The notes beneath the pieces were generated by a model. It did not search any database and had not been told where the DNA came from. It worked only from the letters and a program-made list of their open reading frames with translations. A stretch of DNA of 64,000 bases from Isurus oxyrinchus (taxonomy: Eukaryota). The stretch is from NCBI GenBank assembly GCA_026770705.1, contig JANJGN010000152.1:806001-870000 (forward strand), in the 5' to 3' direction. Of this stretch, positions 1-64,000 are shown piece by piece; the first letter of the stretch is position 1; every line of letters starts with the position of its first letter. A program made the position numbers and the translations under genes.

Positions 1-270
1 CGCCCTCAGGGAATGGTGCAGTCAGAGGTACCGGGTTTCAAATGAGATGTTCAATCGATGGCACTGTTCGCCCTCTCAGCATCATAGATCGCACAGCCAC
101 TTTCTCGAGGACAGGAGAGGAATTGCCCCGGTCAGTCATCATTACTGAAAGAGGTCGGCCATTTATTGAAGTCTTTTACTGGGCAAGAATTGGCTGCTGC
201 CTTCTCTACATTATGTTATAACAGTGACTGTGAAACATTTTGGAACATGAAGAAAAGAATCATATAAATA
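1..270 (+). mobile_element. Deu-domain SINE (AmnSINE/SacSINE-like), 3' part
   Basis: Degenerate match to the Deu-SINE core as I recall it (gagatgtt..aatcga..ccctctcag..ttggctgctgc..tctacatt..acagtgact); related to the minus-strand copy at 26540-26960. Confidence 0.6.
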
Positions 271-448
271 TTGTATTATCTTTTGCTAATATGCCCGCAT
301 TAAGATTGTTTCATGATAACATTATTAAGAATAAAACTATAAATTAGAAATAAATATATAAATGTCACTACGATTTAAGTAAGTAGTTCAGACTCACCTC
401 GATCACAATGCTTGTGCCTTGCTCCGTAATGTTGAGTGTCGTTCTGAC

Positions 449-900
449 AGTTTTCGTATAGGTTCAGCCCTGCTCTGTGTGTCTGTGGGGTACAGCGTGC
501 AGTGATACACCGCAGAGCCTGACAATTCTGTTTTAGACACTTTCATTGAGCTCCGCTGAAAAACGGTCTCCGGGGAATCTCTCTGTGTTAGCCATGTATC
601 TGCTTCTCTTCAGTAGATACTCTGGGAATCCGCTGGGATACTGACGATACCAGAATAGATAAGGATTGATGCTGCTTGTAGCTGTATAATTACAGAGCAG
701 CTGAACATCGTCTCCTTCACTCACTGTGACTGCAGCCGGTGTCTGTGAAACAGAGCCTCCTCCACAATGTCCTATAAGAGCCAAGAGCGATATTCAATTA
801 AACGATGTCACTTCACTATGTCTATGCCCCAAAATCGGCCTGTCACCCGGAACCTGAGAAATAAATCATGGCAGCTAAATAGAAATATATTTCCTGCAGC
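449..900 (-). pseudogene. TCR alpha/delta V pseudogene with 23-RSS
   Basis: V exon 488-771: SVSQTPAAVTVSEGDDVQLLCNY..FWYRQYP..RFSAEL, then a frameshifting deletion before SAVYHC. RSS CACAGAC(481-487)-23-ACGAAAACT(449-457). Probable leader about 853-900 has no ATG. Confidence 0.9.
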
Positions 901-1312
901 TCAGGTGCTGTAAAGGGAAGGTGCTTGGATCGATTCAATAAAACGTTCCTGAGTGAACATTGAGATCAGTTCCTCAACGTCATCTCCGGTGATTTGAAGG
1001 GAAAACTGGGAACAGTCGGAGGGTTTCGTTCGAACTCTTGTATCTGCCAAAGTCTCTCAAGCGCACAAGTGGAGTCTAGGATCCCAGCCCAACTCCTCTG
1101 CTCTCAATCACTCCGGGAATTTCGCCTACTTCTCCCAAGACAGTGTTCCGTGTTGGTACGAGGTGGATCGGGGCGATTTTTCACATTTTGGATCAATCTA
1201 TTCCCCGCCCCACCCCCACCCCCCCGCCCCCCCCCCCCCTGTGTAGACTGAACTACCCAATTAAATGTAATGGTAGGACGGGATGTAAAACGCAGAGTTT
1301 CGCAATTTGTGA

Positions 1313-1560
1313 ACCTATCAACTAAAAGAGCTGCCGCTGTGAAGAATAAGTTCAAAGCAACGGGCGACATGTTTGCAGAGAGCTTGCGGTGGATATGACT
1401 AGAATCGGCTGAAGCTGAAATTATTTTCGCCAAGAATTGGTGAGAAGTTGAGTGACATCCGCATCGCTGCTGATTGGATCATTGCTGACAGCGTCATCAG
1501 GTTATATCCATTCAGCTGAAAACGCCTTTGTTTTCAATTCAATCAATTAGCTCACAGCTC
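1313..1560 (-). pseudogene. Orphan V leader exon and promoter (V exon missing)
   Basis: MSPVALNLFFTAAALLV resembles the leader at 8186-8237; 1310-1800 is homologous to 8180-8700; no V exon downstream. Confidence 0.6.
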
Positions 1561-2029
1561 CTTTGATCTCCGATTCATACAACAGGGAATGAGGCAGGGT
1601 TTATACCCAATGTTGGCCCTATAACGATTCAATCAGTCAGGCGGAGGAAGAGAAGGAAAGCAGTGAATGCTGTTCTACTTTCAGAACCGGAGCCCCAATT
1701 GCTGCTGTCTGACTATGAAGACTCCCCATAGATGATACACGCGGCCACTGGCTCCTGAGGAATTTGAATACAACAAAGCGGCAAATAGAAAAATACCACA
1801 TTTGAAATGAATTCAACGATGGAAGAGGAGTGATTGACTGTTTGACGGATCCAGGGTGTACGAACACCTCATGCGCTCAGTAGTCATGGCTGAATTGATC
1901 ATTAGAAATATTTACAGCTTGCCTATTTTAGCAATTACCATGTTTGCAGAAATTCATTAGTTAACTAGGGCAACCATTGGATTCCACTGGAAATTATTGC
2001 TTGCACTTAAATTTTTGTGATTCAGTGAA

Positions 2030-2350
2030 CTCGTCAAGGTACCTTCGACAGTATGTCTCAAACCCTCAATATTTTCCACCTAAACAAAGAGAATATCAGC
2101 TCCTGCAATTTCTCCTCCCAGCCACATACCATCCTGACGTGGAATTATATCGCCGTTCTTTCATTGTCACTGGGTTAATATACCGGAACTCCCCCCTAAC
2201 ATCACTAACACAACATCCCATCACAACAACAAATGAACCGTAGCGATTCAAGAGGGCGGCTCGCCAGCACTTACTGAAGGGAAATTAATTGATGAGCAAG
2301 AAATGCTGTTCTTGCCAGCGACGCTCAACCACATGAAACAATAAAAAAGA
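2030..2350 (+). mobile_element. CR1-clade LINE 3' fragment
   Basis: Same 3' tail as the LINE at 14520-15640 (tatatcgccgttc..ggaactccc..gccagcgacgct) and an A-rich end. Confidence 0.7.
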
Positions 2351-2540
2351 GGTTTCAACCTTCAACGAATCCCGTGAGCCAAACAAACAGCCAACCCATC
2401 ATCCAAGTGCACCCTGGACTCTGTCGATTGGTCCGTGCCGATTACCTGAATATGTTTAGGTATAAGGAAGGTACTTTACCTGCAATGTTAAATCTGTTAA
2501 TATTTCCACAGATGCTGCCTTTTTCATAATCCACGCTATT

Positions 2541-2557
2541 ACTGCCCTCTGGTGGCC
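2541..2557 (-). promoter_or_regulatory. Candidate CTCF-binding element
   Basis: Minus strand reads GGCCACCAGAGGGCAGT, matching the core CCASYAGRKGGCRS. Confidence 0.65.
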
Positions 2558-3267
2558 CTTACTTAACAATCTTCTCAAACTCAGTTCAGAGAAAGTGGGT
2601 GGCTCAGGGTAATGAACAGCGGAACCTGGCAGATTTTCTATGTAATTGTTTTTTGATGGCGTTCACATCTAGTCTCCGCTAGAAGTTACATCAGCAGGCA
2701 AAGTTCCTGATTTACAAATTGGCGGGAGTAGCTGTATGAGGGTTTAACTGGTTTCCAACATTGTGAGTCTAAGGGAGCAATAATAAACTACAGCTTTGTT
2801 CAGCTGAAGATGCTGAATTTTGTCAAGTTGGCAAGTGTGCACTGTAAACCAGATTTCAGCAAAATGCGCTTTATCTTCAGAGTCGTTTGGATATTTTATC
2901 AGATTAAGCACTGGCTGTGTTTCAGTTTCTGGCTGATAACAGTTGCCTCTCCATGTATTATTATTGGTGCATTTTAAGTTCGCCGGTTATCCTTTCCTTA
3001 CTCCTGAGGACAGCGGCTGCATTACAGAACCTCCGTGACTCAGACCTGATAAAGACGCTACAACAGGAAAAGATAAAACAGACGGGTAGCTTTGCCTGGA
3101 TGAAGTAAACTTATGAAAATCAGATTCCTCACCACCAGGTGCCGTCTAAACTAAAAACATGAATAAGTATAAATGCAGTAGAGTTTCGAACCGGAAATTG
3201 TTGAACTCACTCCTGAGTTCCGAAGGCGAACAAGTGTTGTAAAGAAGCACCCTGTAGTGCAATGTCG

Positions 3268-3286
3268 CCGCCACCAGAAGGTAGTG
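3268..3286 (+). promoter_or_regulatory. Candidate CTCF element upstream of an intronless V
   Basis: CCGCCACCAGAAGGTAGTG; paralogous to 54275-54293; about 800 bp upstream of the ATG at 4082. Confidence 0.5.
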
Positions 3287-4081
3287 AGATATCATGTTGT
3301 TTTCAATGACAGGGCAATTCCAGACTCACAATTGTCCAGTCACTTCATTGAGAAAATGTGATTAAACGAACAAATGACGAAATAGAGGCATTAATTTAAC
3401 GCTGGTGGCCAACTTGTATTTGTTTTAGCGAAATATACTTTTATGAGTTGCCAATGTTGGTGTGTTGCAAATATCCAACAGAAAATTTTGCACTGCATCC
3501 ATGTGGGGCAGCACACGAGTTTAAACTATAAAATGAGCTTTTGAGACGCATGTCAAGAGAGATTCCTGTTGTCACACTGAAAGTGATCACACTGTGGAAT
3601 AAAGATTCAACTAGAATGAGGGAGGAAGATACACTGGGATCGTTGAATGCTGCAATTGAAAGCGAGGTACAGGGCCTCTCCAGATAGGGGTGCTATACAA
3701 GGACGAAGGGAATAGCTGTTCTCATTTACAACTCTCCTGTGAAATGCAGATTGGCGGGAATTGACTTGAACGATTGTACCATGCAGTTACCAATGCACAC
3801 CATCAGAGAGCAGTGTGAATCTTTGAGAAATATTGAATGTGTGCGGCCCGGTATGAACTCACAGAATACGTTAGCCGGAGTCAGTGTGAAATATTGAATA
3901 TGGGCGAGTCAATCCCAAGACCCGGTCTCTTTAGTTAATTCAACAGAAGATTCCCTCTGAATAGGACCTGAAGCTGGTGTTTTGCTCCTTGTTAATTCTT
4001 CTGAATATAATATTCATCTCCCGGCTCTAACTCCGAAGTCAATGGACAATTTGTCCAGCTGGTGTTTCATGTGCTCTGATA

Positions 4082-4431
4082 ATGCTCCGGATTTACAGAG
4101 CCTGTTTGCTGTTTTCCACCCTGATCTGCACGGATGTGACATGTGAAGATGAGATGATGCAAACCCCTGGGCGGGTGATTGTTAGTGAAACGGGAATCAT
4201 GTTTATGAACTGCACCATCACTATTGCATTTGACATTGTGCGTTGGTAAAGACAACCCCCAAATCAGCTGCCCCAGCATCTGGTGATGGCAACAAGAGGA
4301 GCCAATCAACGCGATCAATCGTTGTAGACAACAAGCTCAGTGTCCTGACTGTGAGGGGCGCCCGGGTTACAGACACGGCCACTTATTTGTGCGCTGTAAA
4401 CCACAGTACAACGAGCATATGTACAGAAACC
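4082..4431 (+). pseudogene. Single-exon leader+V pseudogene (intronless family copy 1)
   Basis: MLRIYRACLLFSTLICTDVTCEDEMMQTPGRV..MNC..VRW* (TAA 4247-4249)..DTATYLCAVN. RSS CACAGTA-14-ACAGAAACC. Confidence 0.9.
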
Positions 4432-5399
4432 TGCGCCTTCTGGGAGAGCCGCTCTGTTGTTATCGGAGGATCAGCGTTTCCAGTATCTCAAGATTTACAA
4501 GGGGGTGAGAAATGAGCAGAGTTGGAAACATAAACGCAGAAAAAGCCAGAATGAGTGAGAGAAAAACAGAAAGCTAAAAAGTGCAGTAATAGAACATGAC
4601 GAGAACAGAATTTTAGGAATCTATAGAAAGTGCAAAATAACGAGTGTAATATGCAGAGATTTTAGGTCTGGGAAAATCATAAATCAAGTGAATCATAAAT
4701 AAAGTAAGAAGCCCTTTCCTTTAACATCCCTCATATTTCCCTGATAACGTTACGAAGAGAGCAGCTGAGAAACTAACATGCCAATTATTTATCACTGTGA
4801 ACCTGACTTCAGTGTTCAGGGCCACCAATGGTAACAAGAGAACTGAAAACTATTGAATAAAACAGCAGATCAAATGTAGAATACTAAAAACTCTTGACCA
4901 TTCAGATCACTCAGGAACGCATTGACCTGTTGGTCACTTTCAGATGTTCATTGTATTTCGTTACATTTTCTAATGTATCTGGATTTTTATCCTCTGTAAC
5001 TTTTTTGTGTTATGACTGCCTTACAACATCTCGTCTCCATTGCTCATACCACAACGATCAAGAAATGACAAAGAAAAATAGTAATAACTGAAAATATCTA
5101 TGTTAATGCTGCCATATTACATTTCCTTCATAATCTATTGTTGGAAACCGATGCTCATGTTACAAACAGCAAGAGGAACTTGGTTGAACTCACATATTTC
5201 ATCATGTCTTATCTCCCCAATCGGTATAATTGCCATAGTGTAGCTTCTGTTTGCTTTCTCTGAAAAAAGCTAGTCAAAAGCCCAGCTGTGCCGAATGTGG
5301 GTAAAGAGACGATGGGAGGAGAGAGGCTGAGCAGGGTAATGAAGCAAATGGTCTTAAAGGTGAAGGCGAGCTGCTTTCATCCCAGCCCTATGTTCTTAG

Positions 5400-6145
5400 T
5401 TTTATTGTACCTATTTTCTTGTTATGGACAATTATGGCAAGGCCAGCATATATTATCCATCCCTAATTTCACATAAGAATATTGTGCTGAAGCTTCACCT
5501 TGAACTGCCAGAACATGCATCATGAAGGTTTTCCTCCAGTGCTATTCTGGAGATAGTTTCGGGAATTTAGCCGAGAGCCAACACAAGGAACTCCAGCTTG
5601 TGCCGGGATTAGCATTGGGTGTGATACATAGAATTGCTGGATAATACAGCACAGGAGGAGGTCATTCGGCCAAACGTTCCCGTGCTTTCCAGTCTGCAAT
5701 AGCTATCCGATAAGAACAACTACATGGCCTTTCCCCCTAGGCCTGCAGTTTACCTTTTTCAAATATGAATCAATTACTTATTATTGTATCTGCTCCCACC
5801 GCCTTTCAGGCAGTGCTTTCAAGATCATCGCAACTCACTTTGAAATTAATCATAAATTACCCCTGGATTTTTCTGTTAATTACCTTGAATCAGTATCCTC
5901 CCAACGGCGTTCCTGCTGCGTGCAGGAATAATTTTTCCTCATCTACGTTTTGATATCCTTTCATAAATTTGGTCCCCCCAATTAGTATTCCACTTAATCT
6001 CCACTGTTCCGAGGAAAACAATTCAGTTTCTCTACTCATTTCGCGTAACTGATGTCCATGATCCTTGACGCCATTGTGGCAGAACATGGAAACATATGTT
6101 TTTTCATCATTTTCCCAATGAAAGATTTTATTTTTCACTGTGGCA
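5400..6145 (-). mobile_element. Degenerate CR1 LINE fragments of two subfamilies
   Basis: Similar to the 3' regions of the LINEs at 14520-15640 and 60759-63294 (LFSSEQWRLSG.LI). Confidence 0.6.
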
Positions 6146-6159
6146 GATGCCTTTGCTTA

Positions 6160-6325
6160 ACTCAGTAGGTCTGACAGCATCTGCGGGGAGGAATAGAGTT
6201 GACGTTTCGGACCGACTCGAAACGTCAATTGTATTTCTTTCCGCAGGTGCTGTCAGACCTGCTGAGTTTTTCCAGGTATTTTTGTTTTTGTTTCAGATTT
6301 CCGGCATCTGCAGCATTTTGCTTTT
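6160..6325. mobile_element. Penelope-like terminal fragments joined as an inverted repeat
   Basis: ctcagtaggtctgacagcatctgcgg..gttgacgtttcg / cgaaacgtcaat..ccgcaggtgctgtcagacctgctgag; same sequence as the element ends at 29189 and 31446. Confidence 0.8.
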
Positions 6326-6469
6326 ACCTTTGCTTAACTATTTGCCTGCAGTTTGATGATGTTTTTGCACGGACTGGAGCGGCGTTGAAGCTCCCAGACT
6401 CTCAATCTGCAGAAATAGAATGTGTTGCCTTTCGCCTCCGCTGTAGAAATTGACAAATGGATAAAATGT

Positions 6470-6827
6470 TAATGAGCATGATGACAAGCATCGAATTTCC
6501 CTTTCGCAAACTCGCAATCCGTGCAATATCACGGAACAATATAAACTGGGATGTCTGGTTCGGGTACAGCCGGTACCAGAGCGATCCGGATCATCAGAAC
6601 TGGAACTGTAATTACAGTTCAATTGCGGATTATCTCCCTCAGATAACTTCAACTCACGTTGACGCTGCGTTACCCAGCTCCGACGGATTTTGCCTGGAGA
6701 ATAGCATAGAAAATATTAGTTAACACACTTACAGATTATGAGCATTCCACCCAACGTGGGGAACATCAATCACAACCTACCTATTACAAGGGGCATTGGA
6801 GCATTCAGGCCAGAGAATAGAAAGCAT
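6470..6827 (-). pseudogene. Degenerate TCR V pseudogene
   Basis: Acceptor ctccag, then WVTQRQRELKLSEGDNPQLNCNYSSSS, frameshift, WYRLYPNQTSQFILF; 3' end lost. Confidence 0.75.
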
Positions 6828-6954
6828 CTCAGTAATTAAATATTGCAGGAGGCAGCATGTAAATTCACATCAACACAGGATGCCCCAATATACTTTTAAA
6901 AAGGACATGAGGAACATGTCAACAGCAACATCTCTAAAGTGCTGGATATATATT

Positions 6955-7205
6955 GCGGACTTACGAAGGGCAGACAATAATACTGAACTGCAGTTACGCA
7001 ACAAAATACACTATATCAACGCTCTTTTGGTACATCCAGTATCGCGGGGAAGTTCCTAGGTATTTACTGAAGGGTTATAACTAGGGGAAGGGATTGTTTC
7101 TCCAGATTTCCCTGACCGGTTTTCCGCTGAATTGGACCAAGACAAGAAAACACTTCCTTTAAATATCGCTGGGGCTCGTGTCTCTGCCGTGTATCAATGT
7201 CGACC
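6955..7205 (+). pseudogene. Truncated TCR V pseudogene
   Basis: EGQTIILNCSYATKYTISTLFWYIQYRGEVPRYLLKGYN*..PDFPDRFSAELDQDKKTLPLNIAG..AVYQC; no recognisable RSS. Confidence 0.85.
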
Positions 7206-7725
7206 AGAATTGTTACCGGTTGGTCTGTAAAACGACAGAACGCACAAGCCAAATTGAAAAAGAATGCATTCGGAATTTTGCTGGAAGCACTTCGGCAAAT
7301 CTGAACACAGGGCGCAGGACTTTATGTAAATGCAAAGCCTGTTCTTCTTTTCCTGAGCGACCCGCAGTGTTACATACCTGCTGCTGCATTTTCTTATTGT
7401 GTGTACCTCCTGTAACGGCCAGAACACACTCTCAAATACTTTGCTGAGCATTTCTGCCCTAAGACCTTTAATTTTCAAAATTTTACGAAATCTCTAAACA
7501 CATTTTTGCATTATGTTCAGAATATATTGGATGTAAATGGAACAGAGCAGGCCTTCTCCAATGCTGCATGTGCTACTCTCGGCTTGTTACTTATATGAAA
7601 TCAGCTCGATATACTGATAATTTAATGAAGTTCTGGTTTCTCCACAGTATGCCGCCTATTCTATTCACCTTATCACATTGCGGCAGTGTTTTGGTACGGG
7701 GCTCCCTCTGGTTCCTGTCACTGTG

Positions 7726-8237
7726 TCTCTCAGCCCGCAGTAATACACCGCGCTGTCAGACAGCAGCAAGTCACGGATGGTGAAATTCCCCTCACTTTTC
7801 GAAGTGTCGATCGATGCAGAAAATCGAATCCCTATGCCCTCTGCTCTGACAACATCCCCGTAGTTAGGGATGTAGATCAAGAATTTGGGAGCTTTATCCT
7901 GGTCCTGACGGTACAGTTGTAAGGAATATGAGCTATAAGTGCCCGAGTAGCTATAATTAATGGTCACCGAATGTCCTTCGAAATGTTTCGCTATAAGCGG
8001 CTCCTGTGATACCGACTCTGCACCATTAACACCTGTAGAAATTTAGAAATACAGAACGTTAAGCTTTTATCATCATTTTAATATACTTAATATCATCAGG
8101 TGACGGGGCATATTAGAAACAGAGACAAAACATAGTGAACATAGAACACATTGCCTGCAAGGAGATTTTGCAGCTGTAAGCTTACCAGTTACGAGAGCTG
8201 CAGTTGTGAGGAACGAATAAAAAGTAATAACCGACAT
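7726..8237 (-). CDS. TCR V segment with an open frame but lacking the first Cys and the core Trp (leader 8186-8237, V exon 7726-8032)
   Basis: MSVITFYSFLTTAALVT/GVNGAESVSQEP..VTINYSY..LQLYRQ..DSAVYYCGLR; GT-AG phase-1 intron; RSS CACAGTG(7719-7725)-23-ACCAAAACA(7687-7695). Confidence 0.85.
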
Positions 8238-9127
8238 GCTTGCAGACAGTTGAAGCCGGATTTGAATAGAACCTGAAATTGTTTTCGTGAAGAGTTGGGT
8301 TAACGTTGAGCAACATCCGGTGTCTCTGCCGATTGGTTCATTCCTGACAGAGTCAGCAGGTGGACCAATCAAATCCTTTATCCTGTTATTCGTCCAATCA
8401 GCTGAGAGCTCCTTTATCCTCCAAGTTATGACATCCGAGCGGCCAGCAATCAATGGAACAGGGAACTGGACAGGAATTCAACACAATGTTGTCCCTCCAA
8501 CTGTTTCAGTCTCTGAGGTGGATGGAGTGAAGGGAAATAGTCCATATTGTGCTGGTAGCAGTGCCGGAGCCTCCCATTAAAAGAGCTGATCAGTGCAGCT
8601 ACCCACAGCTAATAGAAATGTTGGTATAGAGGACCAGTGTACCCAGAAGAATTTGAATAAAATGCCGTGTTGAATTAGACAAACACCAAATAATATAAAG
8701 GTGGGTATAGAGGACCAGTGCGCTCTGAAGGCTTTGACTAAAGCGACATGGTCACTTAGACCAATTCCACTTATCATATGAATGAAATGGGGGCTGCCTG
8801 ACTGACAGGCTTGAGCAGAATGGGAGAGTGCAAGCTACAGATGAGATCAGAGAAACTGTGGGGATCTGCTCAGTGAAATATTTTTACCATACCTTTACAT
8901 TACAATATCTCGATTGTTCATCGTAACAATTATAATAAAACAACGTGTACTTGAAATGAATGCCTCTATTTCAGAATATGTTTCTTTCATTCTTTTTCTA
9001 AATGAAATAACTGAATAATGTTTCAAACATGTAAAGGAGCAATTTTTGGAGGTTTGGGGAAAGAGCGGAGACGTGGGATTAATTGGATAGCCCATGCGAA
9101 GAGTAAACTCAAGCACAATGGGGCAAA

Positions 9128-9242
9128 ATGACTCGGCCTCTGCTGTATGGTGCGTTGTTGGACTCCTCCTCTGCTTTATGGTGTATTGTTCGACTCCTCC
9201 TCTGCTGTATGGTGTATTGATGGACTCCTCCGCTGCTGTACT
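9128..9242. repeat. About 31-bp minisatellite, 3-4 copies
   Basis: gactcctcctctgctgtatggtgtattg repeated. Confidence 0.8.
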
Positions 9243-9504
9243 TGTTCATTGATCTCCGCCTGCAACTGAAGTGATTGAACCAAACACTGTTGCCAGCTCA
9301 GACCTGCAGCAACATCGCGGTGATTAATTTGATTTGGTTTATCATTCCCAGCTGATGGTTAACAACATGAAGAGAAAACGATAGCAGTTAAACAGTAACA
9401 GGCTTCAGCCATCCTATTAACCCTGTCCCTGCAGAATGGATGGCGTCTGTGGACCTGTAGTTCACAAAGGAGTCAGCACACTGAGGAGAGCAGTGGCCGT
9501 TGTG

Positions 9505-9827
9505 GAGGTTGTCAGCTCGGAATGGTTGTTTTATCTCTCAGTGCCTCAATGCACAGTAATACACCCCAGCTTCTGGGTCCACGGTGCTGTCCGTACCGGG
9601 AATGTAATAACTTCTTGTTGGGTAAATGAATATGTTGAAGAATCTGCCTGTGGTGCATCTGCTAACAGCTGACCTGATAAATTACAGGCCACGATTCTGT
9701 CGTATTCTGTACCAGTGAATACTCTCAGGGGCCCTGGTGATTGCATTTTACTGCAATTCAATCGATTGTCCCTCTTCTGTAAAGATCCGCTGTGACTGGT
9801 TGATCACAGTCTCTCCGCTGATAACTT
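9505..9827 (-). pseudogene. TCR V pseudogene
   Basis: ETVINQSQRIFTEEGQSIELQ*..IHWYRI..AGVYYCALR, two stops; weak heptamer CACTGAG (9537-9543); paralog at 55775-56025. Confidence 0.85.
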
Positions 9828-10799
9828 CTGATATAGAAGATAAGAAACATGTTCTAATGGCAAAAACTATTCTCCACAAAATCCTCACCTAAAATCAAAA
9901 CCAGAAGCTGTAATTCCATTCATTGTGTTTTGCTGGTTTCTGCACTCGCTGGATCAGGAATATTGCTGGAGAATTGGTTTAATTTGGGGTCATTGAGATT
10001 TACAATCAAATATATTGTTTTGATAAACATATTTCACATCGTCAACGAGAGCAAGGGAACAATCGAACGCTGATATATTTTTCGCACTGACATGCCCTCT
10101 GGAGCCAGGTTTCACATTTTCCTTTTCAGTAAAAGATACATCTATCTCCTATAGCTCAGGAAAGGCTGTTGGGCCAACTCGGAGTTCCAAAGAAGAGTTA
10201 AATTCGAATCAAAGCTTTAACCTGTTTCCCTTTCCACAGATGCTTCCAGACCTGCCGTGTCTTAAAGCACTTTTAAAATTTTATGTTAGAGCATCCACAG
10301 TATACTTTTATACAAGGATAGGCAAATATTGTGTCTGATGGGGACTGATCACATCAAATGGTTTGATGCTCCGATTTATGATGAATGTAATTGGAGCCTG
10401 GAAAATGAGTAGAAACCGCATTTGGTTTTGGAAACGAATGTCCTGATATAAAATAGAGAGATTTAGAGGCCTGTTATGGCCAGGAATGTACATGTCTTGT
10501 GTTGTTGCTGCGCCCATTTGACTGATCTCCTTTTCTGCAACAGTAACAGACATCTAATCCTGAAGAGTCCCCAGGGAATTTAATGCAAAAACAACACTTG
10601 GATATTTTCAATGAATCAAATAATCACGAAGGGCTAGGGCAACGCCTGGGCAGCTAAGTACTTGTTCTTCAAACGTGTTTGTAAGTGACAGACTGAGGGA
10701 CGAGCACATTGAGAGACAGAGAGGAAGAAAATGAAGGAAGAAAGATACAAATGAAGGAGAGACATTGAGATAAACCACAGAGAGAGAGAAGGAGAGAGG

Positions 10800-11163
10800 C
10801 GATGGCGTAGTCGCTGAACGAGTAATCCAGAGGACGAGGGTCTCCCCTGGTGATGCTCTGAGGATGCGGGTTAGAACCTCGCTATGGCAGATGGTGGAAT
10901 TTGAATTCAATAAAAAATTCTTGAATCAAACGTCTAATGATGACCATGAAACCACTGTTGATTGTCATAAAAAACCCATCTGGTTCACTATGTCCTTTAG
11001 GGAAGGAAGTCTGCTGCCCTTACCTGGTCTGGCCTATATGTGACTCCAGACCTGCAACAATGCAGTTGATTCATAAATTCCCTCTCAACAAGGGCAATTA
11101 GGGATAAGCAATAAATTCTGGCTTGCCAGCGATGCTCACATCTCATCAATGATTAAATAAAAA
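10800..11163 (+). mobile_element. tRNA-derived SINE with a CR1-type 3' tail
   Basis: Pol III-like head, and tail agggcaattagggat..gccagcga shared with the CR1 fragments; copies at 27240-27600, 35545-35790 and 57088-57450. Confidence 0.75.
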
Positions 11164-12201
11164 GATGAAGGTTCAGTAATGGGAACATATGCAGCAAGAT
11201 GAACAATATTCTAAATGGAAGCAGGAATTCTAGGAAGGGAAAGAAAAATAACATAATGTTGCACGTAATAGGGAAAGGATGATTTCCCAGAGCTACTTGA
11301 CCTCCTGGATTACGAGACCAGTCTCATAAACACCATGTTATCGTGCCCATACCCGCTGCAATAAACGCACAGAGACGACCAGGGAGCTCCAGTTAAAGGA
11401 ACACGATACTGTTACATTATTATATCACATTTCTCGCGTTCTTCTTCTTGTTAATATAATGCATTTTAGTGCAGGCGACCTTATACACGCGGGCTAATTC
11501 AAGCTTTATTTTAAATCCTGGCGATTCCATTGTTTATTTCAATATCTCAACCATTACTGGTTAAAATAAGCCTGTTTTAAACAATTTGAAACAACTGAGA
11601 TTCCAATAGGATGCCGAGTCTCAAATATCAACACAGAAAAATGATGCCAATAGGGCGCCTGCTATATTTGGGATTTAAATATAACTGTTTTAATTTTAAT
11701 GCTGCCTCTGAGCTACGGTTAAATAATTTATCGACTGTAACTGCTCCTATGAAGTGAGCACTTTTCTGAACTCATTGAAATGGGACACTGGGATAAATTG
11801 GAGTTTCTGCACTCTGAACCTCAGGCAAAACGGGAAAAACAGAAAGAGGCAGAGAAAGTGTTTGTCAGAAAGGGTCAGAAACAGAGAAAGGGGATATGGA
11901 TCCATGGAGACTGAAAGGCAAAATGAGACAGAGAGATCACGAAACCAAGAATGATCCGGAGAGGCCGAGAAAGACAGGGAGGAGAAAGTCAGAAGAAATA
12001 ATCTGTCCACAGCGAACATTGATTGGCGCTCAACTGTCATCAGTTCTGAGAGACCAGCCAATCTTGTCGCTGGGACACGCCCCTAAGTTTCTCAATAAGT
12101 GAAGCCTGCCCCTGATCCGACTTTCCTCTTTACAATCAGAACAGAAGTGTCAACATATTTCCAATTATATCTTACATCTTCCAAACTCTAATCCTGTCAT
12201 C

Positions 12202-12652
12202 CTGTATTCCCCATGTTCCTTACTGCTAATAATGGCTTGCTGCCCGGTGAGTCAATGCTTAAATGGTCAGTGTCCATTACTTGCGTTATCTTTACTCCCA
12301 GATATTTGATACATTCTGTGCTTTGTTGCAGGAACAAATGGTAAAGATTCAGTTTCCCAAGATCCCCCTGAGTTAACGGTTCTGGAAGGACAGAGCATAA
12401 AACTGGACTGTAATTACTCGACAGCTGCTGTTTCAACTCTGTTCTGGTACATCCAGTATCCCGGGGAAGCTCCGAGATATTTAATGAAGATATATCGCTT
12501 AGGGGATGCAGAGAAGTCTCCAGATTCCCCAGACAGGTTCTCAGCTGTTTTGCACAAAGGAAATAAAATGATTCCTTTAAATATCGCAGGGGTTCTCCTC
12601 TCCGACAGTGCCATATAGTTCTGTGCCATGCTGCAGAGATACAGCGGATCCC
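12202..12652 (+). pseudogene. TCR V pseudogene with heptamer and nonamer deleted
   Basis: Exon from 12332: DSVSQDPPELTVLEGQSIKLDCNYSTAAVSTLFWYIQYPGEAPRY..DSAI*FCAM; damaged leader; only the RSS spacer remains. Confidence 0.9.
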
Positions 12653-12807
12653 AGTTCCGGTTAGTGCTCAGAAGAGGGCGCACTCACACCGATAAACGGA
12701 AGCAATAGCTCGGACTTAAAGGATCACAAACTTTTAATAAAATATCAAAATAAAGGCAGCGCTGAAGAAGAACGGGCGGGCAGCAACTGGGGAATTATAT
12801 TATAGTA

Positions 12808-12940
12808 TAAAAGCAAAATACTGCGGATGCTGGAAATCTGAAACCAAAACAAAAATACCTGGAAAAACTCAGCAGGCCTGACAGCATCTGCGCAGAAGAA
12901 TACAGTTAAAGTTTTGAGTCCGTATGACTCTTCATCAGAT
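12808..12940 (-). mobile_element. Penelope-like terminal fragment with a degenerate hammerhead motif
   Basis: aaagcaaaatactgcggatgctggaaatctg..gagtccgtatgactcttcatcag. Confidence 0.75.
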
Positions 12941-13392
12941 CTTATATTAGTTGGCTTTAACTTTCAAATATGCTAAAAATGAATTCCATGAATAAATTTG
13001 TGTTGCGCTAATTCACATTTAGACTTTCGATGATTTTTCCTCGCCTGTCTGAACTCTTAAGCAGCCCTATCCCCATCTTCACTCTCTCCTTCTAGGTCCC
13101 TTTGTCAAAGCCGGCACATCGTGTCTATTTGATGAGAGTATTTTGCTGGTTCAGAAACAATGTATAGAAAATGAAGACATTTCATCAGGTTGTGTTTTCA
13201 TCCTTTAAAATAAGCCCCGAGCACAATGTAGCCACCCAGCAACTGGGTTCAAATGGTGCTGGGGGACGGGGGAGAAGTGAAGCATTTCGAAAAGGTAATT
13301 ATGGAACAAACACAGTTCGTCTCATATCCGAACCAATATTTCAATTTTAATCAACCTCCAGTCAGGTTCTCCTGTTTGCGTACGGATTTCAG

Positions 13393-13700
13393 ATCTGAGT
13401 CATGGAGATTTTGTCACTCCTCGAATGATAAGATGGAAGAGAAGTGGCTGCTTTAAGCATAATGTGTGATATTACATGGGGCGAACTATGTTTTATCCTA
13501 GTACTGGCTTGTCCCGGTCGGGCTGCATTTACAGGGGCAGTCTTACTCATATTTTCAGGCAATCGGCGAGGCAGGAAAATAGCAACAGCACCATTCAAGC
13601 AGTCACACCTCTCTCTGAACGGAGAAAGTGGACTCTGAAGAGCTGATCAGGATCAAGGCTCACAGCTGGAGTTTATGATGGAAAGCAGTCTCATCTCCGT
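13393..13700 (+). pseudogene. Highly decayed V relic (family of the 40649 and 51695 genes)
   Basis: ttcag, then (D)LSHGDFVT..NYVLS*YW..QLEFM fused to the spacer remnant gatggaaagcagtctc (compare 40960). Confidence 0.55.
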
Positions 13701-14519
13701 TCTTCGCGCTTTGTCTGACAGCTCCTGCCAGATGGGGTTTGTACAGAATCCAGGGCAGGTGCAGCCACAATGTTCATCGGCGCTGTCAGCCGCTCAAACA
13801 CGAACCCAGATGAAACCGCATTCACCTCGGAGAAACTGTCACCAACTGTTTGCAACAGAGGCCGAGAAAACAAGCTGCAGATTCCGATCCGTCCGACTGA
13901 TCCATCACCAAATGAATCTGCAGGTTAGACCGCCTTTCCTGCTTCTGATCAGCTTTTAATTCCCTTAAACTGAGGTCTCAATATCCAGATCAGCTTCTGG
14001 AAAGATGTTTCTGACCCTCAACCCAGACCGACTGACGTCACACTGATTGTTGGATGTCACAAAGATTACAAGGTGATGTCACGCAGACCACAGACGTACG
14101 TCACATAATGGATGGTCTGGCGCATTCGCAGCCTTCAATCTCAGACACCATGAATGCCGAAGCTCCGTCTCAGCTTCACTTTGTCAACACAAGTCCCAGA
14201 GCCTCGAATCTGGCTCGCTCAGTGTAACTGGTGCTGGGCTCAGTTTGATACACAACGGCGATTCCTTCAGCCGGTGGCTATCTTGGCTTGAATCTTCTGA
14301 CAGTTGTTTTATACAAATGGATAGCATCCGACACATGAATCTGAGCTTCACTTTAGGGATTGTACCCTTGGATATCTTACTTTTTCCCACATGTGAGCGT
14401 GATCACTATTTCTGACAGCAATATTTCATACATCCATTATCCAGATCCGTTATCTTCTGCTAGACTGTACTTCCCATTATTGTATTACCTTGAACGACGC
14501 TAAATTGTGACTTTTGTTC

Positions 14520-15640
14520 ATTTTACAGGATGCTGGCCAGGCCAAAATGCATTGCGCATCCCTAATTCCCCTTGAGAATGTGCTGGTGAGCTGCCTTCTT
14601 GAACCTGTTGCAGTCCGTGGTGTAGGTACACCCACAGTGCTGTTAAGGAACGAGTTCCAGGGCTTTGACCCAGCGGCAGTGAAGGAAAAGCGATATATTT
14701 CCAAGTCAGGATGGTGAATTCCTTGGAGGGGAAATTCCCAGATGCTGCTGTTCCCATGCTTTTACTGCCCTTGTCGTTCTAGATGGTAGTATTCGAGGGT
14801 TTGGAAGGTGCTACCTAAGCAGCCTTGGTGAACTCCTGCAGTGCATCTTGGAGATGGTACACACAGCTGCAACTGTTCGTCGGTTGTGGAGGGGGTGAAT
14901 GATTGTGGATGGGGTGCCAATAAAGTGGGTTGCTTTGTCCTGGACGGTGTCAAGCTTCGTTAGTGCTGTGGGAGCTGCACACATCCAGGCAATGGGTGAG
15001 CATTCCATCACACTTCTGACTTGTGTCTAGTAGATGGTGGACAGGGAGTCAGGAGGTGAGTTACTTGCCGCAGGATTCCTAGACCCTGGTCTGTTCTTTT
15101 AGCCACTGTATTTATATGGCCAGTGCAGTTCAGTTTCTGGTCAATGGTAACCCCCAGGATATTGATACTGGGGGCTCAGTGATTGTAATGCCATTGAACA
15201 TCAAGGGACAATGGTTGGATTCTCTCTTGCTGGAGATGGTGATTGCCTGGCACTTGTGTGGTGCGAATGTTACTTGCCACTTGTCAGTCCTAGCCTGGAT
15301 ATTGTCCAGGTCTTGCTGCATTTGAACATGGTCTGCTTCAGTATCTGAGGAGTCACGAATGGTGCTGAACATTATGCTATCATCAGTGAACACCCCCACT
15401 CCTCACCTTATGATGGAAGGAGAGTCATTGATGAAGCAGCTGAAGACGGTTGGGCCGAGGACTCTACGTTAGGAACTCCTGCAGTGATCATCCGTCAACA
15501 ACCACAACCATCTTCATTTCTGCTTGGTATGACTCCAACCAGCGGAGTGTTTCCTTCCTGATTCCCATTGACACCCGTATTGCTACTGCTCCTTGATGCC
15601 CTGATGTCACCTCACCCACTCACCTCAACATCCTTTTGAA
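14520..15640 (-). mobile_element. 5'-truncated CR1-clade LINE (RT C-terminus and 3' tail)
   Basis: FTDDSIMF..MQQDLDNIQA..KWQVTFAPHKCQ; LDTVQDKATHFIG. Confidence 0.9.
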
Positions 15641-15802
15641 ATTCAGTTACTTTCTGTTGAAGTCTATACCAGGCAATACGTGCCCTCCATGGTGCTTTTT
15701 GATAATGGACATGCTGCTTGGTGATTCAATATTTAAAGAATTATTGTCTATTTCATGTGTTAAATTCAATCCCAGATTTTGACACACTTTGTTTTGTTAC
15801 AG

Positions 15803-16095
15803 CAATGAGTATTGTCGAGCAATTGTCCCTGGATCCCTTTGAGTTAACTGTGTGTAACAACAGACCGTAATGATAAGCTATAGTTACTCCATATCTGTGA
15901 GCTTTCTCTGCATCTGCTGGTACATCAATTTGCTGGGTAAGCTCCGAGATATTTACTGAAGAGTTATAACTCGGGCCATGGAGCCGAGACTCAAAATTTC
16001 CCAGGCCGGCTGTCTGCTGATTTCGACAAGGCCAAAGGCAGCAATACAAATGTTTCAAAGCAAACCTGTCAGGTTTTGCTCTCTGTGAGCCCGAG
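15803..16095 (+). pseudogene. TCR V pseudogene
   Basis: LSLDPFELTV..CWYI..APRYLLKSYNSG..FPGRLSADFDK with frameshifts; paralogs at 58955 and 34430. Confidence 0.8.
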
Positions 16096-16156
16096 AACAA
16101 ACTAAAGTCCTAGTTCGACATCAGAAACACTTAACTGAGCAGCAAATACTTGCTGA

Positions 16157-16654
16157 GGTTTCTATGCGGGTTTTCGGCTTATATCTGACACGGCCTCACA
16201 GCACAACAATAGTCTGCTCCGTCCTCCACACTCAGGCCTCTCATATTGAGATAACCAGACTTCTTAGACTCGTCAGCAGCCGCCAGATATCGTCCTGAGA
16301 TTTCATCTATTTTCAGTCCTATTTGTTTGCTGATTACCGAACTTGAAGGGTGTGCCGGCTTCTGCCGATACCATTTTATACTGTACATAACTAGCGCAGT
16401 TAATGTCACTGGTGAATGAGTTACTGGATCTGGACAAGTCCGTCTGTGAAGATAGATTAAGAAAAGAGCAGGAGCTTAAAGAGAGGCCTAAATTTGTATC
16501 AGGTCTATGAGTGTGCGTAAATTCCCATTTACCAAACTATCGTTACCTACATTAATTCCCAGTACAAGCTGTTTGGATCAATCTGCTAACCTGCCACGAT
16601 AAACATAATCCAGTACTTACTGTCGAACACAACTGCCAGTATTATCAGAAACAA
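16157..16654 (-). pseudogene. TCR V pseudogene
   Basis: Leader 16621-16654 (ATG changed to TTG); exon 16194-16443 with the first-Cys region deleted, KWYRQKP..GADYCCAVR; damaged heptamer. Confidence 0.85.
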
Positions 16655-16784
16655 GTCTGAGTGAATCTCTCTCAGTGAATGTGAATGGAATGATCCAGAG
16701 ATTGAGAAGGAGAGGTGAAACCCGGGCTCTGTTCATCTCATTGTTCATTCCACACACTGCAGGGGGCCAGGCCCATCGCGACCA

Positions 16785-17060
16785 AAAAACCATAAGAGCA
16801 GAAGTAGGCCATTCGGCCCATCGAGCCTTCCCCGCCATTCAATTAGGGCATGGCTGATCTGATAATCCGCACCTCCGCTTTCCTACCTTTTCCCCATAAC
16901 CTTTGATTCCCTTACTGATTAAACGTCTGTCCATCTCAGCCTTGGATATATTTAATGAGCCAGCCTCTGTGGTAAACAATTCCACAGATTCACCATCCTC
17001 TGAGAGAAGAAATTTTTCTTCATCTCTGTCTTAAATTCGCGACCCCTTACTCTGAGAGAC
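16785..17060 (-). mobile_element. CR1 LINE 3' end
   Basis: Matches the 3' end of the element at 60759-63294; paralogous insertion at 59940-60210. Confidence 0.75.
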
Positions 17061-17132
17061 CTCACTCAGGATACCATCCTTATTGACTGTGGCGTTGGTG
17101 GCACGTGCCTTTATAATTAGCACGCTTGGGTG

Positions 17133-17151
17133 TGGCGCCCTCTGCTGGCGG
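17133..17151 (-). promoter_or_regulatory. Candidate CTCF element between divergent V promoters
   Basis: Minus strand reads CCGCCAGCAGAGGGCGCCA; conserved at 33624-33642 and 60285-60303. Confidence 0.75.
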
Positions 17152-18107
17152 ATTCTGTTCAATCCGGTTGAGAACTGGGGCCATCGGTTGGATTTCGGGT
17201 TTACTGATTCACATGTCAAAACACCAATGTCAGGTCTGTTCTCTCAGAAATCCAAATTGGATCTAATCAGACTCGGTCCTTATCTTTGTTGATGTTTATG
17301 GCGGAAAGTAATGATAATCCTTTGTAAATCACTGTTTAGCCGCCAAAGAAATGCCATTTACATGAATGTCAAAATATTGGAGAAAGTAGACTGGGATGGC
17401 ACCAGGGCTGACGGCCTTCAATGTGAGCAGGGTAGAGAAACTGATGTTAGCCTTCTTCTGCCAAATTATTAAATGACACATTTAATCGAAATATTGAAAA
17501 TGATAAGAAGTTGGATGTATTGGATTGCATATAACTGTTTCCATTAGCAGAAAATTCGAAAATAAAAGGCCACCATTTTGAGAGCAAAAAAGATAGGGAA
17601 AGATTATATTCACTACTACACTGCCACTTGTTTAGAGCTGGAACCACTGCAAAATATCCGGCTCTGTGGGACATGCGGGGACGAATGATGAATTACATAA
17701 CTCTTTCAATGAGGCCTAGACAAGATTGGCCGAATTGCCTCAGTCCTTCCTCTAAGATTCTAAGCCCTTCCTGTCCCTCCCATCTTGTTTGTTCTCAGTC
17801 AGTGGAACAGTGAGCAGGTGCAGGATGGTCAGAGAATTCTGCAGATTCAACCGTCGCTATTTCCGCTCCACCAGTTCCATGTGCAGCTGAGAGTCACCGC
17901 ACACTTCACTCAATATTGAGTCTGCGGTATCCCGCCCATAGCTTCCGTTTGCTGATTTTGCTCGGAACGATTGTGTTATTGGAAAGTTTGCTGCAGCTGG
18001 TCCTTTCCTGTCATTGGTTGGATCAGCAGTGCAGTGGGACGGGGATCTGTATTTCTGCTCCGATAGAGGATTTCTCACACCGCAAAGTCACAGACTCAGG
18101 AGGTATA

Positions 18108-18603
18108 ATGAGGAACCGTCTCGCTCTGCTCCTCATCATTATCTCACTTCTCAGGTATTTCCTTCCTGGAAAAACTAGATTCTCCTCCTGACAATGTAGC
18201 CCAGATGCTATTGTTGGTAAGAAAAAACTGATGATGATGATTATGTTGATTAAAATGAGGCTGAGGCTAATTGTTGTTTTTACTATATTTTCACGTTAGA
18301 ATGGAGCCACCCAGACACAGTGGAACAACGGGTTGCTGAAATAACGGCGGAAGAAGAAAGAAATGCTACCCTAACTTGCACCTTGAAAACAATCAATTCT
18401 AACCCTTATGTGTACTGGTACAGTCAGCGCCTTGGGCAGCCTCCAAAGTACATGCTCCGTATCCTGGGAGGGGAGGTATACAGACACACCGACATTCCCG
18501 ACCGCTTTTCAGCTACTTTGAATAAAACAGCTAAGATTACCGAGCTAATGATCTGCAACGTCCTGATCTCTAACAGTGCGGTATATTTCTGTGCCACGCA
18601 ACC
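18108..18603 (+). CDS. TCR V segment with an open V exon (18300-18603) and an out-of-phase leader donor
   Basis: Leader MRNRLALLLIIISLL; exon DTVEQRVAEITAEEERNATLTCTLKTINSNPYVYWYSQR..SAVYFCATQP; RSS CACACTG(18604-18610)-24-ACAAAAACC(18635-18643). Confidence 0.8.
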
Positions 18604-19249
18604 CACACTGCTGCAGAAATATAGCGGATCCAGTACAAAAACCTAACACCGAGAGTTCCAGTTAGTGCTCAGCAGAAGGTGCGCTGACACCAATAAACAG
18701 ATTAAATAATCCCGCCTCCACAGCGAGAGTCTCAGGGACCATCGCAAAATTGCAACAAAACACAACCCCCTCCAAGATCCGACAATGACCACTTCAGCAG
18801 TAATATCAACGTGCGATTTCAACTCGAGCCTATAAGAAAAATGAACATCGTGAATCGATCTGTGGTGCTTTCACACACCTTTCTTTTCCTTGGATGCCCG
18901 TCCCTGCCGACTTGTTCTTTCTCAGTCTCTGCCTTCACTCGTTATGAATAATTTCAGCCATTCTCTTCTTCCAGTCTTTACAATAAACGTTTCAGGCCAT
19001 TGATACTTGTTGTAAATTACCTCAGACTAACGCAGCTGCCCATAGATTCAGGCCCAGTTTTATCCGAGGTTGCTGACGTGGATTCCCTTTATTACTGAAT
19101 AACTTACTCATCCTGACATGCCTGTATTCATCCTATTCTGCCCAGTATGGAATGAATGTGAAAGTACAGCAGTTCTCATAGAGAGACAGAGTTACATCAT
19201 TTTCGAACGTGGTATTATTGTTATTATTGATTTCAGCTCCTGACAAATG

Positions 19250-19545
19250 GGTCCGATGTGTGATAACAGTCTGCTGTAGCTCCGCCCACAGCTTCCCGTT
19301 TGCAGCCGTCTCTCTGACCCGCTTTGCCTGCCCTGTATTATTGGACCGATTGCTGCCTCTGTTCCGGTTGGCATTGTTTGGGTCAGCAGTTCAGTGGGGC
19401 GGGGCTCAGTATTTCTGCTCTGACAGAGGATTTCTCGGGCTGCAGCATTCAGAGAGAAGAACCATCCTGCGTAACCATTTCAGTCCGCTCCTCATCATTA
19501 GATCACTTCTCAATATGTATGTCCTTCTTCGTGAAACTCCATTCA
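19250..19545 (+). pseudogene. Orphan V promoter and leader (family of the 18108 gene)
   Basis: Homologous to 17930-18185; no ATG and no V exon follows. Confidence 0.65.
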
Positions 19546-20429
19546 TTCCATTCTGGGAATCCCTGTCGGTTGAGGGTTGTATCGAGTCTCGGGCAGGTAC
19601 AGCCACAATGTTCAGCGGCGCAGTCAGTCGCTTAGACACAAACCGAAAGAAAACCACATTAACCTCGGATCAAACTGTCACCAACTGTTTTCAGGAGCGG
19701 CCAACAGAACAAACTGCAGAGTCCATTCGACCGGCATATCATCACAGAATCAGTTTTGGACTTACCTCTTCTAATCCCCACCCTCAATAGATTGTTGCTA
19801 TGTCTCAGGTAGCTTTCATCTCACTTCCTTCTGTCTCCATGGGTCTGTGAGATCCTTCCGTGGTCAGCTGACTGACAGTGAAACACCCCGAGCTGGACTA
19901 CAGTCAGGTAGAGGAACAGTTGCACTTTTCGAGACAGGTGTGGGTGGAATTAAACTTTGCTCTGTTCATTATCACCAGAAAGCTCGGGATTTTAATAGCG
20001 ACAGAAAAGCTTCCAGCATTAAGGGAACATTCTGAAGCTCAGTGGTCAGCGGGTGAACTCTGTACCTGAGATTTGTTTTAGAGATCATAGTTACTGCCTG
20101 GTGAGCTGCGCTCGTTGTGTATAAACTGTCTCCGACCCAGCAACACACTCTGATCAAACAAACCCTGTGAACAGGCCGCGGACGATGAAACCGACAGGGG
20201 AGACGGGGAAAGGGTTGTTCAATATAATAGACAGGCACAGAAATGGCATCAAAAGGCAACAAGTTAATGAAAGTAATCAAATAGATTTATGAAAATCGAT
20301 TGTGGCACAAGCTGGAGTTGAAATCAGCTAATACAATTCCGCAACCATTGATGTTCTTAATGCATCTTTTAGGAAGTCCTGTGACCCTCACTGTGGGGAA
20401 TGCTTTATTGCTACTGTTTCGCGGTGTGT

Positions 20430-20448
20430 GAGCGCCCTCTGCTGAGCA
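20430..20448 (-). promoter_or_regulatory. RSS-associated candidate CTCF element
   Basis: Minus strand reads TGCTCAGCAGAGGGCGCTC, about 20 bp beyond the nonamer at 20469-20477. Confidence 0.7.
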
Positions 20449-20468
20449 CAAACTGGAATTCCCAGTGG

Positions 20469-20945
20469 GGTTTTTGCTCCGGACCTGCTATATCTCTATA
20501 GCAGTTTGGGTTCTATGGCACAGAAATACACGGCGTTGTCGGAGAGAAGAGCCCCGGAGAAATTTAAATGAACAGTTTTGCTTCCTATGTGCAAATCAGC
20601 AGAGAACCTGTCTGTTAAGTTTGGAGACTGCTCTTCATCCCCCAACTTTATATTTTCAGTAAATATCTCGGAGCTTCGCCAGGATGCTGGTTGTACCAGG
20701 ACAGAGTTTGGGCAGGGTCGGTTGTCGAGTAACTGCAGTCCAATGCTATGCTCTGTCCTTCCAGAATCATTCATTCAGACGGATCTTGGGACACTGAATC
20801 CACGCCACTCGTTCCCGTAACACAAATGCAGAATTTTTCAAAAGTCAGTGAGGAAATATAACCTCTGTAAACACACTGACAATGTAGACATAGAGTGACC
20901 AGGCAGCAAGACCATCATTATCAGTAACGAACATGGGGAGCACAT
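20469..20945 (-). pseudogene. TCR V pseudogene
   Basis: Leader MCSPCSLLIMMVLLP (20900-20945); mutated acceptor; DSVSQDPSE*..LDCSY..WYNQHP..NAVYFCAIEP; RSS CAAACTG-24-GCAAAAACC. Confidence 0.9.
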
Positions 20946-21719
20946 GGTGCCTGATATCGAGCGCAACAGAAAACCACAGGTTATTCTAAATATGTTGATC
21001 CCTCTGGTCTGATATTAAAGTTCAACCCACATCAGGATCAGATCTCACTTTTTTAGAAATAGAGGAGTGGTTACCCGAGAGAGGATTGGCTGGTCTGTTG
21101 GAGATAATGACAGTTCCCCACCAATCAAGGAGAGCTGCAGACAGTTGGTTTCTCTGATTCCCTCCATCATTCTGATATTTTTATCTTGTTGGTCTTGATG
21201 TCTGGTGGGTCAATCTCCCCTTAAAGGAAACATTCCCTCCGCAGTAAAACGCGGAACAGTGGGGTGAATACAGGATTGCACAAATTCGGCAAGCGCGCAG
21301 TTACGTGTAAACACCTCCAGGCGCGTGAATGTCAGCCTGGAGTTCTCGCATTGATATCGGAGTGAAAGTCAATCAGGAAATGTAGTTTACGTTTGTCTCA
21401 TTCAATGAAACCATAGTGTCCAAAGAGCATTGAGGCGGCGTGATAAATATAAACTGCACTGGTACAGAAAGCAAATATGAAGCAAATGTGGATTTAAAGG
21501 CAAAGAAGTAAAATTATTTACAGGCAATGAGGAACCAGCAAACAACCCTGCTAAATTAAATGATTTTGAGCCGGCGATGACCATTGACGTTAAAAATACC
21601 CCAGAGATCCAATCAACCTAAATAAAATAATCTATTGTTGTAAAGAGAAGGAAAAATTCATTCCCAGTGACCGGTCAAGAGTTCTCTGCATTGAGACAGC
21701 CAGTCCCTGCGTGATGTAC

Positions 21720-21800
21720 TGAATGACGCCTGATGACAGCAACCAATAATAAGTCGATTGGTGAGAAAATCACTCATCAGTCATTCACTATAAGAGGAGG
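21720..21800 (+). promoter_or_regulatory. Putative V promoter (CRE half-site, paired CCAAT boxes, TATA)
   Basis: TGACG, CCAAT..ATTGG and TATAAGA lie 120-190 bp upstream of the ATG at 21917. Confidence 0.5.
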
Positions 21801-21916
21801 ATGTGAAGCTCGCTCTCTCCCCCTCCTCTCCACCATAGCGAACCCTGGGCTTGGCAGCAAGTTCCAGCTTGGAAATCAGACCCTGATGGATCCGCCTTTT
21901 GTTCATCTTCGTCATC

Positions 21917-22385
21917 ATGAACAGAAACCCCTGCAAAGGCCTGTTTACAATAGGGTCCCTGATGCTCTGGATATTGTGTGAGTTTATTTACCTAGTCAGA
22001 TGCATTGGCTAACCAATCTCTTAATACCCTGTCGTAGTTTGTGGAATTTTCCCTCTGTTTACAGCCGTTCAGTTTGAGGATCAGCACTCCCACCCTGAGC
22101 AGATGGTGTGTCGGGAAGGGGAACGGGTTGAAATGAGCTGTCGGCTCTCTATTGGCTCTGGTCATACAGTAGCCTGGTACAGGCAAACACTGTCAGGGGC
22201 TCCGAAACTTATTGGCTCCTAATTTCAGGAGAGCGTGACAGAAGGACGCTCCGCATTGTTCTTTGATCGAGTGAAGAATTTCAACACCATCTCTATAGAC
22301 AACACAGCCGTCCAGGACGCCGGAATCTATCACTGCGTGAAGCAGACACAGTGAGACATAGAGCGGATCAGGCCGTACAATATCT
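21917..22385 (+). pseudogene. Divergent TCR V segment with a single in-frame stop
   Basis: Leader 21917-21977 with GTGAGT donor; exon 22065-22346 EGERVEMSCRLSIGSGHTVAWYRQ..GS*(22220)..DAGIYHCVKQ; RSS CACAGTG-23-ACAATATCT. Confidence 0.9.
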
Positions 22386-22664
22386 TGTTCACTGCCCTTC
22401 TCCGCTGCACCTTTAACTTTTACCCAAACGGGGCCTTTTGAAATGCCGGCGATGGTCAGAAACGTTACTTTCTCATTTTCAAACTTCCATCTGGATAAAG
22501 TTAGAAAATTCCAAGGCTGTTGCTGTAGATACGGCGCCCAGAAACATATTAAGTAAAACTTGGTTATAGAACATACGAGGTAAAGATATGGACAGACAAA
22601 GGTATGTGACTCTCATATACCTAGATAGGTACATAAACGAGAAAACGAAACATAAGCAAGGAGA

Positions 22665-23331
22665 NNNNNNNNNNNNNNNNNNNNNNNNNNNNNNNNNNNN
22701 NNNNNNNNNNNNNNNNNNNNNNNNNNNNNNNNNNNNNNNNNNNNNNNNNNNNNNNNNNNNNNNNNNNNNNNNNNNNNNNNNNNNNNNNNNNNNNNNNNNN
22801 NNNNNNNNNNNNNNNNNNNNNNNNNNNNNNNNNNNNNNNNNNNNNNNNNNNNNNNNNNNNNNNNNNNNNNNNNNNNNNNNNNNNNNNNNNNNNNNNNNNN
22901 NNNNNNNNNNNNNNNNNNNNNNNNNNNNNNNNNNNNNNNNNNNNNNNNNNNNNNNNNNNNNNNNNNNNNNNNNNNNNNNNNNNNNNNNNNNNNNNNNNNN
23001 NNNNNNNNNNNNNNNNNNNNNNNNNNNNNNNNNNNNNNNNNNNNNNNNNNNNNNNNNNNNNNNNNNNNNNNNNNNNNNNNNNNNNNNNNNNNNNNNNNNN
23101 NNNNNNNNNNNNNNNNNNNNNNNNNNNNNNNNNNNNNNNNNNNNNNNNNNNNNNNNNNNNNNNNNNNNNNNNNNNNNNNNNNNNNNNNNNNNNNNNNNNN
23201 NNNNNNNNNNNNNNNNNNNNNNNNNNNNNNNNNNNNNNNNNNNNNNNNNNNNNNNNNNNNNNNNNNNNNNNNNNNNNNNNNNNNNNNNNNNNNNNNNNNN
23301 NNNNNNNNNNNNNNNNNNNNNNNNNNNNNNN
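22665..23331. other. Assembly gap
   Basis: Run of N. Confidence 1.
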
Positions 23332-23442
23332 NGAGGAAGATATATCAGTTTATTATGCAAAAACAATTATAGATTTATATAATTTCATATAATTATGTTC
23401 CTTTTACATATCATGATGCTAATTTTATTCTTGTTCTCGCAG

Positions 23443-23761
23443 CTGTTGTTTGTAAGTCGGAGACATTTCGGATCTCGGTGTGTGGGGGAAGTGAAGGACA
23501 AACTATTTCACTTCATCATTCTGCTACTTTCGCTACCGGTGATCTTGGATTCTGTTACCGGCAATTGTCCAATCGAGCTCCCTAGTATTATGTCCCCACA
23601 CTCAGAGATGAAATAGTTGCGGGAAGGTTTAAAGTATCCTGGAGCAGTGAGAAATGCTCCATCACTCTCACCGTTATCATAGTCCGGCTATCAGACAATG
23701 CGGTGTATTACAGTGCAGTGAGACACGGGAAACCAATAGGTGAGAATCTTGTACATAGACA
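23443..23761 (+). pseudogene. TCR V pseudogene
   Basis: EGQTISLHH..FCYRQLSNRAP*..GRFKVS..SDNAVYYSAVR; RSS CACGGGA-22-ACATAGACA. Confidence 0.8.
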
Positions 23762-24841
23762 CTCTCGACATGGAGACTGAGGGAACAACCAGCTCACGGG
23801 TATTCGAAGTGCGAGTGATACAAGTGAAATCAGTCAAAAAATTGTAATTTGTTATCAGAGCAATTTAGTAGAATAAAATAATATTTATTTATCGGTACGA
23901 GAGATATCGACTGTAAAGAATATGCAAACAATGAAGCACTGAAGCAACCAGAATAAAGAAAGAAGGACTGTTTGTTATTGAGTACAGTTCCTGTACCTAC
24001 ATCTCAGCAGCGCCAGAATGAGGAATACTAGATACATCCTTAAGTTTACAGGTCAATAAGCAAACATGAAACAGCTGGCATTAGATGAACACATATCGGG
24101 TAAACACATTACCAGATACCTAAAGGAACCAATTTCAAGTCACGTGGAATTTCTGCTTCTGGGTTGGTTGTAACTATTGTTCACACGATGAAAGAAGCAG
24201 TTTGTTGATCTGCTCCTCCCTAGCCCAGCGGCTCACACCTGAACAGGCCAGTTGTCTGAAGACCAGCAAGTTCCTCTCCTCCATGTGTATGAGGAAACCT
24301 GTCGCTTTCTGCCAGTGGCTCTGGAAAGGAACATATCAGGCGCTGGGTGTTCGAATCCAGTAAAATTCTTTCCTGATAGAATGAATAGAGGCTGGAGAAA
24401 TGTACCTCACAAAGGAATCAACATCTTCCGGCAGCTTCCAGCCTTTTATTCAGAGACCTATTTCAGGCAATTGAAATATCTCCTGGGGGGATGGGAGTTT
24501 AAAGGAAAATGCAGTTTTCTGGTTGTTACATCTTTTCCTTCAAGGTTTACTTCTACATTTACTTTTCCCACTAGTTATTTGCACTTTCCTTTGTTCATCT
24601 TTTCTTATTTTGTTAATGTCCTTTCCCTGAAATGAATTGGCAAACGTTTCTACCCATTCTTGCTCTCAATCTCCCTTTCCATGTTTGCTCCTCTGTTTTC
24701 CCTGCCTGGGTTTCCATTTATCTTTATTTCGCACTTTTTGATCTCTCTCTCTTCACTATTTTCTATTTTAAGCTCATGCACTATAGATTTCCATTATTAT
24801 TACCGGATATGCCAAAACACAGCAGAGGAGCTCTCCCACAG

Positions 24842-25182
24842 GGTTTCTGTACGGATTCTATTTGCTACTCTGTGGCCTCACGGCACAGAGATAGGTGGCG
24901 CTGTCTGTCATTCGGATGTCCCTCAAGGTCATTGTGCTAAATTTATTGACTCACCGGATTGCAACAGTGATCCTTCCTTGTTGATCGGTACCACATGTGG
25001 CCATAACCAGATGCTGGAGGGGCTGTTACGGGCGGAGTCTGTCCCAGTACGAGACAGTAGCCGAACAGTTCGTGGATAAGATTCCCAGGTCACTGAGAAC
25101 CAGCCGCCCAGGGAGCTGCACAACCTCAGCTTCACTTGAGAAGTGCATAAACCATCACGAAAACCCAGTAAATCTGGAACAT
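24842..25182 (-). pseudogene. Single-exon leader+V pseudogene (intronless family copy 2)
   Basis: MFQIYWVF.. frameshift EAEVVQLPGRLV..NC..QHLVMATCGTDQQGRIT..DSATYLCAVR; RSS CACAGAG-17-ACAGAAACC. Confidence 0.85.
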
Positions 25183-25389
25183 TATTGAACCGGATGAAAT
25201 GCTTGTAGACCGATTTGTCCACGGAGAACCAGGGCACGAGAGCAGATTCAGGAGAACTAACAATCAGCCAGACCCCCGCTTCAGACCAAACTCAGAGGTT
25301 TCTTCGTGTGGAAAACCGAAAGAACATGTGCTCGGAATGTGCCTACTCTGGAGCTTCCACTTTCCATGTTTCTCACTAATGGCAGCTTT

Positions 25390-25935
25390 CAATAGGAACA
25401 GGAGAAGGCCATTCAGCCTGTCGAGCCTGCCCTGGCTTTTACCCATACTATCTCCATAACCCCTTACGTTATTGTGAATCGGAAATCTATCAATTGTACA
25501 TTAACTACACTCAAAGACTGAACCTTCATGGCCCTCTGGGGTGGAGAATTCCAAAGATTTGCAACTCTCAGAGTAAAGAAATTTCCACTCATCTTTGCCA
25601 TTGGTCGCTTCCCCATTATTTTAAAATTGTGTCCCTTGGTTCTAGACTCTCCAGTGGGGGGAAACATCTTACCTGCATGTACCCTGTCTATTATTTTAAG
25701 TGTTCTGTAGGTTTCAATCAGATCACCTCTCATTCTTCGAAACTTTAGTGAATACAGGCCCAGTTTCCCCAATCTCTCCTCATAAGACAGTACCACCATT
25801 CCAGGAACAAGTCTGGTGAACCTTCGGTGCACTACCTCGAGAGCGATACTATTTCTGAGTTAAGGGGGACAAAACTGCACACAGTACTCTAGGTGTGACC
25901 TAACCAAGCTTCTATTTAATTGAAGCAAAGCTTTC
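25390..25935 (-). mobile_element. CR1 LINE 3' fragment
   Basis: RRFTRLVPGM..SYEERLGKLGLYSLKFRRMRGDLIETY. Confidence 0.9.
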
Positions 25936-25949
25936 CTTGCCCCTCAACT

Positions 25950-26150
25950 CACAGGCAGCACCAAAACTCAGTCTTTCTCCAGGACACCAGCTCACACTCT
26001 CTGAGTTCACACTGGGCTGCCTACACTCAGTGTTTCTCACTGAGACAGTTCACGCTCTCTGAGCTCACACCGGGCCACCCATACTCACTGTCTTTGACGG
26101 AGACCTGCCTACACTCTCTGAGCTCATACTGTGGTGCCTACACCCAGTAG
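25950..26150. repeat. About 55-60 bp tandem repeat in the upstream region of the intronless V family
   Basis: cacactctctgagctcacac.gggc..cc.acactca units; related arrays at 3790-3910, 28955-29065 and 53660-53770. Confidence 0.7.
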
Positions 26151-26539
26151 TTCACATTGCCCTCTTGTGTACTAATAATTGCGAGGTGTTTTTACTGTTG
26201 CTGAATCCGGCAAGTTGTATTTTACAGTATAGTTATAAATGAGAATGGATTTTCCCTCCTTCTTGGTGTTGTTCGCTTTTCCAGGGAGACCCTAATTCTC
26301 GCCTTCCTTTGTAAAATCCACCAATTCTGATCTGTTTCTCTCCTCCAGTCTGAGTGAAACCTTGTTTCACTTTGCTCTCACATTGTGTGTAAAGAGGAAT
26401 TTCATTATTCCAGTCCGAAAATATGCTTTTATTCTTTGAACCTTACCCAGATGTGTGCATAACGAACCTTTCTTGCTGATATTTCAATATGTCAATATTG
26501 GTAATTGCATCGTAAATGATAATGAAAGAAGGAAATAAC

Positions 26540-26960
26540 CTTACATTCAGTTAGCATTTTCTCCAATTAATGGACGTATCAAAGAACTTATCGCCATTGA
26601 AGCGCTTGCTGAAGTGTGATCATTGTTGTAATTTAGGAGCTGTTGTCGTTAATGTCCATACAGCAAATTGACATATAGCAATGGGATAGCCAGTTTGTGT
26701 GATGTTAACTGAGGGATGAAAATTGGATAATTCCCATGCTTTTCTTAGAAAGAGTGTCATGAGATATTTTACATTCACCTGAGCAGAGAGGTGTAGATCG
26801 TGTTAATGCCTCATCCAAAATACGTCATCTGATGTAATTCTCCTCCAGTGATTCACCTGAGCGTCAACATTGATTTTTGTGCTCAAGTCCTGGAGTGAGG
26901 TTGAACCCAGAACATTTTGATGCTGCTGGGAGTGTGTCACCAACTGAACCAAGGCTGACA
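26540..26960 (-). mobile_element. Near full-length Deu-domain tRNA-derived SINE
   Basis: tRNA-like head (tgtcagccttggttcagttggt..gggttcaacctcactccagga) followed by the Deu-like core. Confidence 0.65.
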
Positions 26961-27239
26961 ATATGCAAGAACGTGTAAAAGCACTGATACCAATTCCAAA
27001 GCAATACTGCTATTTTTCAATGTTCTTTACAGCCTTCTGTATTTAACATTGTGTTCAATTATAGATGATGACTTCTGCCTCCATCGTTTTCATGTTTTTT
27101 TTGTGCTGGTTCGTTCTTGTCTCGTTTCTTTCTTTATCCCTTCATATTACATTTGGGCAGCCGCCAAGGAGCCATTCACACCTCATCTGGAGACATGATT
27201 AGTTTGTTCAGAATACTCCTTACCATTCTTTTTTGGCTT

Positions 27240-27600
27240 TTTAAAATTATTTGATGAGATGTAGGCATCGCTGACAAGACCCATTTGTTGCCGATCCCTA
27301 ATTGCCCATGAGCTGAGTGGTTGGTGAGGCTGTCTCGGAGGGGAGTTATGAGCCAAACACATTGCTGCGGGTCTTGATTCTCATGTAGATCAGGCCAGGA
27401 AGAGATGGCAGATTTTCTTCCCCAAAGGACATCAGTACACCAATCAATGTTACTTTCATGGTCACTATTACAAAACTTGATTTCATTCCCAGGTTTTGCT
27501 CTTTAAATTTAAATTTGCCACATGCTGTGTGGAGGGACTTAAACCCATGCAACCGAGTCGCTCAATTACTAGTGCAACAACATAACCATTATACCACTGT
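27240..27600 (-). mobile_element. tRNA-derived SINE with a CR1-type tail
   Basis: Reverse-complement homolog of 10800-11163. Confidence 0.7.
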
Positions 27601-28230
27601 CTTTCCATTAAATGTACCCACTACTACAGAGCAAGCAATGAGGGTCAAAACGAATAACAACGAAGGAAACCTGTGGGTGGGGCTGCCTGTGCAGGGTAAC
27701 TGCCAGTTCTGCCCCTATAATGTCCAGTGGATAACAGGGAGTAACGTGTGATCACACGTTATCCTAGCGGAACCCATGAGAACTTTTCAACATCAGAACA
27801 AAGAGAAAAGTGGAAATGTATCCATGTGGCACGATTCAATGACCAGTGTTTAGGCAACATTTTCAGAAAATTTAGCTTTGGAACTAACAGAGAAGTATGA
27901 GTGCTGTTAAATATAAATTAATTCTATTTTATTTGAGGTTCTTTACATTTATGACTTCATCTAATCTTTAAACTCTTTGAATGACGTTCGTTATTTTCCA
28001 CTTTCTTTCATTTATTTTTCCATATTTATCTCATGTTATGAGCTTTTCACGAATGATTCCTGTACCTATTCGCTTTACCATTGCCTCTCACTCATTCTGG
28101 CTTGTGCGTTTGTGCTTCCTTTCTCAGCATCTATGTTTCTAACTCCCTGCATTTCTGGTCACGTTTAAACCTTTATATATTATACTGCCTTGCTCTTGCC
28201 CTTAACACCGTCCCCAAAACAGCACCCCGA

Positions 28231-28238
28231 CACACACA

Positions 28239-28317
<79 letters not shown>
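28231..28317. repeat. (CA)n microsatellite
   Basis: Directly visible. Confidence 0.98.
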
Positions 28318-28319
<2 letters not shown>

Positions 28320-28395
28320 CCCTCGTATTGTTATCATCACATAATTCACAAGCCGATCATGGAAACATCATAGACCTGAGCCCCCACTCTGTGTA

Positions 28396-28761
28396 GGTTT
28401 CTGTAGGAGCTCTCAGTTTGTTTGTTACACTCATGGCACTTAGATAGGAGGCAGTGTCTGTAACTTGCGCATCCCTCATGGCCAGGATACTAAGTTTGTT
28501 GTCTCCCCCGACTGAAGCAGAGATCCTCCCGTGTTGATCAGTTCCTCTTGTGGCCACTACAAGATGTTGGGGTGGCTGATTGGGGAGCTGCCTGTACCAA
28601 CACACCACGTTCATCCCACTGATGATGGTGCAGTTCATGGATACGATTCCCGCTTCACTGACAACAATTCACACTGGGAGCTTCGTCACCTCATCTTCAC
28701 CGGTCACTTCAGTGGAGATCAGAATGGATAAGAGAAAACAGACTCTGTAAATCCACAGCAT
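28396..28761 (-). pseudogene. Single-exon leader+V pseudogene (intronless family copy 3)
   Basis: MLWIYRVCFLLSILISTEVTGEDEVTKLPV*IVVSEAGIVSMNC..WYRQLPNQPP..DTASYLSAM; heptamer CAC deleted, 23-nt spacer and ACAGAAACC kept. Confidence 0.9.
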
Positions 28762-29252
28762 TATCAGATCACATGAAATACCAGCTGAAGCAATTGTCCA
28801 CGGAGATCAGGTTACGGCCAGGAAAAGGATATTGTATTCTGAAGATTGAACAAGGAACCAAACATTCGCTTCAGGTCCAACTCAAGGCGCTTTTCTGTCG
28901 GACTAGCGAAATAAGCCGAGCCTTGGAGTTTACCACTTCAGGATTCACACGAACACCGGTTCACACTGTCTCTGAACTCATGTCCTGGCCACCTACATTC
29001 ACTACTTCATAGTGACATTGGCTCACACTGTCTCTGAGCTAACACGGGGCCGCCCACATCCAATCAATTACATCAGAGAACAAAGGCAGCAAACTCTCCA
29101 ATAATAAACGGCAAAGAAGGCGGGTCATACTGACGACAGCAGTGGATGATGATATGGGCGGTGTTATAGCAGGCAGTGATATCATACACAACAAAACAAA
29201 AATACCTGGAAAAGCTCAGCAGGTCTGACAGCATCCACGGAGAAGAATACAA

Positions 29253-29287
29253 TTGACGTTTCGAGTCCACATTACTCTTCATCAGAA
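29253..29287 (-). ncRNA. Minimal hammerhead ribozyme motif (Penelope-associated)
   Basis: Minus strand reads CTGATGA-A-GAGT aatgtgg ACTC-GAAAC-GTC. Confidence 0.65.
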
Positions 29288-31320
29288 CTAGGAAAACAGA
29301 GAAATGTGGTGAACTATAAGATGGCAGAGGTGGGTGGGACAGGTAGAGCTGGATTGGGGGACAGTGATAAGGAGGCAACGAAGAGATTGCCAAAGATGTC
29401 ATAGACAAAAGGACAAAGGGGTGTTGACGGTGGTGATATTATCTAAGGAATAGGGACCCTAAGGGTAGCAAGCAGGACAAGCTAGTGGCAGATGGACATA
29501 ATGGGTGTTGGGTGGGGGGAAGAGTTTGAAATGAGCTGAAAGGTGGAGATAAAACAATAGATCGAATTAAATTTCAAAATAGGTGGGAAAAGAGAAATAT
29601 ATATGTTTTAAAATTATAATCTATGGGAAAAAGGGTGATCCGAAAGGGGGTGGGGATGGAAGAGACCGTTCATGATCTGAAATTGTTGAACTGAATATTA
29701 AGTCCAGATGGCTATAAAGTGCCTAATGTCGGAAGATGAGGTGCTGTTCCTCCAGTTTGTGTTGAGCTTCACTGGAACAATGCAGCAGGCCAAGGACGGA
29801 CATGTGGGCATGAGAGCAGGGTCGTGTGTTGAAATGGCAAGCGACAGGGTGGTCTGGGTCATGCTTGCAGACAGGCTGAAGGTGTTCCACAAAGCGGTCA
29901 CCCAGTCTCCGTTTCGTCTCTCCAAGGTGCAGGAGACCGCATTGGGAGCAGCGAATGCAATAGACTATATTGAGGGAAGTGCAAGTGAAGCACTGCTGCA
30001 CTTGAACGGAGTCTTTGGGCTCTTGGACGGTGAGGAGGGGGGAAGTAAAGGGGCAGGTGTTGCAACTTCTGCGGTTGCATGATAAGGTGCCATGGGAAGG
30101 TGTGAAGGTGTAGGGGGTGATGTAGGAGTGGACTAGGGTTTCCCAGAGGGAAAGATCCCTGCAGAAAACCGCCAGGGGCAGTGAAGCACCCTCGATTTTC
30201 CACCCACGGTTGTTAACAAGGCCCTCAACAGTTCCGACCCATATCCTACGCATCCATCCTCACACTTTCCTCTCCCTCCCAGAACCATGATAGGGTCCTC
30301 CTTGTCCTCACTTATCACTCCACCAGCCTCTGCATTCAAAGGATCATCCTCCTCCAATTCCACCAAAACCAGCATGATGCCACCATTAAACACATAATCC
30401 CTTCACTCCCCCGCTGGCTTTCCGCAGGGATCATTCCCTCTGGGATACCCTGGTCCACTCCTCCATCACCCCCTACACCTCACCCCCTCCCACGGCACCT
30501 TCCCATGCAACCGCAGAAGATACAACACTTAACCCCTTCTCACCGTCCAAGGAACCAAACGCTCCTTTCAAGTGAAGCAGTGCTTCACTTGCACTTCCCT
30601 CAATTTAGTCTACTGCCTTTGCTGCTTCCAATGCAGTTTCCTCTGCATTGGAGAGACCAAACACAGACTGGGTGACCCCTTTGCAGAATACCTTTGGCCT
30701 GTCCGCAAGCATGACCCAGACCTCCCTGTCGCTTGCCATTTCTACACTCCACCCTGCTCTCATGCCCACATGTCCATCCTTGGCCTGCTGCATTGTTCCA
30801 GTGAAGTTCAACGCAAACTGGAGGAAGAACATGTCATCTTCCGGCTAGGTACTTTGCAGCCTTCTGGACTTAAAATTGAGTTCAACAATTTCAGATCATG
30901 AACTCTTTCTTCCATCTCCACCCCCTTTCCAATACCCCCTTTTCCAATAACATATAATAAAAATATATTTTTTTCCCCACCTATTTTAAAATTTGTTTCG
31001 ATCTATTTCTTTAATCTCCACCTTTCAGCCCATTTCGATCCCTTCCCCCTGCCCCACCCCCAAAAGGGCCATCTGCCACCAGCTTGTCCTGCTTGCTACC
31101 CTTAATATCCCCATGAGCACATTCCTTAGATAATGTCACCACCGTCAACACCCCTTTGTCATTTTGTCTATGACATCTTTGGCAATCTCTTCTTTGCCTC
31201 CACCTATCACTGGCCCCCTACCCAGCTCTACTTGTCCCACCACACCGCACCTCCCCCGCCCCCCCCCCCCCCCACCACCCAACAGCATATATTACATCTC
31301 ATTTCTCTTTTTCCTTAGTT

Positions 31321-31353
31321 CTGATGAAGAGTCATACGGAGTCGAAACGTCAA
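31321..31353 (+). ncRNA. Minimal hammerhead ribozyme motif (Penelope-associated)
   Basis: CTGATGA-A-GAGTC atacg GAGTC-GAAAC-GTC (one stem II mismatch). Confidence 0.6.
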
Positions 31354-32000
31354 CTGTATTCCGCTTCGCAGATTCTGTCAGACCTGCTGAGTCTTTCTAG
31401 GTATTTTTGTTTTTGTTTCATCCGCAGTATTTTGCTTTTATCTTCATGATATCATACATTCGGATTCATCTGCAAGGAAGCGAACCAGTAGTAATATCCA
31501 CTTCGAAAAGGATATAAGTCTGTCTCTCTAGAAGAGTTGCGGCACTCACATATTCATTCCATACTGGGGACGAGCAGATTCGGGACAGGAGTATCAGGAT
31601 TATTATATTATTCAATTAAAGGCAATTTTTTTCATGAATAACCTCTCGTATCCAGGGCTGAATCTATAGGCATCGGGGTTGGAGGGGTTGTGAATTAATA
31701 CCCAGAGAAGTAGCAAAGGGCCATCTCCTTAAATCAAAGACTGAAAGAAGAAACTGTACACATTTTTTTTTACCGAAAGGTGAAGGGATGATAAGAAAGA
31801 AGTCAGCAGGGAAATGCGTCGAAAAGGATAAGTGGGATTGAAGCATTACATTGCCATTGACAAAGTTCGTTTTTATTATAAATTCAAATTTTAAAGACAA
31901 GCTAATGTAATTAGCTGTTCTTGCTGAATGTGATGATCTTTTGAAAAGGTCCGCGTGACCTCACATTCGAAGTAGAATTCTTCCTTTTTTGTGGGTGTGA

Positions 32001-32019
32001 CAGCGCCCTCTGCTGAGCG
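32001..32019 (-). promoter_or_regulatory. RSS-associated candidate CTCF element
   Basis: Minus strand reads CGCTCAGCAGAGGGCGCTG, about 19 bp beyond the nonamer at 32038-32046. Confidence 0.7.
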
Positions 32020-32037
32020 GTAATTGAAAAAACTGTG

Positions 32038-32590
32038 AGTTTTTGTCTTCGTTCCACGATCTCTCTGTAGCAGTGTTTGGCTCATGGCACAGAAATACAC
32101 GGCAGAGTGGGAAATCAATGTGTTGCCGATCGTTAGATCAACGATCTTGACATTTCTAATTAAGCGAAGAAGAAAACCAATGATTGATATCGGCGCTCCT
32201 GTACACATTCTTTCGAACATGATGAAGCTTCCACTCTGGAGGCTGCCTGGGATGCTCACTGTGCCACTACACATAAAAGCTGCGATTGCTTGCTTTAAAA
32301 ATGCAAGTTTGTGAAGCATTAATTTCCTCTTCATCCAGTATTTCATGAACCGGCTGTTCTACTGTGCCTTGATTGTCCCATTCTAACATTAAAGAAAAGT
32401 AAAAACAATAGTCAGCATCAGCTTCGTGTCGGTCAACATAATCATCATCACCGCCATCACTATTATTTTAACAACAATGACATCTGGGTCACAGCAATCA
32501 GGAGGACAGTGGACTTTACTGGGAAGGAGATGCTTGCTGAGAAATGATATAACAATGAAAAGCGGAGTGAAATTGTTCCCCTTGATACGT
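32038..32590 (-). pseudogene. TCR V pseudogene (inverted paralog of the 18108 gene)
   Basis: Exon 32078-32382 GTVEQPVHEILDEEEINASQTC..YV*WHS..SAVYFCAMS; RSS AACACTG-24-ACAAAAACT. Confidence 0.9.
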
Positions 32591-33623
32591 CATGAGTCTG
32601 TAACTTACATGCAAAAAATCCTGTGTCAAAGCAGAAATACAGACCCCCGCCCCCACTGCAGTGCCCAGCCAAACAATGAGAAGAATGAACCAGCGCCAGC
32701 AATCGTTCCAATAACATAATCGGGTCAGAGACTGACCAGCTGTGGGCGGGGATACCGCAGACTCAATATTAAGTGAAGTGCGCGATAACTCTCAGCTGCT
32801 TTCTGATCTGAGGGAGCGGAAATAGCGACGGTTGAAATTTCACAAGTTTGTGACAATCCTGCAGCTGCTCACTGTTCAAGTGACAGAGAGCAAACAGAGC
32901 AGAAGAGGCATGAAGAAACTTGAATCATGTAATTTTAAACCACTGAATTAGATTATTTGCCATACCATCCCTGTGTCTGTTTGGAAGAGTTATCAAAACC
33001 GCCTTTCAACTCCTGCAGTTTCCGCATGAGGGGCAAGTTTTCTCATTTTCAACTTGCAAACAATTTCTTTTTGAAGGTTCCGATTGAATGTTCTTCTTCC
33101 ATCCTTTAGGTCGTGCATTTTAGGTTTCAACACAGTGTAATGAGTGAATTTCACCTTTTTGCTTATTTTTTCTTACATTTTCTTCTCTGAAAATGGGGTG
33201 TATGCGTTATCGAATTTTCTGCCACTGGGCACAATAATGCACGATTTATTACATCAGATCTCTTATCATTTTGACTACTTCAATTAAGTATCTCCTTTAA
33301 ATCCTTTCATAAAAGAATAACGCCAGTTTTCCTCGTCTGTTTACATTTAAGGCCGCCACACTTAGTACCTGCCTCGTGCATTACTTCTAATGTGTAATAT
33401 CTTATATATTATCATCCTATCTAAATAGTTTTTCCTTGATTTTCAAACAGTAATATAGAAAGAAATGCATTATTCTCTGGCATAAACACAAAAGAAAGCC
33501 TGAGTCTGATAAGCTCCAATTTCAATTCCTTGGAAACAATATCTGGCATGCTTGTTTTAATATGTATACCAATGAATTCCACAGCCACCCAAAGGCCCCA
33601 TTCTCAACCAAATTGAACAGAAT

Positions 33624-33642
33624 CTGCCAGCAGATGGCGCCA
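33624..33642 (+). promoter_or_regulatory. Candidate CTCF element
   Basis: CTGCCAGCAGATGGCGCCA. Confidence 0.75.
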
Positions 33643-33846
33643 GGTTTATACATGTTGATTAGAAAGTCACGCGTGACCAACACCAGAGCCAATAAGGATG
33701 GTAGCTTGAGTGAGGTCACGATGGGCCTGGCCCCCAGCAGTGTGTGTGTGGAACAATGAGTTAAACAAAGCCCGGGTTTCCTATCTTCTTCTCACTCTCT
33801 AAATCATTCCATTCACATTGAGAGAGAGAGAGAGATTCACTCAGAC

Positions 33847-34367
33847 ATGTTCCTGATAATACTGGATAGTAAGTACTGGACTGTGTTCATCAAGGCAAGT
33901 TAGCAGATTGATGCAAAGAGTTTGCAATAGGATGTAATGCGATTAGACATCTTGATAGGTGGGAATTTGCACATACAGATAGATGCAGGTTTAGATTGAA
34001 CCTTGTGCTTTTTTGTACCTCTAACTCCACAGGCGGACTATTTGCAGATCCAGTGATTCAGTCTCCACTGACAACAACCGTGTTAGATGGGGGTTCTGTG
34101 CAGTTACATTGTGAATATAAAACCCTGGATATTGAGTATATGCAATGGCATCGGCAGAAGCCTGCACAGACTCCAGGCTGGATAATCAGCAGGACAGTAG
34201 TGCTGAAAGAAGACAAAATCTGAGGGCAATATCTGGCGGCTGCTGACAGGTCTACAAGGTCTGGTTACCTCAATATAAGCGGACTGAGTGTGGAGAAGGA
34301 CAGCGTCGTCTATTACTGTGTAGTGAGGCACAGCGCCAGATAACAGCCACGACGCTGTACTAAAACC
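33847..34367 (+). pseudogene. TCR V segment with a single stop and a shortened leader
   Basis: Leader 33847-33868; exon 34033-34328 DPVIQSP..VQLHCEY..MQWHRQKP..KI*(34221)..VYYCVVR; RSS CACAGCG-23-ACTAAAACC. Confidence 0.9.
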
Positions 34368-34429
34368 TCAGCAAATATTTACAAGACCATTAAGTACGCT
34401 TCCGCACTATTACCGGCAGGAACTTTGAT

Positions 34430-34730
34430 CCCAACAAAGCCTAGGAGAAAGATTGGCAGGTTTGTCTCTCAAACAGTTGCATTACTCTTTTGGTCCTTGT
34501 CCAGGGAAACAGGGAACTTGTATGGAAATATTGAGAACTAACTCAATGCCTCGAGTTACATCTCCTCAGAAAATATCTCTGAGATCACCCGGAATATTAA
34601 TGCACCAACAGAGCGAGAGAAAGTTATCAGACATGTAGAAACTGCAGCCTAATGTTACTACTTTTTTCCAGACCATTAACCCAGAAGGATCCAGGGACTC
34701 TTAATCTCTCCCATTCCCTCGTGCCTGTAA
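34430..34730 (-). pseudogene. V relic (inverted paralog of the 15803 gene)
   Basis: Reverse-complement homology to 15720-16100. Confidence 0.65.
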
Positions 34731-35047
34731 CAAAGCACAGAATGTGCCAAAGTCTAGAACTGGACTTAAACATGAAATACCCAATGATTATTTAAACATA
34801 GGCCCACCACACAGAAGTTCAGAAAGGAAAGTATGGATCATATGGTGTTTGATTTCTATTTTGACAGGAAATAAATTAATGCTAAATGGATGTTGACCCT
34901 TCTGGTCTGATTTTGTAGCGTGAACAATGATCAGGGCAGGATTCACTTATTAGGAGACGGAGGGCCCTTTTCCGGGGAGATTGTTATCAAACTCCCAGCT
35001 CTTTGATAAGGTCACAGGCTACAAACTGTCACCCACCTCCCTCAGGA

Positions 35048-35325
35048 GGCTTTTCTATGATCCTTACTGCGAGGTGACACATTGTGCCTCAAAGAAACAG
35101 AAATAGCGTCTGTCACTCGAGCGTCGCCAACATTCTGAGCACTTCACTACGCTAAATTGGGCCAAGCCTTGATCTTGTTCCGATTGCTGGTACTTCTCGC
35201 CAAGTGCTGCATTGTTCTGTCCGGATATCGTCTGATCCGTCCTGCTACTTTGGTAAAACAGATCAATGATGCAATGTCTCCTTCTGCAACAACCGCTGAC
35301 TGTCATACTCCATTACTGCCAGTTG
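35048..35325 (-). pseudogene. Degenerate V pseudogene with a recognisable 23-RSS
   Basis: VVAEGDIASLIC..DARVTD..YFC; RSS CACAATG(35080-35086)-23-AGAAAAGCC. Confidence 0.7.
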
Positions 35326-35467
35326 CATGAGATATAATGTACATAATTTGTAAAAAAAAAAGCGCAATTCCATATAACTTACAATAATAAAATACAAAAT
35401 AACAAAATACAAGATGATAGAATACTGGAAAATGCAATCCAACAGAATATAGCATAATTATATTTCT

Positions 35468-35520
35468 ACACACACACACACACACACACGCACACACACA
35501 CACACATACACACATACATA
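35468..35520. repeat. (CA)n microsatellite
   Basis: Directly visible. Confidence 0.95.
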
Positions 35521-36253
35521 TATTTCGAAAACAGGCAAATATTGAAATTTGAATTCAATACAAATCTGGGAATATGTCCATGAAACGACTGCCGGTTGTC
35601 TTAAAAAGCATCTGATTCATTTATGCTCTTTAGGGCAGGAAACCTGCCATCCTTATTTGGTCTGACCTACATGTGACTCTGGTCCCACAGCGATGTGGTT
35701 GACTCTCAAATGCCCTTTCATCAAGGTCAATTAGGGAGGGATGGGCAATAACTGGTGGCCTAGACAGCGACGCCTACATCCCATAAACGAATAATATATA
35801 TTATACTGTACAATATAACATATAATATAATATTATAATATACTGTTAGACTATATGTATTACAATATATGTGATATTATAGGCATTTAATGATGTGTGC
35901 CACACTCACGTAGATGATAGAGTGTGAAATCCAGAATTGCCACCATTTCGTGTCCTATCAACTTGGGTAAATTAACTGGCGGCAGATTCAGGCCAGGGTA
36001 GCTGCTTCTGGAGAAGTCAGTGCTGTTGTGCATCAATCTTAACGAACACCAGAACATTGTGCCCGCTAGAAGCAACCTTCTGGGACTCCACCTCACAGAG
36101 TGAACTGTGAGGGAGGTTCTTGCTCAGATTTGGTGGAAAGTGGGAGGAGCGCTCGCCTCATCATCCTGAATCAGACCGAATAATGAAAACAGTGAGAACA
36201 CAAATACTGAACAATGATCTCTGAGATCCTCCCAAAGGTGTTCATTTAAACCA

Positions 36254-36270
36254 GGCCAGCAGGTGGCGGT
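36254..36270 (+). promoter_or_regulatory. Candidate CTCF element
   Basis: GGCCAGCAGGTGGCGGT. Confidence 0.6.
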
Positions 36271-37003
36271 GCGGATTCGCTGTGTCTGCCACTGGCCATA
36301 TTGCCCCAAAGAAGGCTGACTGGCATTTGCTTTCATCTAAATTAACGAAAAAAAGATATTTCAGCCCTTCGATTTGAACTCATAATGTTCTATCTTTGCT
36401 AATGCCAATAATTTCATAGCTTACTTCATTACAAATAAGCTAGCTACTCAACTTGAAAGTTTGAAATTAAATACATTTGCCATTAGGAATTACAATTCCG
36501 ATTGGGTTGGGATTTTTCTGTCATCCAAAGTCTGCTTTCGCCCGCACACTTCAATTCGAGATCAATGGTGAAGGCATTTGCAGTTAAATAATAACACTGG
36601 AGTTCATTTCGCGAACCTGGGGCTAACATGGTTCTCATAGAGAGCTGGAGCTACATCATTTTCAATGGGCATATTATTATAGAAGCAACGTCCTCACGCT
36701 TCTTTTGTCCATGTGCTGTACAGGCAAAGGCTGCAATTAAACAGCGACGACAGATATGATATCTTTCTGGCCCTGCCAGTGTCAAGATATCATGAAAAGG
36801 TAACCTTTCCTGTCAGTATCCAAGGTGTTCTCGACAGCATTCCCTGTAAATTGGAGCCCCGTGGACTCAAGGATCTCTTTCACATTCATCTGCAGTTATT
36901 ATAGCAACACCAACAGGTCTGTGTGGTTTCCATTTTACCTTGTTAGTGTTCAATATTTGAGGAAATTCTACATTTTGTTTCAGCTGCTTTAATTGTTCGT
37001 ATT

Positions 37004-37140
37004 CACCACCTCCCCCAACTCCAACACCGCCGCCACCTCCCTCCCCCTCCACCTCCCCACCACCACCGCCCCCCCTCACCCCTCCGCGCCCCACACCCCA
37101 CCGCCAACCCCCACCCCCACCCCCACCGCCCCCCACCCCT
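37004..37140. repeat. C-rich low-complexity tract
   Basis: Runs of C and (CCA)n. Confidence 0.9.
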
Positions 37141-37199
37141 TGGCTGGGTGAATCCGTTTACCGGCAGCGATAATGCTGACGTCTCCCTTGAATTCACAA

Positions 37200-38190
37200 A
37201 ATCACAGAATCACAGAGTGCAGAAGAGGCCCTTCGGCCCATCGAGTCTTCACCAAGACCTGAGAAAAACCTGACCTACCTAGTTAATCCCATTTACCAGC
37301 ACTTCGCCCATAGCCTTGTATGTTATGACGTGCCAAGCGCTCAGCCAGGTATTTAGAACCATAAAACCAGAGAAAAGTTACAGCACAGAAGGAGGCCATT
37401 CGGCCCATCGTGTCCATGCCAGCCCGAGGACACCCAGTTGCCCTTTCTAATCACATCTGTTTGCACCCCGCCCATAGCCCTGCAGCTTACAGCACTTTAG
37501 GTGCAGCTGCAGGTACTTTTTAAAAGAGTTTAAAGTTTCTGCGTCTACTACCAACTTGGGCAGCGAATTCCTCACAACTACTACCCTTGTTAAAGTATGT
37601 GAGACAACCCGCCTTCACCACCCTCCCAAGGAGTGCATTCCAAACGTCACCACCCTCTGGGTAAAAAAAAAAATCCTCACATCCCCCCTTAACCTCCAGC
37701 CCCTCACCTTGAACTTATACCCCCTTGTGACTGACCCTTCAACTAAGGGGAAGAGCTCCTCCCTATCCACCCTGTCCATGCCCCTCATAATCTTGTACAT
37801 CTCGATCCAGTCGCCCCTTAGTCTTCTCTGCTCCAACGAAAACAACCCAAGTCTATCCAAAACAAAAACAGAGTTACCTGGAAAAACTCAGCAGGTCTGG
37901 CAGCATCGGTGGAGAAGAAAACAGTTGACGTTTCGAGTCCTCATGACCCTTCGACAGAACTTGATTTCGAGTCCAAGAAAGAGTTGAAATATAAGCTGGT
38001 TTAAGGTGTGTGTGTGTGGGGGGCGGAGAGATAGAGAGAGAGAGAGGTGGTTGTGTGGACAAACAAGCAGTCATAGAAGCAGATCATCAAAAGATGTCAG
38101 CGACAATGGTGCAATATATCCAACCTCTCTTCATAACTTAAATATTTCATCCCAGGCAAAATCCTGGTAAATCTCCTTTGCATCCTCTCC
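37200..38190 (-). mobile_element. CR1 LINE 3' fragments interrupted by a Penelope end (37861-38116)
   Basis: LGLFSLEQRRLRGDWIEMYKIMRG; the CR1 resumes after 38117; TATCCAA duplicated at 37854-37860 and 38117-38123. Confidence 0.85.
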
Positions 38191-39029
38191 AGTTCGGTAG
38201 TCCCAAGTGCCTGAAAAGGTAAACTTTCTGACTCACTGCTCAGTCCAATGACCTTCCACTGGAAAAATAGGTCTGGATCCACTTTGTCTGGACAAATTTG
38301 AACACAGAGCCGCAGTGGGTGAAGGTTGGTTTCGGGCAGATTGTGAAGACTTGACTGGGCCACCAAAGTGAATTGTCACCAATTGCTTTTGACGTTTGCA
38401 AACTGCAACCAGCCCGAATATCGGACGTGTTGTTGAGGAACACGTCAGCCACCTGGTTAGACGCCAGAGAACAAACAGGTAGGAGGCTGCCGCATTAGCC
38501 ATTCTCTGGAAAATTAAAAGATCAAAAAGTGAATCGATCAACGATAAGAAACGATTTTCCAGAGAACTGATCTTGCTGGAATTTCGTAAATGATTTGCAG
38601 GTCATGGGGGAAAGGTGCTGATTCTGGCTTAGCTACTCTCACAGAGGGCCAGCACAGATAGGATGCGATGAATGGCCTTCCTCTGTGCTGTAACCACGCC
38701 ATAATTTTATGATTCTAATCACTGTCATGAAATATGATATATCCAATTGGGACATTCATTTTATCTTCATGTGGCTATTCTGGGTGACTGGGTTGGAAAA
38801 TGAAGCTATTGAAAGTTTTGCATGTTTGCCCTGCATTAACAGAGGTCCATGGTGAGGGCCGGATACCCCAACTTTAATTCTCAATGTATTTTGAAAGTAT
38901 ATCAATCACAGTCAGCAATCTACCTCTGTTTCTATCCCCACAGCAGCTTTTCCTTAATGATCCTCAGAAAGCGATGTCGAAGGATTAAAATCTGATACTA
39001 ATCACTGGGCAAGGCAAGTGAATGAAAGG

Positions 39030-39190
39030 TCTGGAAGATGGGGAAAGGGATATTAAAATATAAATGATGAATACACCCTGAGATGATATTTCTGAAGATG
39101 GGGAAAGGAATATTAAAATATGAAGGAAAGATAGACACTGAGAAGTGAATTCTGAAGATGGGGAAAGGATACTAAAATATGATGAAAATA
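39030..39190. repeat. 60-bp tandem repeat, about 2.6 copies
   Basis: tctgaagatggggaaagga.tattaaaata at 39031, 39091 and 39151. Confidence 0.9.
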
Positions 39191-39624
39191 TGTGATGAGC
39201 TGTGTTTTCTGAAGCCATTCATTGTATCGAGGGTGGGGATCGATGATAAAGGAGCGAAAGACAATTCAAACCCCTTTTATTTTGCTTCTCCCTGCATCAC
39301 ATCTTCTTCTAACCTGAACGAGAGTTGTAAGGACAGTTTTTCATGCACTATGGGTGTTAGTTCTTGTTAATGAGTATTCAGCCTGCATCTCACCCTGGGA
39401 GCTTTGGACCCGCTCGGAGTGTTCTGTCTTCAGTAACTGGATGCAGAGAGTCGATGCGATGCAATCTCATTTACAAATCCGAAGGTTCTGGAGGTTATGG
39501 GTTTTTAAATATATCCTTACTTGTACAGAGAGGCAGAATCCACCACTGAGTTTCTAACAAAGTTTTAAGTATAAACTGCAGCAGGGGTCAGTGCTCGAAA
39601 TGTTGTTTAAATTATAGGGAGAGC

Positions 39625-39960
39625 TTTTCTTTTACTCATTCACGGGGTGTGGACTTCGCTGGCTCGGCCAGCATTTATTGCCCATCCATACTTGCTATTG
39701 AGAAAGTGATGGTGAGCTGCTCCTTGAACTGCTGTAGTCCAGGTGGTGTAGGTACATCCAGAGTGCTGTAAGGAAAGAAGTTCCAGGAGTTTCATCCAGC
39801 GGCAGTGAAGGAACGGTGATATATTTCCATGTTAGGATGGTGAGTGACTCGGAGGGGAACTTCCAGATGGTGTTACTCCCATCTATCCGCTGCCTTGTCC
39901 TTCTAGATGGCAATGGTCGTGGGTTTGGAAGGTGCGGTCGAAGGAGCCTTGGTGAATTGC
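39625..39960 (-). mobile_element. CR1 LINE 3' fragment
   Basis: Homologous to 14520-14840. Confidence 0.85.
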
Positions 39961-40648
39961 TCTATGTTAATTCCTCTAGGTTTGCTCAAGTACTTGTTCG
40001 GTAACAACAGATATCACCATTATAAATCACTGAGACAAAATACAGAATCGTTCTTAGCTCAATAGTTAACTGACACTTGAGGGAAAACTCAGCGGAGTCA
40101 CTGTTCCGACTCTCCTTCTGGTCAGGTCAGCCTTGAGTTTTCCAGTTACAATAATCAGCCACTGTTACATCGGTAGCTAAATCTGAAACATTCCCCCTAT
40201 GAGCACATTAAATATCGTCCAGCTTTGGGCACTTAAATACACTGACAACCAGAACACCACCCTCGGCTTCCAAAGCTGAGCCATTCCCCCTATAAAGGCA
40301 CTGACCATTGTCCAGTTCGGTGTGTTTACATTCACTGAGGACCAGCTCACCAACAACCGCTCTCACAGCACCACTGAGGACATAAGGAAGTGAGGTGAGA
40401 ACACCCTGAGACACGACAGCATAGTAATGATGAAGGGGTTTAGAACAGGTGTCTTCAAATATTCAACTCCCCTTTTACAGAGCCGACAGCGACAATGCGG
40501 CAACTCAGCCTCTGGGTTCTGTGGGGAGCATTACTGACAGGTAATCGAGGACCACACACATTTCATCTTCATCTTTCACATTTTCCGCACATCCTTTAAA
40601 TGTTAAACACCCGCTGGTCTGATTTATTTTCTGTTTCAACATGTTCAG

Positions 40649-40991
40649 AACTAATTCATGGAGATTTTGTAAGAGCCGCTGCCCTCAGATGCTCAGGAAA
40701 AGGCGAAGTAGTGACTTTAAGCTGTAGCTATCACACGACAAAAAACAGCTCTTGGCTATACTGATATAGGCTACATCTAGACGCCCAGCTCGGGTTTTTA
40801 TTGCTGAAATCCACGAGCGGTTATGAAGAAAAAACAAATTTTGCCCAAATCCGTTTCCCAGTCGAGTTCCAGTCCTCCACGAAATTCACCAGTTGAACCA
40901 TCTCGGGTCTGCAGCTGACTGACGCTGCCGTGTATTGCTGCACTCTCACACTCACAGTGATGGAAAACAGTCTCACCCCTGTGCGCAAACT
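40649..40991 (+). pseudogene. TCR V pseudogene (delta-like)
   Basis: GEVVTLSCSYHTTKNSSWLY*YRL..NFAQIRF..*TISGLQLTDAAVYCC; RSS CACAGTG(40953-40959)-23-GCGCAAACT. Confidence 0.9.
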
Positions 40992-41384
40992 GTCTTTGAA
41001 CTGTGACTCGGAACTCCTGTCCATTTGGGTTTATGTGTAGAATCTCGGGCAGATGCAGCCACAATGTTCAGCGATGCTACCGGCCATTCAAACACAAACC
41101 GAGAGGAAACCACATTCACCTCGGATCAAACTGTCACCCAACAGTTTCCTAGCGGCCGAGAAAACAAACTGCAGATTCCAATCCGACTGAATCGGCAAAG
41201 AAGCATATTTGAGGACAGCAGTTCTAATCCTCAATACTCTGCTGCCGTGTTTCAGGACTCTCTCAGGTCGCTTCCTTGTGTATACAGTGATGGTGGTGAG
41301 CTGGCTGCTGACCACAAGCTGGGCTATCGTCCTGATAAGGGAGTGTTTGCATGTTTAGAGACCAAGTCGATGGAGGGAATGAAA

Positions 41385-41750
41385 CTCTCCAGTTCAATGC
41401 TATGCACTGTCCTTCCAGAATGTCAATTCAGATGGACACGGCACTCATTCATGTAAGACAAATGCAGAAAGTTTCGAAAGTCTGAGCAACATTATTTATG
41501 GAAGCGAGACCCATTATTTAAGCATATACTGAAAGAGTAGGAAGACCGTTATTATCAGTAGTAAGGGAACATAGGGAGAACAAGGTGTCTGGTTTGGAGT
41601 TCGACAGAAAATCAGAGAATGTTCCAAATATGTTGTTCCTTCTGATATTAAAGTGTAACTCAGATCAGGATCAGGCTTCACTTACTGAGAAACTGAAGGG
41701 ATTTCCCAGGCACACGATTGGCTGGTTTATCAGGAATGATGACGCTTATG
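41385..41750 (-). pseudogene. 5' fragment of a V with its leader and promoter (paralog of 20730-21130)
   Basis: caatgctatgc.ctgtccttccagaa..attcaga..acaaatgcagaa homology. Confidence 0.7.
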
Positions 41751-42009
41751 TTCTCCAAAATGTAGTTTGGGTGTGGAATCCGCAATCAAATACAGCTATT
41801 CTACACAAAGATCAGTCGCACGGTTTCAGTCAATAGGTGAGAACTGAAAAGGTTTCCGATCAAATCAAGAATCAAATCAGAGAGGGCTGCCCGCTCTCCT
41901 CTGCCTTCTTCATATTTTGCATAAAACTGAGTCAATCAGGAAGGATGTCCGGGACGGGGGGTGGTTGTGGAGGGGGGGAGGGGGTGGGGGTTGACGGGGG
42001 GGAGTTGGA

Positions 42010-43500
42010 GGTTTAAGGGGTTTGATCTCAGGCAGCGGAGGCAGACAGGTCAACGTCTCCCTGTATATAGACAATGTCACTGTCTTATACTCGGACCCGC
42101 TGTCAGTCATGAACACCTGCGCCCAGTTTAAACTGGCCTCAGAGCTAAGGTGAATCGTGGCAAGAGCTAGTACATGATTTTTGGGCCAACAGACCCTTTG
42201 CCCTCTTCATTGTCAGGTCAGACTACCTGGAGATATGGTTGTGAGAGTCCGGACCGTGCGCCTGAGCCTGGGAAGGACGTATAGCTAAGGTGAGGCGGGA
42301 ACTGGGCATGGGGGAGCGACTCTGCCTCTCCATTGTGAGTATCAACCTGCTCATCAGGTGTGAAGTGCCCTCGGTGTTGCTGTACATAATCTAAGCCCTG
42401 CAACTAGATGCTGCATGGCAGCAGTCCACAAAGTCATATTCTGCTTCATCTGGAGGTCAAAGATGGAGCGTGCCCACAGTGACACCATGTGCGAAGCTCT
42501 GGAATAGGGGTGGGGGTGGGGTGGGGCGGAGGCAAGGAAACGTGCCTCACATCACCCTCATCCTGATGGCCGCCTTTACATGTGCCTGAATCAAGCCGTG
42601 TGTAGACCCTTAATAAGCGAACAACAAGTGTCGCTAAATGCAGTCACTACCTGTCCCCAGTGTTGCAAAGAATGAGTCTGGCCACTTTACCTCAGTACGC
42701 TCCAAGTAGTTGCTCTATGTCCATTCATCCATCCCTGGTGGGAAAGGTTTGTATGAAAAAAACATTCACTGACCACAAATCCATGAGACAGCGGTCAGCA
42801 CGTTCCATCCTATCGGCCCTGAGGTAGATGGAGATGTTGGGCCTTGTCGGATGGATCCTTGAGCAGATTGTCAAAGTCATTGGGGAAAATACCTCAGCAC
42901 CAGAACTTTCAATCAAACACCAAGGCCGTGGCTGTGTGGTGGTGAGAAAGGCCCTCCCCATCAGATCCTTCATGCACGCCCTAAATCTCTGTGCCACCGC
43001 ACGCTGCCTCAAAAGCAGCTGCGGTGGTGTACAGACAGTGGAACAACTCCTTCTAGAATGTGGCTTTGCAAAGAAGGGGATGCGGTGGAGTTAGTCACCC
43101 CAACAGATCTGTCACGCAGGACTCTAAGCTCTGTGGGAAGTTTCCAGGGACGCACAGCGACAGATATCAACTACTGCTGAAGGATGTTCAACTCGGTTAA
43201 AATGGTTCTTTTTTCTGCCTGAAACTTGCTGCTCCCCTAGTGCAAAGAATTGATCACGGCCGAGCATTGCACACTGGCAAATACCAAAGTCCAAGACTAC
43301 GTGCTGGCAGATCCACTAAAGCTTGGGGCAGTCGCTGCAAAGGTGCAATGGGGAAAGGCCACTGCCTAGAACTTTTCAGGTATAGTGCGCCGAAGGCCGG
43401 TTAACTGTGTAAAACCCCTCGGGCTGTACACTTGTCATTGACTGTATATAGTAAATGCAGTTATAATGATGCACCTCAGAGTGCAACACGCTGCATGGAC
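42010..43500 (+). mobile_element. Degenerate L1/Tx1-clade LINE 3' part
   Basis: SLYIDNVTV (YxDD-like) and a C-terminal zinc knuckle C..SCGGVQTVEQLLLECGFAK. Confidence 0.7.
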
Positions 43501-43599
43501 AAAAGTTAAGGATTATTGCAATTTCAGTTTGAAATGTTTTGGAAAGTACTTAGTTATTTTACGGATAAAGCATATTATTTGCAGAAATAATTACGATTG

Positions 43600-44150
43600 G
43601 ACAATAAATGCTGGCGGTGCACATCCCAAAAATTATTATATAATCCATGTTGATATATCCGATAGATTACTCTACTTAAACCTATGCGTAACAATTCAGA
43701 AAGGATATTAGGACTCGAATGGATGCAGAGCAGATTTATTAGAATGGAACCAAAGATGCTGGACTTCAGCCATATGGAGTGACTCGAAAGGCTAAGATTA
43801 TTCTGGTTTGAGCAAAGGCAGTTGAGAGCAGATTGAATATAACTGCTCCAAATTTTGATAGAGTAGGTTAGGGAAAAATTGCTTCTATTGGAAGTAAAGT
43901 CCTCAATAATAGGAGACTGATACGACGTGATCGACAAAAAAAAAACGAGATAGAGATGAGTCGATATTTTTACATACGAGTTGTTGTATGGAATGCATTG
44001 CTGGAAATGGTGGTAGAAGCAGATTCAATAGTAACTATCAAAAAGTCAATTGGATAATTTCTTGAAGGAAGATATATATTCCAATGCAGTGGGGCAAGGT
44101 AGGTCAGTTGAAATTAATTGGATAGATCTTTCAAAGAGCAGGATAGGCGC
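43600..44150 (+). mobile_element. Degenerate CR1 LINE 3' fragment
   Basis: gcagagcagatttattagaatg..agcaaaggcagttgagagcagatt..tggaatgcattgc. Confidence 0.65.
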
Positions 44151-44248
44151 CAGTGCTATGGCGGTCTGATCAGTTCATGGGAATTGCAGTCTTGTTGCAA
44201 CCTCGTCCTGACCACAATGAAACATCCTCTGTGAAAACAGATGCAGTC

Positions 44249-44287
44249 AGTTTTTGTACGAGAGAAGGATTGGGTTGTGTCACTGTG
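44249..44287 (-). other. 23-spacer RSS
   Basis: CACAGTG-23-ACAAAAACT. Confidence 0.95.
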
Positions 44288-44747
44288 TCGATCTGATCGG
44301 GCGAATCCACAAAGGCAGAGTGCCGTGTCTCTCAGCTGAAGAGCAGTGACTGTTAAAACAGACATTTTTGACGATTTGTTTATTACAGAACTGAAGCGAT
44401 TCCCAATGTTTTCCGCTTTCCCTCCACTGCCACTGGTACTTCTCCACACTATCATCTCCGGGCGATCATCGGGATACTTTCGGTACCAGTACAGGTCATA
44501 CCAGGTTGCTGTTGTCGAATAGCTGCACTGCGTTCTGAACGTCTGTCCGATTTTCAGGACGACTGCTGACCAATCCTGGGACACACAATCTTCGTGACTC
44601 AGATCTAATTGAAAGTATAGATTACAACTGAATTGTGAATTTTCTAAGAATCAGTGAGTTTTTAATGGTTTTTAATATAACTTCCCATGTAGACTTACCA
44701 AATGCTAAGTAGGTGAGGGTAGTTAAAAGGGTGAATTTTAAATGCAT
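44288..44747 (-). CDS. Apparently functional TCR alpha/delta V gene (leader 44699-44747, V exon 44288-44604)
   Basis: MHLKFTLLTTLTYLAF/DLSHEDCVSQDWSAVVLKIGQTFRTQCSYSTTATWYDLYWYRKYPDDRPEMIVW..DTALCLCGFARSDR; 94-bp GT-AG intron. Confidence 0.9.
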
Positions 44748-45269
44748 GATCTCTGTGAATCCCAGCCGCAGTGCGTCTCTGCAGGTTGATCTGATTGTCC
44801 TTTGCGGGAAGCTGATCGAGTACTTATGTTGAGTAGCTCGTATGTGCTGGGTTAAACAAACCAGGAGCATCCGATAGCCGCTCCTGAGATAAATTAGCAT
44901 ATGAGGGAGAGATCCAATCTGATTGGACGAAAGGACGTGACATGTAAATTTATTCTCAGATGTTGTCGTTGCTGGTGGGTCCGCAGTTGTTATCAGTACC
45001 CAGTTGGCCCAAGAGAGGAGCGTCAGTACCACACGAAAGTCGTTTTTCTTAACATTCTGGTCATATGGCCCAGCAAGGTGCTCAGTTACATAAAGGCAAA
45101 TAAAGTTAGGCAATAAATCCAATCATGACAGCACATGCATCTCCGGAAAATAAACCGAAACCTTCCCAACAATTTGAACACATGGCCTACATCACCTCAG
45201 ACGTAACATTATATTGAATCTTCTTCCTTCACCGTCAGTGGCCTTTCATTAAAGTTAAACAGCATAATT

Positions 45270-45657
45270 TTTGTGAGGAGGGAGGAGGTAAAGGGGCAGG
45301 TGATGCACCTTCTGCGATTGCACAGGAAGGTGCCTTGGGAGATTGATGAAGTGTTAGGGGTGATGGAGGAGTGGACCAGGCTGTCGTCGAGGGAACAGCC
45401 CCCACAGAATGCCGACAGGGTTGGTGAAGGGTTGGTGTGTTTGGTGGTGGCATCGTGCTGGAGTTGGCAATCGCAGAAGGTGCAACACCTGCCCCATTAC
45501 CTCGTCCTTCCTCACCGCCCACGGGCCCAAAGACTCCTTTCAGGCGAAGCAGCGCTTCATTTGCACCTCCTTCAATTTGCTCTGCTGCATTCGTTGCTCC
45601 CCATGCGGTCTCCTCTACATTGGAGAGACCAAATTCAGACTGGGCGACCACTTTGCA
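45270..45657. mobile_element. Small inverted Penelope (GIY-YIG) fragment
   Basis: RRCNTCP..FICTSFNLLCCIRCSPCGLLYIGETKFRLGDHFA on plus, preceded by a minus-strand piece. Confidence 0.8.
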
Positions 45658-45659
45658 AT

Positions 45660-46505
45660 GAATTACATAGATTCAGCACTTTCTGGCTAAAGAAGTTTCG
45701 CTTCATATCTGTTCTGAAAGGTCTTCCCTTTACTTTGAGGCTGTGCCCTCAGGTCCTAGTCTCCCCTACTAATGGAAATATCTTCCCCACATCCACTCTA
45801 TCCAGGCCTTTCAGTATTCTGTAAGTTTCAATCAGATCCCCTCTCACCCTTCTAAACTCCATCAAGTATAGACCCAGAGTCCTCAAGCGTTCCTCATATG
45901 TTAAGCCTTTCATTCCTGGGATCGTTCTCGTGAACCTACCCTGGACCCTCTCCAGTGCCAGCACATCCTTCCTGAGATACGGGGCCCAAAATTGCTCACA
46001 ATATTCTAAATGTGGTCTGACCAGGGCCTTTTAAAGCCTCAGCAGCACATTCCTGCTTTTATATTCTGGTCCTCTCGGAATAAATGCCAACATTGCATTT
46101 GCCTTCCTAACTACCACGTCAACCTGCAAGTTAACCTTAAGAGAATCCTGGACTAGGATTCCCAAGTCCGTTTGCACTCCAGATTTCTGAATTCTCTCCC
46201 CATTTAGAAAATAGTCCATGTCTCCATTCTTCCTACCAAAGTTCATGACCTCACATTTCCTCACATTTTATTCCATCTGCCAATTCTTTGCCCATTCTCC
46301 TAACCTGTCCAAATTCTTCTGCAGTCCTCATGCCTCCTCAATGCTACCTGTCCCTCCACCTATCTTTGCGTCATCTACAAACTTAGCCAGGATGCCCTCA
46401 GTTCCTTCATCTGTATCATTAATGTATAAAGTGAAAAGCTGTTGTCCCAACACTGACCCCTGCGGAACTTCACTAGTCACCAGCCGCCATCCTGAGAAGG
46501 ACCCC
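45660..46505 (-). mobile_element. CR1 LINE RT fragment
   Basis: VTSEVPQGSVLGQQLFTLYIND..KFVDDAKIGG; ALERVQGRFTR. Confidence 0.9.
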
Positions 46506-47979
46506 CCTAATTCCCACTCAAATGCTCCCCACCACAAATACAGATAGATAAATAGATGTAGACACAATATTCACACTCTAGCATAAACGGGTTAAAAGCG
46601 GCCAAAATGGAGTTTCGAGTTCCTGCTATGTTTGTCCTTCGTGCGGTACTATCCGTTTGGTTTAAATCTTACTGTATAGATATCTGCCTGTCCATTTCAC
46701 TCTTACTACAACAATCTTCTAATGAATAATGTCTGGGTCTGTCTAGTTGGCTGCCTTTTTGCTTCTCTGCGTTTCTCTCTCTCTCCGTCACACACAACTA
46801 TGCCCCTCCCTTTCTATTCTCTAGCTCTCTCTCTCCTACTCTCCCTCGATCTCCTTCCATCATTCTCTATCTATCTGTCTCTCTCGCTGTTTCTCTCTCC
46901 CTCTCTCTTTCCCTGTTTTTGTCTTTCTCTCTGTTTCACCATCTGTATCTCTACATTTGTTTATCAACCTGTCTACCTATGAATGTCCAGCCGTTATTCA
47001 AGCCTTTCTCTCTCTTCCTCTTTGTCTCCCTGTATATACACTGTTAAATAAACCAACATATTATTACGGAAACATGCCAATGATCTGTTCTTCATGCTCT
47101 TTGCACGAGTAACCAGAAATCCTTTCTGTAGGATTGAGTTCTGGAGACTCCACCAAGCAGTGGCCATCAGCAACCCAATATCTGGAAAGGACCTCAACGA
47201 AAATTAATTATAACTGTTGAACCGCTGAATCAAGCTGTTATACATTGAACGTTATGGTCAGACCCACAGCAAGGCGTCAACTTTCATAATTAGAAAACAC
47301 TCCTATGGAAAGGGTTGTTCTAATGGCCGATCTCTGTCAATTATTGAATCGTTCTGAAAATTAAATGATTTTACACTGACTGAGGTGCAGTTCACTAATC
47401 GCGCAGTTTACCTTTGTGTCCTATGACCCACGGGGAGAAGGCACTGGGGAATTTTCGTCCAGTATCCGTGCCCTGTGAGATCAGTAAATGCGGATGCTTT
47501 AACCCCACCCAGCAGGTAGTGTACACAGATCGTGATTTTCACCCGTCTACGTTGCATCGGCTAATATCGATTTTCTGAATACAAATTAACCTAAAATCGT
47601 TTTATGCCAGATTTATAGTTTTTAATGTGATATTTTCCGTTACACTTCCACAATTTCATAAGATAGTTAAGTTTAAGTGTGTGCATCAACCAGAAAATAG
47701 GAATCTATTGCCGTTTTGCTCTATTTGTCATCGCCAATTTCAGTCCCAGTGTTCTTTTACACCAGTGTCAATGATGAAGATTTTAGTAAATATTGAACAA
47801 CATAATCATTCTGCGTTTCCATCCGCGAGCCTTTTGACTTCGAATTTGCAATGAATATGAAGCGACGGCAGACCTTATAGGGATGCAAAGTTACAGAATT
47901 TCTGATGGGTACGTTACTATTGAATTCAGAGCATGACAAATGGATTCTGCAATAACACTGCAATAACAAGCACCTCCTC

Positions 47980-48680
47980 AGCCTCGCCCGCAGCTTTCGC
48001 CTTCTGCTTTACATTGACTGCCTTGCTTGCTCTGTTTTTTTGGGTAGAATGCTGCCGTTACTCCCTGTTTGGCATTTGTTTGGATCAGCAGTCCACTGGG
48101 ATGGAAATCTGCATTTCTGATCCGACAGAGAATTAAATGAATGTGGGGTTACAAACTCAAACAGCAGCTCGCATGGCCATTTCCTCATCATTAAATCACA
48201 GCTGAATACGTACTTCCTTCCTAATAAAATCAATTATCCCCCTGACTGCCGTAGTTTAGCTACTAATTCTGCTAAAAAATAAAACTGTGACAATGGTAAT
48301 GATGACGGTAATGAGCGTTGCTTTATTTTATGTTAAAAAAGAGGGAACAAAACTCAGTGGAAAAGTTAGTTCCAGAAATGATGCTTGAAAAGGAGATTAA
48401 TGTCACAGTGAGCTGCATCTCGGAAACAAGTGATTCTAACCCTTCAGTTTTCTGTTACAGTCAGCACTACCGATTCAGGTCGCAGTGGGTGTTCCAGATC
48501 ATCGGAGAGACAGTCAACAAGAACCTTTAAATTGCTGATCGATTCTCCTGCATGTTCAGTAAAACTGCTAATACCAACGAGTCAACAATCATCAATGTCC
48601 TGATCTCCGACCCTGTCTTGTTTTTCTGTACCATGAGCACGACGCAGTTCCAGGGATACAGCGGATCCCAAACAAAAAGA
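47980..48680 (+). pseudogene. TCR V pseudogene (family of the 18108 gene) with promoter and leader relic
   Basis: Exon about 48337-48640 NSVEKLVPEM..VSC..NPSVFCYSQ..NL*IADRFS..LFFCTMST; RSS GACGCAG-24-ACAAAAAGA. Confidence 0.85.
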
Positions 48681-49153
48681 CGTTGAATATTCCAGTTACT
48701 GCTCAAGAGAGGCCATTCTCGCAGCAATAAACGGAAGCAATAATTCAGGGAGAGTCACAGAGAGGTTTTAAAAAGTGTAATGAAGCAAGGCACTCAAAAA
48801 GAACAGATGAGGTCCACTGGCAAAAATATATTCGTTTGTAATTTTAAGTTATATATGTAATAAAATACAAACTCCACAAATGCACCAATGCAGCCTGAAC
48901 TCACCCTTTGTCTGATGATTTCCTTTTTGGCCCTGTACCTTATCATTGCCTGTCTCCACTTTTACCCATAATTGTTGAACTTTCCTTTTTCCAGTATATA
49001 GTTTAACTATATAAACCATTGTTTCTGCTCGGCATGTGAATTCAAAACTGCTCCAACCGACCTTCCTTTGAACCATAAATCTCATATCGGGTTATTGAAT
49101 GAACATTGGATCTCTCACAGCCTCTCAGGGGCATCTGAACACTTCATAGAATG

Positions 49154-49169
49154 CCCACCAGGGGGCGTA
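49154..49169 (+). promoter_or_regulatory. Candidate CTCF element
   Basis: CCCACCAGGGGGCGTA. Confidence 0.7.
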
Positions 49170-51689
49170 ATGCCACAACGTTCCTTTCATCAGGCCAGGG
49201 CAGCGGGTTAACTGTTGTATCTCCAAAATCTGACTCATTTTGTAATAAATAGCAATTTAATAATTCAAATCAGAATAATTTAATGGTATGTGAGGGTCCA
49301 TTGGACAATAGGATCACAAAGTAAACCCACATATTGAAGGATAGGCTTCAGATACTAAGCAATGAGTGGGACAGGTGAGTGGAAGATATGGAAAATGGAG
49401 GGAGGAATAAAGAGCCGAGGTGAGATCAGTTTTCTGAAGCAATGGACTGTACAGTTAGAGGGGATCGATGATAAAGGGGAAAAGCTAAATCTAAAAATCT
49501 TGTGATTTGTTTATTTCTTTGCTCCATGTGCTTTTGTAATCTGAGTGAGAGTTGTAGAGATATTCATCTTCTGCTGCTAACGAGTTCATGTCAACGAGAA
49601 CCCGCTCTACATCTTACCCTGGAGGCTATGAAACCAGTCTAGAGCTATTCTCCCTCCTGTCACATTAAACCAATGAGAGGTGTGATTATATGTGCATCTT
49701 TTTATTTTTGTGTGTTTATGAATATACCCTGTGTAGGTAAGGAAAGCTGTGCCTGTGTATGTTCAGGGTTAATCAATGCAGAGGTTCCTGGAGTCAAATT
49801 CTTTGTGAAGTCTAAGGGGTGAAAGAGTAAATGTGTTATCTCTTTGCATTTGAATTGAGGTCTTGTGGTGGGTTTTAATTTACAAGTAAACAAAGTAGAT
49901 TTGAAATATACATTTGGTGTTGTGTTAAAATTCATGTGCAGCTCGTGCATTTCAAAAGAGGTTCAAAGAACATTTTCATCTTACTGGAGATTCGTGAGAT
50001 GCGAAATAAAGGTAACATAGGAACATGAAAGGTTTTAATATTTGGGAAACCCAACGTTAAAGGGGTTTGTGAAGACAATGGGGAACATGAAAAAGAAAAA
50101 AAGTATTTAGGAAAGCAGCCTTTAAGCTGCAGTGAATTGCTGGGGGCGGGAGGAGGAGGGCGGCGGGGGCGGGGATGTCTCACTGGAGACCAGCTCCTTT
50201 GTTTTGCATGTGAAAGGTTTTTAATTGTAGAAAGTAGCAGCCTGAGGCCTGGAGAACATTGGTCCTGTGAAACAGTTTGTTAGAATCTGCTTTTTCAAAA
50301 CCACATCAGCACGTTTTGTTTCTGGGAAGCTGTAGATTGTACTTCTATTTGCAGTCGAAGGCAATTTCTTAACTTGGGTAATATTTCATGGATATTTCAG
50401 TTAAGACACTATAAGGGCAGTTGTCAAAAAGGTAGTTCATTGTGGAACTTAGGTGAAAGTTAAATTAAAGCGTGAGCTAATTCTTTCGGTCTGTAAAATT
50501 GTTTGTTCAGTAACAACAGGTATCATTGTTCTAATATGAAGACCCCATAAATAACTGCGAAGAATTACAGAATCAAACTTCAACCACTGGTTCCCTGATC
50601 TGTCAGGAAAGGGTCACTGGAGTCACAGTTAGCAGCATCCTGTTGGTGAAGCTGCTAAATGTAAGAGGAAGAATTAACGCTGGAATAAACCAAAATCATT
50701 AATAATCACAAGAACCAATCAATGAATTCTGTCCCCTCCCACCATTCTGCTACCCCACCCCACCCTTACACACATGATCCCAAAGTTTTTAACAACGACA
50801 CCATCACGCCTATGAAAAAAGTGACTCTTAGGGAGAAATTAAACGTGCTAAAAGAGAACACTGTAAGAATTTACTGAAGAAAACTTAAAATCCTCAGGTA
50901 GACATGGCTGCTAAGCATATTAAGAGTTGACAATTAACAGATGAATATTGCACAGACTTGAGAATCAGGCTGAAGACACAAGCAGGGCATAAAATAGATT
51001 AAGTGTATTCCCCTTTCACATAGGGAAGGGGCAGATGGTTTTAACTTAGATATGGGAAGACATACAATGGACAAAGAGGGGGCTTTGATGAAACACAAAC
51101 AGTCTTGAGCTGTGAAAACCAAGGTCTTTGTTGTACGAGTTTTAATTTTGATTGGATAACATAATTATGTATATCTCCTTTAGAATAATTGGTTAGCAAA
51201 ATCACATGTTTATTTACTCAATCGGATGGGGTTACCATGAGACCGGTGTGTCGGTTACCGATTGGATGTATTCAAATGTATTCAAATTTATTATGATAAG
51301 AAAAAGTACATAAGTAATGAAAAGTAATCAATCTGGGAACTGGGTCTTCATTCTTAGAAATGATTGCAGCTGCCTTGCATATGCTTGATTAAAACCGGTT
51401 AAAAGAAGCCTGAGAGTCTCTGGTCTCTTTGTAATTGGAGAGTGTAACTTCACCTCTTCCACTTTGCGGGATCGGAGGGTGCACCCTTCTGCACTGACTA
51501 TAGCCGAATTCGAGGTGTTTCCACTAACTGACAGCCAGATCACCACTTACCGGACTCAGGACACCACCGAAGATAGAGGAAAGTGAGGTGAGAGCATCAT
51601 GAGACACGGCAGCAGATCATTGAGAGTGAAGATGGAAAAGGGCGCCTTCAAATATCCAACTCCCCTTTTACAGAGCGGACAGTGGCAAT

Positions 51690-51990
51690 GTGGCGACTCA
51701 GCATCTGGGCTGTGTCAGGCAGCTGAAGCCTTGAAATATTTCAACTGATGAACTTAGTCGAGGTCTGTAGATCTGTAGAGAAACGACTTCGTCAAACTCT
51801 GCTTCATCTAAATTACCAAGAGAATATTTCCACAGTCGAAACTCGGGCTGCATGTCTGAGTGTTGCCGGTAACGGTATAAATTATATCTGCTCCAAGCAG
51901 TATCATAGATGTGGCTTAAATTCAGCGTAGCTCCTTCTGCCTTGGCATCTGAGGAAAGCGACTGAGTAATATAATCCCTGTGAATCATAT
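51690..51990 (-). pseudogene. TCR V pseudogene (delta-like)
   Basis: DYITQSLSSDAKAEGATLNLSHIYDTAWSRYNLYRYRQHSDMQPEF..LQLPDTA; Cys and Trp lost, frameshift. Confidence 0.8.
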
Positions 51991-53118
51991 TTGAAAAACA
52001 GGGCCCATCGGGAAAAAAAAAATATTGACTCACGGATGTTTAAAATTCAGATTCAATCCATACTTTGGAAATTAGAGGTAAAATAAAACTTGTTTAGTCC
52101 AGATTTACCTTTTAGTAATGATGCCTGCGGTGCATCACTGCGCTCCCTGGGACACAGAGCTGTGGAATGCAATTCCACACCTGCACAACAAACCTGCTTT
52201 GGACTGTGTGTCTGAGCTCCTATCTGTTGACGGGTGTGCGCAATCGCACCAATGAAGCATTTCAAACAAGATGCGAGAGGAAACCAAATAAACCTTGAAT
52301 AAGGTTGTCACCAACAGTTTCCAGGAGCGGCCGAGAGGAACAAACTTCAGAATCCAATCGGAGCGACGCCAAAGATAAATCTGCCAATTAAACTCTCCTT
52401 CCCGTTTCTAATCAACTATTTCTGTCACTAAAATCAGGGAGCTATGTTGAGATAATCTCCAAGGAAGAGGGTACTGAAACCCAACCTCCATTGAACCTGA
52501 GCGACAACATATTACAGAACCTGAGACCGGGGTCACGTTAATGGGACAATCTACCGATCGCAAAGTGAATCGCGGAGCTGGAGGGAAGTGAACAACGACA
52601 AACTGAACAGAAGGGGTTAATTAGAAGTAAAAACAGATAAACCAGAGAAAATGAAACCTATAGCTTAATAAAATTTATTCAACTGAACAATGCAACTGAT
52701 TGAATGAAAAGAAGATCTGGTCAATGCCCTTGAGTGGGGTTGCCCCGGTGGATCAGCTCAGTGCACGTCTGTCCTCAATGGTTAAATCCGTTTTCTTCAC
52801 CTCCTTTCTCTCTCTTTTCTTCCTATCTCTTTTTGCTGTCTCTTTCAGTAGTTTCCTGAATATATGTCCTGTTCAAGTGTTATTACTGCACTTTTTCTCT
52901 CGTTCTTTTGCGCTACATATTCTGTCTTACGTCTTTACTCTTCCTTTTTCTTCGTCTATGTTTGCAGCTCTGTTTATTTCTGACTCTCTTTCAATCTTTC
53001 TCTCCTATGTTTTCTTTATTTTGGCACTCATATCTCCTACCTACGGATCATTTTATAACGGCGCCACTCGCAATGCTAATGGTCCAAAAACAGTAAAGCG
53101 GCTCTCGCACTCGGTGCA

Positions 53119-53157
53119 GGTTTCTGTACGAGCTCCCCATATGTTTGCTACACTGTG
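53119..53157 (-). other. 23-spacer RSS
   Basis: CACAGTG-23-ACAGAAACC. Confidence 0.95.
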
Positions 53158-53490
53158 GCCCACAGCGCAGAGATAGGTGGCAGTGTCAGTAGCTTGGGCA
53201 TCGCTCACAGTCAGGATACTGAGTTTGCTGCCTTCACCGATTGAAGCCGTGATCCTCCCTTGTTGACCGGTTCCTCTTGTGGCCATTACCAGATACTGGG
53301 GTGGCTGATTCGGGAGCTGTCTGTACCAAAACACGTGGTTAAACGCTGTGGTGCGAGTGCAGTTCATGGCTACGATTTCCGCTTCCCTAAAGACCACCTG
53401 CCCAGGGAGCTGCACCAGCTCATCCTTACCGGCCACCTCCTTGTAGATCAGAGTGAAAAACAGCAAACAGATTATGTAAATTCTGATCAT
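53158..53490 (-). CDS. Intact single-exon (intronless) leader+V TCR gene segment
   Basis: 111 codons: MIRIYIICLLFFTLIYKEVAG-KDELVQLPGQVVFREAEIVAMNCTRTTAFNHVFWYRQLPNQPPQYLV..DTATYLCAVG, directly followed by an RSS. Confidence 0.92.
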
Positions 53491-54274
53491 TATCAGATCA
53501 CATGAAAAAGCGGCTGAAACGATTGCCCAGGGAGGTCAGGTTAGAAGCAGAAGATGGATATTATATTCAGCAGAATTAACAAGAAGCTACACACGGGCTT
53601 CAGGTCCAACTCAGAGGCGCCTTATTGTCGAACTAATATAAGAAGCTTAGTCTTGGGATTTACCCGCCCACACTCAGCGTGTCACACTGACACCAGCTCA
53701 CACTGTTTGTGATCTCGCTCCGGTCCGCCCACATTCAATTTTCTCATTGGTTCACACTGCTCTCTGATGGCATGTACCGGTAAGTACATGAGTTCCCGCC
53801 CAGCTACAGTACACAATATAGTTAGATAGACAAATTAGAACAGCTATTCTCTCCCTCTTACAATAGGTTTCTTTTCGGGGGAGACCCTACATCTCGCCTT
53901 CAACTGCAGCATCCAACGATTCGAGTGCATTGTCTTTCCGCATTCTGACTGAAGCTTTATTCCAGATTGCGATCATTCTCAGTGTGACAACAGAAAGATT
54001 TGCCCAACAGTCTCCTTTCATATTGTGAACCCGTGTGCTTCCCCACTTGGATGCAGCGCGAACTTTTTTTTTCAAATATTAACAACATGCCAACAGTAAT
54101 AGCAACATTGACAGCTCATTATAATGAATTACGTTAAACAATATAAAACATGCTATGAATATTAAAATAATTTTTGTTTCCACATGTGTTCCTTCAATGA
54201 CATTTTCTTCAATAAAGTTACCGAATATTGTTCTCAAAATGGAATTCTCCCCAACACTGATCACAACAGTCTCC

Positions 54275-54306
54275 CACTGCCCACTGGTGGCGGTGATTGG
54301 AACTAC
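54275..54306 (-). promoter_or_regulatory. Candidate CTCF element with an upstream module
   Basis: Minus strand reads GTAGTTCC-aatca-CCGCCACCAGTGGGCAGTG, about 790 bp upstream of the intronless V ATG. Confidence 0.7.
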
Positions 54307-55134
54307 AAGGTGCAGCTTTCCAGCACTTGTTAACCTTCCGGATTCAAGATTGCATTTAACAATTTTTCTATAGCACTTTGTTCTTCTTTCTATGTTTTCT
54401 CTTTGCACTTTGGATGGAAACTCGAAGGGATGAATCTGCTTTCCTTAAGTACACCTCCGCCAGAGCTACATTTCATTTCTTTACTTGCCCCATTACATTT
54501 TTCCCTTGGGCCACCTCGCCTGTAACTTTTAACCTATCCTGCCAGCCACCGTTTCACTGATCTACCATTTTCTTCTTTATGTAATGCCGCCTATGCCTGC
54601 CTCCGTAATTATTTACAACCTGTTACATCTACAGTTTTTTCCAGTTATGATGAATATCATCGACTAAAATCTGTTTCCGACTCTCCAAAGCTGCAAACCT
54701 GCTGAACTTCTCCAGAGTTTTATAGTTTTACTTCAGACACTATGCAGTTCCTGCCGTGCACCAGTTCATTCGATCATTCGGTATGTTGGAGACCATGCGG
54801 CCAATTTAACATCAATCATTCGCAGATGTTCTGAACCTTCCCCCACGATGCCCCAAATATTTCCTTGAACTCTGTAGAAGTCTCGACGTCTTCCATTCCA
54901 GCTGGGAATTTATTTCACAAATTCACATTTGAACTCCTGCCCCCGCCCCCAATTCGACTCAACAATTCAGTTTACAGTAAACTTGCGGGATATGTTTTCA
55001 ACACATGAACATTCTGATACTGATCTAAGTGTTGTTGCATTCAGGCACTCGGATAGGACGTTGATTGAAAAAATGACATGTCCTTCAGCAGCGGGGCAGG
55101 AGGGCTGGAAACTGTCTCCTTGGGATAGTTTATT

Positions 55135-55310
55135 TCACAGAAAGAAGGGGGGATCACTGAGACAGCAAGTGCAGACAGCACAATTTCTCGCAGGCGGACA
55201 CTACATAGGATAACACCACCTATTAAAGGCCCTCCCAGAACTTTCAGTTTGCTGCTATACCTCTGATCCTCCTGAGGACAGCGGTTGAGTGACAAAATCT
55301 CCATGACTCA
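55135..55310 (-). pseudogene. Internally deleted V relic
   Basis: SHGDFVTQPLSS start, as at 13393 and 40649; the rest is decayed. Confidence 0.45.
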
Positions 55311-55774
55311 GAACAACAGGAAAGATCAAACTGGCGGGTATTTAACATTCACCTTTGAACCATGTAGGAAATGAGAGGGAAAGAAAAATGTGTTTGACCC
55401 TCCACTAACGACACCACCATCATTTCACAAAGGACAATAACTTGATTAGTGCCATCAGCAGGAGAATGGGGGTTTTATTCGGAAGGACACACCTGCTGCG
55501 AAGTGTTAGAGTTATCAGGAATAATAAGAGATAGTTCCGCTTTTCACTGCCTTTGTCGGTAACTCTGCAGTGAGTTCCTCTGTCACAGCAGTAATACAGA
55601 GTGCCAGTCCCACTGTGATATCTGTGATACTGGAGAGATTGCTGCCATTATTTACTCATTGCCATTCATTGGGTCAGCAGAGCAGAAGGGTGCCATTGCC
55701 CTGCCTTTTCCCCATCCCCCGACACATTATTTCCATTCAAATAATCATCTAATGCCCTCTTGAATGCCATGTGC

Positions 55775-56025
55775 AACAGTGCTGCCCTTACCGGGAATGT
55801 TATAACTTCTTGTTGGGTAAATGAATAGGTTGAAGAGTTTGCCTGTAATGTTTCTGATAACAGTCGAAATGATAAATTTCGAGCACTTTTCTGACATATC
55901 CTATGCCAGTGAATACTCTCAAGAGCCTCTGGTGATTACATTTTACTGCATTTCATTCGATTGTCCTTCTTGTGTAAGGATCCGCTGTGACTGGTGGATC
56001 ACAGTCTCTCCATCGAAAGCTGCTG
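55775..56025 (-). pseudogene. 3'-truncated V pseudogene (paralog of 9544-9827)
   Basis: Direct homology to 9590-9830. Confidence 0.75.
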
Positions 56026-57087
56026 ATACAAATGACAAGAAACATGTTCTGTTGGCAACACTATTCTCCGCAAAGTCCTCACCTAAAATCAAAACTGTGA
56101 AGCTGTAATTCCATTCATTGCTTTTTCCTGGTTCTTGAACACGTTGGATCAGGAATATTACTGGAGAATTGGTTTAATTTGGGGTCATTGAGATTTACAA
56201 TTAAATATATTTTTATGGTAAATATCTTTCATATCGTTGGCGAGGGAAAGGGAGCAAACTGACGCCGATGGATTTTTTTCCATTGACATGCCCTCTGGAG
56301 CCAGGTTTTTCACTTTTCCTCATCAATAAAGATACAACTGTCTCCCTAACACAGGGTTCCAAAGAAGAGTTACATTGAACTCGAAACGTTAACTCTGTTT
56401 CTCTCTCCACAGATGCTGCTAGAACTGTTGTGTCTTTCCAGCACTTCCTGTTTTTGTTTCAGATCTCCAGCATCCACAGTGTTTTGCTTTTATACAAGGA
56501 TGGACCTCTATTGTGTCTGATGGGGACTGAGTACATCAATTGGTTTGAGGCTGCCTTTTCTGATGAATTTAATTCGGGCCCAGAAAATGATTAGACACCG
56601 CATTTGGTTTTGGAAACGAATGTCCTGATATAAAATGGAGAGTTTCTGAGGCCTGTTGTTGTGGCGACTAACTTCCTCTTCTACAACAGTAACAGGCATC
56701 TAATCCTGAAGACTCCCCAGGGAATGGAATGTAAAAACAGCACTTGGATAACTTCAATGAATCAAATAATTACGATGGACTAGAGGGCCGCCTGGGCGGC
56801 TAAATATTTGTTTTTCAAACGTGTATGTGAGGGACAGGCAGATGGAGAAGCACATTGAGAGGCAGAGAGGAACAAAAACTGTGGGTGAGACAATGGCAAA
56901 AACACAGATGGAGATAGAGGGAGAGAGACTGAGTGAGGGGCAGAGAGGTAAACGCAGATGGAGATAAAGAGAGAAAAACAGGAGGGAAGAGAACGATACA
57001 ATTGAAGGAGAGAGATGGAGATAAGCAGAGAGAGATAACAGAGGGAGAGACATTAAGAGAAATGAGAAAGAGAGGGAGATTTAGGGG

Positions 57088-57450
57088 GAGGCAATGGCCT
57101 AGTGGTATTGTCGCTGCACGAGTCATTCAGAGAGCCAAGGTTTACCCTCGGCAACGCTCTGGGGATCGCCATAGCAGATGATGCAATTTGAATTCAATTA
57201 AAAAAAAACCTTGAATTAAACGCCTAATGATGATCATGAAACCATTGCGGATTGTCATAAAAACCCATTTGGTTCACTATGCCCTTTAGGGAAGGAAATC
57301 TGCTGTCCTTACCTGGGCTGGCCCATATGTGACTCGAGACCTGCAGCAATGTGGTCAGCTCTTAAATGCCCGCTGAATAAGGTCAATTAAGGATGATCAA
57401 CAAATGCTGGCCCAGCCAGCGACGCTCACATCTCACGAATGCGTAAAAAA
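57088..57450 (+). mobile_element. tRNA-derived SINE (duplicated copy of 10800-11163)
   Basis: Same element at the paralogous position. Confidence 0.8.
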
Positions 57451-58954
57451 AGTTGAAGATACACTGAAGGGAACAGATGCAGCAACATGAAGACATGCAA
57501 ACTGAGAAATGAAGAGAAAAAATTAAAAATATAGCGAGTGAATCAAAGGGAGAGACTGTGATAGAAATGGAGACAAAGAGAGGAAAACAGGTGAAGATAC
57601 GGAGAGATAAACAGGAGGAAAGGGAATGATAGAAATCAGTGAGATAAACAGTCCGAGAGACACTGAGAGAAATGAGGGAGAACGGAGACAGGGAGGGAAA
57701 TAAATGAAGACACATTGAAGGAAACAGATGCAGAAATATGAAGACAATACAGATTGAGCAACGAAGAGAGACGAAACGAGAGAAACCGGCATAGACAGCG
57801 AGGGAATCTAAGGGATATAGTGAGAATAACAATGCTCGAAAGAGGCAGGAATTCCAGGAAGTCAAAGAAAAATAAGATAAGATAGCAGGCGATAGGGAAA
57901 GGATAATTTCCGAGAGGCATTTGGCCTCCTAGATTAATAGAGCAGTTTCATAACCACCATGTTACCGTGCCCATATCCGCTGCAGTGAATGCACAGAGAC
58001 GATCAGGGTACTGCAATTACTGGAGCATGATATTGTTGCATGATTATGTCGCATTTCTAGAGTTCTTCTTATTATTGTAACGTATCTTAGTGCAGGTGAA
58101 CTTATACACGCGAGCTAATTTAAACTTTACTTTAAATCCTAGCGGTTCCCTTGTTTATTTTAATACCTCGGCCATTGCTGGTTAAAAGAAGCTTGCTTTA
58201 ACGAAATGAAACAACCGAGATCCCGATGGGATGCCGAGTCTTAAATATCAACACAGACAAAGAATAGGACGCGTGCCATAGTTGGGATGTAAACTTAACA
58301 GTTTCCATTTTAATGCTGCCTCCGAGCTGCGGTTAAGTAGTTTATCTATTGTAGCTGCTCCTGTTGATTGAGGACTTTTCTGAACTTATTGAAATGGGAG
58401 ACTGGGAAAAATTGGATTTTCTGCATTCTGAAATTAGAGAAATCGGGTGACAGAGAAAGAGGCAGAGAAAGCATGTGTGACGGAGGGTCAGAAACAGCCA
58501 GAGGGGAGTTACAGCCACAGAGACCGAAAGACAAAGCGAGCCAGAGAGATCCTGAGACCAAGGGAGATCTCGAAAACCCGAGAAAGACAGGGAGAAAGAG
58601 AAACTCAGAAGAAATAATCGGCCCAAACTATGGCCGATTAAGTATGACTCCAACCAGCGGAGAATTTTCTCCTGATTCCCATTGACTCCAGTTTTGCTAG
58701 GGCTCCTTGAAGTCACAATCCATCAAATGTGGCCTTGATATCAACGGTAGTCACGATCACCTCACTTCCTCACCTGAAAAGCCATTTAAAATTCAGTTAC
58801 TGTCTGTCGAAGTCTACACCAGACACTACGTACTCTCTACGGCCCTTTCTGATAACGGTCATGCTGTTTGTTAATTCTATATTTAAAGCGTCATTGTCTA
58901 TTTCATGTGTTAAATTCAATTCCAGACTTTGACACCTTCTTTGTTTTGTTACAG

Positions 58955-59245
58955 TAACAAGTGGTGTCAACCAAGTGTCCCAAGATCCCGTTGAGTTAAC
59001 TGTGTGGGAGAACAGACCGTAATGATCTGCTATAGTTATTCCATGCCTGTGAGCTTTCTCTACATCTGTTGGTACATCAAATGTTCGGGTAAGCTCCGAG
59101 ACATTTACTGAAGAGCTATAACTCGGGCCATGGAGTCGAGTCTCAAAATTTCCCAGGCCGGCTCTCTGCTGATTTGGACAAGGCCGAATACAACAATACA
59201 AATGTTTCAAAATAAACCTGTCAGCTCCTGTTCTCTGTGAGCTCG
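58955..59245 (+). pseudogene. TCR V pseudogene (paralog of the 15803 gene)
   Basis: VNQVSQDPVELTVWE.. with shared frameshifts. Confidence 0.8.
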
Positions 59246-59308
59246 GGAGCAAACTAAAGTCGCAGATAGACATTAAAAACACTTAGCTGAGTAGTGAATA
59301 CTCGCTGA

Positions 59309-59809
59309 GTTTTCTGTACGGGTTTTCGGCTTTTAACTGACACTGGGCCTCAGAGCGCTCTCCGCACTCAGGCCACTTATTTTGAGATAACCGGACTTCT
59401 TAGATGCGGCAGCAGCCGCCAGTTATCGTCCTGAGATTTCAACTATTTTCAGTCCTATTAGTTTGCTGATTACCCAACTTACAGGTTGTGCCGCTTTCTG
59501 CCGATACCATTGCATACTGTATATATACAATCTAACTGCACCGAGTCCCCTTCCGGCGCAGTTATTGTCACCGGTGATTACGTTACTGGATCTGCACATA
59601 GTCCGCCTGTGAAAATAGATGAAGAAAAGAGCAGAAATTTAAAGAGACTCAATCGAACTCTATGAGTATTAGTAAATTCCAATTTACCAAACTATGATTA
59701 CCTACATCAATTCCTAGTACAAGCTCTTTGAACCAATCTGTTAATCTATATTGATAAACATAATCCAGCACTTACTGTCCAACAGAGCCGCCAGTATTAT
59801 CAGAAACAT
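59309..59809 (-). pseudogene. TCR V pseudogene (paralog of the 16194 and 34033 genes)
   Basis: Leader MFLIILAALLD (59776-59809); exon 59348-59606 with a stop and YYC deleted; RSS CCCAGTG-23-ACAGAAAAC. Confidence 0.85.
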
Positions 59810-60284
59810 GACTGAGTGAAACTCTCTCAGTGAATGTGAATGGAAAGTTCCAGAGATTGAGAAGGAGAGAGTGAACCCGGGCTCTGTTCATCTCATTGTT
59901 CCACCCACACACTGCAGGGGGCCAGGCCCACTGTTGCCATAAGACTATAAGTGCAGAAATAGGCCATTCAGTCCACCAATCTGCTCCGCCATTCAACAAG
60001 AGCATGGCTGATCTCATAATATGCAACTCCAGTTTCCTGCCTTTTCCCCATAACCCTTGATTCTCCTACTGATTAAAAATCTGTCCTCGGCCTTGGATAT
60101 ATTTAACGGCCCTGCCTCTGCAGTCCTCTGGGATAAACAGATTCACCATCACTGAGGGAAGAAATTCCTCTTCATCCCTGTTTTAAATGGGCGACCTCTC
60201 ACTCTGACAGACCTTACTCAGGGTACCATCTTTATTGGCTTTAGCTTTGATGACACGTGACATTCTAATTAGCATGCTTGGGTT

Positions 60285-60303
60285 TGGCGCCCTCTGCTGG
60301 CGG
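60285..60303 (-). promoter_or_regulatory. Candidate CTCF element
   Basis: Minus strand reads CCGCCAGCAGAGGGCGCCA, identical to 17133-17151. Confidence 0.75.
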
Positions 60304-60758
60304 ATTATGTTCAATCCGTTCGAGAAGTTCGACCATCGAGTGGATTTCGCGTTCATTGATTCACAGATCAAAACACCAATGTCAGATATGTTCTCTTAGA
60401 AATCTAAATTGGATCTAATCAGACTCGGTCTTTATTTTTCTTGATGTTTATGGCGGAAAGCAATGATAATTCTTTATAAACCACTCTTTAGCCACCATTT
60501 ACATGAATGTCAAGGTGTTGCAGAAAGTAGATTGGGATGTACCAGGGGAGATGTCCTCAATGTAAGCAGGCTAGAGAAGCAGTTATTAGTCTTCTTCTGT
60601 CAAATTATCAAAGGAGACATTTAATCGAAATATTGAAAAAGATAAGAAATTTGATGAGGTATATTGTGTATAATTGTTTCCATTAGCAGAAAATTCGAAA
60701 ATCCAAGACCATCATTTTGTGAGCAAAAAAGAGGGAAATATTATATTCACTTATTACA

Positions 60759-63294
60759 GTATAAACCAGGAAATACTGGAAGCACGTAAGAAAGGCACGG
60801 CAATAATGATGGGTGATTGTAATATGCAGATTGACCGGACTAATGAAATTGGCAAGGGAGCCTCGAGGGAGAGTTCAAGGAGTATATGAGAGATTGTTTC
60901 TTGGAGCAATATGCTGTGGAACCAAAGAGGGAGCAGGCTATACTGGATTTGGTTTTGTGGAATGACATGGGATTAATTAATGGTCGCATAGTAAAGGATC
61001 TTCTAGGGAAGAGTGACCATAGCATGCTAGAATTTCAGGTTCAGTTTGAGAGCGAGAAACTTGAGTCCCACATTAGTGTTCTGGAGTTGAACAAAGGTAA
61101 CTACATAGGCGTGAGGGCAGATTTGGCCCTGGTAGACTGGGCAGGAAGACGACAAAGTACGACAGTTGATGAACCGTGACAGATAACTAAGGAGGTATTC
61201 AATTCCTCCCAAGGAAAATGTATTTCAAAGAGGAAGAAAGACGGTAAGAGGTAGGGGGCGGGGAGCATCCACAGCTAAGCAAGAAAGTTAAAGGCAAAAA
61301 CTAAGGCATACCAAATTGCATAGTTCAATGGCAGGCTGGAGGATTGGGAAACGTTTAAAGATCAACAAAGGGTTACTGAAAAAATAATAAAAAGAAAAAA
61401 GGTAAATTATGAAAGAAAACTAGCACAAAATGTAAAGACTGAGAGCAAAAGCTTCTACAAGTATATAAAAGGAAATAGAATAGCTAAAGCGAATGTTAGC
61501 ACTTTAGAGGATGAGACTGGGGAGTTAATAGTGGGGAATGCAGAAATGGCAGAGACACTTAATCAATATTTTGCCCCAATTTTCACAGTGAAGGAGACTA
61601 GTGCCACCCGAATAGTAACAGGTAGTGCAGAAGGTATAGAGAAGGAGGAACGTAGAACAATCACCATCACTAGAGAAAATGAACTGAACAAACTATTGGG
61701 ATTAAAGGGTGACAAGCCCCCAGGACCAGATGGCCTACATCCCAGGGCCTTGAAGGAAGTGGCAGCAGAGATATTGGATGCATTGGCTATAATATTCCAA
61801 AATTTTCTGGATCCAGTGGATTGGAAAAATGCTAATATAACTCCCTTATTCAAAAAGTGGGGAGGTAGAAAGTAGAAAACTACAGACCAGTTAGGTTAAA
61901 GTCTGTCGTTGGGAAATTGTTGGAATCCATTATTAAGGAAATAGTAATGGGGCATTTAGAAAGTCAAAATGCAATCCATCAGCGTCAACATGGTTTTATG
62001 AAGAGTAACTCGTGTTTGACTAATTTTCTAGAGTTCTTTGAAGATATGACAAGCAAAGTGGATAATGGGGATCCTGTGGTTGTAGTATATCTGGACTTCC
62101 AGAAGGCATTTGATAAGGTGTCACACATAAGATTAATAAACAAGGTAAGATCACAAGGAGTTAGGGGTTATATATTAGTTTGGATAGAGGATTGGCTAAC
62201 CAACAGAAAGCAGAGGTTCTGGATAAATGGCTCTTTTTCTAGATGGCAAGCTGTAACTAGTGGGGTGCCAAAAAGTTCGGTCCTTGGGCCCCAACTATCT
62301 ACAATCTAAATTAATGACTTGGATTTAGGGATAGAAGGCACTGTAGCTAAATTTTCATATGACACCAAAATAGGTAGGAAAGTAAGTTGCAGTGAAGAAG
62401 TGAGAAATTTACAAATGGATATGGGCAGCTTAGGTGAACGGGCCAAAATTTGGCAGATGGAGTTTATCACAGATGAGGTTATTAATTTTGGTTGGAAGAA
62501 TAAAAAGGCAACTTATTATTTAAATGGAGAGAAACTTGAGAATGCTTCAGTGCAGAGGGATCTGGGTGTCCTCGTGCATGAATCGCTGAAAGTTAGTATG
62601 CACGGACAGCAGGTAAGAAGGAAGAAAAATGGAATTTTGGCATTTATTGCAAAAGGAATAGAGGATAAAAATAGGAAATTGTTGTTGCAATTGTTCAAGG
62701 TATTGGTGAGACCTTACCTGGAGTACTGTGCACAGTTATGGTCCCCTTACTTGAGGAAGGATGCAATTGCATTGAAGGCAGTTCAGAGCAGGTTTACTAG
62801 ATTGGTTCCAGAGATGCGGGGCTTGTCTTATGAGGAGAGATTAAGCGGTTTAGGCCGATATTCGCGCGAGTTTAGAAGGGTGAGAGGAGATCTAATTGAG
62901 GTATAGAAGATGCTAAAGGGAATAGATGAAGTAGACGTGGAGCGGATGTTTTCACTTGTGGGGCATTCTAGAACGAGAGGCCATAGTCTTAGGCTAAGGG
63001 GTGGCAGATTTAAATCATAAATGAGGAGCAATTACTTTTCTCAAAGGGCCGTGAATCTGTGGAATTCACTACCTCAGAGTGCAATGTATGCCAGGACGTT
63101 GAATAAATTGAAGGAGGAGATAGACAGATTTTTAATTAGTAATGGGTTGAGAGGTTATGGGGAGAGGATGGGATATTGCAGTTGAGGCCGAAATGAAATC
63201 AGCCATGATCGTATTGAATAGCTGGGCAGGTTCGAGGGACTGAATCGCCTACACCTGCTGCTCGTTCTTATATTCTTATGTTATGTTTTATGTT
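60759..63294 (+). mobile_element. 5'-truncated CR1 LINE (endonuclease end, RT domain, 3' UTR), disrupted ORF2
   Basis: KPPGPDGLHPRALKE; QHGFMK..SCLTN; VYLDFQKAFDKV; TSGVP..SVLGP; (TTCTTATG)-like tail; absent from the paralogous site near 17615. Confidence 0.95.
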
Positions 63295-63748
63295 CTTATT
63301 TCACTGCCATTTGTTCAGAGCTGGAACCACTGCAGAATATTCGGCTATGTGGAAAATGCGGAGACGAAAGATGAATTGTATAACTCTTTCCATGAAGTCT
63401 AGACGTGGCTCAGTCCTTCTTCTAAGATTCTAAACACCTTATTTCAGTCAGTTGAACAGTGAGCAGGTGCAGGATGGTTAGAGAATTCTGCAGATTCAAC
63501 CGTCGCTATTTCCGCTCCAGCAGTACCAGGTGCAGCTGAGAGTCACTGCACACTTCGTTCAATATTCAGTCTGCGCCCACAGTTTCCGTTTTCTGCTGTT
63601 GCTCTGATCCGATTGTGCATTGGAGTGATTGCTGCCGCTGGTCCATCCCTGCCATTGGTTGGGTCAGCAGTGCAGTGGGACAGGGATCTGTATTTCTGCT
63701 CTGGCAGAGAATTTCCTGCATTGCAAAGTTGCAGACTCAGGAAGTTCC

Positions 63749-64000
63749 ATGGGGAACCGTCTCGCTCCGCTCCTCATCACTTCTCAGTAAGTATTTCCTT
63801 CCCAGTAAAACTCCATTCTCTTCCTGATGCTGTAACCCAGATGTTGTTTTTAGTAAGAAAATGGTGATGTTGATGACGATTATGTTTACTTAAATGAGGC
63901 TGATGCTGATTGTTGTTATTGCTATTGTTTTATGTTAGAATGGAGCCACCCAGAGACAGTGGAACAACCGGTTGCTGAAATAACGGCGGAAGATTAAAGT
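63749..64000 (+). pseudogene. TCR V pseudogene running off the window (paralog of the 18108 gene)
   Basis: Leader 63749-63786 with an 8-nt deletion; exon from 63939 ETVEQPVAEITAED*. Confidence 0.85.

Follow-up and report, generated by a model that had tools for sequence, protein, structure and literature searches.

A conserved CTCF-type element behind the RSSs of two V families in a shark TCR alpha/delta locus

Background

Do V segments of a cartilaginous fish carry, next to their RSSs, CTCF sites comparable to those documented for mammalian IgH (PMC6746451; PMC4914699), and, if so, are these sites maintained by selection and for what function? The question is raised by a window of 64,000 nucleotides from the shark Isurus oxyrinchus, in which an initial annotation noticed CTCF-like motifs at a short, apparently fixed distance behind RSS nonamers and suggested a V-RSS-CTCF module similar to that of the mouse. 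Here we analyze the motifs of this window, their distribution over the locus, the evolutionary constraint acting on them and their relationship to the condition of the adjacent V segments. The motif scores, in bits, were obtained with the counts of the CTCF matrix JASPAR MA0139.1 (column sums 908-913), cross-checked against the consensus printed in PMC6746451.

Results

The window corresponds to positions 806001-870000 of contig C152 (JANJGN010000152.1). Related V segments are spread over contig C26, from about 23.2 to 40.2 Mb, and over several smaller contigs, forming an array of at least 17 Mb. Contig C242 contains NAR-TCR-like and IgH-like Vs, two groups of J segments, two C exons and membrane exons. 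By their order, these elements are J-delta (590-608 kb), C-delta (616.8 kb, with a membrane exon at 619.3 kb), a large J-alpha cluster (660-743 kb) and C-alpha (749.5 kb, with a membrane exon at 752.1 kb). A search with the Pfam TCR-alpha-constant model produced a single weak match outside the locus, and the J and C elements were located by pattern instead; the alpha and delta labels of the C exons are ones that we assume from gene order and known motifs rather than from a family search. One V type matches VNAR structures only, with E below 1e-12 in 6 of 6 cases, and the nearest named protein to the Vs of the locus comes from Mustelus. The VNAR-like Vs, the IgH-like V, the J-delta/C-delta/J-alpha/C-alpha order and the Mustelus protein together bear out the original reading as a cartilaginous-fish TCR locus and identify its type as alpha/delta. 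A second J-C copy is located inside the V array (C26, 29.90-29.93 Mb); the surrounding region (29.86-29.95 Mb) is a J-delta/C-delta-like cluster with NAR-TCR-like and IgH-like Vs, and no J-alpha was seen in the 120 kb read. Because contigs C242 and C26 are unjoined, the orientations given for C26 refer to that contig and not to the true direction of J-alpha.

The sample, 1.51 Mb picked around search matches, is non-random. A first set of 286 Vs was reduced to 210 units at 95% identity, and a later batch added 59 rows. The units carrying the cassette described below comprise 57 from the first set and 5 from the later batch; the others comprise 153 units and 52 rows not collapsed among themselves, among them six family-related rows that were assigned to this group before counting (three family-1 Vs whose flank differs, and three Vs in which the flank is replaced directly after the heptamer). 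In three related V pseudogenes (C26:29601565, C26:36013573 and C301:137765), the same foreign sequence replaces the flank a few bases after the heptamer. We call a V intact when its exon is open and its RSS combines a CAC heptamer with a nonamer close to the consensus, a definition that leaves leaders and promoters aside.

Five motifs in the window follow Vs, all on the sense strand of the respective V. The motif at 20430-20448 (minus strand, 17.4 bits) lies 20 bp behind the nonamer (20469-20477) of an RSS with a 24-bp spacer (20469-20508, minus strand), predicted to be dead because its heptamer begins with CAA; the V itself (20509-20814, minus strand) is a family-1 (A) pseudogene with a frameshift and GG at the splice acceptor. 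Tail to tail with it is a family-0 (B) V exon with an open frame (18300-18603, plus strand), the RSS of which (18604-18643, plus strand) combines a CAC-type heptamer with one mismatch, a 24-bp spacer and a consensus nonamer, and is followed after 22 bp by a weakened motif of 7.9 bits (18666-18684, plus strand); the window thus contains a convergent pair of sites 1.75 kb apart. At 32001-32019 (minus strand), a motif of 17.7 bits lies 18 bp behind the nonamer (32038-32046) of an RSS (32038-32077, minus strand) whose first-register heptamer begins with AAC and whose alternative CAC register has a 22-bp spacer, next to a family-0 pseudogene with stops and a frameshift (32078-32382, minus strand). 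On the plus strand, a family-1 pseudogene with a stop in FR3 (12332-12628) has, by alignment, lost heptamer and nonamer each through a short deletion and retains a motif of 13.3 bits behind the deleted RSS (12665-12683). The two deletions fall within 12622-12665 and spare the spacer as well as the motif; near-identical copies of this V are found at several places on C26 and C151. A fifth, decayed cassette (48641-48718, plus strand) belongs to the decayed V at 48627 and consists of a dead heptamer, a nonamer (48672-48680) and a motif remnant of -0.6 bits (48700-48718). Only one of the five Vs is intact (18300-18603), and it has the weakest surviving site; the other four are broken.

The placement of the motifs at 20430 and 32001, on the V strand behind a nonamer, agrees with the initial annotation, as do the motif behind the deleted RSS and the decay near 48700. 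The third site had been placed at 18667-18685, one base off, and its supposed insertion is in fact two substitutions; the gap, noted as 19-23 bp, is indeed short and fixed and measures 20, 18 and 22 bp, and the spacer is 24 bp long instead of 23. A matrix scan detects 10 sites of at least 15 bits in the window compared with 0.47 in 30 dinucleotide-type shuffles.

The window also contains strong CTCF motifs (18-23 bits) that do not follow an RSS, at 2540-2558 (minus), 36253-36271 (plus), 49152-49170 (plus) and 54275-54293 (minus). A second and stronger class of sites (23.6-24.5 bits), at 17133-17151 (minus), 33624-33642 (plus) and 60285-60303 (minus), precedes family-2 Vs in the orientation of the V, mostly some 700 bp ahead of Cys104; upstream sites that score 15 bits or more occur in 19 of 23 family-2 units and 7 of 13 family-5 units.

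Within the 1.51 Mb sampled, a forward site of at least 10 bits is found behind 47 of the 62 cassette units and behind 1 of the 205 other V rows; when the three flank-replaced rows are counted as cassette losses, the fraction becomes 47/65. With the matrix, 40 of the 62 units score at least 13 bits, and position 4 of the motif is mostly T, where CTCF prefers C. The motif also fits the published CTCF consensus: of 50 ungapped units, 42 differ at no more than two places from the 14-letter consensus printed in PMC6746451. The geometry is tight: the nonamer-to-motif gap is 20-22 bp in 24 of the 25 units that have a good RSS, and of the 69 RSS-side sites scoring 15 bits or more, 68 share the strand of the V. 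The 24-bp spacer is a trait of the same lineage (29 of 33 cassette RSSs vs 2 of 98 others); a 22-bp spacer as the general register was rejected, given that several copies show a consensus or near-consensus heptamer in the 24-bp register only. Because the cassette units share ancestry, all these counts describe one lineage rather than independent trials. Deletions have removed the motif from 5 of the 62 units, including an intact V that occurs in three copies, and the last, out-of-sample batch was weaker: of its 5 new cassette units, only 1 had a site of 10 bits or more.

Genome-wide, the nonamer-plus-motif pattern has 43 matches compared with 1 for the reversed control, and 36 of the 43 are on V-array contigs. 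The seven matches outside the locus were discarded; by eye, the six that were read appear to be coding sequence for a retroelement zinc knuckle. This dispersed element with a CTCF-like word, present at six loci on C3, C4, C8 and C12, is a possible source of CTCF sites elsewhere.

The motif is part of a cassette of about 170 bp that encompasses the end of FR3, the RSS, a linker of 20-22 bp, the motif and a short tail of about 50 bp, and is common to two dissimilar V families, 0 and 1. The V exons of the two families have a DNA identity of 0.53-0.57, close to the aligner baseline of about 0.50, whereas identity reaches 0.83 between Cys104 and +60 and 0.70 between +60 and +120; linker, spacer and tail are alike in both. 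Some family-1 members have a 23-bp RSS and no CTCF site. Upstream of -30, the cassette-bearing family-1 Vs are closer to cassette-less family 1 (0.56-0.81) than to family 0 (0.49-0.62); from -30 to +150, they are closer to family 0 (0.55-0.85) than to cassette-less family 1 (0.46-0.70). This mosaic structure indicates that a crossover took place where FR3 ends. The protein tree places all 13 family-1 rows in one group (96/98), separate from family 0 (100/97); AU tests of cassette transfer yielded p values of 0.33 and 0.30, with which the alternatives are neither proved nor excluded. The copies descend from one cassette and are therefore not independent. A homologue search with a family-0 V returned no match, and one with a family-1 V returned a single Mustelus gene model of family-1 type, whose read-through residues correspond to the RSS and linker and stop short of the motif. 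The best matches of this model in the I. oxyrinchus genome are 67-72% identical, and we take the read-through as indirect support for a cassette shared with another shark.

To assess constraint on the motif, events were counted by parsimony on a tree built without the motif columns and fitted to the flank columns. Over 62 units, 17 events fall on the 7 fixed positions of the published consensus compared with 406 on 60 flank sites (Poisson p 4e-7), or 2.4 events per fixed, 6.3 per degenerate and 6.8 per flank site; the motif is conserved above the duplicated flank, the outcome on which the original proposal depended. At the five positions of highest information, 8 changes are observed against 35 expected from base-matched flank rates, and without the three units that were found through the motif itself, 8 events are seen against 32.4 expected. 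With the matrix, information content correlates negatively with the number of events (rho -0.59, p 0.008), and changes lowered the score by less than expected (mean -1.43 vs -3.15; 0 of 4000 simulations). Within the non-coding cassette, the 6-base windows with the fewest changes are those of the motif core, with 10 events vs 21 for the best nonamer window. Conservation is strongest at motif positions 9-14, and the substitutions that are tolerated, namely C/G at 7, A to G at 11 and T to C at 4, agree with the base preferences of CTCF. In the same comparison of events among cassette units, the linker is no more conserved than other flank; it resembles what we take to be the CTCF upstream motif (zinc fingers 9-11). 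By these measures of sequence change, the motif is a real, selected CTCF-type element, and binding of CTCF to it appears very probable. A search for sequencing runs labelled as ChIP returned none.

No link between the site and V integrity was seen in the 62 units. Median scores are 15.0 for intact (n=15), 14.4 for ORF-broken (n=18) and 15.1 for RSS-broken Vs (n=29; p=0.97), and a site of at least 10 bits is present in 12/15, 14/18 and 21/29, respectively. The branches leading only to RSS-broken Vs have 6 events at the fixed positions vs 22.1 expected, a constraint at least as strong as that on intact branches, for which 3 events compare with 8.2 expected when one frameshifted V is classed as intact (1 vs 6.3 in an earlier set). 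For ORF-broken, RSS-intact branches (7 events vs 10.4, p=0.19), constraint is not significant. On C26, 41 sites are on the plus and 28 on the minus strand, and the window also contains oppositely oriented neighbors; a uniform orientation towards D-J-C is not found on C26. With scores indistinguishable between intact and broken Vs and sites facing both ways, the idea that each site promotes its own V by one-way scanning is not upheld. As to the resemblance to the mouse, position, strand and lineage restriction are shared, and the link to V integrity and the one-way orientation are not.

Sites that could pair with the cassette motifs were sought near the J and C segments on C242. The interval from the C-delta membrane exon to the first J-alpha contains 7 sites that score 12 bits or more. 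Six of them (C242:637008-659305) are on the reverse strand, and the strongest (24.3 bits, at 656332) is located 4 kb upstream of J-alpha, a TEA-like position. A 43-bp unit forms a 12.5-kb array (C242:764125-776622) that lies some 12 kb behind the membrane exon of C-alpha and contains 282 CTCF-like matches on the minus strand (13.6-20.6 bits) and 4 on the plus strand. All 206 exact genome-wide matches to a 27-base part of the unit are in this stretch of C242, and 6 of 20000 shuffled units reach 17 bits. In location and direction, the array is similar to the 3' CTCF cluster of Igh; beyond it, at C242 778220, lies a forward CTCF site. The reverse sites before J-alpha and the C-alpha array are candidate partner sites. 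The array came to attention post hoc, and the motif most common in it carries bases that CTCF does not prefer at positions 8 and 12, so that we treat it as a lead only.

Discussion

The explanation that best accounts for these observations, to which we assign a probability of about one half, is that the cassette motif is a conserved and likely CTCF-bound element that functions mainly as a loop anchor at the level of the locus. The motif is kept even behind dead Vs, which suggests that it probably contributes to folding the whole cluster instead of only boosting its own V. Under this model, a single recombination or gene-conversion event in FR3 would have copied the cassette between families; CTCF bound at the cassette sites would stall cohesin, and the stalled cohesin would divide the multi-megabase, mixed-orientation V array into loops, whereby V-bearing DNA would come close to the reverse sites upstream of J-alpha and to those behind C-alpha. 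A local benefit is possible for an intact V whose 24-bp RSS is predicted to be weak, but selection does not seem to depend on such a gain. Retention of the motif in pseudogenes could also reflect selection before the death of the V, or repair by gene conversion from intact copies.

The second explanation, possible and clearly less probable than locus-level anchoring, is an accessibility element of the mouse VH type, whereby CTCF behind a weak RSS would stall extrusion and let RAG use that V, the pseudogene copies being leftovers or refreshed by conversion. The strand is the same as in the mouse and the spacing nearly so; a function linked to the RSS more easily explains the fixed distance, and intact-only branches are constrained. 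A 24-bp spacer is predicted to weaken an RSS. This spacer is nearly restricted to cassette RSSs (29/33 vs 2/98), and weak mouse RSSs depend on adjacent CTCF sites (PMC11153149). Against a V-specific booster stand the independence of site strength from V integrity, the at least equally strong constraint on RSS-dead branches, and the intact Vs themselves, 3 of 15 of which have sites below 10 bits, including the only intact V of the window at 7.9 bits. Moreover, Vs and sites occur in both orientations, whereas linear scanning, according to PMC11153149, uses convergent RSSs only. The two functions can coexist.

It is less likely still that the motif is a barrier or insulator that limits read-through transcription or scanning past tail-to-tail Vs, or that its purine core binds another zinc-finger factor. 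Such roles would be compatible with retention of the motif without a usable RSS, with the conservation peak at positions 9-14 and, as bioRxiv 2020.01.01.891473 reports, with the fact that mouse proximal VH sites also impede scanning; however, the tolerated changes match the preferences of CTCF, and a barrier does not need a fixed distance from the nonamer. Neutral spread of one chance CTCF-like motif by duplication and conversion of the V 3' end, although in line with the descent of all copies from one cassette, the similarity of linker, spacer and tail across families and the five motif deletions, is largely refuted by the motif core being the least-changed non-coding part of the cassette and by changes that follow the CTCF matrix, albeit on a tree fitted to flank columns, and is very improbable.

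A selected element of this kind in a shark would extend the control of V(D)J recombination by CTCF and cohesin to the oldest living lineage with V(D)J; it would also show that such an element is able to move between V families and that pseudogenes may persist as loop anchors. A bolder and rather doubtful extension is that a transferable V 3' cassette, combining a weakened 24-bp RSS with a CTCF anchor, folds a giant mixed-orientation TCR alpha/delta locus in which dead Vs are kept as anchors and the locus-unique reverse minisatellite of about 290 motifs behind C-alpha is a super-anchor; on this view, jawed vertebrates in general would place V(D)J recombination under CTCF control, in a design rebuilt by recombination. 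The locus contains natural controls, namely sister Vs with and without the cassette and intact Vs with strong, weak or deleted sites, so that repertoire sequencing alone can distinguish a usage booster from a locus anchor.

The closest known counterparts of the shark element are the sites of the mouse and human VH clans II/III (PMC6746451; PMC4914699; PMC11153149), which have in common with it a motif on the sense strand at a fixed short distance from the nonamer, restriction to particular V lineages, a motif more conserved than the linker and an adjoining RSS predicted to be weak. In the mouse, the core 14-mer of RSS-associated sites is 17-19 bp behind the nonamer (PMC6746451), compared with 21-23 bp in the shark, or 19 bp at 32001, about 3-4 bp farther. 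Non-functional mouse 7183/Q52 genes typically lack the site (PMC6746451); the pattern of presence in functional and absence from non-functional Vs is not found in the shark, where sites are not depleted at pseudogenes. Over 98% of the mouse VH sites point one way, whereas the shark locus has both orientations. Features of the shark element that VH does not have are the TCR alpha/delta setting, the apparent movement of the cassette between families and the 24-bp spacer.

In mouse Igk, mixed-orientation sites fold the locus into multiple loops (PMC10121685), and the likeness to the shark extends to Vs and sites in both orientations, a multi-megabase array and reverse sites just upstream of the J cluster (PMC10121685; PMC11153149). 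However, mouse V-kappa segments have no RSS-proximal site and no correlation between site and V orientation, as stated in PMC5859386, and Igk RSSs are strong, whereas the shark sites follow the V strand and the adjoining RSS looks weak. Mouse Tcra/Tcrd (PMC5859386; PMC13639285) is the same type of locus and has a V-facing site upstream of J-alpha, at TEA; promoter-side sites occur at some of its V families, as they do in the shark at families 2 and 5. In contrast to the shark cassette, the mouse alpha/delta sites described in PMC5859386 are upstream of promoters or intergenic rather than on the RSS side, and 129 of 144 point one way.

A literature search to which most subscription journals were inaccessible found no report of RSS-side CTCF sites in shark TCR loci. 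Because the two sampled IgH-type Vs have no RSS-side site and the mouse alpha/delta sites are promoter-side or intergenic, convergence with mammalian VH appears more likely than shared descent. The shark element can be regarded as a variant of the known RSS-side CTCF design that differs from the mouse VH class in two features, the link to V integrity and uniform orientation.
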